Positions 1 to 64,000 of a DNA stretch of 64,000 bases are shown piece after piece (position 1 is the first letter of the stretch; each line of letters opens with the position of its first letter). The translations under genes were made by a program, and so were the position numbers. The notes under the pieces were generated by a model. That model was not told where the DNA came from and did no database searches. It worked only from the letters and a program-made list of their open reading frames with translations. Origin of the DNA: Yuukianura sp. NJ FZ-2021 (taxonomy: Eukaryota); contig CM102287.1 in assembly GCA_046563655.1 (NCBI GenBank), forward strand, positions 8,184,001 through 8,248,000, written 5' to 3'.

Positions 1-1286
1 TCCTGGGCCATATTCTAATCCACTCTCTCCCGCCGCCTCCCTTGACAAATGTGACACTTTAATTATTTTTTGGAAAGAGAAAGCGAAGCACTTTTTCTCT
101 AGGACTTGAAACGCATCTGGAACAGCAGGAGCGTCTGCTTTTACAAAATTTAACTTGGGTTTGAAACCAGGCGTGGGTAGAAGCTCATTTGAGCTGAGGA
201 GAAAGTCTCCAATCCACTTTCTCTGCCTTTCCTTGTGTCTCCCATCCCAACAACGTTCTTAATGGCCTCAATTTCCAATTCAATTTTATTCAAAAGAAGC
301 TTCAAGAGGGGGAACTTAATGGGCTTCCATTAATCCATAAAGAAGGAGGCACGGCTCAAGTGTACACAAAGGGGATAGACGGCACAATGTTGTTCAGAAG
401 GAGAGAGGGATGTTGTGTTGTTCTGTTTGGAACAAAAATTAAGTAAGCCATTTCTCAGGACTTTCTCCGCCCTCGGCCCCTTCTGAGTTCAGACGAAATG
501 GAAATCGATGTCAATTGAAACTAACTTAGGCTCCTCAGAGTCCATATGCTTCCAATTTCTAATATTGTTTCCTTCAGGAAATGTTAGGAAATGACTTATT
601 CCTAACATAACCTAACCTGGCAGGAAAAGTTAGGTAGGTAGGCAGGTATTAGTTAGATTGATTACATTATGCAAGGAAAACAGCAGGTACAGGACTTAAA
701 GTAGCTTTGTTATAATAGTTTTCGAGAACGTTTCAGTTTCTCAACAACAAAATCGTGATTTTTAGAAAAAGTTTGCTTTTTTTTGAAACAATGTAGTGAA
801 TTTGCAACTTTTTGGTGGCTGAAAATGAAATGTCATCCAAAAATTTATTTAAAAAGGAAAGAAAACATGTAACGATGAGTTTTTCAGTTCAATTTTTTCA
901 CCTACTCCAATTTTTCAGTTAGGGATGTTTTTTTTTTAGTTTTCATTTTTTGTCTGTATTTGAAATTGAATTTGAAAAATAGAATTAATTTGAATTTGGG
1001 AATTTAGTAGAAATAAGTCCTGAATTTTTTGAGGGAGTCTTTTGTTTGTTCACTTTTTGTGAGAAGTGGAGAAAGCTCTAGAGATATTTTTGAAATTTAT
1101 TCTAGAAACGAGAGTCTGTGTGTGTCCCAATGCAGCAGGATTTCATTTTCTGGAGGCGTAGAATGGGCCGTGAAGGACTTGTTCTCTACTGAATATTTAC
1201 TGAAATATTGAGACAGGGTTTATCTCCAATGCATGAATCTCATTTATTATTCCCAAATGCTCCTTTCCACTTCCAGTGACCATGGG

Positions 1287-1344
1287 AAAGTCACAACTCA
1301 CAAGGAAAAGTCACTTTCCAAAAGTCACTTTCCAAAAAAGTCAC
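1287..1344 (+). repeat. four copies of AAAGTCAC
   Basis: Copies at 1287, 1307, 1321 and 1337. Confidence 0.85.
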
Positions 1345-3252
1345 CACCAGAAGCCACCACGATTTACACAGAAAGTTGAGTAGGAAATTCCAATCGATCA
1401 AATCCAAATCGCCAAGCAATTCCACACCTTCGCAAACGCCAAAAGAATTTCTCTTGTATTTTGCCTGTTGAAAAAACAAAATCAAAGTTTCATAATAAAC
1501 GCAACAACACCGCAGTTGTCTGTAATCCATGAATGTTGACCTAAAGGTTAAAAATCAAAAACTCCTCAAACAAGTTAGAATTCGAAAATTTATTTTTTGT
1601 AAAATTCGAAATGCAATTCTACTTTCTCCATGATTGGAAATTCTGAGTTTCCATTTTGTAGCGGAAATGTTTCAACCAGCTCGCAATGTCAACCTTGGTC
1701 AGAAACAAATGTGAATCTTGTACATAGCGACTGCGATGATTCAGATCCTGGATGTCCATGGCTTCCGCCAAACCTAGCCTAACTGTAACTGTTGCCATAA
1801 CCCATAGGAAGGAAGTCACTCCAATAACTTATTCTGCTCTGTCATCATTTTCCAACAATCGTTTTCAAGTGGGAGGGGTGTTGAGAAGACTCTTGATCCA
1901 CCACTTTCAACAATACCCGCCATACCACTTCACAATGCCCGAATCCGGTCACGTGAGACTGTTTCAATGGCTGCCCAGAGTGATTGTCACGGCGGGTGTT
2001 CCCTGCTTTCACTTTACTATTTCAATTTCTTTCGTTTGCAAAACATTACATTTTGGCACTGCTTCAACATCCATGACCATAAATATATTTTGGAAGAGTG
2101 ACAATGGAAGTGTGGGTCTTCCTTCCGTAGAGATGTCAAAAGATACATTGGGTGGCAAAAGACTCATCTCGATGTGATCTGAGTTATGATCCTGAGAAAA
2201 CTAACGTATTTATGTGTTTTCAGAAAACCATCAACAAAAAATTAATCCAACGGGAGGGTGTACAACGCACCCTTCGTACGAAACAAATTGAGTTATGATT
2301 TTTGGGGTCAAAGTTTATGGGATAAGAGTGGGAGGGTACGATGGGAAGACAGAAGAGGGAGATTTACCATTAGATTTCTAATATCCGTAATGGCTCAGAT
2401 GATGTCTCTATCAATTTTTGACTCCCTTCAACAACTTACAACGCCTCTACTTTCAGAATTTTCAAAATTTTAAAATTTTCGATTTTTTGAAATCTAAAAA
2501 CATCGTTTTAAATATGGAAAACAAAATACTGCTGAATTATGTGAACCTTCAAGGCTAATCTCGGAGAACCAAAATTCCGGTTGTAAAAGATTTTCTTCAA
2601 AACTGCTAAAATTTTCAAGTTTGAAAAAGTTCAAACTTGACGTCCGTCCGTTAGCTACGTTTGTGTGCTTGTGTTTTTTTACTCTTGTTTTTCATTTTTG
2701 AAATGTCAATTTTGTTTGAACAATCCGAAAACTTTGTCACTGCTGGTAAATTGGACAAAATGGGAGCGGCATTTCGTTTTCAAAAATTGGAAACGACCAA
2801 AAAAGCAAATTGCCCAAAACGTTCGTTCCGAATAGCATTTCCTTTGATGTTTTTCTTTGACTATGAAAGTCCATTAGATTCGGATCACTTTCTTCTTCTC
2901 TCCAAAGTTTTTCCTTGAAAAGCGCCTAGGTTTTCTCAGAGAAAAGAGATTTTCTGCTCAATTAAATTTGGGAATCGCTTCGGATTGTTCTGGAAGTGGC
3001 ATTTGTGCTTTTGGAAAACTTAGGCAGAGGAAATGGGCAAGACTAACCTATTAGACTAGCCTAACCTAAGGTTGTCTTACATATGCTATGGCCAGGACAG
3101 GGGCTGTAGAAGATTCTAATTGACAATTAGCGTTAGACGAAACTACTAGGAGTACTGGTACTTCGATCTACTTATCGTAACCCAGGCCGCCTCCAATTGA
3201 ATAGGATCTTCTTTCTTCCTAAATGTCACTTTTCTTTGTCTTTTGCTAGGGC

Positions 3253-3318
3253 GGAGTCACCGAATCGTCGGAAATGTCGGAACCAGTGGAGCCACCGAAT
3301 CGTCGGAAATGTCGGAAC
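3253..3318 (+). repeat. short direct duplication, 35-bp period
   Basis: GGAG(T/C)CACCGAATCGTCGGAAATGTCGGAAC occurs at 3253 and 3288. Confidence 0.9.
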
Positions 3319-6300
3319 AAACAAAGGAAACCAGGGGAAGTCACCCAGCTGAATCCAAGTGGAAACGTCCATTGCCGTTCCATGTCTAAGAAGAGAAGGG
3401 AAGAGGGAAGTTCGAATCCCACGCCATTTTTGAACGTACAAACTTCCAAGGGATGATGATAATGAAAGTCATGAATTTCATTTATTTTCCAGACAACTTT
3501 CTCTAGCAGAGGCGGGAAACTTTCAAAATCTGAAAATGAAATAATTTTGAAAAAGAGGAACGAACACAGCGGGGAAACTTTTCTGCTTTCACCCGCCCCT
3601 GCCTTCCGCAGCAGCCTCGAAAGGATAAAATGGTAAAAGTTTTTCAGAAAAAGTCGTTAGACTCACTTTGATTCAATTTTGGAAAAAGTTGGAACTACTG
3701 TGGGAGTGTTTTCATTGAAAAGTATGCTGTACTTTAGCATAGCACAAAAGAGAAGAGTGGGTGTGGTTGGTTTTTCGGAAAATGTAATCAGAGTACGGAA
3801 ACTTTTTTTTTGGTCAAATTGTATTAAAACTTTTGTTTACCGGATCCGCCTTTTCAGTGTTTCGAAAATTGCGTCTCGTTTTCAACTTTTTTGACCCAAC
3901 AAAACGAAATAATCAAAAAACAACTGCCGAGACCAATTTCAATACCCAATTTTTTTCTTTTGAAAAGCTTGTTTACTAAAATCCCATGAAAGAAACCTGA
4001 CATTTAGAATTCACGTCGAAAATGAAATATTTTTGTCGTGAATTTTTTAAAATGAGAAGTTCAAAATTCGATGTAATTTTGAAAATTATAAGCATTGGGT
4101 TCTTCTCCTTTTGTTTTTTTGAAAACAAAAAGGAATCCTTGGCCTACCTCAACTTGATCGTAAAGTAAAGTGTTCTTAGTCTGGCTGTATCTCTGCACTG
4201 AATCGCATCTTGTGTGAGGCGTAGGAGTCTAAATAGTGGTGAAATCTCCTCATATCATAAAGATAAAAGTTTATTTGTATTTCACAAGTGGGAGAAAGCC
4301 TTCCCTTGTCAATGGAGGATTTGTATGGAGCTCATTTGGAAGTGGCAACCTACTTCCCGGCTCCTTCGGTGAGGCCCTAAGAACCAAGACTAAAGGCAGG
4401 GAAGACGGTTATTAGGTGAAGAGGATTTTTACTGTTGCGTCATTTCGCTGATTATCATCGTCATGACTACGACCATCTCCAGATCAAAGGAGCAGAGAAT
4501 AAGGTTGTGCCCTAACTTGATCTCCTTTTCACACCCAGAATAAAACAAACGTAGTGAGGGCAAAGAGGCTCTTCCGTTTTATTTATACGGTTACCACCTT
4601 TGCAAAATACCACAAAGTACACAACAGACCGTCCAAAGTCAAGTGGGCCCAATTTCTTTCCTTACTTTCTCTTTTTTGCTAATCAAACGCAAAAACGCAA
4701 GTTCAAACAAAGTAGTCCAAATTTGAAGCAAAAAGTGGTCAGAATTTTCAGAAAACAAAACAAACCCCAAACTTAACTTTGTTTTTGTTTATCAACTTTT
4801 TCACCTTCTCCGAAATTCTGTTTTTGAGAATCGTTTTGTATTTTGTGGTGTGTGGGCGACTTAGAAGTGTTTTTGAGTTACCCCGAAGTTGGTTTCTTTT
4901 GCATTAGCATAAGACGTGAAAGGAATGGATGTGCTTTCTACTTAATGTGGCGTGATGGAGATAATAGAGAGCGGGAGCTCGTATCTATTATTTATTAGTC
5001 TCTCTGTATCATTTTCCACCAGCCGAAAGTACAGTCGCCCCGAGAAAGCTTTCTAGCCAACTTCTTCTTGTCTCCACTTTCTCTCTTTTTTTTTCAAAAA
5101 ACTTCTAAGGAGAAAAAAGAATTGAGAAAACTCAAGGGATCTCTGCTAGAAAAAGGAAGAGGGAAGAAGAAAAAAGTTTCTTGAAATTTATGAGAGTCAT
5201 TTTGGCAGAGAAAGGCGAAAGATCGCAAAAAGCACACGCGAAGAGGACTTTCTCTGAGTTTTCGTATGTCGTAGAGCTTCCGAGTTTCAAAGAATCTTCG
5301 CAACAGCCTAACTTAACTTAGAACAAATACTACCTAACGTTAACTTTTTGTGGAAAAACAGTAGTCGACGACGAAGGAGTCCATTTCTGTTGAATTCTAA
5401 AGGAAAAGAAAAGCTACAACTTCACTTAAGAGAAAGTCCATTAGAAAGGAATCTATCCTATTCTTCACTGCCGAACCAGCTTCACTCTCTTGCCCTCTTC
5501 CCTGAACAAACGAAGTTCCATTCAAAGGGAAACCCATTAAGAGTAACTCTCAATTGGAGAAAGTACTTTTTTCAACGCTAATTCCCAGCAGGTTCAAAAT
5601 TTTCGAAATTTTTGAAAAACCAAACCACGCCCTTTTGTCATCAATTCCAACGGAAGCGTTACTTGCGTCATCCATTAAGTGATTTCTAAATTCCAGGGAA
5701 AAATGAAGATTTGATTTGATTTTCATTGGTGACAATTTCATTTTCGGGAGTGAAAGCTCAAAGTTGAAATTCTTGTTCGAAATTTCAAAATAATGGAACC
5801 TTGATTTTTGTTCTCACTTTGTTTGATTAGAAAAGTAGTCGTTTGACACTAACTTCCTAGATCCAAATCAAATCTTCAGAAGTCTAATGACGAGTTAATG
5901 TGAGAGGGGAGAAAGTAATACGTTTGATGTGAAATCCAATTCCCTAACTTTCAAATCCTTCTTAATTGTTCTGTTTCCACTTTCCACTTAGAAGGGGAGG
6001 GAAATTCAAGAGTCGAAAATACCCGGATTTTCTCTTTTGACCTCTCCGATTCGGATTTTTTTTAACCCGGCGTACTCTGTTTGTTCTCATTCTGCTGGAA
6101 ACTTGAAATTTGAACTTTCACCCCCCAGAAAAGTAGAAAATGGAAAAAAAATTTCTTCTCTCTTTTTTCATTTTCTGGAGAAAGAACAAGAACGAAAATG
6201 GAAGCTTTTTTCAACGTATTTCTTCTTTTCTTGTTCAAAAAAGTGAGGTTGCTTCTGTTCTGGTGGGATTTGGTCTTGGGGTAAATTGGCTCCCTGGACG

Positions 6301-9300
6301 AGGTCGACCTTTCCATTATTTCAGAGGAAAGTTAATTTCGGTAGTTTCCCTATCTGCTCTCTTTTCTTAGACTCAATTTCCTGGAGACTTTTCTTTTCTA
6401 GAGAAAAAAGGTGAAGGCCTTAAGCTTACTTTCTTTTTCTATCTAAAGAAAAAGTAAGCTCAAAGAAAGCAAACTTTCCTTGAGCTAGATGAACTAAAGT
6501 GGATTTTTTTCTTTCCAAGACACGGACTCTTTCCTCATAAATAAGAAGACGAAGAAATTGGATTTTGGATTTTTTTTTGAAACTCTCCCTCTGCTGGTCT
6601 CCCTTTTTTCGAAATGAGAACTCGTAGCTTGCCTCGGTAGCATTTTTCTTTCTGCCTTTCAATTTCTCCTGACTCCTAAATTTTATAACTTTGGAATCAA
6701 ATCAACGCTTTTTTGTGCCTCCTGCTTTTTGTCCAATTCTATTTGCATTTGGTGAGACTAAGTTATGGACGAGAATCTGCCAAGAAAATCTGCAAACTCA
6801 GAACTTAATATATTTTGGCCATAAATTACTTTCGAAACGCTGCTTTTAGCTTTCTCACCACTACCGAAGAGTACAAAAAATTCAAGAATTTATTCAAACT
6901 GGAACTAGAAATCAACTATATTTATCACTTTCAATTTTGAAATTTTTGAACAAATTTTTTGAAAAAAAGCTGTTGATTGATTTTTGTTTACTTCTTCAGG
7001 AGTTCTTGGACTTCAGCCGGCAGTTTCTAGCGTCACTTCGGTTTGTATTTTTTTCACCCTATGCATCGCCTATGTTGGTTGGAGAGGAACGTGGGACTGT
7101 GGAAGATGCGGTGAAGGCAGAAATCATTGAAGCGCAAGAAAAGCCATTGAAGGAAAAAGTTGGGAATTGGATTTTCGGTTGAGTAGACTTGGAAAATAAA
7201 GAAGTGATGGAGAGAACGGGTTTTTTCTTTGGAAACTTCATCTTCTTTGGAAGAAAATGTTAGGTTAGCCTAACCTAACGAAGACGCGGAGCCCCACTGA
7301 CTCGTTGCTTGATCTGAGCTCTCGCATAGGTCGTTGGTTCTGGAGGCAGCCATCACTGCCAACGCCGCGTTCCCATCTCGCAAACGTTCATCTGAACTAA
7401 TCTTGTGAACCTAATCGAGCAATGATCATCGACCAAAGGCCCAGGGCACTTCCACCTTCGCCTATTTCTTCCCACAATTCAACGTCTCCACATACACACA
7501 AGCCTAACCTAACAAAACTCCAGTCCAAGAACATGAACTCCCGTAGACTACGATAATGGCTCCGCCTAATGCCCCATTGTGTACACTGAGGGATGCTTAA
7601 TGTGCAATCCAGTTCCTGATTTATTGCCAAAATTCCCAGTTGCTCCAACTATATTTGAACGCAATCAAGCTGCAACTTCCAAAGCCGAAACCACATCAGT
7701 GCCACCGCGTCTAACTGAAGGCGGTGGGCGAAGGCGGGTCGATACGTTTTTGAATTCTACGCAACAACGGAATTCATTTTGCAAAGTACTACGCACCTTG
7801 GCAAATCAACGCATTCCGGGCGACCTTCATTAAATTTTAACTTGAATTTTCAATATGTTTGTTTTCATTGATCTTTTTTTGCTGTTCCAACAACTAGATT
7901 TCTGGTTCTTCCCTTTTGATGTAATTTGAAGCAAACGCAGAAAAAAAAGTTAACAAGATCAACCTTCAGGCAAATACAAAACCAATTTTTGACCAGTTTG
8001 AGTACACAAATTTTGTGCCAAAACACAATTTGAAATTTTCCAAGTCCAAAAAAAAATTCGACACAATGGTCTAATTTTCCGTGAAAAACCTGCGAAATTT
8101 CACACATCTCACATCTATGAGATGTATCTGGGAGAGAAGAAGTCGGATTTACACAACTTTGTTATTTTTGTTATTTAGGTGTGAAAAAACAATTTTTGCG
8201 TGAAAAGGCTTCCAAGTCCTGCTGTGCCAAACGATGTGTGCAAAACGGCTGCATGAAATAAATTTTGCAGTTATGAACCATAGTGAATGGTTCATACACT
8301 TGAATTACTTGAATTTTCTTGAATTGCTGAATCATTTTGCCCCTGTTGCTTAATAGTCTCGTTCCTCACATTACTCACCTTGGTAATTACAAGTCATTCC
8401 TGTCTCCATTGGACACTCACGTCTCTGGATCCCTCATGTAGCTACAACGAAGGCCATCCATCCACTTCCCACAATCAATATAACATAGGCTTCTGAGTTT
8501 CAGCTTTTCAAAAAAAGGCACAAACCTAACAATTTCAAAACATGAAGCCACAATTTCGTGATACAATTTCGTTTTTTACAGAAACAGAAGCAGGATGTGG
8601 CCATAGGCAGAAAATGGAGGCGGATCGAACATTTCGGACAGGAAGAACGGAAAAACGAAGCCAGAAGGAAGCGCAAAGTTGATGGGCGTTGATTCAGGGG
8701 AGAGGCTCTGTAATTTAATGAAACTCCATTGGAACACACGAAAAACGAAAAACATTGTTTCGTGATTACTTTTTAGTAGTTGTAAATTATACAGTCTCGA
8801 ATGAGGATACTAGACCTATCAACTCTAAGCCCTTGGATCCAAAAAACATCATTCATACCATGCTGTGTTATTTTTCTGGAAGACGAGCCAGGAGTACTTA
8901 CGGAAATAATTGCTTAGCAACCACAAAAAACATAACGTAGTATCATAGCCTATGGATCCAAAAATTTCAACTTTATGAACATTAATTTTTGGTTTTGACA
9001 GAAATAAAAGGCAACTCCCTCGGTTTCTCTGCTGAGCTCAGGATAGGTTAAGTTAGTTTTTTAAGTTTATGCCTTGAGGCTGTTGCAGCGACTGAGTTAT
9101 GGACTCACCTGTGAAGAGCCTAATCATCATCATCAACAATTTACGTCTTTTAAAAAATTTTAGGTTTCAAATTTATGCTAGAGACTAACGCACGTCATGT
9201 TGAATCTTAGGGAATGTGAGAAGTTTCTTTTTTGCTATAAGAAAATTAGGCGGATCACGTAAGATGATGAATAATTGCTCAAAATCCTTGTGGACTTGGA

Positions 9301-12166
9301 GCACAAGGTCATGAATTATTCTGCACAGAGGAATTTAGACGTGTATTTGCCAGGATTAAACTAGTATGGTGACGACTGACGAGGAAACTGAAGGAAATGC
9401 AAAGGACTCAAAGCTAGAGAGTCATTTAGAACTCTTAGAGATCATGAATTATGAATGAGATTTTGGAATTTTCATTTTCACAAAACATGAGTAGTTCAGA
9501 GCAACAAAATTTAAATTGGAAAAAGTTTTCCACGCCTACAACTTGCTTTGAAAGGAAGAAAAAAGAGAGAGGGAAAAAATTCAAGATGAAAAAGAGGTTG
9601 AAACGTCGTTCCAATCTTGTTTGAAAACTTTTTCAAGGAAATTGAACTTTTCAAACAAACTTTTTTTCTAAAACAAACTTCATCTCACAAGCTCAGAGGA
9701 CAAAGGGAGAAAATGGACAGAACAAAAAATTCAATTTCAAATTCACTTCGGAAATGGAAATTGCCAAAGTCCAGCAACATTGTTCAAAGTTTCGGAGTTT
9801 CGAAATTTCTTTTTTCCGTTTTTTGAAAAAAGACAAAAGTCTCTAGAGCCTCGTCATTTGTGATTGGAAGTCCAAACTTTCTCTGAAACTTTCACTTTCT
9901 AGCGCCATTTTTTCCTTGGTTGGATTTTGAAAATGGAAAATTCAAATAGTGAGTTCCGTGAACACTTTCTAAGGAATCAAATAAATATTTCCTGAGTTTA
10001 ATTAAGAAATAATTTAGGACATACTTAAGAAGAGAGTTTTAATTAGAACGTCGTCGTAGGCGGAGTGTAGTAATGCCATCCATGTGAAGAAACCACTACG
10101 ACCAGGCCACCATCCGTTTCTAAGAGCGCGTCTTTTTGAAACCACTCGAGCGGTGCTGGTTGTTTGAACAGCTTCTGCTCAAAATGACTTTCACAAATCA
10201 CAAGACGGGAGGAATTAAAATCAGTGTTAGAGCCAAAGGGGCCCTTTACTTTGTCAAGCCCTCAAGAAATTAGGAAAATGAGGTTTTTGAAGGAAAATAC
10301 GGGATGATTTTGGAGCTAAAACGGGATGAAACTTTCCAAAAACTTTGCTGAAGTTGCACGAGAAAGTTTTTGGTGGACGAAGATACGCTTTCTCCTTGAA
10401 CCCTAATTCCTTTTTAATCCAATTGTTTATGTTTATGGAAGAAGATTCGAACTGAAAGTCTTCTCTTGGAAGATTAAAACATAAAGCCATTTTCAAAAAA
10501 GACGTTTATTTCAGATTCGAAACAAAAACTAATTAGATTTTTTACAACTGAAGCACAAACAATTTCTTGTAAAAGAAAATCACTAAATCGCAATTAGATA
10601 ACCGAACATCTATACTAAGCATAAATTTCCGAATTTTTACGAAATTCTGAAATACGTTTCCAACGACCAAAAAAATGGAGAAAAAACTGCTGCGGGAAAC
10701 TACGCGTCTCAAAGATGTTCGCTCCGGTTAGTTTGAAAGCCTTTTGTCTCTGCTTCCATGATGACATTCATTAGAGATCCATTTACATGTACGTGTGTGC
10801 ATTGGAAAAAGCTGCATTCCAAAGAACTAGTTGAACCAGGGAAGGTTTTGAAAAGAACAAAAGACTATAAGGGAAGGGATCAAAGGGCTCTTCTGTGAGG
10901 GCCACTCTTAATTATTGTGAAAACGTTCAACAGGGTTTGGTTCGTTCTACAATTTCCAACGCATCTTCTCAAATTACAAAGGAATCAACAACACTTTTCG
11001 AAAAAAAAATCAAATTTAGAAAAAGAAAAGTGGTAAAAAGCAGTTTCTGAATTGAGGCTGAACTCTGCTGGAGGCACTTTTCAAAAGGATTTTTCTTTGT
11101 TAAATGCAACTTCTTGTTTGTGTCGTGTCCACTCTCCTGTAATTCAAGATGCCGAAATTTATTATCATGGGAAATTACACATTCAAAGGGTTTCAAAATT
11201 TCGAGATCAGGAATCCCGACTTTTGAATCAGGAATGAATTCTTGAATTGTACAAAGATTTTATCATACCAGAAGATACGAGAGAGTGAGAAAAATTTACA
11301 AAGTTTCCAAATTGAAATTTTTACAAATCTGATTTTGCGTAATTCCAGACTTTTTTTTATGAAGAAATTCGTCCAACGTTAATTTTCAATCCTTGTTCTA
11401 CGATTTGGCGCCGCTCGGAAAAATTTCACCAACTTGTCACGTAAAATGTAAACTTTTTAGGTAGCGTATTTACAAGATCTTTCGATTCAGAAGAATTTCA
11501 AGTTTCTGAAAATTTTCTTAAAATCGTCCACTCTGTGGTAGTCTCTGTGCCAAGTTCGAGTTGAACAGAATTTCTGTAACCTATTTTTAGCCGATGCCTT
11601 TGGATCCCTTCTAAGGGTCTCAAGGCCCTTTTTCTTAGAGAAGTAACAATTGAAATGTTAAAAAACTAAGGGAGATGGGTACTTGAGAAAGGTAAGAATA
11701 GAAATAGGTCGCAGCCCTCATAACTTAACGGTGACATTGACATATTTATTTGGGGATTTTAGTTTTTGGGGTCAGAAATTGTGTCATACCAAAAGACATC
11801 TTCATCTTCCCTTAACTGAACTTACCTCGAAGTTCCGTTCATTTCCAAATTCATCTTCATTTCATCTTTACAGTTTCTGGTGACTAGTTGCTTTTCCACA
11901 AATTTCAAAAGAAAACAGTTTAAGTTAAAATTCTGCCTGTTTGAATTCTGTGCGAGTTCAAGTTTTCAGTTTTTCAAGTCCTCTTAGGCGTTTTAGCATG
12001 GTTTTGGAATCTTTAACTCGAATTTTGCAACATGCTGATTATTACTTCGCGATCATCCATCTTCATTGATCATCATCTTCTGTGATCATCATCATCTAAC
12101 ACAAGTGTAAGTGGTTTTCAAGGACTTCACAGAGTTTGAAAAGCTAATCAAATCTTTGAACCCATA

Positions 12167-12260
12167 AAGGGTACGCTAAAGGTACTTCAAGGGTACGCTT
12201 AAGAGTAGTTTAAGGGTACGCAAAGGGCTGCGTTGATGGGATTACGGTGGGTACTTGAAG
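12167..12260 (+). repeat. degenerate ~11-bp tandem repeat (AAGGGTACGC family)
   Basis: AAGGGTACGC at 12167, 12189 and 12212, with degenerate units between and after. Confidence 0.8.
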
Positions 12261-15200
12261 TTTGATTTGAATGAATCAATTCGTGACACTGGGGTTAAGG
12301 GAAGTGCCACCCAGAGGACCCTGGAAGGGTTGGAGCTGTTAGGTCCGTGGGATGAGGACAAGATCATTGAGGGCCACTTCATTTGAAAGTAATTGTAATT
12401 GTTATGGGAGTGTTGATAGGACTGATGGTCTACTTAAGACGCCCGTTAACATTAACTCCATGACCTCACTCAACCTTATACGCTGAACCCACTTCCCCAC
12501 CGTGGAAAACCACTTAGTCATGGGAACTTGTCAATTCAATGTCCCTGCAAAAGCAAAAAGAAAGAGAAACAAAAGTTGATTTGATTCGCTAACCTTACTA
12601 GTCTAACCTTTTATTTGAATTTTGATATCAAAATGCAAAGTGTATTCAAATTTTTGAGTACTTAAGTCGTTTAATGTGGTATTCAACTTTCTCGGTTTTT
12701 TAATCTCGACACCTTAGAACTTTTTTTTGGAAGTTGCGTAATTATAATAACAAGTTTAGGTAAATACATTCTTTTGCCGCTTTTCGTTGGAGTGATTGCT
12801 TGTTTTGACGGAATTTATGCAACTTTGCCTCAATTTTTTACACTTGTGTATTTTTAGGCTCACTTTTCACCAGTGACACTGGTGGCAGTGCCATGACCAT
12901 TACTTCTAATGGTCTCTCTGCCCTAAGTGTAAAATGGATACTTTGGCAACAAAGACTCCTTCCGAATTCACTGTAGTTTCTTAGAAAACGAACATTTTGA
13001 ACGAAGACGTTGTCTGAATAAAGTTGTCGTCCGAGAAGTGGATACTTATGTAAAGGAAGAGGAAAGAGAAAGTTCAGATCCGCTTTTTTTCTCAACAATT
13101 TTTGCAGAGACCGAGAACTGAAAAAAATTGAGATGCGAATGGGTGCTTTTAGTGAAGAAGGAAGAGGGACATTCCCATAAGTCTCCCTGCTTTCTCTTTT
13201 TTTCCTGCACTTTCTGCCCAGTCGAAAGAAAGGCCATGAATGTCATCGCGTCGCTTCCACAACTTTCTTTTCAAAAACCATCGTCTTAAAAGTTCCGCTT
13301 CACTTCGCTCCCAACTGCTTCTGCGAGCGTGCTTTGCCTCAAGGAAAACGAAGCTAGGCTGGTGCTGGTCCAAAATTCAGCGGGAAAAGTTCCCGCCGTG
13401 ACAGAATTCATGGGGAAAGATAAGCGGAAATTTATGCTGGGAGATAGGACATTGCCAGGGAGAGAGCGCGGGAATCGCTGCGATATAAAGCAGCGGGTGT
13501 CAAGAGAACACTGAAATCTTACGCTAATTCCTTCCTCTCTTTTTTGCTTTTGCTTCACTTGACTGAACTTCAAAGGGATTTGGAAAGCGCTGCGACGCTT
13601 TCAAGTGAAAGCGCAAAAGAGAAATGAAAATAAATTTTGAAAACTTTTGTGGAAGGATAATGTCAATTTAAATGTCCTTGGGATTTCGGGAATCCGAGTG
13701 CCAAATATCCTTGGTTTACAAAAACTTTTTCCAAATTTTGAATTTTTATACAACTTTCTCCCGCCATTTAAAGAATTTCCATTGTGAGTTGCAAGAATTT
13801 AGAAGATGCAAGCATAGATCGTGTCACACCTCTTGCTGTAAGTTTTAAATTGCCAAATTTCCATAGTCCTTTGATTTTTTTAGGTAAAAATTTCGATTTT
13901 GAAAAAATTGCGTTAGTGTGGAGAATTATTTCGGCGGGAAGAACACTTTTCATCGTTAGTTGGAGTTTTTCTTACTACTTTTTTTCGTGTTCCAAAAGTC
14001 CCATAATCATTTATCAAGTGGGCTTATTTATTTTTTCTCCAAGCGCCTAGAAAATGTTCTAAGAATTCAGGGGGGTCATGAAAATACTTTTGCTTAATAA
14101 AGTAACGTAGAAAGAGCAATTTCAGCGCACACGCTTTTTTCTGTTCCCGAAACGAGCTCAGGCGTTGGATTAATTTACGACATTTGCTCCTCTCTTCCGT
14201 CCTTAACATCTTCTGCGCTCCTCTTCCGCCGACATTTTCTTGTTCCGAAAAAATTTTATTTATTGGTGCAATTTCCTCGGTTTTTCACTTTCACTTCCAG
14301 GGAGAGCCTGGAATAATGTTAAAAAATGGGAAAGACACAGCTGAGACCTCCTTTTTATACATTAGACTCTAAAGTCTAAAGCCTTTTTGCGCTTCGTAGC
14401 TTTTCATAATTTCATACGCTTTGCATGAGTCTTTCTTGAGAAAAAACGAAGAAAAAAAAGACTATTTTGAAACTTCAGCTAACTTACAATTTGGAAAGAT
14501 TCTGTGGGGAGTCATCCCGGGGAGGATTGAAAAAGGAAGAAGAAGGAAATTGGATTCTGTGACTAGAATTTCAAAGAAACGAGAATTGATTACCCTATGG
14601 TTTTCCGAATCAAGGGCCCTTGGGGAACCTAAGTCTGTTAAGGGCTAACCCCTTGAGCTTTAAGATGGGAAGGACTTGGTTCATCATTTCTTTTCTTTAA
14701 GTTTTGTTCAAAATTCGAAACCTGTGGTTACTTGATGGTTACCTGGCTGACCTTCAGGGAACAATAGGATACCCAAAAGCTTTGCCGGGATGAATAATGT
14801 TCTTTTGGAAACCATTTTGAAATTGGACAGGTTTAACCTTCAAGCCCGCCATCCACCTCCACCTCCACACCTGTAAAGTGTACCAATCGCAGCTTTTCTT
14901 AGTTCTTCTGCCTACTTTTCCAAATAACAATCCGAATTTGAAAAAATGATTCATGTTAAGCTGCGATGCAATTTTTCAATATCTCCCTAATTAAAAAATT
15001 TGAAGCAAATTTCGGAAAAGAAAGAAGTTTTCACTTCCGCAGCGCTCATTCTTTCTTAAAAAAAAATTGCATCGCATCTTTACATAGAATCAGTTTTTTT
15101 ATTGCAAAATAAGGATTTAAATCAGCTCTGCAGACGTGAACACTTCTTTCTTTTCCGAAATCTGTTTCAAATTTTTTAAATAAGTTATGTTGGAGAAATT

Positions 15201-18200
15201 CATTAGAGGAATTTGAACTTTCACATTCCAGTAAACTACGAGAAAGAAAAATTTGATCAAAGTTTTTGAACATCTTGGTTTTGAAATTTATGTCTTCCTT
15301 TGTACCATTACGTGTTAATTAAGATTGGTCATGTTCAGTTTTTATTTGTTCCTGTTTTGGTTTTAATTAACAGATCTCAAGATTCAAGAAACTGAAGAAA
15401 CGCAGACTGGATTTCAACCCTTGGCCTTTTGGAACTTGGTTTTGCTCATGTGTGTTTTTTGCCATTGTGATGATCATTAGTTTTCACCCGAAATGGACAC
15501 ACAGTTGTCTTTACGAGTTCTTCCTTTGTTCCATCCGAATTCCCTTCTAGAAGATCCGGATCAGTCGGTTTAATGTTGCCAACGAAGCAGTTGGTCTAAC
15601 TGACCCGCCATTAAGGATCCACCATTTCCGTCTCCACTGCGTACTGGAACAGCATCTTCCTTTGTGCTGAGACTAGCAGTTGCTGGACGACAGTAATTGG
15701 ACTCGTAGTTTCCAAAAAAGAGTTACTCGGAGTCCTGAGTCCATAAAATTCTATTGTTTTGAACCGCAGATCAAGATGGGAGGAAGGATAATGATCAATT
15801 TTCACACCTCTGGTTCAAGCATGTTCTTCCAGAACAAAAAAAAATACAATGTAAACCACAGAACCCAAATAAATATAAATTGGATCCTCAATTTTCTCGT
15901 TCCTTTGATTTTTCTTTGCACTTTTTTCCAATTTTGGTTTGTACATCCTTTGAATTCATAATTCCAGAGCACAAAGTTTTTTTTGAAAGTTGGTCTGTAC
16001 TTACGAGCCATTGTGAGGGCGTGGCTATAAATTAAGGAACAGAGACGCACCTTTCCAGAATCATTTTCTACTTTTCCAACATTGTATTTTTGAAAAACTT
16101 TTTTTTTCTTAAAAAGTAGTTTTTCTTTTACCTAGCCTAACCTTGAGGTTCTTTGACTTTGAATTTTGGTTGTTTTGAGCTTGCCCACCCTTCGGGCACT
16201 GGACTTAAATTAATGGTTGAGTTTTTCATTCCCTGGGAGAACCAACATCATCTCCGGAATTATAACGAAGGAGAGAATCAACTTACAAGTGCACGAAAAT
16301 GATTCAAGACTTTTTGAGTTTCATCTTGTACCTTCCAAGATCAGAAAAACCGGGTTCTCATAACTCAAAATGTCTTCCCCATTGTTTTTTTTTCATTCTG
16401 CTGCATACTCCGACTGTTCGTAGCCTTTGGGAAGCCGCTCGAACGAAGTAGAAGTCTTATAAATAATTCTGAAGGAGTCCACCACCTCATGCACTGGATT
16501 TATGGTAATGGGATTCACCGACTCTCAAATTAAGCGCTACGCTGCACGAAAGAATAAGGCTTTGGTCTTCAACCTAACCAAAAAGCCTATGCTCGAATGC
16601 TGGATTTTGGATGCTGGAGGTACAGTCTAGATTTCTACATTTTGGCTCGAAAACTCTGAATTTCCGTATCATTAAATTGCAAAAAGCGCTGATCTCTGGA
16701 GGAAGTGACGTTGGGAATGGAGACTGCGGGGCTCTGAAGCGCTTTCCAGCATGAGAACAAGGAGAAAGCGGCGGATGTTGTTTTTCCTTGGAGGGAAAGC
16801 CATTATGGAGATTTAGAATCCAATTTTAAATGTTTCTCTTGTGCTGGGGAAATGGGAAGTCGTGAGAAGCATTTGTTAGGAGGTTCTGGGGAACCGCCTT
16901 TTCTAATGCTCCAATTCCAATTTTAAAAGAAAGGACTCACTGGTGGTGCATAAGAATTCCAAAGTTTAGAACCAGAAAATGGACCAACCACCACCGACCA
17001 ACCTCTTCCTAGTTCGACCAGAGTGCTGATGTGTGCTGGCTCAAAAGTTCGACACAAATGTGTAAGCTGCAAACTTGTCAAACCGAATCTGTAAACTGGA
17101 AGGATGTCTACAAAAGTTTGAAGTCGACAAACAAATAAGTAAATTTGGATATGAAATTATTTTGGTCTTCCAGTTCCGTTCCACCAACATCATTCAGGTT
17201 TTTATACTTTGGAGATGATTTTTCGTTAGTTTTGAATTTTTGTGAAAATTTTTATACTCTATCTACTTTCTAAAATGTTAATACTTTTTACTCAAAAAAT
17301 TGATTCAGGAATGGGAGATGAGTGAAAACCGGAGTTTGGAATCAATTTTTCACCAGTCAAGTAGTTTGGTAGATAATTTATTTGATTATTTGTTGACATT
17401 TTTATTAGTTTTCAGAATTGTTTTGACCAATTTGGAAATTCCAATTTGTAGGGGACTTACTCGAGACCTGACTGGAAATAAATGGAAACTGGAATTGAAG
17501 ACGAGATGAAAATCTGAAATCCAGCGACAAGGGCTTGCTTGCTTTGGATCTCTGTGAGGTTTAAACGAATTTGAAAATCTGGACACACATCCACTGAAAC
17601 TTTGTGTCGTAGCTTAGAAAAGTCACGGTGAAAATAATGTTTAGTTTTAGATTTTGCATTTTTATTACCACATTATAGAAACTTACTTTCTTGAAAACAA
17701 CAAAACTCAGCTTCCACTACTCAATTTATAATTGCAACAAGATCCTCCTTCCAAACAAAATCAAAATTGAAAACACTAATCGCATTAGCAATTAATTGCG
17801 CAATTTGGCCAGCATATCAGAGCGATGCTCAAAATTTGTAATTTTTTTTCCATTTTGTCCTCAATTCGTAAAACTTCCGTATGCTCTTGGCTATACCTTT
17901 TAAAAGCTAACGACAACCTTTGACCTCAGGTTAGGCAAACGTCCGTTTAAGGAAATAACATATCAGCATTAGTGAAAAAGTTACATCGGGTTAGGTCACA
18001 TTGGGCAATGCAACCAAAATAAGAAAAGTAAAAAAAGTTGCATAATTATTTTACAGATTTTGTCTCAAGTTTTTGTTTTTATTGCATTTCAATCACATTG
18101 ACTTTTAAAAATTTACCTCAGCACTGCTTTCACCTCTTGTAAACCCTTCGTTTAAGATGCACTTGGAGTACCAAGAATAGTTTTATGAGGGTCAAATCCA

Positions 18201-20049
18201 AGGGACGACAGACTTCCCAGGAAGGGGAAGTGGGCCCTTTGTTTTGATTCCAAGTGACACTTCCAGAACACTTCTTCTCAGATCCAATGACCATGAGACC
18301 AAGGACGGAGTACTTTTTTAAGGCTAAAAAAGCCTTCCTGGTTTATTACTCCTTTTATGATTGCTATTGATAGAAAGGGTGCTGGTGCCTTAAAAATTCC
18401 GAAAATACTGAAATTCTAAGGGATCCCATTCTATTCCTGCTTCCTATTCTAAATTTACCCAAAATACTTCGTTTTCAAAGGGCTCTGAACACTTTTTTAA
18501 GGTTTTTTGGTGACATAAATCGAATCCTTTTCAGTTTTACTTTTGCTCTCGTTTTGTTCAGTGTCCACTGCTTCCTATTTCTAGTGTTTCCAAAATTTTC
18601 CTGTCCAAACGATTTTACTTTTTTAAAAAAATGGATCTGAAAAGGTAAGAAAACTAAAAAAGAATTCAAATAGTTTTAAATCTGCAAGCAAGAGTGTGGG
18701 AAGGAGTAAAGGCGAGGGCGTAAATAACAACAAAAAGAGACAGGAGAGTAATAGAAATAAGTTTTCGAAAGCAATCATGATTTGACAGAAAATTCAATTT
18801 ATGAAAATACCTTACACTCTACGACTTTCTTTGTAAACTCACTGTATGGAGCCGCTGAATTCCGAACCACCCTTGGTCCAAAGCAGTTCGGGTAACCTAC
18901 CAATGAAAACTAACACTAATCATGTTAGTTAATTAGCTTACGTTTCATTTCAACTTTGAACAAATTTTAAATGAATTTCACAGCTTTCTCTACGAAAAGC
19001 GAAAGTCACTTGCCTCATCTTCCGGCGGGTATAGAAATGCTCGGTGTTTTGAAAATACCCGGCAGGGGACAGTTTCAGCCCGAAAAATCGGTTTTTCGCG
19101 AACTGTCTTATTTTGAATTAAATGGCTATCACATACATGTAGAGACTCAAATTTAAGCTATTGTTTCAAAAAATTAAAAAAAAATTCTGCTTATGTCCAT
19201 AACATCAATTCCGAGCGTTATGTAAAAAAAAATCATTGGGTTTTGGATTTGAAAACTTTCTCATAGCTCACTTTCCCAAGAAATTGAAATAGTGTTGAAT
19301 CAGATTGAGTATATTTAGTATAATTCAGCTAAAATTTTCTGAAACGTTAAATTTGGTTAAATAATCAGTCATTTACTTTGTACTCCTCCTGGGACAGTCT
19401 GCTGATTCTTTAAGTTTTTACCAATTTAAAAAAAATTAGAACAGACTGATTCTGTTTGACTGCTGAGAGCCGTCATCTGCCTCTTTCTCCAACTTTGAAT
19501 TGGAACGTGTGGAACTAGAGGGCAGACAAGTTGGAAAGCACAAAAAATGGAAGTGATCTTGTGCTGTGCTATGCCATGAATTTGGAAATGATCTCTAAGC
19601 CCCTCCCTTCTTCCATTTTAAGTGCAAAAAGTGGGATGAGTTTTCCCTTGAAATGGCAACGGAGAGCCACCAACTTCACCTGGGCAGCCATCGCTCCCAT
19701 TTCATTGGCCAACTTTCACTTTCCAACCAAACTAAATCAAATCCACTGCTCTAGAAGCCCCATTTTGTTCAAAACAGTGTTCAAACAGAGTCGTTAGGTG
19801 GCATTCTAAAGTGACGCTTCATCCATGTGAACCAGTTTTTGAAACTACAGTTCAAAAAATACTTCAGTATGGTGAACACTGGTTTTCTTGTTAGGAATTT
19901 TGTTGGCTCCATTTCATAATGTTTTCAAAATCACAACTATGTAAAACTGCTTCTACTTCCACAGTTGAAACCAAACTTCTCCTTTGTCAATAGATGGAAT
20001 TGAAGCGAAAGTCATTTTTTTTAAAGAAAAATTTCGAAATTTTTTGTTT

Positions 20050-23000
20050 TTCAAATCAAAATGTATTTAATTGAACACTCATCAAATTCTAGCTTGATTG
20101 AAGTAGGCTACACCTAACCTAAATTTAAAGTTAATACTAATAGCAATTTGAAATTATCCTGGTTTACGTTTAGAATTTAAAACGGAGATCTTTATCCAAA
20201 CAATATAATCTCCACTTTAGTCTAAAACAAAGTCTTTCAAGAGAAAGTTTTTCAACAACATAGTTTTTTTTAGAAACGGTCTAAATTTTCCAAAAGTTAA
20301 CTTAAACTAGCCTAAACGTGTTTGAGTCAACACTTGAGTAATAATATTACCAATTAATGAACAAAACAAACTTGTTTTCTTTTTGAAACTTTCCAATTTA
20401 AAGCCAAATTTCTACAGTAGAGTTTTAAAAATTCTAAAATTTTCTAAAAATTTACACTTGTAACTCGAAACCACGTGTGTTTACATACGTATAACAGTTT
20501 TCTCTTTGTTCAAATTTTTGTTTTTCTCAACTAGGTTTCCACTCAAGGCTTATTAAGAATTACGTATAATTTCAGTTTCATTATTCCAGTTTTATAAATT
20601 ACGTTTCAGGGTTTACACTTAATTTCAAATTCGTTAGCCTAACATTAGCCTACCTAACGTAACTTTCCCAATTGATTAACCAGTGTTGGCAGCACCCCCA
20701 CCCCACTGGGGACGGGGATGGGGATTATTGGGGTTTTCCCCACCCTCGGAGATGGGGATTTGGGGCTGTGTGGGGATTTCGTTTTTTTTATCCAAAATGG
20801 CTGACTGTTCTTTGTGTTTTTTAATATTATATCAGGGAAATAATGGGATTCTGAACTTCCGGTATTGAATATTTTATATTATATATTATGTATAAATATC
20901 TTATATTTATTATATTACATTTATATAATAATATATGTAACATATTATGTTACAGACATTATAAATATCATTAGGCTTAGCCTTTTACATACTACGTAGT
21001 TATAATATAATAATAATTGTATAATAATATACTATAAATAATATAACAAAAATTATATTATATATTTTAAATAATATTTAATATAAAATAGTCAACGCCG
21101 GAATCAAATTAAAAAATTTAATAACGATGGATAACAACAAAGAACAAAACGGGATGGAGTGTGGGAATGTTCGGGGTGGAGCTACACTGAATTCTGGGTT
21201 TGCGCAGACGCTGCGCATGCGCTGTACAAAACATCGCCAGGGCCCCGATAATCCCCAAATCCCCGGGAATTTGGGGTTAACCCCATTTTCCCGGGGGAAT
21301 CATCAAATCCCCGGGGAAAAGCCAACACTGTGATTAACTAACTAAATTTACAACTTTTAACTCTGCTCATCTTTACAGTTCTAATCGACAGCAATTCCAC
21401 GTCCACTTTTTAAAAAAATCTAAACAACTCTCCACTACTTACTCGTTTACAAATTGTAAACAACTTTCCTAAACAATTCGGTTTCATTCATTGAGAGAGG
21501 TTTGAAGTTGACACTTAAATTTTTTAAGCTGCTTTGGCTCTTAACTGGCCCACTGACTTCCATAACTTTTCCTTTGATTCTTGCCGATTCAAGTGCCAAT
21601 TTCGCAATTTCGCAAAAACTTAAATTGGCAATGTCTCAGTCAAGGGCATCGAAATGTGTCTGTCCCACACCAAGTTGTTAAAGTCAGACAAGAATCAACG
21701 GATTGAATTACAGGAATCAGACAGGCTATTAACTCCAGCTTAAATAGGACCACTAAATTTAAATAACTTATGTTACACTAATATTATGTTAACTTAACTA
21801 CACTAACATTGACATAACGGGATCTTAGATACACAGAAAGCTAAGGGATTAAAGTAATATCAAATTAGTAATTTAGATTTTGTAAATAAAAGTTTAAACT
21901 AAATTTTTTACAAACGTAAATACAAGAGTCAGCAAAGTGAATATGCGACTTAAAGCTTTGAGCACAAACAGGGCAATGGGAATTTGACAAATTTCAAATT
22001 TTTTACAATTTTCGGAGTTCTACAATTTACGGTTTCAAATGTACAATTTTGATGTTTCTTTAAAAAGCGAATTATTTACAAAGCCTTAAAGTGAATGATG
22101 AGTTGAACGTGATTAAAATGACAAATTGCAAATGAGCAGCCACTTTTTTACGAATTGAAGTGAAAGACGGAGAGGGCTCAAAATGGCAATTTTGAATTGA
22201 ATTTTTTTAGAATTCAATTCCATTTTGCAATGCAAGCACACAAGTGTGGAGTAGATCAAAAATTTTGAATTAAGCTAAATTTAAATTAAATTAAATTGTT
22301 ACTGGAAAATAAAATGTTGAAATGAAAATTTTAGTGATTTCGTTCAAAAACTGTAGCCTCACAGAGAAACAACAGAATATAACTTGCAAAACGTTTTTTG
22401 TTTTCATAAAACATTTAAAAAATTTTAAAACCGAACTTAAGTTCTGAAATTTTAGTACAACTAAAGTTGAATTCTGAGTTTTTAAAATTTTAGCACGTAT
22501 TTTGAATTACATGATGGAAAGATGGTGGCATTCTGTACAGTTAACCTTTGAACTTATAATTATACCCTCAAGTTAATACGTATTCGGTTTCTGAAACACA
22601 GTTTTTAACACGTACAGTGACATTTAACACCCGAAAATTTCTATTCATAATAAGAAATGGATTGCTTTTTTCTGGTTTTTTAGAAAAGTCTATTCTAAAA
22701 CAAGCTGCACCCGATTCTGAAACTAGTTTTAAATAAAAAATTAATTTTAGACTGTCTAAATTTCTAGATTTGTCATTAGTTCAAAAAACTTTGCAAACAA
22801 TTGTCACCAGTTATTGCACTCTTAATTACTACGATTGGAATTCCTAAGGCTTAGCATAAGTTAAACAGTTAAAATTCGCGCTAACGTATGATTTTAACGT
22901 TAATTTTAACCCTACCTTAGGATTTTTGCGTTAAAACTGCAGTTACCTAACCTTATAAATATTACTAGGAGTTGCATTTTCATTTTTTTAGTCTAACAAA

Positions 23001-23157
23001 CTGAGGTCAACAACATACGTATATTGTTTAAAATTGGATTTCCTTTAAGTTACGTTATGGATGTGTCATAGCTCCTAACCCTTGGTAAAATGAGAGTTTC
23101 CCACACGGTGGGGCATATGGCGGGGCATGGTGGGTCAACTAGAGCCACCGCTGTAGT
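20050..23157 (-). other. abd-A: putative long abd-A 3' UTR (distal end uncertain)
   Basis: AT-rich region immediately downstream of the stop, containing six iab-4/iab-8-type ACGTAT cores. A candidate AUUAAA lies at 20071-20066. The end point is a guess. Confidence 0.45.
20681..21330. mobile_element. non-autonomous hAT-superfamily element (MITE), 650 bp
   Basis: Perfect 10-bp terminal inverted repeats CAGTGTTGGC (20681-20690) and GCCAACACTG (21321-21330). An 8-bp target-site duplication TGATTAAC lies at 20673-20680 and 21331-21338. It has G/C-run subterminal repeats (GGGGAT/ATCCCC), a very AT-rich core and no transposase ORF. Confidence 0.92.
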
Positions 23158-23667
23158 TTATTTCGACTGCGGTGAGTCTATAGGTGAAATTCGGTCGTCC
23201 TTGAGAATGGACGAAGTGTCAGAGTTGCTACTTGGGGAAGAGCCCATCATCATTTTCCCGCCATCCCGGTCTCCATTGCCCCCCATCAGGGGAAGTCCCA
23301 TGCCCCCCAGTCCGAATCCAATCCCACCGAGCCCCACCAGTCCCCCCATGCCCTTAGCATGATCTGGCAGAAGAGGATGGTGATGTCCATGTTCCATGAA
23401 GGATCCAGGATGATGCGTAGTCTTGTTGGAGCTTATGGAGCTGGAACTGCTACTGCCCGATTTGTCCCGGTTTTTACTTTCGCCGTTTTCACTCGGTCGA
23501 TCTCGGTCACGATCGGAACGTTCTCGAGATGATCGATTTTTGTCACCACTGGAGTCTCCTGACTTGTTTGAATGTTTGTCGCTTGTGTGCTCTTCACGCT
23601 CACGACGAGCCTGTTCGTTAATTTCTTTGACTGCTCGGAGTTCTTTCTTTAGTTTCATCCGTCGGTT
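23158..23667 (-). CDS. abd-A: abdominal-A coding exon 3 (end of homeodomain, UbdA peptide, C-terminal tail, stop)
   Basis: Acceptor TAG|AAC CGA CGG ATG. Encodes NRRMKLKKELRAVKEINEQARRERE, the diagnostic Abd-A form of the UbdA motif, and runs to TAA at 23160-23158. Spliced CDS is 505+188+510=1203 nt, or 400 aa plus stop. Confidence 0.95.
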   Translation of the reverse strand, partial: NRRMKLKKELRAVKEINEQARREREEHTSDKHSNKSGDSSGDKNRSSRERSDRDRDRPSENGESKNRDKSGSSSSSSISSNKTTHHPGSFMEHGHHHPLLPDHAKGMGGLVGLGGIGFGLGGMGLPLMGGNGDRDGGKMMMGSSPSSNSDTSSILKDDRISPIDSPQSK

Positions 23668-24049
<382 letters not shown>

Positions 24050-26420
24050 TCAGTTTCGTGTCCGCAAGAATCTGCGTAAGCTTCAGACTCCACCTTTTTT
24101 TAAGGTCGTTTCTATCTGGATTTTATTTTGTGTTCACTGATGATCATGAGCAGTGAAAGCGTGCGTACCATAAACACTGTTGATAAATCCCATTGAATGT
24201 CGTAGATTCCCTTTGGAGTTAACATTGTTCCTAGCGACATAAAGTAGAACCAAGAGAAGGCTAGAAAGTGATTCCGTGTCCCGGTTCCTCATTGTAATCT
24301 GGTAATAATGTCATCCATAAGCCACAACAGGGACATTCCGTTGCCTCTCCCTCGCAAGAATTATTGGTTCCTTACAATTCCAAATCTCTCAAATAAACCT
24401 CTCTCCTCCGTAAGAAGGAATTCACATGTTGGAGCTTGGGTTTTGGAACAAGTAATTCTCCGAATTTTCAACCTGACAAGCCTCAACAATTTATTGCAAT
24501 TTCCTCCACATCCCTACACATCTTCAAGGGCAGTCTCACACAATATAGTACAAAAGATCCGAAAAAGACGAGCCTTTATTAGCATTTCCCCCTCCAAAGC
24601 TACGACTCCGACTCCAGGAATTCCAGAATTGTGCTAATAATAACACATCTTTATAAAAATCCTAGCTGAAATAAGCTATTTTTCCAAAATTTTTATAAAT
24701 TTATGTTCCGAAGGCTCGGCAGTTAAGCTGGCTGGGCTAGTTTACCTCAGGTTAGGCTAGTTAGGACCAAAAAGTTTTAGAACTCGACTGTTAGTTTTAG
24801 TATATGAAAAGAAATTGAGTCGTAAGTTAGATTTTGGAAGTGAGAAGTCTTTGAACATTGGGAATTCTTAACAATCAAGGTGTGACTTCAACTGTTCCTG
24901 AATGAAAAATTAAAAACAACTCCGCCCGATTCAACGAATTCCAAATATGGCTCAAGTATTTTTTTGGACAAGTGATGCTGATTGGATCTTGATTTCAAAA
25001 TACTTTATCATAATATACAAAACCTTGCAACAAGCCTAAAAACTCCCAACTATAACCAATTTTTAGCGCTAATTACAAAATTCTCTCAGCGTTTTATAAA
25101 AAGTTACATAAATTTTACACATCATTTTTCAAAAAAAAAAAATTTGCAGCTTCTTTATTTTCTTTTCATCCCAAAAGATCCGAATGAAGAGAGTTCTTTG
25201 TCTTAACTTTTTGAGAAACAAGTTAAAAAAATAAAAAATCTTATAATTTAAGTTGTGTGACTTCTTTTTTCGAAAAAGAGATTCAAAAAATGGTTTTTGG
25301 TGATGGGCGGAGTGTGTTTTGGGGAAATGATTTAAGAGTGCCTGGAACAGAGAACTTGACAACAAAGTTTGGGAAAAGCAGCGTTTATTTTCATTTTCCT
25401 TTTCTAAAAATGTTTTTAAAAGCTATGCAGTGAAGCGGAACGTGTTCGAAGAAGCTTTATTTAAACGATTCGTGAAGAACCTTCACAATGCAAAATGAGG
25501 ATGATTTCTTTAGGGTTTTTACGGGTTTTGGGGATTTTCTAAAACCTTTGAGATGTTGGAACCTCCTTCAACGGGTAATAAATGTTAAAGTTTACGTAGA
25601 AACATAATGGCAGGTTACATTGGCCATGCCTTACGTTAAGTTAGCCTTCTCCCTTCCTTTGGTCGTCACCCACCGTTAACTTCTAAGTTTCTCCCCGGCT
25701 CCCGATTGATCTCAAAAAGAAACAGTCCAGATGAAATACAATGTGTCAAACCCACGACGCTTCCAGAAGAAGCCTAACGCCTGAACTTTTCCAAATTCTT
25801 CCCTCCCTGACTCAAACTAACGATGAAACAAAACAGTCAAGTGTATAAATTAACTTTGGACAAAGAGAAAGCTCGTGCTTTCACCAAAGATCGATTCCCG
25901 CTTCCTTTCTCTTTTTTTTTTCTCAAATGCATTTTATAGTTACTCCCTCGAGAAAGTGCGTTTTTCATAACTTTAAGTGAACCCATCCTTACACTTTATG
26001 AATTGTAAAAAATTTTCTTCAGATTTTGTTTTTAGTCGTATCGAAATTTTGAAAACAATTTCAGCCCCCATTCCAAGATTTTGAAGCAATTTTGGAGAAA
26101 ATTGGTAGCATTAAATTTCATTTTGAAGAAAATTAGTTTTGAAAACGAGGGCTCAGAAGAGAGATGAAATGTAAACAATGAAAAATGGATTTCTAAATTG
26201 ACGTGTATGATGAATTTCGAAAAAGAGAGGAGCTCGTTGTTCTTTTCTAAAATTTTGAAACTGAACAAAAACTTTAGAAGAGGAGGGGGAGGAAGAAGGG
26301 ATTGAATTAAATTCAATTTCATGTCCATTTAATGCACCAATTTCTTTCTGTAGAAACCAAATTAAGACTTGAGTCATTGGTCGTTTCTTTCCAAACGCCC
26401 CTCACTTTCTCATTCAAAAT

Positions 26421-26464
26421 GAACAAAAATTGAACATTTCAAGAACAGAAATTGAACATTTCAA
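26421..26464 (+). repeat. 22-bp tandem duplication
   Basis: GAACA(A/G)AAATTGAACATTTCAA twice. Confidence 0.8.
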
Positions 26465-29400
26465 AATAACTTGTGTTGTTACTTTGTGACTAAGGTTTGG
26501 TTAGAGCTCAGCAAAGCAGAGGAGAAATTGAAATCGTTTGGCACATCAGGCGGTCTCCCTCATGACAAGCCATAACCCTAAAAATTTCTAAATAAATTTA
26601 GCCTAAAACCTAAACCAAGTTAGGCTAAAGATGAAGTTAACCTAAAAGAAGAAGTTAGGGACAAAGTTAAGTTATTCCTGGAGCAAGCGACGGCTGCTGC
26701 TGCTGCTTTACCAGAATATGAAGCCATTACATCTAATTTCTTTGCCTAAAGCTCTTACATGACTTTACGTCCTTTATGGCCTTCCGAAGGTGAGATCCCG
26801 GGGATTAAGGCTCAAGCACGAGGCAGGGCCCTTCGGCAGAAACCATTTTCTGAAACTTACTTTTTCAGGTTAGATTTTGGACTTAACTAACTGCAAGGGT
26901 CCCCCTCGGAGGGCCCCTTAAGGCTCCATTCCTACTGTCACAAATAAATTTTGGGTAAGAAATGTTCCTCCATTCACAACCATTATCCCCACAGTTCACA
27001 ACCATTTTTTAAACGAAAAGAAAAATTTAAAAAAAACCCAAAGCTTAGTTGGCTGTGGGACGCACCCTTAAGGGTCCCTTTTCAAACTAACGGCACTTTT
27101 TCTTGCTAACAAAATTAAAACACAAACTATTTTTTTAAAAAGCTGGGGAAAATTGCATTAAAAACCGACGAAGAGTGAATTCTGTCGAAAATTCGAAAAT
27201 TTTGCTGCTTTGATTAGTTAGAGGTAGCCGCCGTCCGGTAGTTTTTCAGCAGCAGTGAAAGCTGAAATTCAAATTTTGGAAAGTTCGGCAACGGGTTCGC
27301 TTGAAAAATCGATTCTAGAAAAGTCCATAAGTTGCAATTTAAATTCTTTGCACTCGATCAAGTGTTACGAGTCTTTTGGGAGAGTTTTCTCCGTGCTTTC
27401 CTCATATGACGCTGCCCTAGCGTAGTTTTACAGTAGAAACTTTTGCCTGATTTTGTTTCCTGTGCAACCTTCAGAGTCATTGCCATTTCGAAAAAGAAGA
27501 GAGAAAGTCAGGAGAAAATGGTAGAAATCGAAAGTAAAATAAAAATAAAATATTTCCCATTTCCTCTAGCTGCTCCTGGTCCAGGTTTTCTCTGGAACTT
27601 GCCTGCTTTTCTTTCCATTCGAAATGTCTCTGATGTCCAATATTTTCCTTATGGGAACGACTTTCCGAGCTGGCACGTCCTTCCTCCTTCGAAATGACTA
27701 CATTTATTATTATACGGATTTCTATACGACCATTTTCTTTTTTAGACATTGCCAATCTCTCCTACAACAGCAACCTATCCAACTTTCACGTATTTTCTAG
27801 TAGGAGCTTATCGAAATCCATGACTCAGATTTCCTGAACCGAAATTTTGCGATTAATCTTGTTCTGGCACGAAAATCATCTTTTCGGATTCCGGAAGGAA
27901 CTCAAACGTTTTTTACTTTCTTGGACAAATTGCAAAAATGGACCAATTGGATTTGGAAATCCAGCAGACTCAGATCGGATCTTGTGTCTCCTGGGACAAA
28001 ACGTTTTGTACCCGGAAAAGTCGAATGTTGAAGATTGACTTTTCCCGGGTAAAGTAAAGTTTTGGGAGAACCTAGGATGCATCCAAACGACAACTTTATC
28101 ATAAGACTTCAAATGCTTTTATTGTCTTTTCCCCCAAACCTCTGCAATTTCAGGCATTGAAGGACATAAAATCCGCACATGTCTCATCTCCTCAACCCCT
28201 TCAGTCTCCACAGATTTCACACTTTCAGGAAACATCTCTGCAGTTCAGGCTGAAACAACTCAGGATTTCATTTCATCCCCCCTGAGTAAGCTTTGGGTGA
28301 GGTAGGGAATAGCTTAACATAACCTTCAAGTCAATCCTAACTTCAATTTATACAAAGATTTGCTTTCACATTTCGAATTTTGAAACTCAAATTTCTTCTT
28401 AACGACGTGACCCTCGAAAAACAAAATTTTGCAAACCCGTTCTAGATTATTCAGGTTGTAGCATTTTTAACTTTAGCAGAAGTCAACTGTAACATAAGAC
28501 GTGGTTTTGAAACAAAAATTTATGAAATCGCAATTTTGAAAACAGATTTGAACTGATTTTGAACCCTGAGAATCAATGATGAACCAAAAATTTTTGAAAA
28601 TGAACCCGAGAATGAAGTAATTTGAACAGTTAAACTGATTGCGTGCTTTAGCGAAGTTGTTTTTTAAGTTTTTGTTAAAATTGTTTTCACTTCATTAAAC
28701 CTGAAGCCTATCTCTACAAATCATGTTCCCTTAATGAGCCTTCCCCTTCTTAAAAGATGAGGATTGTGGAGATGACGGGTTGTTTTAAATTGGATGTTTT
28801 TGAAGTGTCATTAGGAAGAGCAAGAAAGATGCATTACAGATGAACATAACAAACAATGTCTTCCTTGCTCAGCTCCCTTCTGCCTGAAGCTTAACAATGG
28901 CAAGGGGGAGATGACAAGGGGAATCGGCCATTTTCAAGAAATTTCAGTCCTCCCTCCATTACAATTATCATTTAGGTTCACAATTTTCAAACTGTGAGAA
29001 ACTGCAAAATTTTTAAACTTTTCACTGCTCCTTGGAATACTAAAAGATTCCGAGTTTTCACAAAAAAAAATTTTGGTAATAACGAGCATAAATTAGCAAT
29101 AAATCATCCTTTTCATCTCTCATCAAAAATTCTGTTTGCATCTTTACGACTAATTATGCGTTTTACAAGAATCAAGTTTTACAAGAAGTAGATTTTTCCT
29201 CGTTTTTATACACAAAAGCTCGCACAGATTGTAGAATCAAAAAGAACTCTGACAAGAAAAATCCTGCCTAATGCTGAGTTCAAACAAAACGACCACTTTT
29301 TTTGAAAACTGAAAATGTCTGAGAAAAGTAGAAAAAAATGGAATTAAGAAATAAATTAAGGAATGAGAAAAACGAAAACCCAAAATTCAAAATCCGCCCA

Positions 29401-32400
29401 TTTTCAAAAACTTTCGAAACTGAAAATTATAGGTTCCTTTTCTTGCCGACAAATCCGGGCTCAGAGGCGTAAATTACAGGGTTTACGTTAGGTTTGGTTG
29501 GATTAGGTTTGTCTAAGCATTTTTCTGAAGAAATTGAGCTTCTGACTCCGATACGGCCCTGACGGAGTAGCGGCGGTTGTTAGATCGGTAATAAATTAGA
29601 AGATCATGGGAGACGGCATTGGCAGAAGGAAGTGGGAAAGACTGCGGGATCTCTTCTAAAGATTGTTGAGTCATAATCATAACTTTCCAAAATTTCTACT
29701 GTTGGAAACTTTTGCGTCTAATCATCTGAAACGACGAGTTTCACCTCGTCGTAGGAGCCAAGTTGGACTCCTAGAGGCACTCATGAGTCGGAAGGGAATG
29801 ATCCTCAGAGTCAGAGAAGAAAACAATAAAGAATAGTTTATGAACATAATTTCAAATTTTGGAAACTTCTGCGGTCGACATTTTCAGCACTTGGGAAACG
29901 ACTTATGACATTTAATAAAAGACTTTCTCCGAAAGAGAAAGTTTGAAACATTTGGCTTCTCAGGGACGAAAATTTTGGCAATTGTCAAACCTTGAGTAGA
30001 AAGCAATGAAATGAGAAACTTATAAAGTTAAAATACAATTAAGTTTAGTTAGTGTTAAAACTAAGTTTAATTAAAAATTAATGATTAATAGGTTAGGTTT
30101 GAATCGACATTTTTAGTGGGAGTTAACAAGCAAAACGTCGGATGTTTAGAATCAAAATATTGAACTGGGCATGACTATTTCATAAGTTTTGCATTTCATG
30201 GCTACTTTGTTCAAAAATTTCACGGTTAGCATCATAAAAAGAAATTCAGTGTTATTTTTCACCTTGAGGATGCGTTTGTCAACTATTCGACAAAAATTTC
30301 TGTCCTTTGCAATTAGTGCCACAGTTTAGAAGCAAAATCGAAACATGAAAAGCGTATCGTCTTTAAAAAGTATTTCTAGCCTTTTTTAGTTTGAAAAAGA
30401 AAACTTTTAAAGTTTTATGAACTTTTGAACTTTCTCTTTATAAATTGTGTTATAACAAAAAGTTTACCTTGGGGAATTGAGCTGAAGATGAAAAACTTAG
30501 AAACTTTTTCTTTCCCTTTTGTTATACACAACTTTTCAAAATGAAACGCAGGAGAGGAATGAGGAAGGGGGACTTTACAAAAAGTTTTTAGTTTACGTAT
30601 TTCGAAAAACTTAAAATATTAGACTCGTTCAAACCCCCATTCTTGTCTATGAATAAAACTTTAAGGGCTCCTTAATTACAAAAGTCTGACATTCGGATAG
30701 CCATAGCTCCTTCCAGGAAGAACGAAGATTAACCTTTAGTCTTTTCAGAAACCCTAACTTCCACTTTCTTTCTCCAAAAAGTGCTTTCTCCTGTCTAAAA
30801 CTTGCCTGTGCCTCTGCATATGTGAGGAGATGGTGCAGGATTCTGGAGGATCTGAAACTTTGTCTGGAAACATTAAAATAATGGCCCTTGCGCCCTAACT
30901 TTCTTTTCTACTTTCTTTCTAGCCATTTCCGTCGGATTAAATTTCTTCAACCTCCTATCTTCTCCTCTCATGACTATTTCTCCACTTTCAGTCGCAATTT
31001 CAATTTAGTTGATTTCCAATTTCGTGCCAAAACTTCCATGTTTGAAAAAATTCATTCCTTGTTCTCAGAATCGACTATTGTGCAATATTTATGTTCAAAA
31101 AGAGTAACAGCAACGAGCTTGAAGAATTTCTCAAATTGGCAGCGTTTAGTGTCGCTAAATGCCAGTTATGACGAGTTATCGCGGTTTTTCAATTATGACG
31201 AGTTATGAAAACGACGAGCCCGTTTATGATATGAGCTTCATGTTTTGTTCGAGGTTTGGAAATTCTGGCGTAATTTTGTTTGGTACTTGGATTTGGGTCG
31301 ATTCCAAAATTTTGAAAAGCTCTGGGCGTTTCGTTTTTCGAAAAGAGTGGAAGCGTAAGAATCAGTGTTTGAATATTAACGAGTTTTTGCAAAGTAAGAT
31401 GGTTAGTGGAGCGTATGGGAAAAATAGGAATGGTGATGACCTGGGTGGTTGTTAGAGCCTTAGTGGAAGGATGTAGTGAAAGTGCGGGGGCGGGGGAGCC
31501 CTTGGAGTTCCATTTCGTCGTGAGGTTCATTTTAATGGAAGTCTCCACTTTCGCTGGAAGTGGGTACTTGAGGGCTCTCCTGGTGGAAGTGGATCATTTC
31601 GTTAGTGAGTTAGCTGGAGGTCTGGGGATACTTTTCCCTTCGGAGCTGGAAGTGGTCGTTGGGGGGAAGGAGAAAGGAGCTAATTCCATTTGGAAGGAGT
31701 AGTACATGTTTATGGATATGAGTATGGCACTTGGCTCGGGGTAGTTTCCAGCGTTCCAGCCAGGGTCTAAGTTCCAGCGATTCTCCAGCAGCGTCGAGGA
31801 TATTAAACATAAAGACGAGAGCAGGGGCCCATTTCGAATGTTTGTGGAGGAAATCCAACTTATCTTTTATAATAATGGAACCCTTAGTATGCATGGAAAC
31901 TACCACTTTCTACTCCTACTCCCCACCAACACGCCTCTTTTTTAGCCAAAACCACTTTCACCAGTGTCCTCTCCAGCATCCAAAACCGAAGCGCCAAAAA
32001 TTATTTCAAATTCATCCAAAAACAATATTTGACTTGGTTTTTAAAATTTTGATTCTCAGGGGATTTCAAAAAGTTTTCGGAAACGCCGGACTGAGTTTTA
32101 AAAAGTTTAATCCACCAAAAAATTCATCTATACATCTTCCAGGTCGAAAAATGGAACTCTTGAGTTGGTTTTTCATGATTTTCAATTTATGGAAACGCTT
32201 ACTTACTAATTTCAAACATAATTTTAAAAAAAATTCTTGGGTGAAAGGTACTTATACAAGCATCTTATTGAAAACTTTCTCTTTTTTTTTCAAATCGGGT
32301 TGCGAATGCTTTTTTTTTTTGAAAAAATTGAAATCGTCATTTTCCTCATGTTCAAACAGTTTTATTTCAAAAACAGAATGGCCTCAGCCCAAAAGTCTCG

Positions 32401-35400
32401 TTTTTCCTCTACTCGACAATTTCTCGCTCCGACAAGAAAACTCAATCGTATCACTTCAAATCTCGCTTTCTCCAGGTACTCCGCCCTTAGCAAACTTCCG
32501 CCATGACGCTTTCTCCTCCTCCCCGCCCCCACTTTTTGCTTCATCTTACTCCCCTGTTATCTTGCCTAACCCCCCCCCCTCTCATCCAGCACCAGCAGCA
32601 CCTAGAAGCCTATCGCTGCTGCAGGAAGTGAAAGTATTATGAGCTCCTTGAGAATCTTCCCATGGCCCACTCAAAATCCATTTCCAAACGTTCCTTACCC
32701 GCCCATTTCTCTCACGTCTGAAGAGCCTCTTCTGCAATGGAGAAAGTTATGGCAACGGGCTCTTTTATGTCCTTTCTTCCGGCAATTCGGAATTTGGAGA
32801 TAGGCCAAATGCCCGCTTTTCCCTGCGCTCCATGTTTAGAGCCTCTTTAGAGTTCATGACATTGGGACAAGTATGGGTTTAGGCAGTCAAATGTATGATT
32901 TTCACACAAATCCCTTATGCTTTATTTTGGCCACTGGGAACGACAATGTAACATTCAGCATTGTTAGCGTTTCAGATTAACAAAAGAGTTCGGATTTTGA
33001 AATTTCCAGTTTGAAATTTTCAAAATCTAACCAAAAGTTGAGCTAATCATGACAACCCGGGTTGAGTTTGAATAGTTTCGATAAGTTAGGTTTACTACGC
33101 TGTTGGAAACCATGAAGAGTAGGAACCTAGCCTAACTTTTGTGTCATAAATGTGTAGTATAATATTCGGTTATGAGTAGGGATTTGCATAAAATGTCCCA
33201 TCTGTTGTGGCTCATTTCCAGAAATTGGCAACTTGAGCAGCATTTGTTCTACCTCTGAAACTCCGTCCAGGATCTGAACTCACTCCCAAATATCCCTGCT
33301 GGTTCAGATGACGCTCCACCAGAAGTCGTTTCCCTCTCGTAACGAGACTTTCTGCACATGAAATTTTGAAATTTAGTTTGAAAATTCCAGGATTAAATCG
33401 AATTTTCCTGGAGACTAGAAAAAGCGTTCCTTGCTCTCTTCCAGCAGAGAAAACGACTTCGGAGGACTTAGAAAGTACACAGCAGTTTGGGTCATTTGGT
33501 TGAAATTGGTATGGAGGGAACAGTGTGACTTAATGGACAATTAGCGTCGCATAAATTACACTTTGCAAAGTCCATTACTCCAAAATGGTCTCCTCTGCGC
33601 GTCTTCTTTTTACAAATTCTAATCCTGCCTGTGCTGGAGCCATGCGCCTATAAGTTGGAAAAACGACGCAATTTCAAGAAAAGAAAGGATATTGGACGTT
33701 GTAGAACGTGGAGTTTCTTCCAGGAGAAAGTCTTCCATTAGGTTAGATTGCTTAGTGCAAGTCCAAAGTCGCATTAGGTAAGATTAGTCTAAGAACCTTT
33801 AGTCTTTTCTTGCTCAGAGAAATAGGCTAAGCCTAACGTTAGACAATAGCCTAACCTAACGGAAAACCTAACGTAACGGAATCCTAAGGGCTCAAAATGG
33901 GTAGGAAAGGCTCTAAACCTCCATATTTCCATACCATTTTACAATGGTTGAGCATAGTACTACTCCAGAAGTGCTCTCGAAGGACTTTGGATTCTACTGG
34001 AAAGATCTCTAGACTCAACAAAATGGAGGCTTCCAATTCAAATGACAAAATTTAGAGAGCCTGTAATTCTAAAAGTCTAAAGCTTACAGAAAAAAAGTTG
34101 GTCTGGAAACTCGTTTTTTCTGTTCAAGAGTGAAAGTGGATCTCATTTCAAAAAGAAAGTTGGCAACCCACCATCACTCATTGGATAACTTTCTCTTGAA
34201 TTATTTTATGTCCATAGCCTTTAACTTTTGGCCAAAACCACACTAAACTGCTGACGTTCTTTTTTCTGACATTTCGCAACCCAATTTTAGAAAAATGGCG
34301 AACCATAAATTGAACCGCTTAAAATTTCTGCCAAAAACTTCAAACTTCGCTTAAGTGCTTTCACTTGCATTTACAAGCAAACGTGTTTGGAAAATGCGAT
34401 CTCAGTATTAAAGGCTCGAGAAAAACCAATTCTTTACGAGAACTAAAACTGTTCCAAAATTCAGTTTGTTTTGAAATTTTTGAAAAAATTTTTCCACGGA
34501 ATGTTTCAATTTTGGAAATTGTTCCGACCGTAATTGAACAGAGTGTTGTCAATGTTGTGTCAAAACTTTTCGTGACCTGTTAAAGCGACTTTCGGCCGAA
34601 AGTGAGAAAGTAATGAAAGTTTGAGTTCCAGAAAACTGGAATCAGTGCAGGCGTAAAAGTGGTAGACTTTTAGTATTTGGGTAAAATCTTAAAGTTGACC
34701 ATTTCATGATGATCTGATAGTGACAGGGAGTCATAAAACAATGATGAGAGACCATAAAAAATGAGACAAGGGAGATAAACCTCATTTTCCGACTGTTCTG
34801 ACGAACAGCCTCACCCCCCAAGGAAACGAAAGTAGCATTTCTTTTTAAAGAAAACGAGAGAAAGTTCCGTTTTGGAGAAAATGAACGAAGAAAGTTGGGG
34901 TTTCTAGAACTCAAAAAAAGTTGGATTTCGTTTCTGTGCTTTCCTTGGTCAATCTCACCAAAAGAAAGTTAGGCTCCAGAGAAAAGCGGAGTAGGAGAGG
35001 TTTCGTCCATAATAAATTTCCTGACTACACTTTTCCCATTATAAAATTTCAATGGGAAAGTTTTTCTGGACTCGGAGCAGTCGGTCTGCCGCTTCCTTTT
35101 GAACCGACAAAAGACCTGGAAGTTGAAGTCTCTTAAATTAGTTTGAGAAGTTCCTAACAAGACATGCGTCAATTACTTTCCAAGGAATCGCCCATTTTGG
35201 ATCTTGTATTACAAGACATATGTTGCCCAATCAGAGTCGGAGTTTCAGCCGCTAAGGAAAAAAAACTGAACTAAAAATTTGAAGTGAATAGAGTTGCTCC
35301 AAAATGTTCTGAAAAACGCTAGCTCACTGCCAACTGGCAGTCACCATTTTCCGGTTTCGCTTCACTAACATTTTTTGAAACAAATTACTTACGTTACGGT

Positions 35401-36343
35401 TTGAACTTTAATCTTTTCCGTCCGTTCAGCCGATTTAAACAAGTTAGAGTCAGCACTGAACGACTGTTTTCGAAATTAGAACTTCAAAAATCAAAATTGA
35501 AATTTTGAAAATACCAATTTTGAATGTATTTTCAACAACTCATGAAATCGGCAACAAATCCCAACTAGAATGTTATTGCAAAATTTTGAAATCCATAAGA
35601 CAATTTTTCTTTAACCGTCTTTCATACGAAGCACGTTTTTTTTTGTTTTATTGCACAGTAACGCGTTTTTTTAAAATTTTTTCGAGAAATTAAAAAGAAA
35701 CGATTCATTTTGCTTTTGATTTTCCCTGAATGAAAAGAACGCTTAGAATTACGTAACTTTGGAAGAGATGATCAATCCATAAAAATTTACCACACAAGCT
35801 ACAATTCAATCTTGAACCTCCAAGCCCATTTTGAGCAGCATCCATCCAAACCAACTTTCCTTTGCACTTGGAATCGTAAAAGTTGAATCCAAAAGACAAA
35901 ACGTGGCCTTCAGCATCACATTTCCACCAAAACCAGTCTAACAATTTAATTGCCCATAATAATTAACCATAAAATTGTTCAAGCACAATGATACTTTATA
36001 AACTGAATGTGTAGGAGACACGAATTTTTCCAAATGGTAGTTTTCTCAACATGGGGGGAAACGAGATCCGTTTGGAGTCAAACAGAATCAAATGACCTGC
36101 TTAGTATTACTTAAAGCACATAAATTGGGTTCCATAATGCTAACTCCTTCGATCCTAATCTTTATGTTTCATTTCAAGAACTTTTTAGAACAAGTTCACA
36201 CGCAATTGAAACGACGGTCGTCATTTCAAATGTGAATCCAATTCTCAAGTAGCACTAAACTTATGAAATCGTTTTAAAAATTGCTGAAACTGAACATGAT
36301 ATGGTTGGTTTTGAGTTAAAAAGTGGCTTATTTTATATTTCAG

Positions 36344-36404
36344 GGGTCACGGCAGAGGTCAAGTTCAAAAGGCCAGTCATAAATCAAGCAAGACATTTTG
36401 ACAG
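36344..36404. promoter_or_regulatory. candidate intronic enhancer: nuclear-receptor half-sites, Exd-Hox site and Hth site
   Basis: GGGTCA at 36344, AGGTCA at 36356, AGTTCA at 36362. TGATTTATGAC on the minus strand at 36386-36376. TGACAG at 36399-36404. Confidence 0.45.
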
Positions 36405-38023
36405 ACTCAAAGTCTTCCTTTGAAAACGAAAGGAAATTGGAGTCCCTTGTTCAAAGATACGCAGACTTGAATGTAGCCATAAATTGAGGCAGAGGACTCA
36501 CCTTCCAAGGAAAGACAAAAAGTTAGCCTGTCCATAAGGGAGGGGACACTTTTATACACGCTGGAGAACTCTTTGGACAGTCGTGACATGTCAAATCAAA
36601 ATCTCCCTCATCGTTGTTTGATGTTTTCAAACAAGTTTGGAAAAAAAAAGTAAACAATTCTGTGTACAAGTTCTAACAACGAAAAAAGACATTTTGAGCC
36701 GTTTTTATATTGTATGGGGGCGGGGAAACATGTTTGGTTATTATGGTGGTTAAGAGCGTTAAGCCTTTGCAGATTCATAGCGGAATGAAATCTTAATGCG
36801 AATTGGAGGATCGTAAAGTTAGGTCTTGGAGAAGTGTTAAAGCGAAGACCTAGAGCCATTTACGTCCGTAATTTTTAATTAAATGATACTTGGCATGAGC
36901 AGGCCCAATAAAACACGCCCTGCAGCATACGAATGAAACAACAACTTTTTAGTGTTGCACGATTCCTGGGTTTAACGTTTGGTGTTAACGTTTGCGTCGG
37001 AGTTACAAATATTGAAACAAGTCCAGGTGACTAACATGTTTAGTAAATACGTAGGTGACATAAACTTCAAAACAAAAATGTGAAAAAAAGTCAACAGCTG
37101 TTTTTGTTTAGTCCAAATCGAAATTTCAACCAAAAAGAAAAAATTGTTTGTTTTTTGCTAAGTTTTAACGCCGGTTAGAGTTTTGCTTGAAATTGTGATA
37201 GAAAATTTTTAACTTCGAAAACAGTTTTGTTGGAATATCTTGTTTGGAGAAAGTTGAAAAGAAAAATTCATTCAACAATCAATAAATTGCGTGTTTTTTA
37301 AATTTGAATTTTGGCAGAGTTGCATTGGTTTACAAGTTTTGAGTTGAATACGGATTGTATATTTGGAAATTTCGAAATTGGATTTAGCTAAATAATGGGA
37401 GATTATTTTTCAAAGTTGACTGTGTTAGGATTTTCCATTTGCCAATCCGATTTAATGAACCATTTGTTTACTAGACATGATTTTTAAGTTGTGTCAGACG
37501 GAGATTTGGAGTCATAATTCCTTCCAACTGGAAATTGAAAATAGTGAACACTGGTGGATGGTGGTAGTAACCAAGATTACTGGAAATGAGCAAATACATA
37601 TTCTTCACAGCAAATCTTTCTACTTCAAATCCCAAATGGAAACCACAAAAATTAATGGAAAATGGCAACGGGCCAAATCCGATTCACTTTTCTTCAAACG
37701 AAGGAGGTTCAACAAATTCAAAAGTTCCATTCGTGTACAATACTCTTTTGCAGCAAAAATACAAATTCCGAAAGTCTATTCGCCTCAAAAATCGAGTGCC
37801 AATTTTCATCAAAGTTGAACATAAAACAGACCTAACAACTTTATGATTTTTAGGATCCAAAAGTACTGGAAGGTGGAAGGAATTGTTCCGAAGTCGGAGC
37901 TGAAACGACCAGATCCGACTCCAAATCAAATCCAAGCAAGAGTCAAAGAGTTCGGTTTGAAGTGAGTTTCAAAATTTGAATTTTCAACTTTTTTTTTAAA
38001 TCTGAACTAAAATTTGAGCTTAC

Positions 38024-38528
38024 CAGTGATGGACATCCATGGATAGCGCGGGATGTCCGGCATGCCCTGGCCTCCTTGCCCTCCAAGATGGTCTCCCCCC
38101 GAGGCAGCAACTGCAGCTTGATGATAGAACTGCGCAGCGGCAGCGATTCCAGCGGCCATGGAACTCTGATGTCCAGCAGCATTGGCAGCTAAGTTTGCAT
38201 AGTTGACCATAGAGTCAGCAACAGGTCCAGCAGAATAACGTTTGTCTACAACGCTACTACTCAAAGTATTCATAGAATTCATGCCTTCACCTCCTGCGCC
38301 GACGCCCAAGTGGGATCCGAAGCCGATTCCTCCCGAGGCTGAGATGGCTGCTGCTGCTGCGGCAAATGGAGACTGTTGACCAATCGAAACGTAGGGATAC
38401 ATCCGAGCAGCAGCGGCGGCAATTGACGAGTAGTTTCCGGCAGCATTCACAGCAGCAGCGGCAGCAACTGAAGACCCATCTGCTTGACCGTACTTGGGCA
38501 GCATTCCTTCCATAAATTTTGAGTTCAT
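38024..38528 (-). CDS. abd-A: abdominal-A Hox protein, coding exon 1 (N-terminus through the YPWM hexapeptide)
   Basis: Translation contains MNSKFMEGMLPKY, AARMYPYVS, DSMVNY, AAQFYHQAA and PDIPRYPWMSIT, all recognisable arthropod Abd-A blocks. It ends at a donor ACTG|GTAAGC (phase 1, intron starts 38023). There is an in-frame TAG upstream of the ATG. Confidence 0.95.
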
Positions 38529-41500
38529 GACTGTATTACAGTAACAAAGGTCAAACAGAATCTAAGCAGCTTCGGTTTTTCAAAAAGTCAGTGTCCACTG
38601 TTCCACTTTTACATTACACCAGCATCACAAAACTAAAAAATAAAACAAAAATAAAACTCAAATTAAAATCAAAATATAAAATATAAAAAAATACAAAAAA
38701 TAATCAATACAAAATACTAAAATAAACAGGGTTGCGAATTTTGAACAGGATTGTAAACTTTGAACTGAATTAGCAGTTTTTAGTTATCTCGAAACTGGGT
38801 TAAGTTTAAAATGGTGTACAAATTCTTCCGTGTTGAATTGAATTTGCGCGCTGCAAATTACTTCAAACGAGCCTAGTCTAAATCCTGAATTGCAATTGTT
38901 CAATGTCGTAATGCTGACATCAAAGTTAATTTAGTGGGTCGAAAGTAATTACTTTCGTGATTCACTTTATTACGCCGACGCAGTTAAAGTTAGCCCTTGT
39001 TTGTTAAAGTCAGTTTAGTATAGTTAGGTTAGTTAACTGGCTCAGCAGTAACCAAGTTAGTTAACTATCCAAACATTAACTATTATAAATATTTGTCGCT
39101 CCACCTTGCAAAAAACTTGGAGTGCAGACAGAGCCTAGCGGAATCGGTCATAAGCCAACTTTAATTTCCTTCTAATGCAGAATGAACAAAAGAATTGCTT
39201 GTTTTTGCAAACTCATCAATTCTTTTGTCCTACTAATCGTTGACGGAAAGATCAATAGATGCCCATTAAGTGTTATGTTTAAAGCCTACGTTATGTAAGT
39301 TATGTTTAGTCTTTAAACTGCCAGTTCTGGGTGGCCCGTGACTTTTCATTCAATTGATTTGTACTGAAAATTGACCCACTTGACACTTTTTGGCCCACAT
39401 TACAGAAGCGGATTGTTCATAAACAACTCTGGAGCCAGAACAGTCATAACCGAAAAATAAACATCCTGTCGGACTTGCAAAATTGCCAAATTGGCACAAA
39501 ATTTGGACAAAAGTCATGAATTGGCAAAGTTATGCGAATGAATGCTGTGTCCAGTAGGAGCTTAGTGTGGTGGTGGACAAGTCTTTATGAGGGAAGTAAG
39601 CAAACCTCCAAGTGCCCATTAACCTGAGACTTAATGACTCATATAATACTGGCTTCTGCACAAAAACATCATCTCGCTTGACGATCCCTCATGATCATCC
39701 TGTCACTACAAATCTATGCTCAAATCTCCGAGTCATAAAAAGTGACCAGTCAAGTATCAAGTGGAGCCTTTTAGTAATAAATTCAAAGGGATTTTCAAAA
39801 TTACAAATTCAAAGCAAATCGTGATCATTATTTCATTCATTTCGGAGGTAATTAAATTGCATAAAAAAACTCACTAACTTTTGATTTCAAATTGGAAAAT
39901 CGTGAAGAAATTTTGGAAAAAGTGATTCCAAAAAATGTCAAAATTAAACATAAAATCCAAATTAAAAAAAAAACTAACATAAGCTGGGACTTACTTTGTT
40001 TAAAACGTAAAACTTCTGAAACGTATTCTGATTACGACCAAAAACTTCAAAAAAAAAACGTTCATTTAAAAATTATTTCAAAATTTTGAACTTTCACCAC
40101 GTAAAATCAACCACTTTCATGAACTGACACAGAACACTTTCCCCGAAAACTAAAATTTCGCAAATAATAAACGGTGCTAAAATTCGACAAAAATTTGCAA
40201 CCAGAGCATCAGCTTCTGGCGCAGGGTTTTTGCCAACTGAGCCCAAAATTGCGAATTGCTTGCAAAATATAATGAAAATGATACAGGAGTGGGCTAATTG
40301 CAACAAAATGAACTACTGAAAGTTGTTTAAAAAGCAACTCATTAAGAAGGGAACTAAACAAGAAACTTGTCCCATTTAACACCAATCAACTCAAAATTAG
40401 GGGCTAAACGTACTATTTGTAAAGAAGTGTTAATTATGATGATGTTCACCTTGGATTGGCCGAGTATTTTAGTAGTCCAGATCTGGTCAGATGCTGTTAT
40501 TCCAAGGTGTAGGTGCTCTGCTTTTAGATTAGGTGCTCTTCCTTTAGGTGTTGAGTGGCTCTCAAGTGGTTATCGTCTGTAAGAAGAGCATGGGAGTCTC
40601 AGAACTGGGCAGAATGCTCTCTGAGCGACTTCTAATGCGGCACTTGACTGCCGTTTTGTTACATCTCATCAGAACAAGAACTCGGAAGGAGATCCTGAGC
40701 ACTAGAACAGACTTTGGCAGTCTGTGTAACCTAACCTAGTCTCTTCTGTAGTAGAGAGGCTTAGGGACCGAAAGCATAGAGTAAAGTGTGACTTTAAGCA
40801 TCCAATCCAACCTCTTCTGGGTGGCTCAACCTCTCTTGCCCTGCCCTTCCAGCCTAATGCCTAGTATAACCAAGTATATTCAAGAAATTCGGATGTATTT
40901 GGATAAGCTCATCGCAACTTCGGGAAGGCTCAAATGGCTCTCAAGATCAACCGAAGTTCGTGTTTCAGAACTAGAGAAACATTTTGGCGGGACTTCAGTA
41001 GGTTGGAATGAAGATCTTGTTTTGAAACGGGCATTCAACCGTAACAGGATTCGTTCAACCCTGCTTTCTCCGGACTTTCACCCGAACCCCACGCTACAAT
41101 TTTAAAAACCGAGGTGAGAACACCACCTACATTTTCCAGAAAGAATTTCAAATTTGGAGAAAGTTTTGTTTTTAAAAGCGCCACTCTGATAGAACCACAA
41201 ATTCAGCGGCTTATAAGTTGTAAAAATACAACGATTTACAAAAAAATTTAACTGCATTATTTTGTAAATAAATACAGTTACAAATTTAAAAACATTAATT
41301 TTAACCAAAATTAATTAAGGTATTAAATTGTGAATAACTAATTATACAAATTTGATTCTAAATCTGACTGGGATGTTGTGTTAACTTAACGTTTCCAATT
41401 AAACTAAAATACTTTTTAATTTTTGTCACACGAAATCTAAGAGTGGAACGTAAAATTTTAAAAATCGAGGTAAAATGAAATTTTTGATGAAGTAAACATT

Positions 41501-44500
41501 AATCGATAAAACTTAATTCTGATTTTTAAGGGAAAATTGTTCTTCAAAATAAATTATTTACCTAATACACGCAGTAACATAATATGTGCACACAAAATTT
41601 TGTTTAAATACTATCACTTTTTAGACTTTCACTTTTTGTTCTATGAGTTTGTTTCAATTTGTTTTAAAGAGACTGTTCCTTTTGTTTAAATGCCCATTAA
41701 AAGACTGTTCTAATTATGAGATGATTTTGTTCTACCTGTTTTAAGACTCTCCGCAAAGGCTATTTGAACATTTTACTTTTCATTTTTAAGAGCCCATAAA
41801 CTGTCGCAATAAAAATGACATTCTGATGAACCATGCTCGTGTAAGCCTCAGAGCCTTTAATTTCACTCTGCCTCTTTCATTCTAACTTGTCCAAGCTAAA
41901 AACGCTTTTGGTCCACTTTTTTCATCATCCGAGAAGATGCTGCTGCAAGATCATTGGAGACGCATAGCAACATCCTCTGTGGATCTTCGTTGGAACTTTG
42001 TCCAACTTTACGAAACAATGGAAACTGATCTCTCCCCTCTTCCAACGGCATCTCTACTCCCAATATACCCTATTATATGGCGTATATCCGAAAATAAGTT
42101 ACAAAACGGCAAAGGATTATGACTTCGACCCAACCTTTTTGGACAAATTTAGAACAAATTTATTTTTAAAATGCTATTTTTTACTAAAAATGTTGACTTT
42201 TAAATAAATAGACTAAAAATGTAAAGAAATTGACCGCTCAAAAAAATTAGCGACGGCAGCTAGGCTTTTTCCAAATTCCTTGCTTAGATTTGTGCGTAAT
42301 CGAAGTTTTTTGATATGTTTCGAACTTTGATTTTCTTTTTGGAAATCAGGGTATTTATTGCCGTTGGAAAGAGGTACTTTTTATAACACTTTTTTAAGTT
42401 TGTTCTTAGAAGGATTGAAAGAAAGTAACGGAGATTTGAACAAAAGGGGAAAATATAACTTTTTATTTGACTCTTTCTTCCACTGGTTGACATTGATTTT
42501 TGAACAAGTAAAAAAGAACGGGACAGTCGACGACACGTAACCTGAAAACTGTAATCCAGTTACACTTTTCAGATTTGAAGAAAACTCAGAACAAGATCAC
42601 AGTTTCCAAAACTTCTTCAGTGAGTAACGAGTAGCTGGGTCCAGGTTTCTAAAAAAAATTCCAAGTTAATCTTCTCCTTATTCCACCAGGTAAGAATCAA
42701 AATTTTGAATTTGGATTTCATTAGGAAAAATTTGAACATATAAAATATTAGTAACTAGATTTTGATTTTAAAGTTTAAATGAATTATTGAATTAACGGAA
42801 TTGTGAAATTATAAAATTGTATAGCAGTGTTTTTCTTCTGTATTTAAATTATAATTTAAACGTTTGTATAAATTTTATGAGGTGTCACACGATAGGACTA
42901 CTAAAAATTTAGTTGTGATAACTTTACAATTAAGAAATAAGTGTTTGAGACAAATTCAATTTTTTTTGAAGCATGGAGTTTAAAGTAAAATTGAATAATG
43001 TAGGAGTAGTCAGACAATTGATGTTTCCATTAAATTTTAGCCTATTCAAATAGTAAATTCGAAGGTGCAGTATCTTTGTTGTTGATCTACTTTTTAACGG
43101 TGATTAGATGGATTTTAAATTTTAAATTGAATCTTATTTTTAAAATTTTGAGTTTGCGTTGAGTATCACTTCAAAAAGTTTGCCAAAAACAAAAAACAAC
43201 AGAAAACTGACTACATCAGAAGACACAGAAACTCGGGTCTTCTAAAAATATTTCTCGAAATTCATCCCCAGAAGAGCCACTTTTCACATTTCTGTTTTTC
43301 TGCAAAGATTGTTTCGTTATTTCCAAGTGAAGGTAAAACTTTCACGTTTTCATCTTGGGAGAAGAAGTGTTTTGTGTAAGATTAGGAAATAAGCGTAGCA
43401 TAAAAGACGGAAGAAGTTTCCTGCTGCTGGTTGGTTCCATAATGTAGAGTCTAGGATTTTGTTAGAAGAAGATTACAGTACTTGGCTATGCATGAAAGCT
43501 TTCTCCCGGGTAGAAAAGAAATGGGAAGTGAAGGATTTTATTTATTTACATAGTGACGTGTATTACCTTATTCATTTCATTAAATTCACAACTATCATCT
43601 TCATTCTTCAGAATTCCAGATTCATCCAAAGACGCTTTCCTTCCTTCGTCCCATTCCCATAAACTATAAAATATAAAGTGCCAGACGAAAACCTCATCTT
43701 GCTTTACTTTCTCCATCTTTCACCACTTTCACAATCCAAATACTTTTGGAAAATGACAGGGAAGGAAAAAAACATTGTCCAAATGTTTTGTCATTTCACT
43801 TCAACTTTTTATGTCGCTTTTTCCTAAACTTTGTCTGTTACATAAAACCACTTACTCCACACACAAGAGTAAACGCATTGAAAGAGATCTGAATTTTTTT
43901 TATCAAAATTTGTTTTCAAATCGAGTTCGAATGCATCTTAAAGCCAATGTTTATCAAATCTGTTAAAATTTCGAATTTTTTGAAACTTTGCTCAATTGAC
44001 ATCCATTTACTGTTTGTATTGTTTTCATCGTAAATACTTTTGTTAAAAGCTAAAAGTTCGATGGTTTCTACTATCGCGGGTTTCTTTATGTTATAGTTAC
44101 TGCATGGTTTAAGTTTTCAAAATTTCTATTTTGAGAAAAGGACTCTTTTTGGCATAATTTTCATCAAAAAAACGATCCGGGTGTATAAAATGCTTAGGTT
44201 TGGAAAACTTTTTCTTTCTAAAAATTGTTCCAAAGGATTCTCATTTGAGTAAATTTTTTAAAGCAGAAGATAAAGGGAAAGTGTTTGGAAAGAATGGGCA
44301 TATGTTCCAGGATTCCGGATTGTTAGACTATTTCTTTTCTAAAAAAAAGTAAAAGTTGATGAGATGTGCTATCTCTGAGTCCATTTTTCTTTCTTGCAAA
44401 GTTCTATCATGTGTCCTCAGTGTCTTTCAAAATTTCATCCGAGCCATTAGTCAGGGACAATGAAGAAAAATGGCTAAAAAGAAATTGACCTTCTCCTTTG

Positions 44501-47500
44501 GCCCATTTCACTTTCACAACTTTCACTTTCATCTAGAACAAACTTTTCCCATTTTGTGCTAGCTGGACTTTCTGTGCGTATCAAATTTCAAGAGAAAAAT
44601 TTTCTCCAATTTTTCTAGTTCGTTCAACAGAAACTGTGCTCGTAAGCACAAGAATTTCTTCACAGAAAGTTTTTCGAAATGGTTTCTGAGTGGGAATAAG
44701 AGACAGTACAACAATTTTTGGAAATTGCTAAAAGTGAAAGTATTTTGATTAAAACGAAGAATGTGAAGATGACCTTTTGGAAATTACGAAAACTATTTTT
44801 TCTTGTACTAAAACAGTTTTTCTCATCCAATTTTATGACCTGTCATCTCTCTCTATAATGAACCTGACATTTGCAATAATCATCTTCCATTTTCATCTTA
44901 AGCAGTCTCTGGAGAGGGTGGAAAAGTTTCAAAAGAACGCGCCCTGCTTAATGTCAAACTTTGTAAAGACATGTCAACCGCCTCCACAAAATTTAGAATC
45001 CAAACTCTACGGCTCTGAGCACGCGTCTTACATGATTTTCTAAACAAGTTCTTTTTAAACCTTCTTCAGAAACATGAACATGTAAAAATGAAATTTCCAA
45101 ACGCACTTTCTGTTTACTTCGTCATTCAAACATCCGTTTCGAAAAGCATAAATTTGGTTTTAGGGAGTCTTGCAATGAACATTGAAGCGATTGGTTCCAA
45201 AATTGCTTGACTTTCATCTGCCAGTGATCTGTTAACTGGCACCTTCTGGTCTAAAGATGCACTAAATTTTGAAATTTCACTTAGAAAAATTTAAAAATTT
45301 TGAATTCTTTTTACACTTTTACACATTGAAAACTTTGCCTTCTCTTTCCGTGCTTTTTTTTTTTGAAAACTTTTTCTTTTCAAAAATTCGAAGAATTCTA
45401 CATGGACAACTACGAAAATTGTAAAATTCAAGAGAGATGATGTACGTTGTTGCTTTTTGGAAAAGCAGTTTTGGTAAAAATGTCTGTACATGTTTCTTGA
45501 TAGCTGAGATTAGTTTTCAAGTAGAAATAAAAATTCTGTCCAAGTTGTAATTTGAGTCTTGGAAGAAAAAAGATGAAGGGGGCGGAATATGATTATGGTT
45601 ATTAGACCTCATGTCAAAAAATTTTCATTTTCAAAAGAATATAATTCAAAAAGAAGTTTTTTGAAACGTATACGACTGTTAAGGCTAAGGTTGTTACTTA
45701 AAAGCCGTAGTGGTCCCATCATCTTACAGTCGTAATGGATGTTATAATGATAATAGTTACTTCCCAATTTTTCCATCTTCTTGAACTATTCGACTCCTTC
45801 CAAGGAATAACTTGGCTGTCTCACAAATCATGCCTCTCCTATGATTATCAAGATCTTGTATTACAATGTGAAATGACTTTTGGTTCTTTTAGGTTGGACG
45901 AGAGACCGAGAGTGGATCTTTGGCGGCCATTTTGTGTCTTCCCCCTCACACAAATTCACCTGGGAGCCCATGCAGACTTCAAGATGGGAGGATCTTTTGT
46001 TGTAACAAATGTTTTGGAATTAGGATGTAGTCATTCTGGTGGCATTTACCATTTGCCCAGCGGAAGATCATGTGGATATGATGGCCATTTCTGGTTATGC
46101 AGGTTCAATAACGTAGGAAGTTATGGGATACTTCAAAATACCCGCATCTAACCAGCTTCTACAAGATTTCCAGCCAACTGCGTTGAAAACCCGGATTCTT
46201 CTTGCAGAACTCCGTATTTGCGGCAACGATTTTCGAAAAGGTGCAGCAATCTTGTTTTCTAAAATTTTGTTTTTATAGATTTTAAAATCACTGCTAAAAA
46301 GTGCTAAATGCTTTGGGATTCTCGTTGCTGAAAGAAAACTTACATGAAAAGCAGTTACCACAATCCGAATTTTTTCTAAAAATTTTTGGTAATTTTGAAA
46401 TAACGAGTGAGGTAAAAATGTCACCTGAAAATTTGTGCGAAAGTGAAAGTTGTAAATTGAAAAAAAAATCACTTCAATTTTCTCCATAGTCAGCTGAAAG
46501 AGAAAGTTTGATCTTTGAAGTAGAAACTTGAAATACATTACAAGTTGCTTTGAAATATTTTGACCAACTTAAAATCACATTTTTTTTCAAAAACTTAGTT
46601 TTTCTTTAAATATTGAACACAGTAATCCCCCTGGTAGTGTTTTTTAGGTTAAACCTCAGGAACTGTGTCATAAAACCCCTTTGAGGTCGTTCACAGTCCC
46701 ATAAAGTTTTTCACCTCCAAAGATCTTCGCAGCTTCTTCACCCGTTTTGTGTCCCTTGGAATGAAAGTGAATGGGTTACAAAGGGCCCTTGATTGTCTTC
46801 AAGTCTCCCCACGTACTGGGTCCCTTTCCTTGGAATTCTTCACTTTTTATGCAATAAAAAACGAAAGGTGACCCCTTCACTTGACCTAGTCCTCCAAGAA
46901 TCAATTTTCACCCAATTCCAAAATCCAATGACCCAAAAAACTCCAATATTCTTAGCGTTACAGCCTTTCTCGGAACTTGAGAGAGGCTTTAACTGCCCCT
47001 TTATTTCGTTTCGGTTGGTCACTTTATGCCACATCACAATCCCAAACTTTATGACAATTTTTTATACATTTCCTTTGAAATTTTGTTCATATTTTCAGAA
47101 CCTAACCAAAAATTGGAAGACGGAGTTCGATTTGGAATCAGTTTCAGTTCGTCACTGGTCAGTGGGACACCAAATTTCAAAAACTTCAAAAAAGTTCAAA
47201 ATTTCTTCAAAATGAGTTCCAGAGTGAAAATTATCACGCACGGTCCACACGACGCGAAAATCTAAGTACTAACACAACTTCAAATCATTTGAACTTGAAT
47301 TGTTGAATCTTTCATAATTTAAAGTAAAAACAACACTTTCGCCTAACTTTCAAGCTCATCGGTGTTTCAACATAAAAATTTGAAGACAAAAGTAAAAGTT
47401 TATTTCAAATCATGGAAAGGACATTGCTCCTCCCCGATGCTTCTTCACATTTGAGGCAAGATTTTTGCAAAAATTTGTTTTCCATTTTTAAAACAAATTG

Positions 47501-50500
47501 TGTTCATCAATTCAACCCAAAACTAAAAAGTTGTTTTGTTTTGGTCATGCACCTTCAAACTATTCTGGAAAGCCAACAGTCTGCCAGCGGTGTTTCACTC
47601 CAGGAAGTTGTTTTCGGGGGGACCAAGGCTTAATTTGGTAATTTTGACCAATTTTCAATTCAGTTGAATCGACTTGAGTGGAATAACTAAAGGAGTTACA
47701 TGTACTCTGTAACCATGTACAGACTTTAGTCAATTGTTAGGTTTATGTTAGCCTAACTCCACACTGTTTCCCATGCATGGAGACCATTACCTCGTGTAAT
47801 GGGCCCTTCATTTTCTTGTTTCCAACTTCCCGTCTCCCGTGGCCAATTCCTAGCTCCGCTCCTCATAAATTACCTGGGAAATGCCTCCTCTGTCACCCGT
47901 TTCTTCCTAATTAAACTTTCCCTCCAACACGACGACGACTTCACCTACAGTAGAGTCAGCTCTGTTCAAAGCACATAGAAGAGTAAACAACGCCGACGAA
48001 AAGCGATTTACGCGCCAAAAGTTAGCCCTTAATTAAACATTGCCTGTTCAAAAGTTCTTGGACGAAACAAAATCAATGTAAACTGGAAAATGGTTAATGC
48101 CCAGAACACACGCAATTCGAATATTTTCAATTGAGAAACAACTATTTCCAACGAAATCTTTTTTCTTGCTTCAAAATGTGAAATCCATTCTAAACATGAA
48201 CGAAGATAAAGGAAGGACATTAGGCCTTAACTTTTCAGAACTCAGGGAGTCCGTGTGGCAATGGCAAAGGAGTTCGATATTTCCCGAGCATGCGAACTAT
48301 GCTGACTTTCTCTTTCTAAAATCCAGGCGTGTGGAGAAAGCACAAGAGCAAAAAAACTGAAAATCGGTGCCGGAGCGAATAGGAACGGACGGAAGGGCAT
48401 TTAGGGTATATCGTAGGGTAGGGTATTGTTAAGCTAACGCTAGAAAGCAAGGTCTTCCTCTCTCTCCCTTGTCCAAAAAGAGCATAATGTACTTTCACTA
48501 ATAAAGTCAAGATCAGCCGGAGTATCAGGAGGACTCTTCACCGGCAGCCGAGTTCTGATTAACCCAAACTTTTTGTCTAAAAGTTAACGTTAGGCGGGCC
48601 TAACCTAACAAAATTTGGAACAAGAGCCAAGTCTTGCCCTCGTCTGCGGCCGTGATAGATTCCAAATGAAGAAAGTCCATCAAGGAGTCCATTCGTCTTA
48701 TCACCCACAACCGTAAGTCACAACTAAGTCACTCATACATGCGCCATAAATTCACTTTTTCTTTGCCTTGTTCGAGTGAAAGTAAAAGGGAAAGTTAGGT
48801 TTTAGGGAAGCCGTTGCCAATTCTTGGTCATCCGGCAGAACCCATTTGGTCTTTGGTGAATGAAAATGAAAGTTAGTTGGACATTGGAGGCTCAACTGAT
48901 TGCTTATCCTCCGATCCTAAGAGATTCTTTAGCCTAACTTGTTAGACTAACCTTGTAAACCTAATGGAAAAAAGGCTAATGGAAATTCAATTTCTGACGT
49001 AAAACATTGATGAATTTATAGCTCGTAGGTGGTTTCCTTTCCAACTTGGTTCAAATGGTTTTCTGGTTTAGGTTTTTGTACAAACTCTGTCTGTTAAATG
49101 TATCTCTGTGGCTTTACTGATCAACTGATCTCTAAAATGGTTATACCTAGCCTAACAATGGCTGAATTTTTTGTCCCTTGTCCAATTTGAATACTTAACT
49201 AGGTTTTGTTGCCCACTTGCTGCTATGGATGAGGTTCTAAATCACTTTGTAAAGGCTTCAGTGCTTGTTTTCGACGAAACTCTGAGGGTGATGTTGTAAG
49301 GGAACTGTCATTACCACTATCATTCCAAAATCAGTCATGCCAAAGTGTCAAAAACTTGAATTTTAAAATAAGTACATTTTCCATTTTGAGAAAGCCGAAA
49401 ACAAATTCAAGTTTTTGAAAATTCTAAACCAAAATGTATTACAAAGAAGTGAAGACCTGCTCACTGTTCGGTAGTATGGTATAATAAGTACCCACAGCAA
49501 GTTCACGTTTTTCGTAATTTTGAAATTTTTTGTGTTGATACTTCGAATTTTGATTTGACATATTTTGAAATTTTACTCTGCTTGTACTCACATTCGAACC
49601 GAATTTTTTTGACGAATTTAAATTATTTGGACTAAACAATCTGGTAGATTATGACGCTCATTGTGGATAAAATGTAGAATGTTAGATTCGAATTCAGCTT
49701 TCACTTTCAAAATTTTGGAATTTTTACATTTTTTTAAAGTTTTTTTTTTCAATTTCTTGTTAGAAAACCTTGCTTTCGACTTTTTTTTTTGTAAGGACAT
49801 TAATACTTGGTACATTTAGGTACATTGAGTTCAGCAGTTTAAGAACTTTTGTTACACGGTCGTATACAACTTTTGAGTGTAAAAAGTGTAACATTTATGG
49901 TTACATTTCAGACGCTTTGTCACATGGAAATTTTGATGTTTAAGTGATCCTGTTACCAAATGGACCTCAAGTTCTCCTTTCTTTGTAGGAGGAAAGTGTC
50001 TATTAAATCAGTTAAACCTTCCATTGTTGTTTTGAATTTAGTGTTGAATTAATTCAATAAAATGTTATTTCATCTGACGAATCAAGTATCACAGCATCTC
50101 ACAAAGCTTCAATTTACCCAACTCCTAAGCCTTTTTGGCTTGACAGGAAGAATTTGTGAAGTGGAACGTGATGGAGAGTAGGACGTTGCTTAAGGAATCT
50201 TCATAGGCCAAGTATACCTGTAAGATCCAAGACCAAGACAAGGAAGAGTGATTTACGACTGTAAAGTCCATTTAAATGCAAATTGTGTTCCATTAGAAGA
50301 TGACTCTAAACAATATTTTGCCATTATGGAACTACCATGTCATAGAGTAATTATTTGCAAAAAAACAGGAATTGGCTCCACTCCGTGCTGCGCTAGCCAA
50401 TTTCTACGCCCAATGTATACTGCTGCAGACAACCAGTCTTGATGTACACTCTGTACACGCCTCTTTTCAAATCACAAATTCATGCCAAAGTGTTGTCAAA

Positions 50501-51072
50501 ATTAACTCAAAATTTTGAAAAACGAAATTGAATTTTCACAGATGACGGCACTGGCCCAACTTTGTTTTGTAAAATTTTTGCTGTGTTGAACTTTGAGAAA
50601 AGTTGAACGGCGTAGAATTTTAGTTTCGGAATTTACGCTGTAAAGTGAAAGTGGCTTAGCGTTGCTTTCTCCATATCATTTTTCTTCTTTTTCAAATTTT
50701 GAATTTTGAAAATTCGGAATCCACTTCCGTTTGAATAGGATTATTGGAAGTGATGACTCAGGGTGTGCATGCATATGAGGTTAGATGAGGCCAGCCTTTC
50801 CAAGATGATTGGAACTTCTCCCCCTTCTGCCTCTGCTGGAAGCAGTTCTGTTTTAAAATATTCTGCATCCAGAAGAACCATTTTCTAAAATTGAAACGGG
50901 GAAACTTGGTGTGGTGGAAGACTTTGCAGAGACATTTTGGAAAAGTGGAAAAGCTACATAGGGAAAGTGAGTTTCCAAAATGACATTGCTTCACCCTCCC
51001 CTAATGCTATGTAATCCAACCTCATCTACTCTAATGATCTCTCCACTCTACATCGCTCAAATTGGACGGCAG

Positions 51073-51339
51073 AGGTCAGAGGTCACGAGATTAGAAATCC
51101 AAGTCCAAAAGTTACATGAAAGTCGAAACTTCAAAATTTTGAACCAGCCGAATATGTCGTGCCAGTCTAAGGGTCAAAGGTCACACCAGTAATCAATGGC
51201 GTGGTGTAACAAACTTAATCTTAACTTTAGCTTTAACTACTTCAAAATTAAAAACACTAATTCAGTAAATTGAAACTCAAAACGAGGCACCACTTTTATT
51301 AAACAATTTTCAAGCACGATTTCATTTGACCTTTGACCT
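51073..51339. promoter_or_regulatory. cluster of three perfect nuclear-receptor DR1 elements (candidate enhancer/silencer)
   Basis: AGGTCA-G-AGGTCA at 51073-51085, GGGTCA-A-AGGTCA at 51171-51183 and TGACCT-T-TGACCT at 51327-51339. Confidence 0.65.
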
Positions 51340-51673
51340 CTCGTTCAAAATTTTCTGAAAAGAAAGTTATCCAGTGAAATTCAAAACTCCACTTGAAATA
51401 ATTTACAACCCAAAACACTCCAATTACATGCCTAAACAGTTGCGGCTGTCGCTGTGAGACTTGTTTCAACATAATTGTGAATTTGAAATTTTCAAAAAAA
51501 TCTATTTCGGCCAGTGCCTCCTCAAATGTGCCAATTTTGAAAACCAATTTGCGTGAAAGCGTTGCGCTGAATATAAATGGACCCGTAATGGCTGCACAGC
51601 ATGCCATGTGCCTCGGATTCGATCAATCTCTCCTTTCTTCCACAACTTTCTCCTTGGCTCCAAATGGCCGCCT

Positions 51674-51709
51674 AACCTAACATTTTCCAAAAACCTAACA
51701 TTTTCCAAA
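51674..51709 (+). repeat. 18-bp tandem duplication containing CCTAAC
   Basis: AACCTAACATTTTCCAAA twice. Confidence 0.8.
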
Positions 51710-54700
51710 TGGAGAAAGTTCAATATCCTTCTTCCCAAATCATGCTGTGTCTTTTTGCTGGTCCCAATTTCTCACTCGGGACTTAAATTCATTCCGACTG
51801 ACACAGAAGAGAATAAGGGGTCATTAAGGGTATCAGGAGTCTTCTCTGCCTTCTGGAAATGAGCCTTCTCTGGGGAAGTTTTCCTCTGCTTCTGCTGCTT
51901 CTAAGTCCACGTAATCTAGACCAATGTGACCAAACCTAATGCTATTTAGACTTGATATTTCCTAACCTAACCTATTTCAGGCCAAATGGAATGGAAGTTC
52001 CGTGTTTTCTTCTCACTTTCAAACTTTTACATTTTTTTGGAACTTGGAACTTTGGGCTCCAAGTCACAAGACACAGAGTCAACTAATGTCCGAAAGTCAC
52101 TCTCATTTTCTTTTCATTTTGTCTGATGGAATGATGTTTTCTGCAGTCCTTTACTACACCCTCACTGTGACAATTTCAACCTAGGCTACACAAGAAACCT
52201 AACGTTAGCCTAATGTTGGTGGTCGCAAGGTAAACAAAATCCAATTTAAAGGGACCGAGAGCAAAGTTAGGTTGATACAAAACTTAGGCTAGCTTGAGCA
52301 AACCTAAAGTTGACTGTCGTAGGTGTCAATTCCTAAGGGATTAGCCAAAGCCAAATGAAACCAGAAAAAAACAATGGCAAAGTTTAGCCCAAAGTTCTAA
52401 AAATAGTTTTTTGAACTTTTAGAACTTAGAAAATCAGCCTTTGAAAATAATTTGGACCGAATCTGTTCGGAAACTTTTCTTTCTGTACTACTTTCGTTTA
52501 GTCTACTCAAATTGGCTCCAAGTTTTTTTGAAAATAGGAAAAGTGTTCTGTGCACAACCATTTATTATTACGACTCCCTGAGTTCCCATTTTGAAAGGCA
52601 GAAGGAGCTCCTTCATCTTCCAAATCCCTCGATGCCTTTTCCCAACTTGATCTGCTGAGCCCAGAGCTTCATCCCAGGGATCAATCCTGAGGTTACGTGA
52701 CTTTTGGGTTTCTGAAGACTCCCTTGTAGTGTTGCCTTCCCTTGTGTTGGAGATTAGATGAAGATTTTCTGGAAGGCGATCCTGCCCTCTTAGGAGAGAT
52801 TCTGACACTTGCAGTTCCACCAGACGTGAGATAGAAGGGGATCTCGCAGGGATTCGACGATGGCGGCTTGTGCTGGAGAAAGTTCTGGAAAGACTCCAAC
52901 TTTCTCTGCAGTTATCCAAAAATGGTGTGGTTAGGAGTGGAAACGGCAGCAAAAGGCAGAATCACTTTCTTTTCCAAAAACAAAAGAATGCTTTCAAACA
53001 ATATTTCTTATTCTAAAAAGATGTGAAGTGTTTGAAAACTTTTTCAATTTCCGTAGAAATGATGGTTCTGAAATTTAGAACTGCTGAACTATCGATTTGT
53101 GAGTAGAGATATGAGTAGCGGGAGTGGGGCTACGTTTTAAAAAGCGCAAAAAAAATCTTAAAACGAAATATTATTATGAAGAAAGAAGTTATTTTCTACG
53201 AAGACAAAATTAAAAGTTGTGAAAAATGTCAAAAATTACACTACGCTCGCAGAAATTTCATGAAAACCTAAAACTAAAAAATCCGCTTTCCAATTTTAGA
53301 ATCAAAAATGAATCTCGGTAAATGGGAGCTTCGTATTACATTAAATATGGAAATAGAACAACGGGCACATATTTCTTTACTTAAAAAATCCAAATCCTCA
53401 TCTATAAACTATACCAGTTTCAACTTTCAATTTTTTTTTTAAAAATTTCCAATACATTTTTGTTGGACACTGCTCTTTATTAATACAAAACTGTTTTAAC
53501 CAAGTAATCACACCAATACGACAAACTTTTTCAAAAGAGCAGTTTGTGAATAAAATTTTCATAAGAGGAATTTTCAACATTTCAACATTTTGAGTAAATC
53601 AACATTTATGTAGACGAAAACTTAAGTTTCTTCCTCACGTATCGATCTGCAAATGACGTCGAGGGTGAAGTGCCGAGTGAAAGCGCGGGGAAAGTTTTGT
53701 GTTTTGAAAACAGAGGACGCTAGATCCTCTGCTTTCACTTTTCGCAATCCCCATTTCAGCTGCTGCTTCTTCTAAGTTCTTTAAAACAACCTCCAATTGT
53801 TGAATTGTTGGTGGTTGATAATTCTGAAGGATTTTTCAGCACCTTAAAAAAGGTTAAAAAGTTATTGCTCATGAATTTTTAGAAGTTCAGAAAAAGTTGA
53901 TTTATGGTTTGGGATTAGCGTGAGGGCCAAAAGTAATGTTTATGATTGGAGATGATCTGACCATAATTCATGAGGCTCTCCCATTGTTGTGGTTGAGGTT
54001 TCAATGGAAGACGTTCGGAACAATGGACTAGGCAGGATCACAGTTGAGGTTTTGTTTCATTTCATCCTTCGTTCTTCCCAAAGATCAAACAGCAACCACC
54101 AATCCCAACAGTATGGATCATGTCAAGAATATTTCAGCAAAAAAATAAGCCACCGACGGTATGAAATATGAATCACGTCAAAATTTCAGCAAAAAAGTCC
54201 ACGGGGTTTCTAAAAACAAATCTCGATGTAGGAAAAATATTTTTGATAGATTCCATGCCGCGTCACAAAAAAGAGTTACACAGGTTACTCCACTACTCTG
54301 TTTGGGAAGGTAACTTGGCAATCTCATCTGATTTAAGAAACATGGCTTTGGATTCAAATGAATTCGAAAAAATAGAATTGCAAGTTGAAATTCGAAATTT
54401 CAGAAGAGAAAGCAATTTCAGAGTTGTAGTGGTTCATAATTTAGAAAATGAAACAAATTAAAGAAGAAACTACTACAGTTTTTTCTCCATTTCTTTAATT
54501 TTTGCATTTCGATCTACCACTTTATTTTGTTAGCTCAATTGTTCTCAAAAGCTTCGTATTGAAATCTAGTTTAGTAATTTTATACAAACTAGTTTTTTCT
54601 CCTTCTAGATGTTTAGATTTTTTCGCGCGTGTCTTCTTCCAGCCTAACTAACTAAACAGCATCAATATTATTTTTAAGTTCTACGAACATCGTCTCAAAA

Positions 54701-55925
54701 ATTTCGTTTTTGCAATTTTTGATTTCGAAAAATTAGATGAAATTATTGAAATGTTGAAGATTCGAGAGATGAGATGGTGAAGGATAAGGCGGGTGGGATG
54801 ACGAAGATGCAGAATCCGCCCTCAGTTGAGCTCGAGGCTAGGCGCAGAGGCAAATGGTTGAAAAAAATATGGATCTGAAAGTAAAGGAGAGGCTGAAGAC
54901 GAGGACCAAGAAGATGAAGATGAAAATCCTTTGAAAAGGTTAGGCAAAACCTAGCCTATGTTTCCTTATTCACCCCATTCCACGCAGATTTCCTCAGTGT
55001 ACTCAGAGCACAAGTGCTCAAGGCGCAGTTCCACTTTTTCCAAATCCAACATATTTTCTAAAAAGCGTCTTTGCTGCCATTGGACTTCAACCGAACTCAA
55101 AAGGAGACTTCGGAGTTCCGAATATCCCTCCACCGCCATCGTTCAGGGTAAGACGCTGAACCAAATCCTTGTTCTTAAGCCCTCTCAAATTCTAGAATAG
55201 AAAATAGAAAGACAAAGATTTCTTGCCCGGCTTCTGCAAGAGTCAGACCTTGGTTTCAATTTCATTCTCTGTTTTGGTTTGTTCTCGAATCCAACCGGGT
55301 AGCTTTCACTTCCTCCAAGTTTATTTCTACAAGAAACACAAGTCCAAAGACACCGCAAAACCATTTTCAAAACTTTTCTTCCTAAATAAACAAATTGACA
55401 AGGTTAGTTTCATCAACAAACCCACAGACTCGTTGACAGGAAGCAGAAGCTACTAGGTTTGAAATTTCTAAATAAGTTTATTTTTAATTAGTAAAGTAAT
55501 ACAATTAATAATTAACTTAACAATTATGAAAACTAATAACTAAAAACATAGTTTACAAGTTAAAACTGTCAAAAATGCTATTTCTTTAAATTGAAAATAT
55601 GGAAACTTTTGAAATTGTTGAACTTTTTTAGCTTAAGGTTTCACTTTTAAGAAAATTTCGAGTCGAGGTCAACGCAAGGGCTCTTGGTGGACTTGACCTT
55701 TGTATTTTTTGCTTTCTTTTTTGCTGCTGTAAACCCTTTAAGTCCCCTAATTACCCCTTTCCCTTGTAGTGTAAAAAGTTATATGACTCTATTGTAAAAA
55801 GTTAAGTGTAAAGTGGCAGGTTGTGTTGAGAAATTGTAAATTCTTGGTAAGTTTTTTTTCTGGTGGAAGATGACCCTGGACCAAAGATGCTGCTGCTGCT
55901 GAAGATGAAGATTTTTTGTCACTTT

Positions 55926-55994
55926 CCTGAACGTATACTAAATGTATCCTGAGTGCTTTGAGATCTCCGGTATACCTTCAGTATACGTGCCAGG
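55926..55994 (+). ncRNA. mir-iab-4: mir-iab-4 precursor hairpin (5p 55931-55952 ACGUAUACUAAAUGUAUCCUGA; 3p from 55968 CGGUAUACCUUCAGUAUACGU)
   Basis: The 5' arm differs by one base from canonical miR-iab-4-5p (ACGUAUACUGAAUGUAUCCUGA) and the 3' arm matches the canonical 3p core. The arms pair, with a basal CCUG/CAGG stem. It sits upstream of and antisense to abd-A, as expected from synteny. Confidence 0.95.
55926..55994 (-). ncRNA. mir-iab-8: mir-iab-8 (antisense strand of the iab-4 hairpin); 5p homologue approx. 55990-55968 GCACGUAUACUGAAGGUAUACCG
   Basis: The reverse complement folds into a comparable hairpin. The ACGUAUACUGAAGGUAUACCG core is identical to canonical iab-8-5p but the first two nucleotides differ. 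Expression is inferred only from homology. Confidence 0.75.
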
Positions 55995-58900
55995 CGAGAA
56001 CAAATCAACCAAGATCAAGGACAACTTCAACTTCCTTAATTTCAAACTCTGCAATTAAAAATTAAAGTTAAGTGAGGTGATTACATTGAGTTAAGCAGGT
56101 TATAACTTACAACTTTCGTTAGCTAGATTTTCATTGCGATAAATTCCGTGTGAAAATGGGTAGGTTTATAATAAAAAATTGTATTGAATAAGCTATTACT
56201 GCGTTAAAATCCTTTTAGCTATAAATGTATTTAACTCGAATCGAAAGGTATATATCTTATTGTAACATATTTCAAAAATTAAAAAAAAGTCATAAATGAA
56301 ACTCATTCTTTTAATTAATTTAATTATTTGAGTTTTTCAAATAATTGTAAAATTGAGGAATGGTGGAATGTTTCTTTTAATTTTAGTACAAAGAAATAAC
56401 AACATAACTTTGAAAATTTCGAGGTTTTTCTGTTTGTCAATGTCGGATAGTCTAAATTCAAACTTTGGAATTTAAAAAATAAAACAACACTCTTGAGTGT
56501 ATAATTATTGAAGCGAAGCAGTTCAAAAATTTGTCAAAAATCAAAAATAAATTGAAAAAGTCTAGCTGAAAATCGTAACTGCAAGATGTTCAGCAGCATA
56601 ACCGTCAAATCATTATTTTGTTCAAATAAGCTGTAAAATAATTTCTATCGCTTATTGACTTGATCAGATACTGCAATCGCTTCAAATTCCTGACAAATGG
56701 GTTTCGAAGAAAAATGTCGAATTTTTGCATAGTTTCACAGCCGTTTCACTTTTTCGCAAACATAAAAAGCCCCTGATCATATTCTGTCTTTAGATCAGAT
56801 CACCATTCTTCCTCTGGATAGAAATGTCCTTAACTATAAATAAATAAAAAAATTAACTCTTAACCAATAAAATTCGTTTTTACTAAAAAACCAAGTTTGA
56901 TATTTCAACTTGATTTTTCTTTAGAAAAACTGTAACAGAGTCAACATTTTTTTTGGTGTGGATTGGACAGGACCTTGTAAGAGGCAGATGTTTGACAGGA
57001 CACGAAGACAATGGCTTTGGAATCGGGGCGGGAGGGAAGCAAAAAAATGGAGGCAGAAGGACTTTTGGACTGGCGAAAATGAGGGTTTAATAAGGGTCCC
57101 CTTGTCCCTTGGCCTCTCCGTAGCATTAGTCTTGCTAACCTTACACTGTCCTATTCCACATCTTCCTAAAATCCTATCTTTGTTCCATAAGTCATAATGG
57201 AGAATCCCTCTCCACTGCAACTTTCCCAGATTACGTCAATTCATTCCAAAAAGCCCTTCAAACATCTCTGTGTCCATTTTGAACAAACAAACGTCAGTTG
57301 TGCCCTTAACTTCCAGCAGAAGAGGAGTGAGTCTTTAGTAACTTAAAACGAATTTTCAACGGCCAAAATTGAATTTCAAAATTTTGGCAAAATGTGGAGA
57401 CGCCGAGAGATTCTGCAAAACGTAACTACGAATCCCGTGATTCAAAATTTGGACGTAAGGATTTTGGTAAGTCTAGCTGTCGAGGACAAAATTTAAGTTC
57501 AAAGTTACGATCTCATATGATTTTTTGAAAAGCTGTGAAGTACTTTTTCATTACCAAAGAACATTGAGATGAAAAGATTTGTCAAGAACTATATTTTTAA
57601 AAATTTCATTAAAACTATTCATTATTTAGAAATAATTAAAATTTCCCACCATTTCATGACAGCAAGATTAGAATTAAGTGGCTGGTCTGCTATAGGCAAA
57701 TATAAAACTTGAGTGATCTGGATCATATCAATTCAGAAGCTGAGACAAGGTCACACGGGTTCACTGAAAATTAGCTCCATTTAATGTTAAGCTGTTAACT
57801 ACTACTTTAATTTTGCAGAAAAAAATGGACAAGTCAATTAGCTTGTGAAACTTTGCCTTTCAGCGTCTCTGCTTCATTTTTTGTTCAAAGTCATTTTTTG
57901 CTTGATCTTTGATCTCTGCCTTTCCTTCTGAGACGCTTCTTAAGAAACTCAATTTCCAAGACCATGGGAAAAGAACAGGCAAAAAATAGGAAATGGTCCA
58001 GCATCCCTTGGATTTGGATCCTTCGCAGCAGCATCCGTGAGATCCAGAACGAAATAAGCTTGAACGAATGTTACACAAAAAACGTTGTATTTTGGACAAA
58101 AAATTTGAACTGAAACCTTTACGTTCTAAATCAGGATCACGAGAGGATGTTGCCTTTAGGACATGACGGAGACAATTCTATTGTTACCAATTCAGTGACT
58201 ATGCTTGCTTAAGAAAAACGCTTGGACATGGACAACTATACAGCCTAAGTTAACAATGAGATGAATATATCCTTATGAGCACAATGTCACTGCGCAAACA
58301 TTTTGTTAGGTTTGCTTTGATTGCATGGTTTCTGTAGTCTTCAACGTAGGTGACCGTAAGAAATGAAAGATTGGATTGCGCAATCGAATCACGTCGATTC
58401 TTTATCGGTCCCAAGAGGACATTAAAGATTTTGGTCATTTGTGATAATCATAATTCAGAAGCATAAGATTGAATTAGTTGGCGCATTTGATTTCCAAATA
58501 CACTTAAACATAGAAATTATAAAGTAGAAATTATAAAATATAAAACTAGAATCAAAATGGTTTATTTTCTCCAATAAATAGTTTGGAAAAACTTTTTTTT
58601 TTGTCTTTAATTGTTTTTTTGAATTCCGTAAAACTACATGCTAGACTTTGCTAAAAAATTTAAAAATTGCTAAACTAAATTACGAAAATCAAAACAAAAA
58701 TTCATTACTTAACAGCCTTGTGAGAAAATTTGAGTTCTAGAGTTGTGCAGCATAAAAAAACTGTAGATTTGGATTTGCAACCTCCTCGATTCCGCGGCAT
58801 CCTAGTTTCTAATTTGCTTGTTGAATTATTTTTTTTACCTTCAAGCAGTACTTTTAATATGTGCGGACTTAGAAACTCATTTTCAAAATTTGGATTCAAA

Positions 58901-61900
58901 AAACTTTTAAAGAAATTGGATTTAGCCATTTCAAAAATTCTGCTTTCTCTCTTATTTCAGCTGAGTTTAGATCTGAAGTAAGTAACTGCTGGTTGAAATG
59001 GGTTCTGAAGCGCCGCTGCTTAATTTTGCGCAGATGCCGGTAGAAGCTGAGGGCGCAGAGGTTATCGATTGAGGCTCCACTGCGAACAACGAGCAGCAAA
59101 ACATAGTCTAGGCTGAAACCATTAAGTCACGAGTTGCTATGGGTGGGGTTCCGAGATCCGCCATTGCTCCAAACGGGAGGATCCCTTCCCTCGGAACCAG
59201 AAAAGCTTCAAAAGGAGCTTACTAAGCTGCGGGATCACTTTTAAAAAGAAAAAGTTCCTCCAGATCACTTCGCTCCTCTGCTTCAGCCAACTGCAATTTT
59301 CTTCAAACCTAACCTAACTTTTCAGAGAAAATGTCTCATGCCTCAGTCATTTTCTTCAGTTGAAATTGGAGGAAGGGGAGAACCTACCTTAAAGCTAAGC
59401 TCAAACCCTACCCCTTCTTCCATTTATTCAATTTATGGCTTAGCCTGACAGGTCCAAATGCATGCTAGTCCAACCAACTTTCCAAAAATTCTCAAGCGAA
59501 ATGCGTATACAGGCAAGCCTAATCGCCAAATCTGAAAATTCTTTATTTTTTCATGTTGAGCGCTGGAAAAATTTGAGCTGGCGTTGAAATTTTAGTTTTT
59601 ACTAAGAAATTGAAATTCAGTTTGGCAAGGGAGAGAAAATGAGAGTTTTTTTTTTGTTCCAAAGTTTACTAAATTTTGAAACAAAAAATTGTTTTTGTAA
59701 TTTGAGAGGCACTTGTGTTTGGAAGTTTTAGAACAAAAGGGAAGCGCTGCTCGTTGGATTTTTTGTTGGTAATAAAACAATAGACACTTCCTTACCATGG
59801 TCGTAGTTCTTGTGCCATCCATTAAAATGAGCTCAAATTACGCTTTTAATACTCATCAAATCCATAAAAATGTCAAGTTGAATGTCAACTTCTACAGTTT
59901 TTATACAATAAACAATGACTTACACTCTGCCATTTTACACTATCCTAGTACTATGCTCTATCCTACCAGTTAATTCAGAAAGAATTCTTTCAGTTTAAAT
60001 TTCTAACGTGCAAAACGTCATTGGAATAAAAATCGGGTTAAAGTTTGGTAGGAACCTAAAACAAAGGTCAGCTGTCTCGGAGTTCAATTTTGGTTTGAAT
60101 TGTTCAAATAGTTCTTTGTTCAATTTTAAAAGCCTACTTTTTCAAGTATCAAAAACCGAAAAAAAAATGTGTTGAACAATTTTCGGATGCCGAGATTTAG
60201 GAAATACTAACGTAAGTTTGATTTTGAGTTGTAAGTTTCAAAGTAATCAATGCTGTTAGAATTTAAATCACAGTTTCCATTTTCCTACTTGAAAATTTCA
60301 GATTTCAAGAAATTCGGTTAGGGTGATTTCGGAATTAACTTTTTTTTTTAAAGAAGAATGATACTTCGTGTGTGCCTTAAAGCATTACTTTTAGGTTTTT
60401 AGCCCTAAGTAGCTGGATACGAATTGTAATTTAGTTAAAAGCATTCTTCTTCTTGATCAAAGCGTATCCAGATTTGAAGAAGGCAGCAGAAGCCCATCTC
60501 CATTTATCTTCTGCCACCAACCACTCCCTATTTTCCTTTTAACATTTTTCTCATCTTCTCCAAAAAAACACTTCTTTTTTGGAACGTGAGTGGATTTTGG
60601 GAAGATGTGACACGAAGTGACATTTAGAAAAAAAATCACTATGCTCATGCTGCTTCCCTCTTCTCAGAAAATCCTTCTGAAAAATTCCATTTTCTCCTGA
60701 CAGGATTTCAGGGAGAAGAAGAGAAAAAAATGGAAGTTTTACGATCATCCTCTCCTTTTCTATTTTCTTATTTGAAAAGCGGAGAAAGCGGAAAATGTGA
60801 AGCGTCCAATGAATTGATAAATCGGAACAAAAGAAAGCACAGGGAGATCAGCATTTTGAAACTAAAACGCGAACCCAAAGCCTAACGTGAACAATGAGGT
60901 TGAGAACCATAAAATTTTCAAATTCTTAAACAGAATTGCATCGCGACATCGAGAGACAGTTCAAATAACGAACAATGTGTTTACTTTTTTGAACTGCGGT
61001 TTTGTTTGAACAAGAAAATAAAAGTTCAAACCATTCTTGTGGTATCAAAATTAGGAAGCAGAGGTCACAAATTTAAAAAAAAAATCCGTTTCTGAGCAAC
61101 AAAAGCTGACAAAAAAATATAGAGTTGAGCATGAAACGAGTTTGGCGTTCAATATTTAAAAACGACATTCGTGCCAATTATAAAACTTTTAGAACAGAAA
61201 TTTACGATTTCAAAATTTTGAATTTTATCGTACGGTATTTCGAAAATTCAAACTGAAAATGTCGAAATTGTAATTAAGTACTTTGTATTTTTGGAAAATT
61301 CATTCACTAGCCTTGTGCTAATTTAATTTGAGTGCACTGAGAATTGAAGTCCTTTGCAAATTCAATTTACGCAACAAAGTGCGTTAACTTTTTTGAAAAA
61401 GCGTTAATTCCAAAATGCCATTTTGAATTGAGCTCAATTGATCCATCAAAGGCTCAGTTAGAAAGGCCTTGTGTGGGCACTTGAAACCAATTCTGAATTG
61501 AACCAATTGAAAAAAGTTCTTGACTAAATCAATTATTTGTGTTTCCTTTTCAGAAAAAATGACCACACTGAAGTCAACCTACCCACGTTTTGGTCAATTA
61601 AAGTCAAGAAATGGCCCTGTCAGGCGCAAGATCCAAGTAAAGATAAGTGGTACGATGGACTCATTCGGGACTAAAACCATGAAATCATGATTAGATTTAA
61701 TTGAGATTAGAGTTACTCAAACTAGGGAAGCCTAATGTGACATAACCTAAACTGATTCTACGTTTTCATTTCCAGGACTTTTTTTTCGTTTCCAATTTAT
61801 CTCCATTTTTCATCAAACCAATTTTCTCCGGTTGCCACCCGCGAGGTTGAAGCTCCCGCATGAACTCCAAAATTTCAAGAAAAGTTTTGAAGAAGGGATT

Positions 61901-64000
61901 TTTTTTTCAAAAAACTCCACTTTAGCACCCAGAAAACTCAAATTTCCGACTCCGGTTTCTTCGGATTTAGTTCAAAACGCCACCTTTTTGTATGTAGATC
62001 TATCTAATCTCCCCTTTTCAAGTTTCAAGTGACTTGAAAACACAATGGCCTCAGTAACATTGGTCCTGGGAGGCAGCATCTCTTGACTCACACACGAGAA
62101 ATGTCGATGGAGCCACATTGCCCAAAATCCCTTCTACGTGCCTCCAGAAATCCCTCTGTTTCTGCTCAGTTTCACGTTAGGCTAGGCAACCTAACTTTCA
62201 GAATTTGAGAAGACGAAAGTACAAGATGAAGTTGGAAGATGCGAGAATTGTTAATCCAACATAATGAAGGGAAAAGCAGAGACAAAGACGATGGAAGAAG
62301 CTCAGCCACACACGAAATGTCACTCAAACTAATTCCCTGGAGCGACTCTGGAGGCAGGAATGGAAGGACTTGGAAAAATTGGGACTTAATCCTACCTTAT
62401 GACATTTCCGTAGGCAGCAGAGCCTAGCAGCACTGCGGCTTCCAATTTCCTAAAAGTTTCCAAAAACCTAACTTGAAGAGCAGCAGAAAGTTGGAAGATA
62501 CAAGGCAGAAGATCCTCATGATTAGGAAAAAGGATCCTAAAAATGAAAAGACTTAACTTAAGTGGAAACTTCTGCACAAACTTTTCTCTTACGCTTCAAA
62601 AACTTCCAGCGACGCTTCCAGTCTCTCATATCATCTCAACTTCTTCTCGTTTCAAAAAGTCTACAAAATGAAAAAAAGTTCTACTTTGCCAAAAACCGGC
62701 TCAGAACATGTCGTAGTTGCAGTTTTCCAAATTTTCAAAATGTTCAATTTTCAATTGTAAAAAATCGAAGTCCTTCACCAGTTTGACATAACTATTGAGT
62801 TTCCATGAACGAAGAAACCATATTCAATTTTTTTTTGAATTGGCGTTCAAATTTTTTGTTGTTCCCGAAGTCCATGTCCTCATTCGTAACAAGATTCATG
62901 GAACTTCATAACTTTTGAACGAACGCGTGTTTTTAGAATGTTGGAGCCAAAAAACCATCACCATCCTGAAGAAAATGGAGCAAGACGAAAGGAGTTTGTG
63001 CTAACCAAACTTTTTTTTTAAAGAATCCCGCAAAACTCAATTTCAGGGAAAAGCCTCCAGGAAAACTCCGTTTCTCTATGAAATCCAGCCGTGACTTTTC
63101 CCTCTACGCCCAAATTGGAATTTTTCCATCTTATCAGCATGCTACCAGCATTGTGTTTCCCCACTGGTGAAAGTCGGAAATGAGATTCCTAAGTCCTGGA
63201 ACTTTTACCTTGGTGGAGATGATGAGAAAGCGGAGGGAGAGGGAAGTGCTGTGCATTTAATCCCAGTGAAAGTGAACATTTCCGTGCTCTGTGCTCGTTC
63301 TCCATGTAAATTGGAATATTTTATAAATTAAATTATGCACAGGACGTCAGAGAAGGCTAGGAAAAACATGGTTTTGCCAAAAACTCATCCAAAGTCTACA
63401 CAGGAAAGGACTTTGGGAAGCCGTGTCGTGGAGCAGCCGTCGTCACTTCCACCAACCAAAATGAAATTACATTATGAATGTGTAAGAGACAAAGTTTGGG
63501 AAACTTCGGCTAGAAGTGTCGTAGAAAAACGAAACTGGAGATTATGAAATTTCGTGAAAATCAAAATGTAATGTTGTCAAAATTTTCCTTTTCACATTCT
63601 AATTTTACTTGAGGAATTTTGAACCAAAAGCCATTGTATGTAATCTAAGAAGGAACAGAAATCTTTAAAAATTAGATTCTATCCATAGCATGGCAAACGA
63701 AATTTTCTGAGCGGAATTTGCACTTGAACGTTTCAAGTTTTGCTTTTTCGGGGAAAACTTTAAGCGAAAGTCCTTTAGAAAATTCCATAAAAATTGTTTT
63801 ACATAGTTAGCAAATATTAAGTTTATTTAAATTCATTTTTTAAATTCTTATATTAAAATTGGGAGTTCTATAACTGTTTTTATCGTAGAACATTTTGAAA
63901 CCTAGGTAAGCTTGATGCCAATGCTAACTTTTGCCCTTATTTTTAGCAGTTGGAAAATCTTGACAAGATAGTTTCTTCATGACTGCTACGACAGTCACTC

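Follow-up and report, generated by a model that had tools for sequence, protein, structure and literature searches.

Two derived bases at the predicted 5′ end of iab-8-5p in a springtail mir-iab-4/iab-8 locus upstream of abd-A

The abd-A gene and the mir-iab-4/iab-8 hairpin

The window, by which we mean the whole 64-kb stretch of DNA analysed here, carries abd-A on its minus strand. The first coding exon, delimited by its open reading frame and by similarity to Allacma fusca, occupies positions 38020-38528, with the start at 38528 and an approximate splice donor; an open frame at 23717-24049 holds the homeobox exon, its translation containing IKIWFQ, and the last coding exon, at 23158-23667, ends with the stop codon TAA at 23158-23160. 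Exon 1 is 59% identical to A. fusca abd-A over 93% of the query and 67% identical to the Folsomia candida sequence over 32%, the next named match being the mayfly Cloeon at 40%, and the best matches in a near-length search lie at 56-63%. These abd-A similarities indicate a springtail that is close to neither Allacma nor Folsomia. The C-terminus of the protein, encoded at 23161-23200 (ending in DDRISPIDSPQSK), has near-identical counterparts in Allacma and Folsomia and none in Tribolium; this tail, to the final ...SPIDSP..K, is common to both springtails and may be a springtail-specific motif.

Approximately 17 kb upstream of abd-A exon 1, positions 55924-55996 form a hairpin on both strands, mir-iab-4 on the plus and mir-iab-8 on the minus strand, identified by a match to RF00725, by its folds and by the alignment of both arms to 13 other distinct hairpins. 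iab-8 and abd-A share the minus strand, and, read in the antisense direction, abd-A follows the hairpin 17 kb downstream; Abd-B is not contained in the window. The RF00725 mir-iab-4 covariance model matches the minus strand over its full length (1-71) with 67 bits (E 4.8e-15) and the plus strand with 25.8 bits. Because 67 bits is below the gathering score of 73, a default Rfam scan of the window lists no hairpin, and routine annotation would miss the locus. This true orthologue scores 6 bits under the RF00725 gathering score, and the Rfam 15 mir-iab-4 model is oriented as iab-8. The predicted folding energies are -31.2 kcal/mol on the plus strand (z -5.7) and -35.4 kcal/mol on the minus strand (z -6.4), and none of 200 shuffles was equally good for either strand. 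The antisense hairpin was more stable than the sense hairpin in all six species folded, a property that is not specific to the window. No other seed-carrying hairpin was found within the window, the best z at the nine other seed places being -1.9. Judged from its sequence, the locus is the orthologous springtail mir-iab-4/iab-8, upstream of abd-A.

The predicted iab-4-5p, at 55931-55952 on the plus strand, has an unaltered seed and A rather than G at nt 10 (55940), whereas the predicted iab-8-5p, placed by homology at 55968-55990 on the minus strand, begins with GC and not UU. The 3′ arm of the antisense hairpin, the source of iab-8-3p, spans 55928-55953 on the minus strand, with approximate ends drawn from the fold and the alignment. 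The duplex arms are conserved, with 43 invariant columns over 14 hairpins spanning both arms, and the only positions at which the window differs in these arms are nt 1-2 of iab-8-5p and nt 10 of iab-4-5p. Folding of the antisense strand pairs the new G with U and leaves the C as a one-base bulge, like one U in the canonical hairpins, and the lower stem measures approximately 13-14 nt on the 5′ side, the same as in canonical hairpins. The matching length of the lower stem and the matching place of the bulge argue, weakly, for an unchanged cut. The basal UG motif, which might have served to locate the cut, was judged too weak a guide in arthropods. As far as the predicted folds and the alignment can tell, the hairpin locus is not decaying, both duplex arms and the lower stem being intact.

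Two derived bases at the start of the predicted iab-8-5p

Positions 55968-55990 of the plus strand read CGGTATACCTTCAGTATACGTGC, the reverse complement of which starts GCACGTATACTGAAGG; the window sequence agrees with the sequence-only reading that 55989-55990 are GC on the plus strand and that the antisense 5p arm begins GCACGTATACTGAAGG. In L001, a locus of canonical type, the corresponding stretch begins UUACGUAU, compared with GCACGUAU in the window. The two derived bases are GC at 55989-55990 on the plus strand versus AA elsewhere, with G at antisense nt 1 (55990) and C at antisense nt 2 (55989) in place of the canonical U, and the RF00725 consensus has upper-case UU at these positions.

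The bases were compared with contigs assembled from sequencing reads. Contig record 3 of X1 (390 nt, depth 230.7), which may come from the source sample, covers 55704-56093 with no differences. Contig record 18 of X4 (419 nt, depth 2.94), which carries another organism label and belongs to another study than the window, covers 55675-56093 with two differences, the places of which are not listed; among the kinds of change listed for X4, G>A and C>A are absent, as is any change of a C. Without a G>A and a C>A change X4 cannot carry the canonical AA, while a G>C or G>T at 55989 would strictly be compatible with its two differences. The listed pieces of X2 end at 55965, and X5 spans only 35 nt outside the hairpin, so that neither run bears on the two bases. 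An assembly error, raised in the sequence-only reading as a source of the GC, is excluded by the X1 and X4 contigs. An artefact of any kind, whether it arose in assembly, in sequencing or from a rare allele, is very improbable, as no support for it was found beyond the possible identity of X1 with the source sample, and it is contradicted by the second-study contig X4, with its lack of G>A and C>A changes, and by the same GC in L016, a metagenome contig obtained independently and belonging to a diverged relative.

The hairpin lies in a 390-nt block without listed variants in X1 and X2, the flanks of which have many variants in both. Across 55300-56700, X1 and X2, which derive from one sample, place 42 and 45 contigs, respectively, with many alternative alleles over 1.4 kb. 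The X1/X2 sample is highly heterozygous or pooled, with the hairpin block as the exception. In run X2, a variant lacking 3 bases occurs in the CTG repeat at 55889-55901, directly upstream of the hairpin.

That the same variant might be common among arthropod orthologues, the other caveat attached to the sequence-only reading, was not borne out: GC is present in none of the 12 published iab-4 loci (PMC4862073, supplementary file 5) and in one of the 26 hairpin-type metagenome loci, L016, a relative of the window. In 10 of the 12 published loci, namely, those of fly, mosquito, beetle, wasp, bee, silkworm, Daphnia, centipede, a mite and a tick, ACGU is followed by AA. Both copies of the scorpion Mesobuthus martensii have AG, and hence their iab-8 reads CU; since this change touches nt 1 only, seed nt 2 is U in all 12. 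The metagenomes were scanned with a 21-mer of the 3p arm, leaving the next two bases unconstrained, and yielded 27 loci, 25 with AA, one with AC (L008) and one with GC (L016). Both arms are present in 25 of these; L023 ends at the contig end, and L008 is not a hairpin. The L008 match (401-421) is exact over the 21-mer of the 3p arm, on a contig with neither a 5p arm nor a hairpin, and may be due to chance or to unrelated sequence. A 19-mer of the 3p arm had no matches among genome contigs and none among viral contigs.

The alignment comprised the window and 13 of the 27 loci, one for each distinct hairpin, leaving aside 12 duplicates, L008 and L019 (AA, with an 82-nt loop). Columns nt 1-2 of iab-8-5p are TT in all 12 rows outside the window lineage, and nt 3-23 are invariant in all 14 distinct hairpins. 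In the consensus structure of this 14-row alignment, the nt 1-2 columns are unpaired, and seven lower-stem pairs show compensatory changes. Because the columns are unpaired, the constancy of UU is not due to pairing, suggestive of selection on the 5p sequence itself. We regard the GC change as real, rare and derived, and as situated at a position under sequence constraint.

At iab-4-5p nt 10 (55940), the window has A; G is found there in 12 of 12 published loci, and A also in L016 and L003. The A at 55940 corresponds to a G-U pair in the antisense fold and to an A-C mismatch in the sense fold. L003 has A at iab-4-5p nt 10 yet retains the canonical AA, and it may come from a further hexapod that branched early, in which case the GC change would be the later of the two.

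L016 (821 nt) aligns to the window over only 122 nt (87.7%) and 66 nt (78.8%). The 122-nt block, at 55907-56028, is contained in the 390-nt variant-free stretch of X1. Since L016 shares the GC yet aligns so little, the GC appears to be fixed and to predate the split of two well-diverged species. The second conserved block (55749-55807; 66 nt, 78.8%), located some 120 nt away from the hairpin towards its plus-strand 5′ side, may be part of the pri-miRNA or a regulatory element. L016 resembles the window in the GC, the 3′ side of the lower stem, the A at iab-4-5p nt 10, the flanks and a similar loop, and differs from it where the sense 5′ arm begins at its base (L016:341-461): three bases are substituted there, one of them being C at iab-4-5p nt 1, a position occupied by A in the other 24 loci having that arm. 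The side of L016 opposite the three substitutions (GCCAGGCGAG) is unaltered. In the antisense fold of L016, nt 1-3 are unpaired within a 3x2 internal loop, and its cut may be imprecise for that reason.

Predicted sites in abd-A and readings of the change

The abd-A 3′ region comprised the 2758 nt that follow the stop codon, with an unmapped UTR 3′ end, and expectations were derived from the rest of the strand. The core AUACGU, shared by the old and derived seed sites, occurs six times in the 2758 nt (0.36 expected), the old-seed site AUACGUA four times (0.05 expected) and the derived-seed site AUACGUG once (0.09 expected, P ~0.09). None of 5000 first-order Markov simulations reached the AUACGU or AUACGUA count, and the other enriched words of the region consist of A/T only. 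No seed sites for iab-4-5p, iab-4-3p or the antisense 3p arm are present in the 2758-nt region. The sequence-only reading had counted four canonical-seed sites and one new-seed site at 22493-22500, and these counts are right.

All the sites are on the minus strand. The old-seed sites AUACGUA are located at 23016-23022 (offset 135 from the stop codon, preceded by U), at 22577-22583 (offset 574), within the 8-mer AUACGUAA at 20560-20567 (7-mer from 20561; offset 2590, preceded by U) and at 20486-20492 (offset 2665, preceded by U); the core 6-mer AUACGU alone is found at 22884-22889 (offset 268). The derived-seed site AUACGUGC, at 22493-22500 (7-mer 22494-22500; offset 657), complements nt 1-8 of the derived sequence. 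The two distal old-seed sites are past the first AATAAA of the region, which is at offset 2246: the sites in 20486-20567 lie 340-420 nt beyond it and before the next ATTAAA, and their membership in the UTR is uncertain. They may mark an extended UTR isoform, as such isoforms are known for fly Hox genes in neurons. We also considered the palindromic sites (AUACGUAU) as DNA-level bZIP-type sites, a reading set aside because the flanks seem not to fit the PAR-bZIP consensus sites. The clustering of predicted seed-type sites indicates that abd-A is a target of the shared iab-8-5p core.

With the derived miRNA (nt 1-8 plus 3′ bases), the site at 22493-22500 has a predicted duplex energy of -15.8 kcal/mol, compared with -10.3 kcal/mol for a canonical-type miRNA. 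Pairing at nt 2 is lost between the derived miRNA and each of the four old sites, where its duplexes are 1.3-2.0 kcal/mol weaker. A rough composition estimate for the full 8-mer of the derived site is ~0.03; chance is a mildly unlikely source of the single derived-seed site, but it could be the source.

Of the readings considered, the most likely one, to which we give somewhat less than an even chance, is that the cut falls at the homologous place, which would make the predicted seed CACGUAU, with four weaker sites and one perfect match. We prefer it because the structure around the cut is preserved. Two fixed substitutions, shared with the diverged L016, have turned UU at the predicted nt 1-2 of iab-8-5p into GC, and the antisense hairpin presumably continues to be transcribed, with its cut at the homologous position. 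The resulting miRNA would start GCACGUAU, with nt 2-8 forming the seed CACGUAU, formerly UACGUAU; the four old-seed abd-A sites would drop to offset 6-mers (nt 3-8), and one site, fully complementary to nt 1-8, would remain. Argonaute disfavours a 5′ G, and the product would be loaded less favourably than one with a 5′ U. The predicted net outcome is a weaker and partly re-aimed repression of abd-A by iab-8-5p, with the iab-4 products and iab-8-3p expected to be unaffected. Against this reading, the four old-seed sites have outlasted a change that predates the split from L016, whereas long use of the new seed would be expected to lead to their decay or conversion. The canonical 5′ end of mature iab-8-5p is taken here from fly and beetle (miRBase). 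The seed change proposed in the sequence-only reading therefore stands to the extent that nt 2 of the predicted iab-8-5p is altered, and becomes a change of the mature seed provided that the 5′ end is as in fly and beetle, and the rewiring of a Hox miRNA circuit suggested in that reading would be a further, conjectural step.

A bolder version of the changed-seed reading, that the seed has mutated from UACGUAU to CACGUAU and is in use, that the four abd-A sites have been weakened and that a first new nt 1-8 site has arisen, strikes us as unlikely. If true, it would mean that a half-billion-year-old Hox miRNA-target pair is between two states in a springtail lineage, and it would illustrate, in nature, how seed turnover within a Hox cluster is followed by co-evolution of the targets.

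A rival account, additional to the new seed, shifted cut and loss of the sequence-only reading, and to which we likewise give rather low probability, holds that iab-8-5p is the minor (passenger) strand in this lineage, or became so with the 5′ U-to-G change, with iab-8-3p and the iab-4 products carrying the function. The substitution would then have little effect on targeting, and the general preference of Argonaute against a 5′ G fits such a role, but the unpaired UU kept in 12 of 12 other distinct hairpins points to selection on 5p, and the abd-A 3′ region is enriched for 5p-type sites, with none for the 3p-arm or iab-4 seeds. Two sets of published observations are nevertheless in its favour: in Tribolium and Apis, iab-8-3p is reported to be one to two orders of magnitude above the other antisense product (PMC3597655), and arm switching of iab-8 is reported among arthropods (PMC7523956).

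Somewhat less probable still is a shifted 5′ end, with Drosha cutting one or two bases further in, so that the derived bases would no longer fall inside the mature miRNA, or would do so only at its margin. With a start at C2, the seed would be ACGUAUA, and with a start at A3, CGUAUAC, the same as that of iab-4-5p. Starting at C2 would convert the six AUACGU sites into seed-type sites, namely, three 8-mers (UAUACGUA), one 7mer-A1 and two 6-mers, and would explain the persistence of the old sites because three of them become 8-mers; the placement of nt 1-3 of L016 within an internal loop is also consistent with a shift. However, the length of the lower stem and the place of the bulge, being those of canonical hairpins, favour an unchanged cut; no GUAUACG seed sites for the A3 start are found in the abd-A 3′ region; and for the C2 start, C is a poor 5′ base, and the U that would extend the pairing precedes three old-seed sites, that is, just three of the six AUACGU sites overall, which is not above composition. 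The least likely biological reading, and an improbable one, is that this lineage no longer has antisense iab-8 and maintains just the sense iab-4 hairpin, in line with a change that affects the iab-8-5p seed only and with the RF00725 score under the gathering threshold, but against the lineage's own changes, which keep the antisense pairing (G-U) and make mismatches in the sense fold, the greater stability of the antisense hairpin (though so in all six species folded) and the retention of 5p-type abd-A sites.

Comparison with known systems

Deeply conserved miRNAs hardly ever alter their seeds, since a single substitution redirects the entire set of targets. In the present basal hexapod lineage, one predicted seed base of a miRNA that regulates Hox genes is altered, and abd-A, its best-known target, keeps the old sites; the locus offers a concrete test case for the joint movement of a miRNA and its targets. 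To our knowledge, neither miRBase nor MirGeneDB has a springtail entry. The texts and supplements searched contained no statement on a springtail iab-8 sequence, and an earlier description is possible; the term 'iab' is absent from the text and one supplement of PMC10087712, and iab sequences are absent from one supplement of PMC8126727.

[quoted passage not shown] In fly, according to PMC8629391, abd-A is at the 3′ end of the iab-8 RNA, and the window is similar in that the iab-8 hairpin is on the abd-A strand. In millipedes, iab-8 represses posterior Hox genes, and arm usage switches among arthropods, as stated in PMC7523956. The seed shifting and arm switching of iab-4/8 described in PMC3597655 and PMC7523956 resemble the window in that the sequence that reads the targets changes and the hairpin is kept; in those cases, however, it is the cut site or the arm that changes, whereas in the window the predicted seed base itself is substituted. 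The closest published parallel in position is mir-iab-8 of Mesobuthus martensii, both Hox-cluster copies of which carry the sole published change in nt 1-2 among the 12 loci: in the scorpion, nt 1 alone is altered (CU) and the seed, nt 2-8, is intact, whereas in the window nt 2 is altered too.
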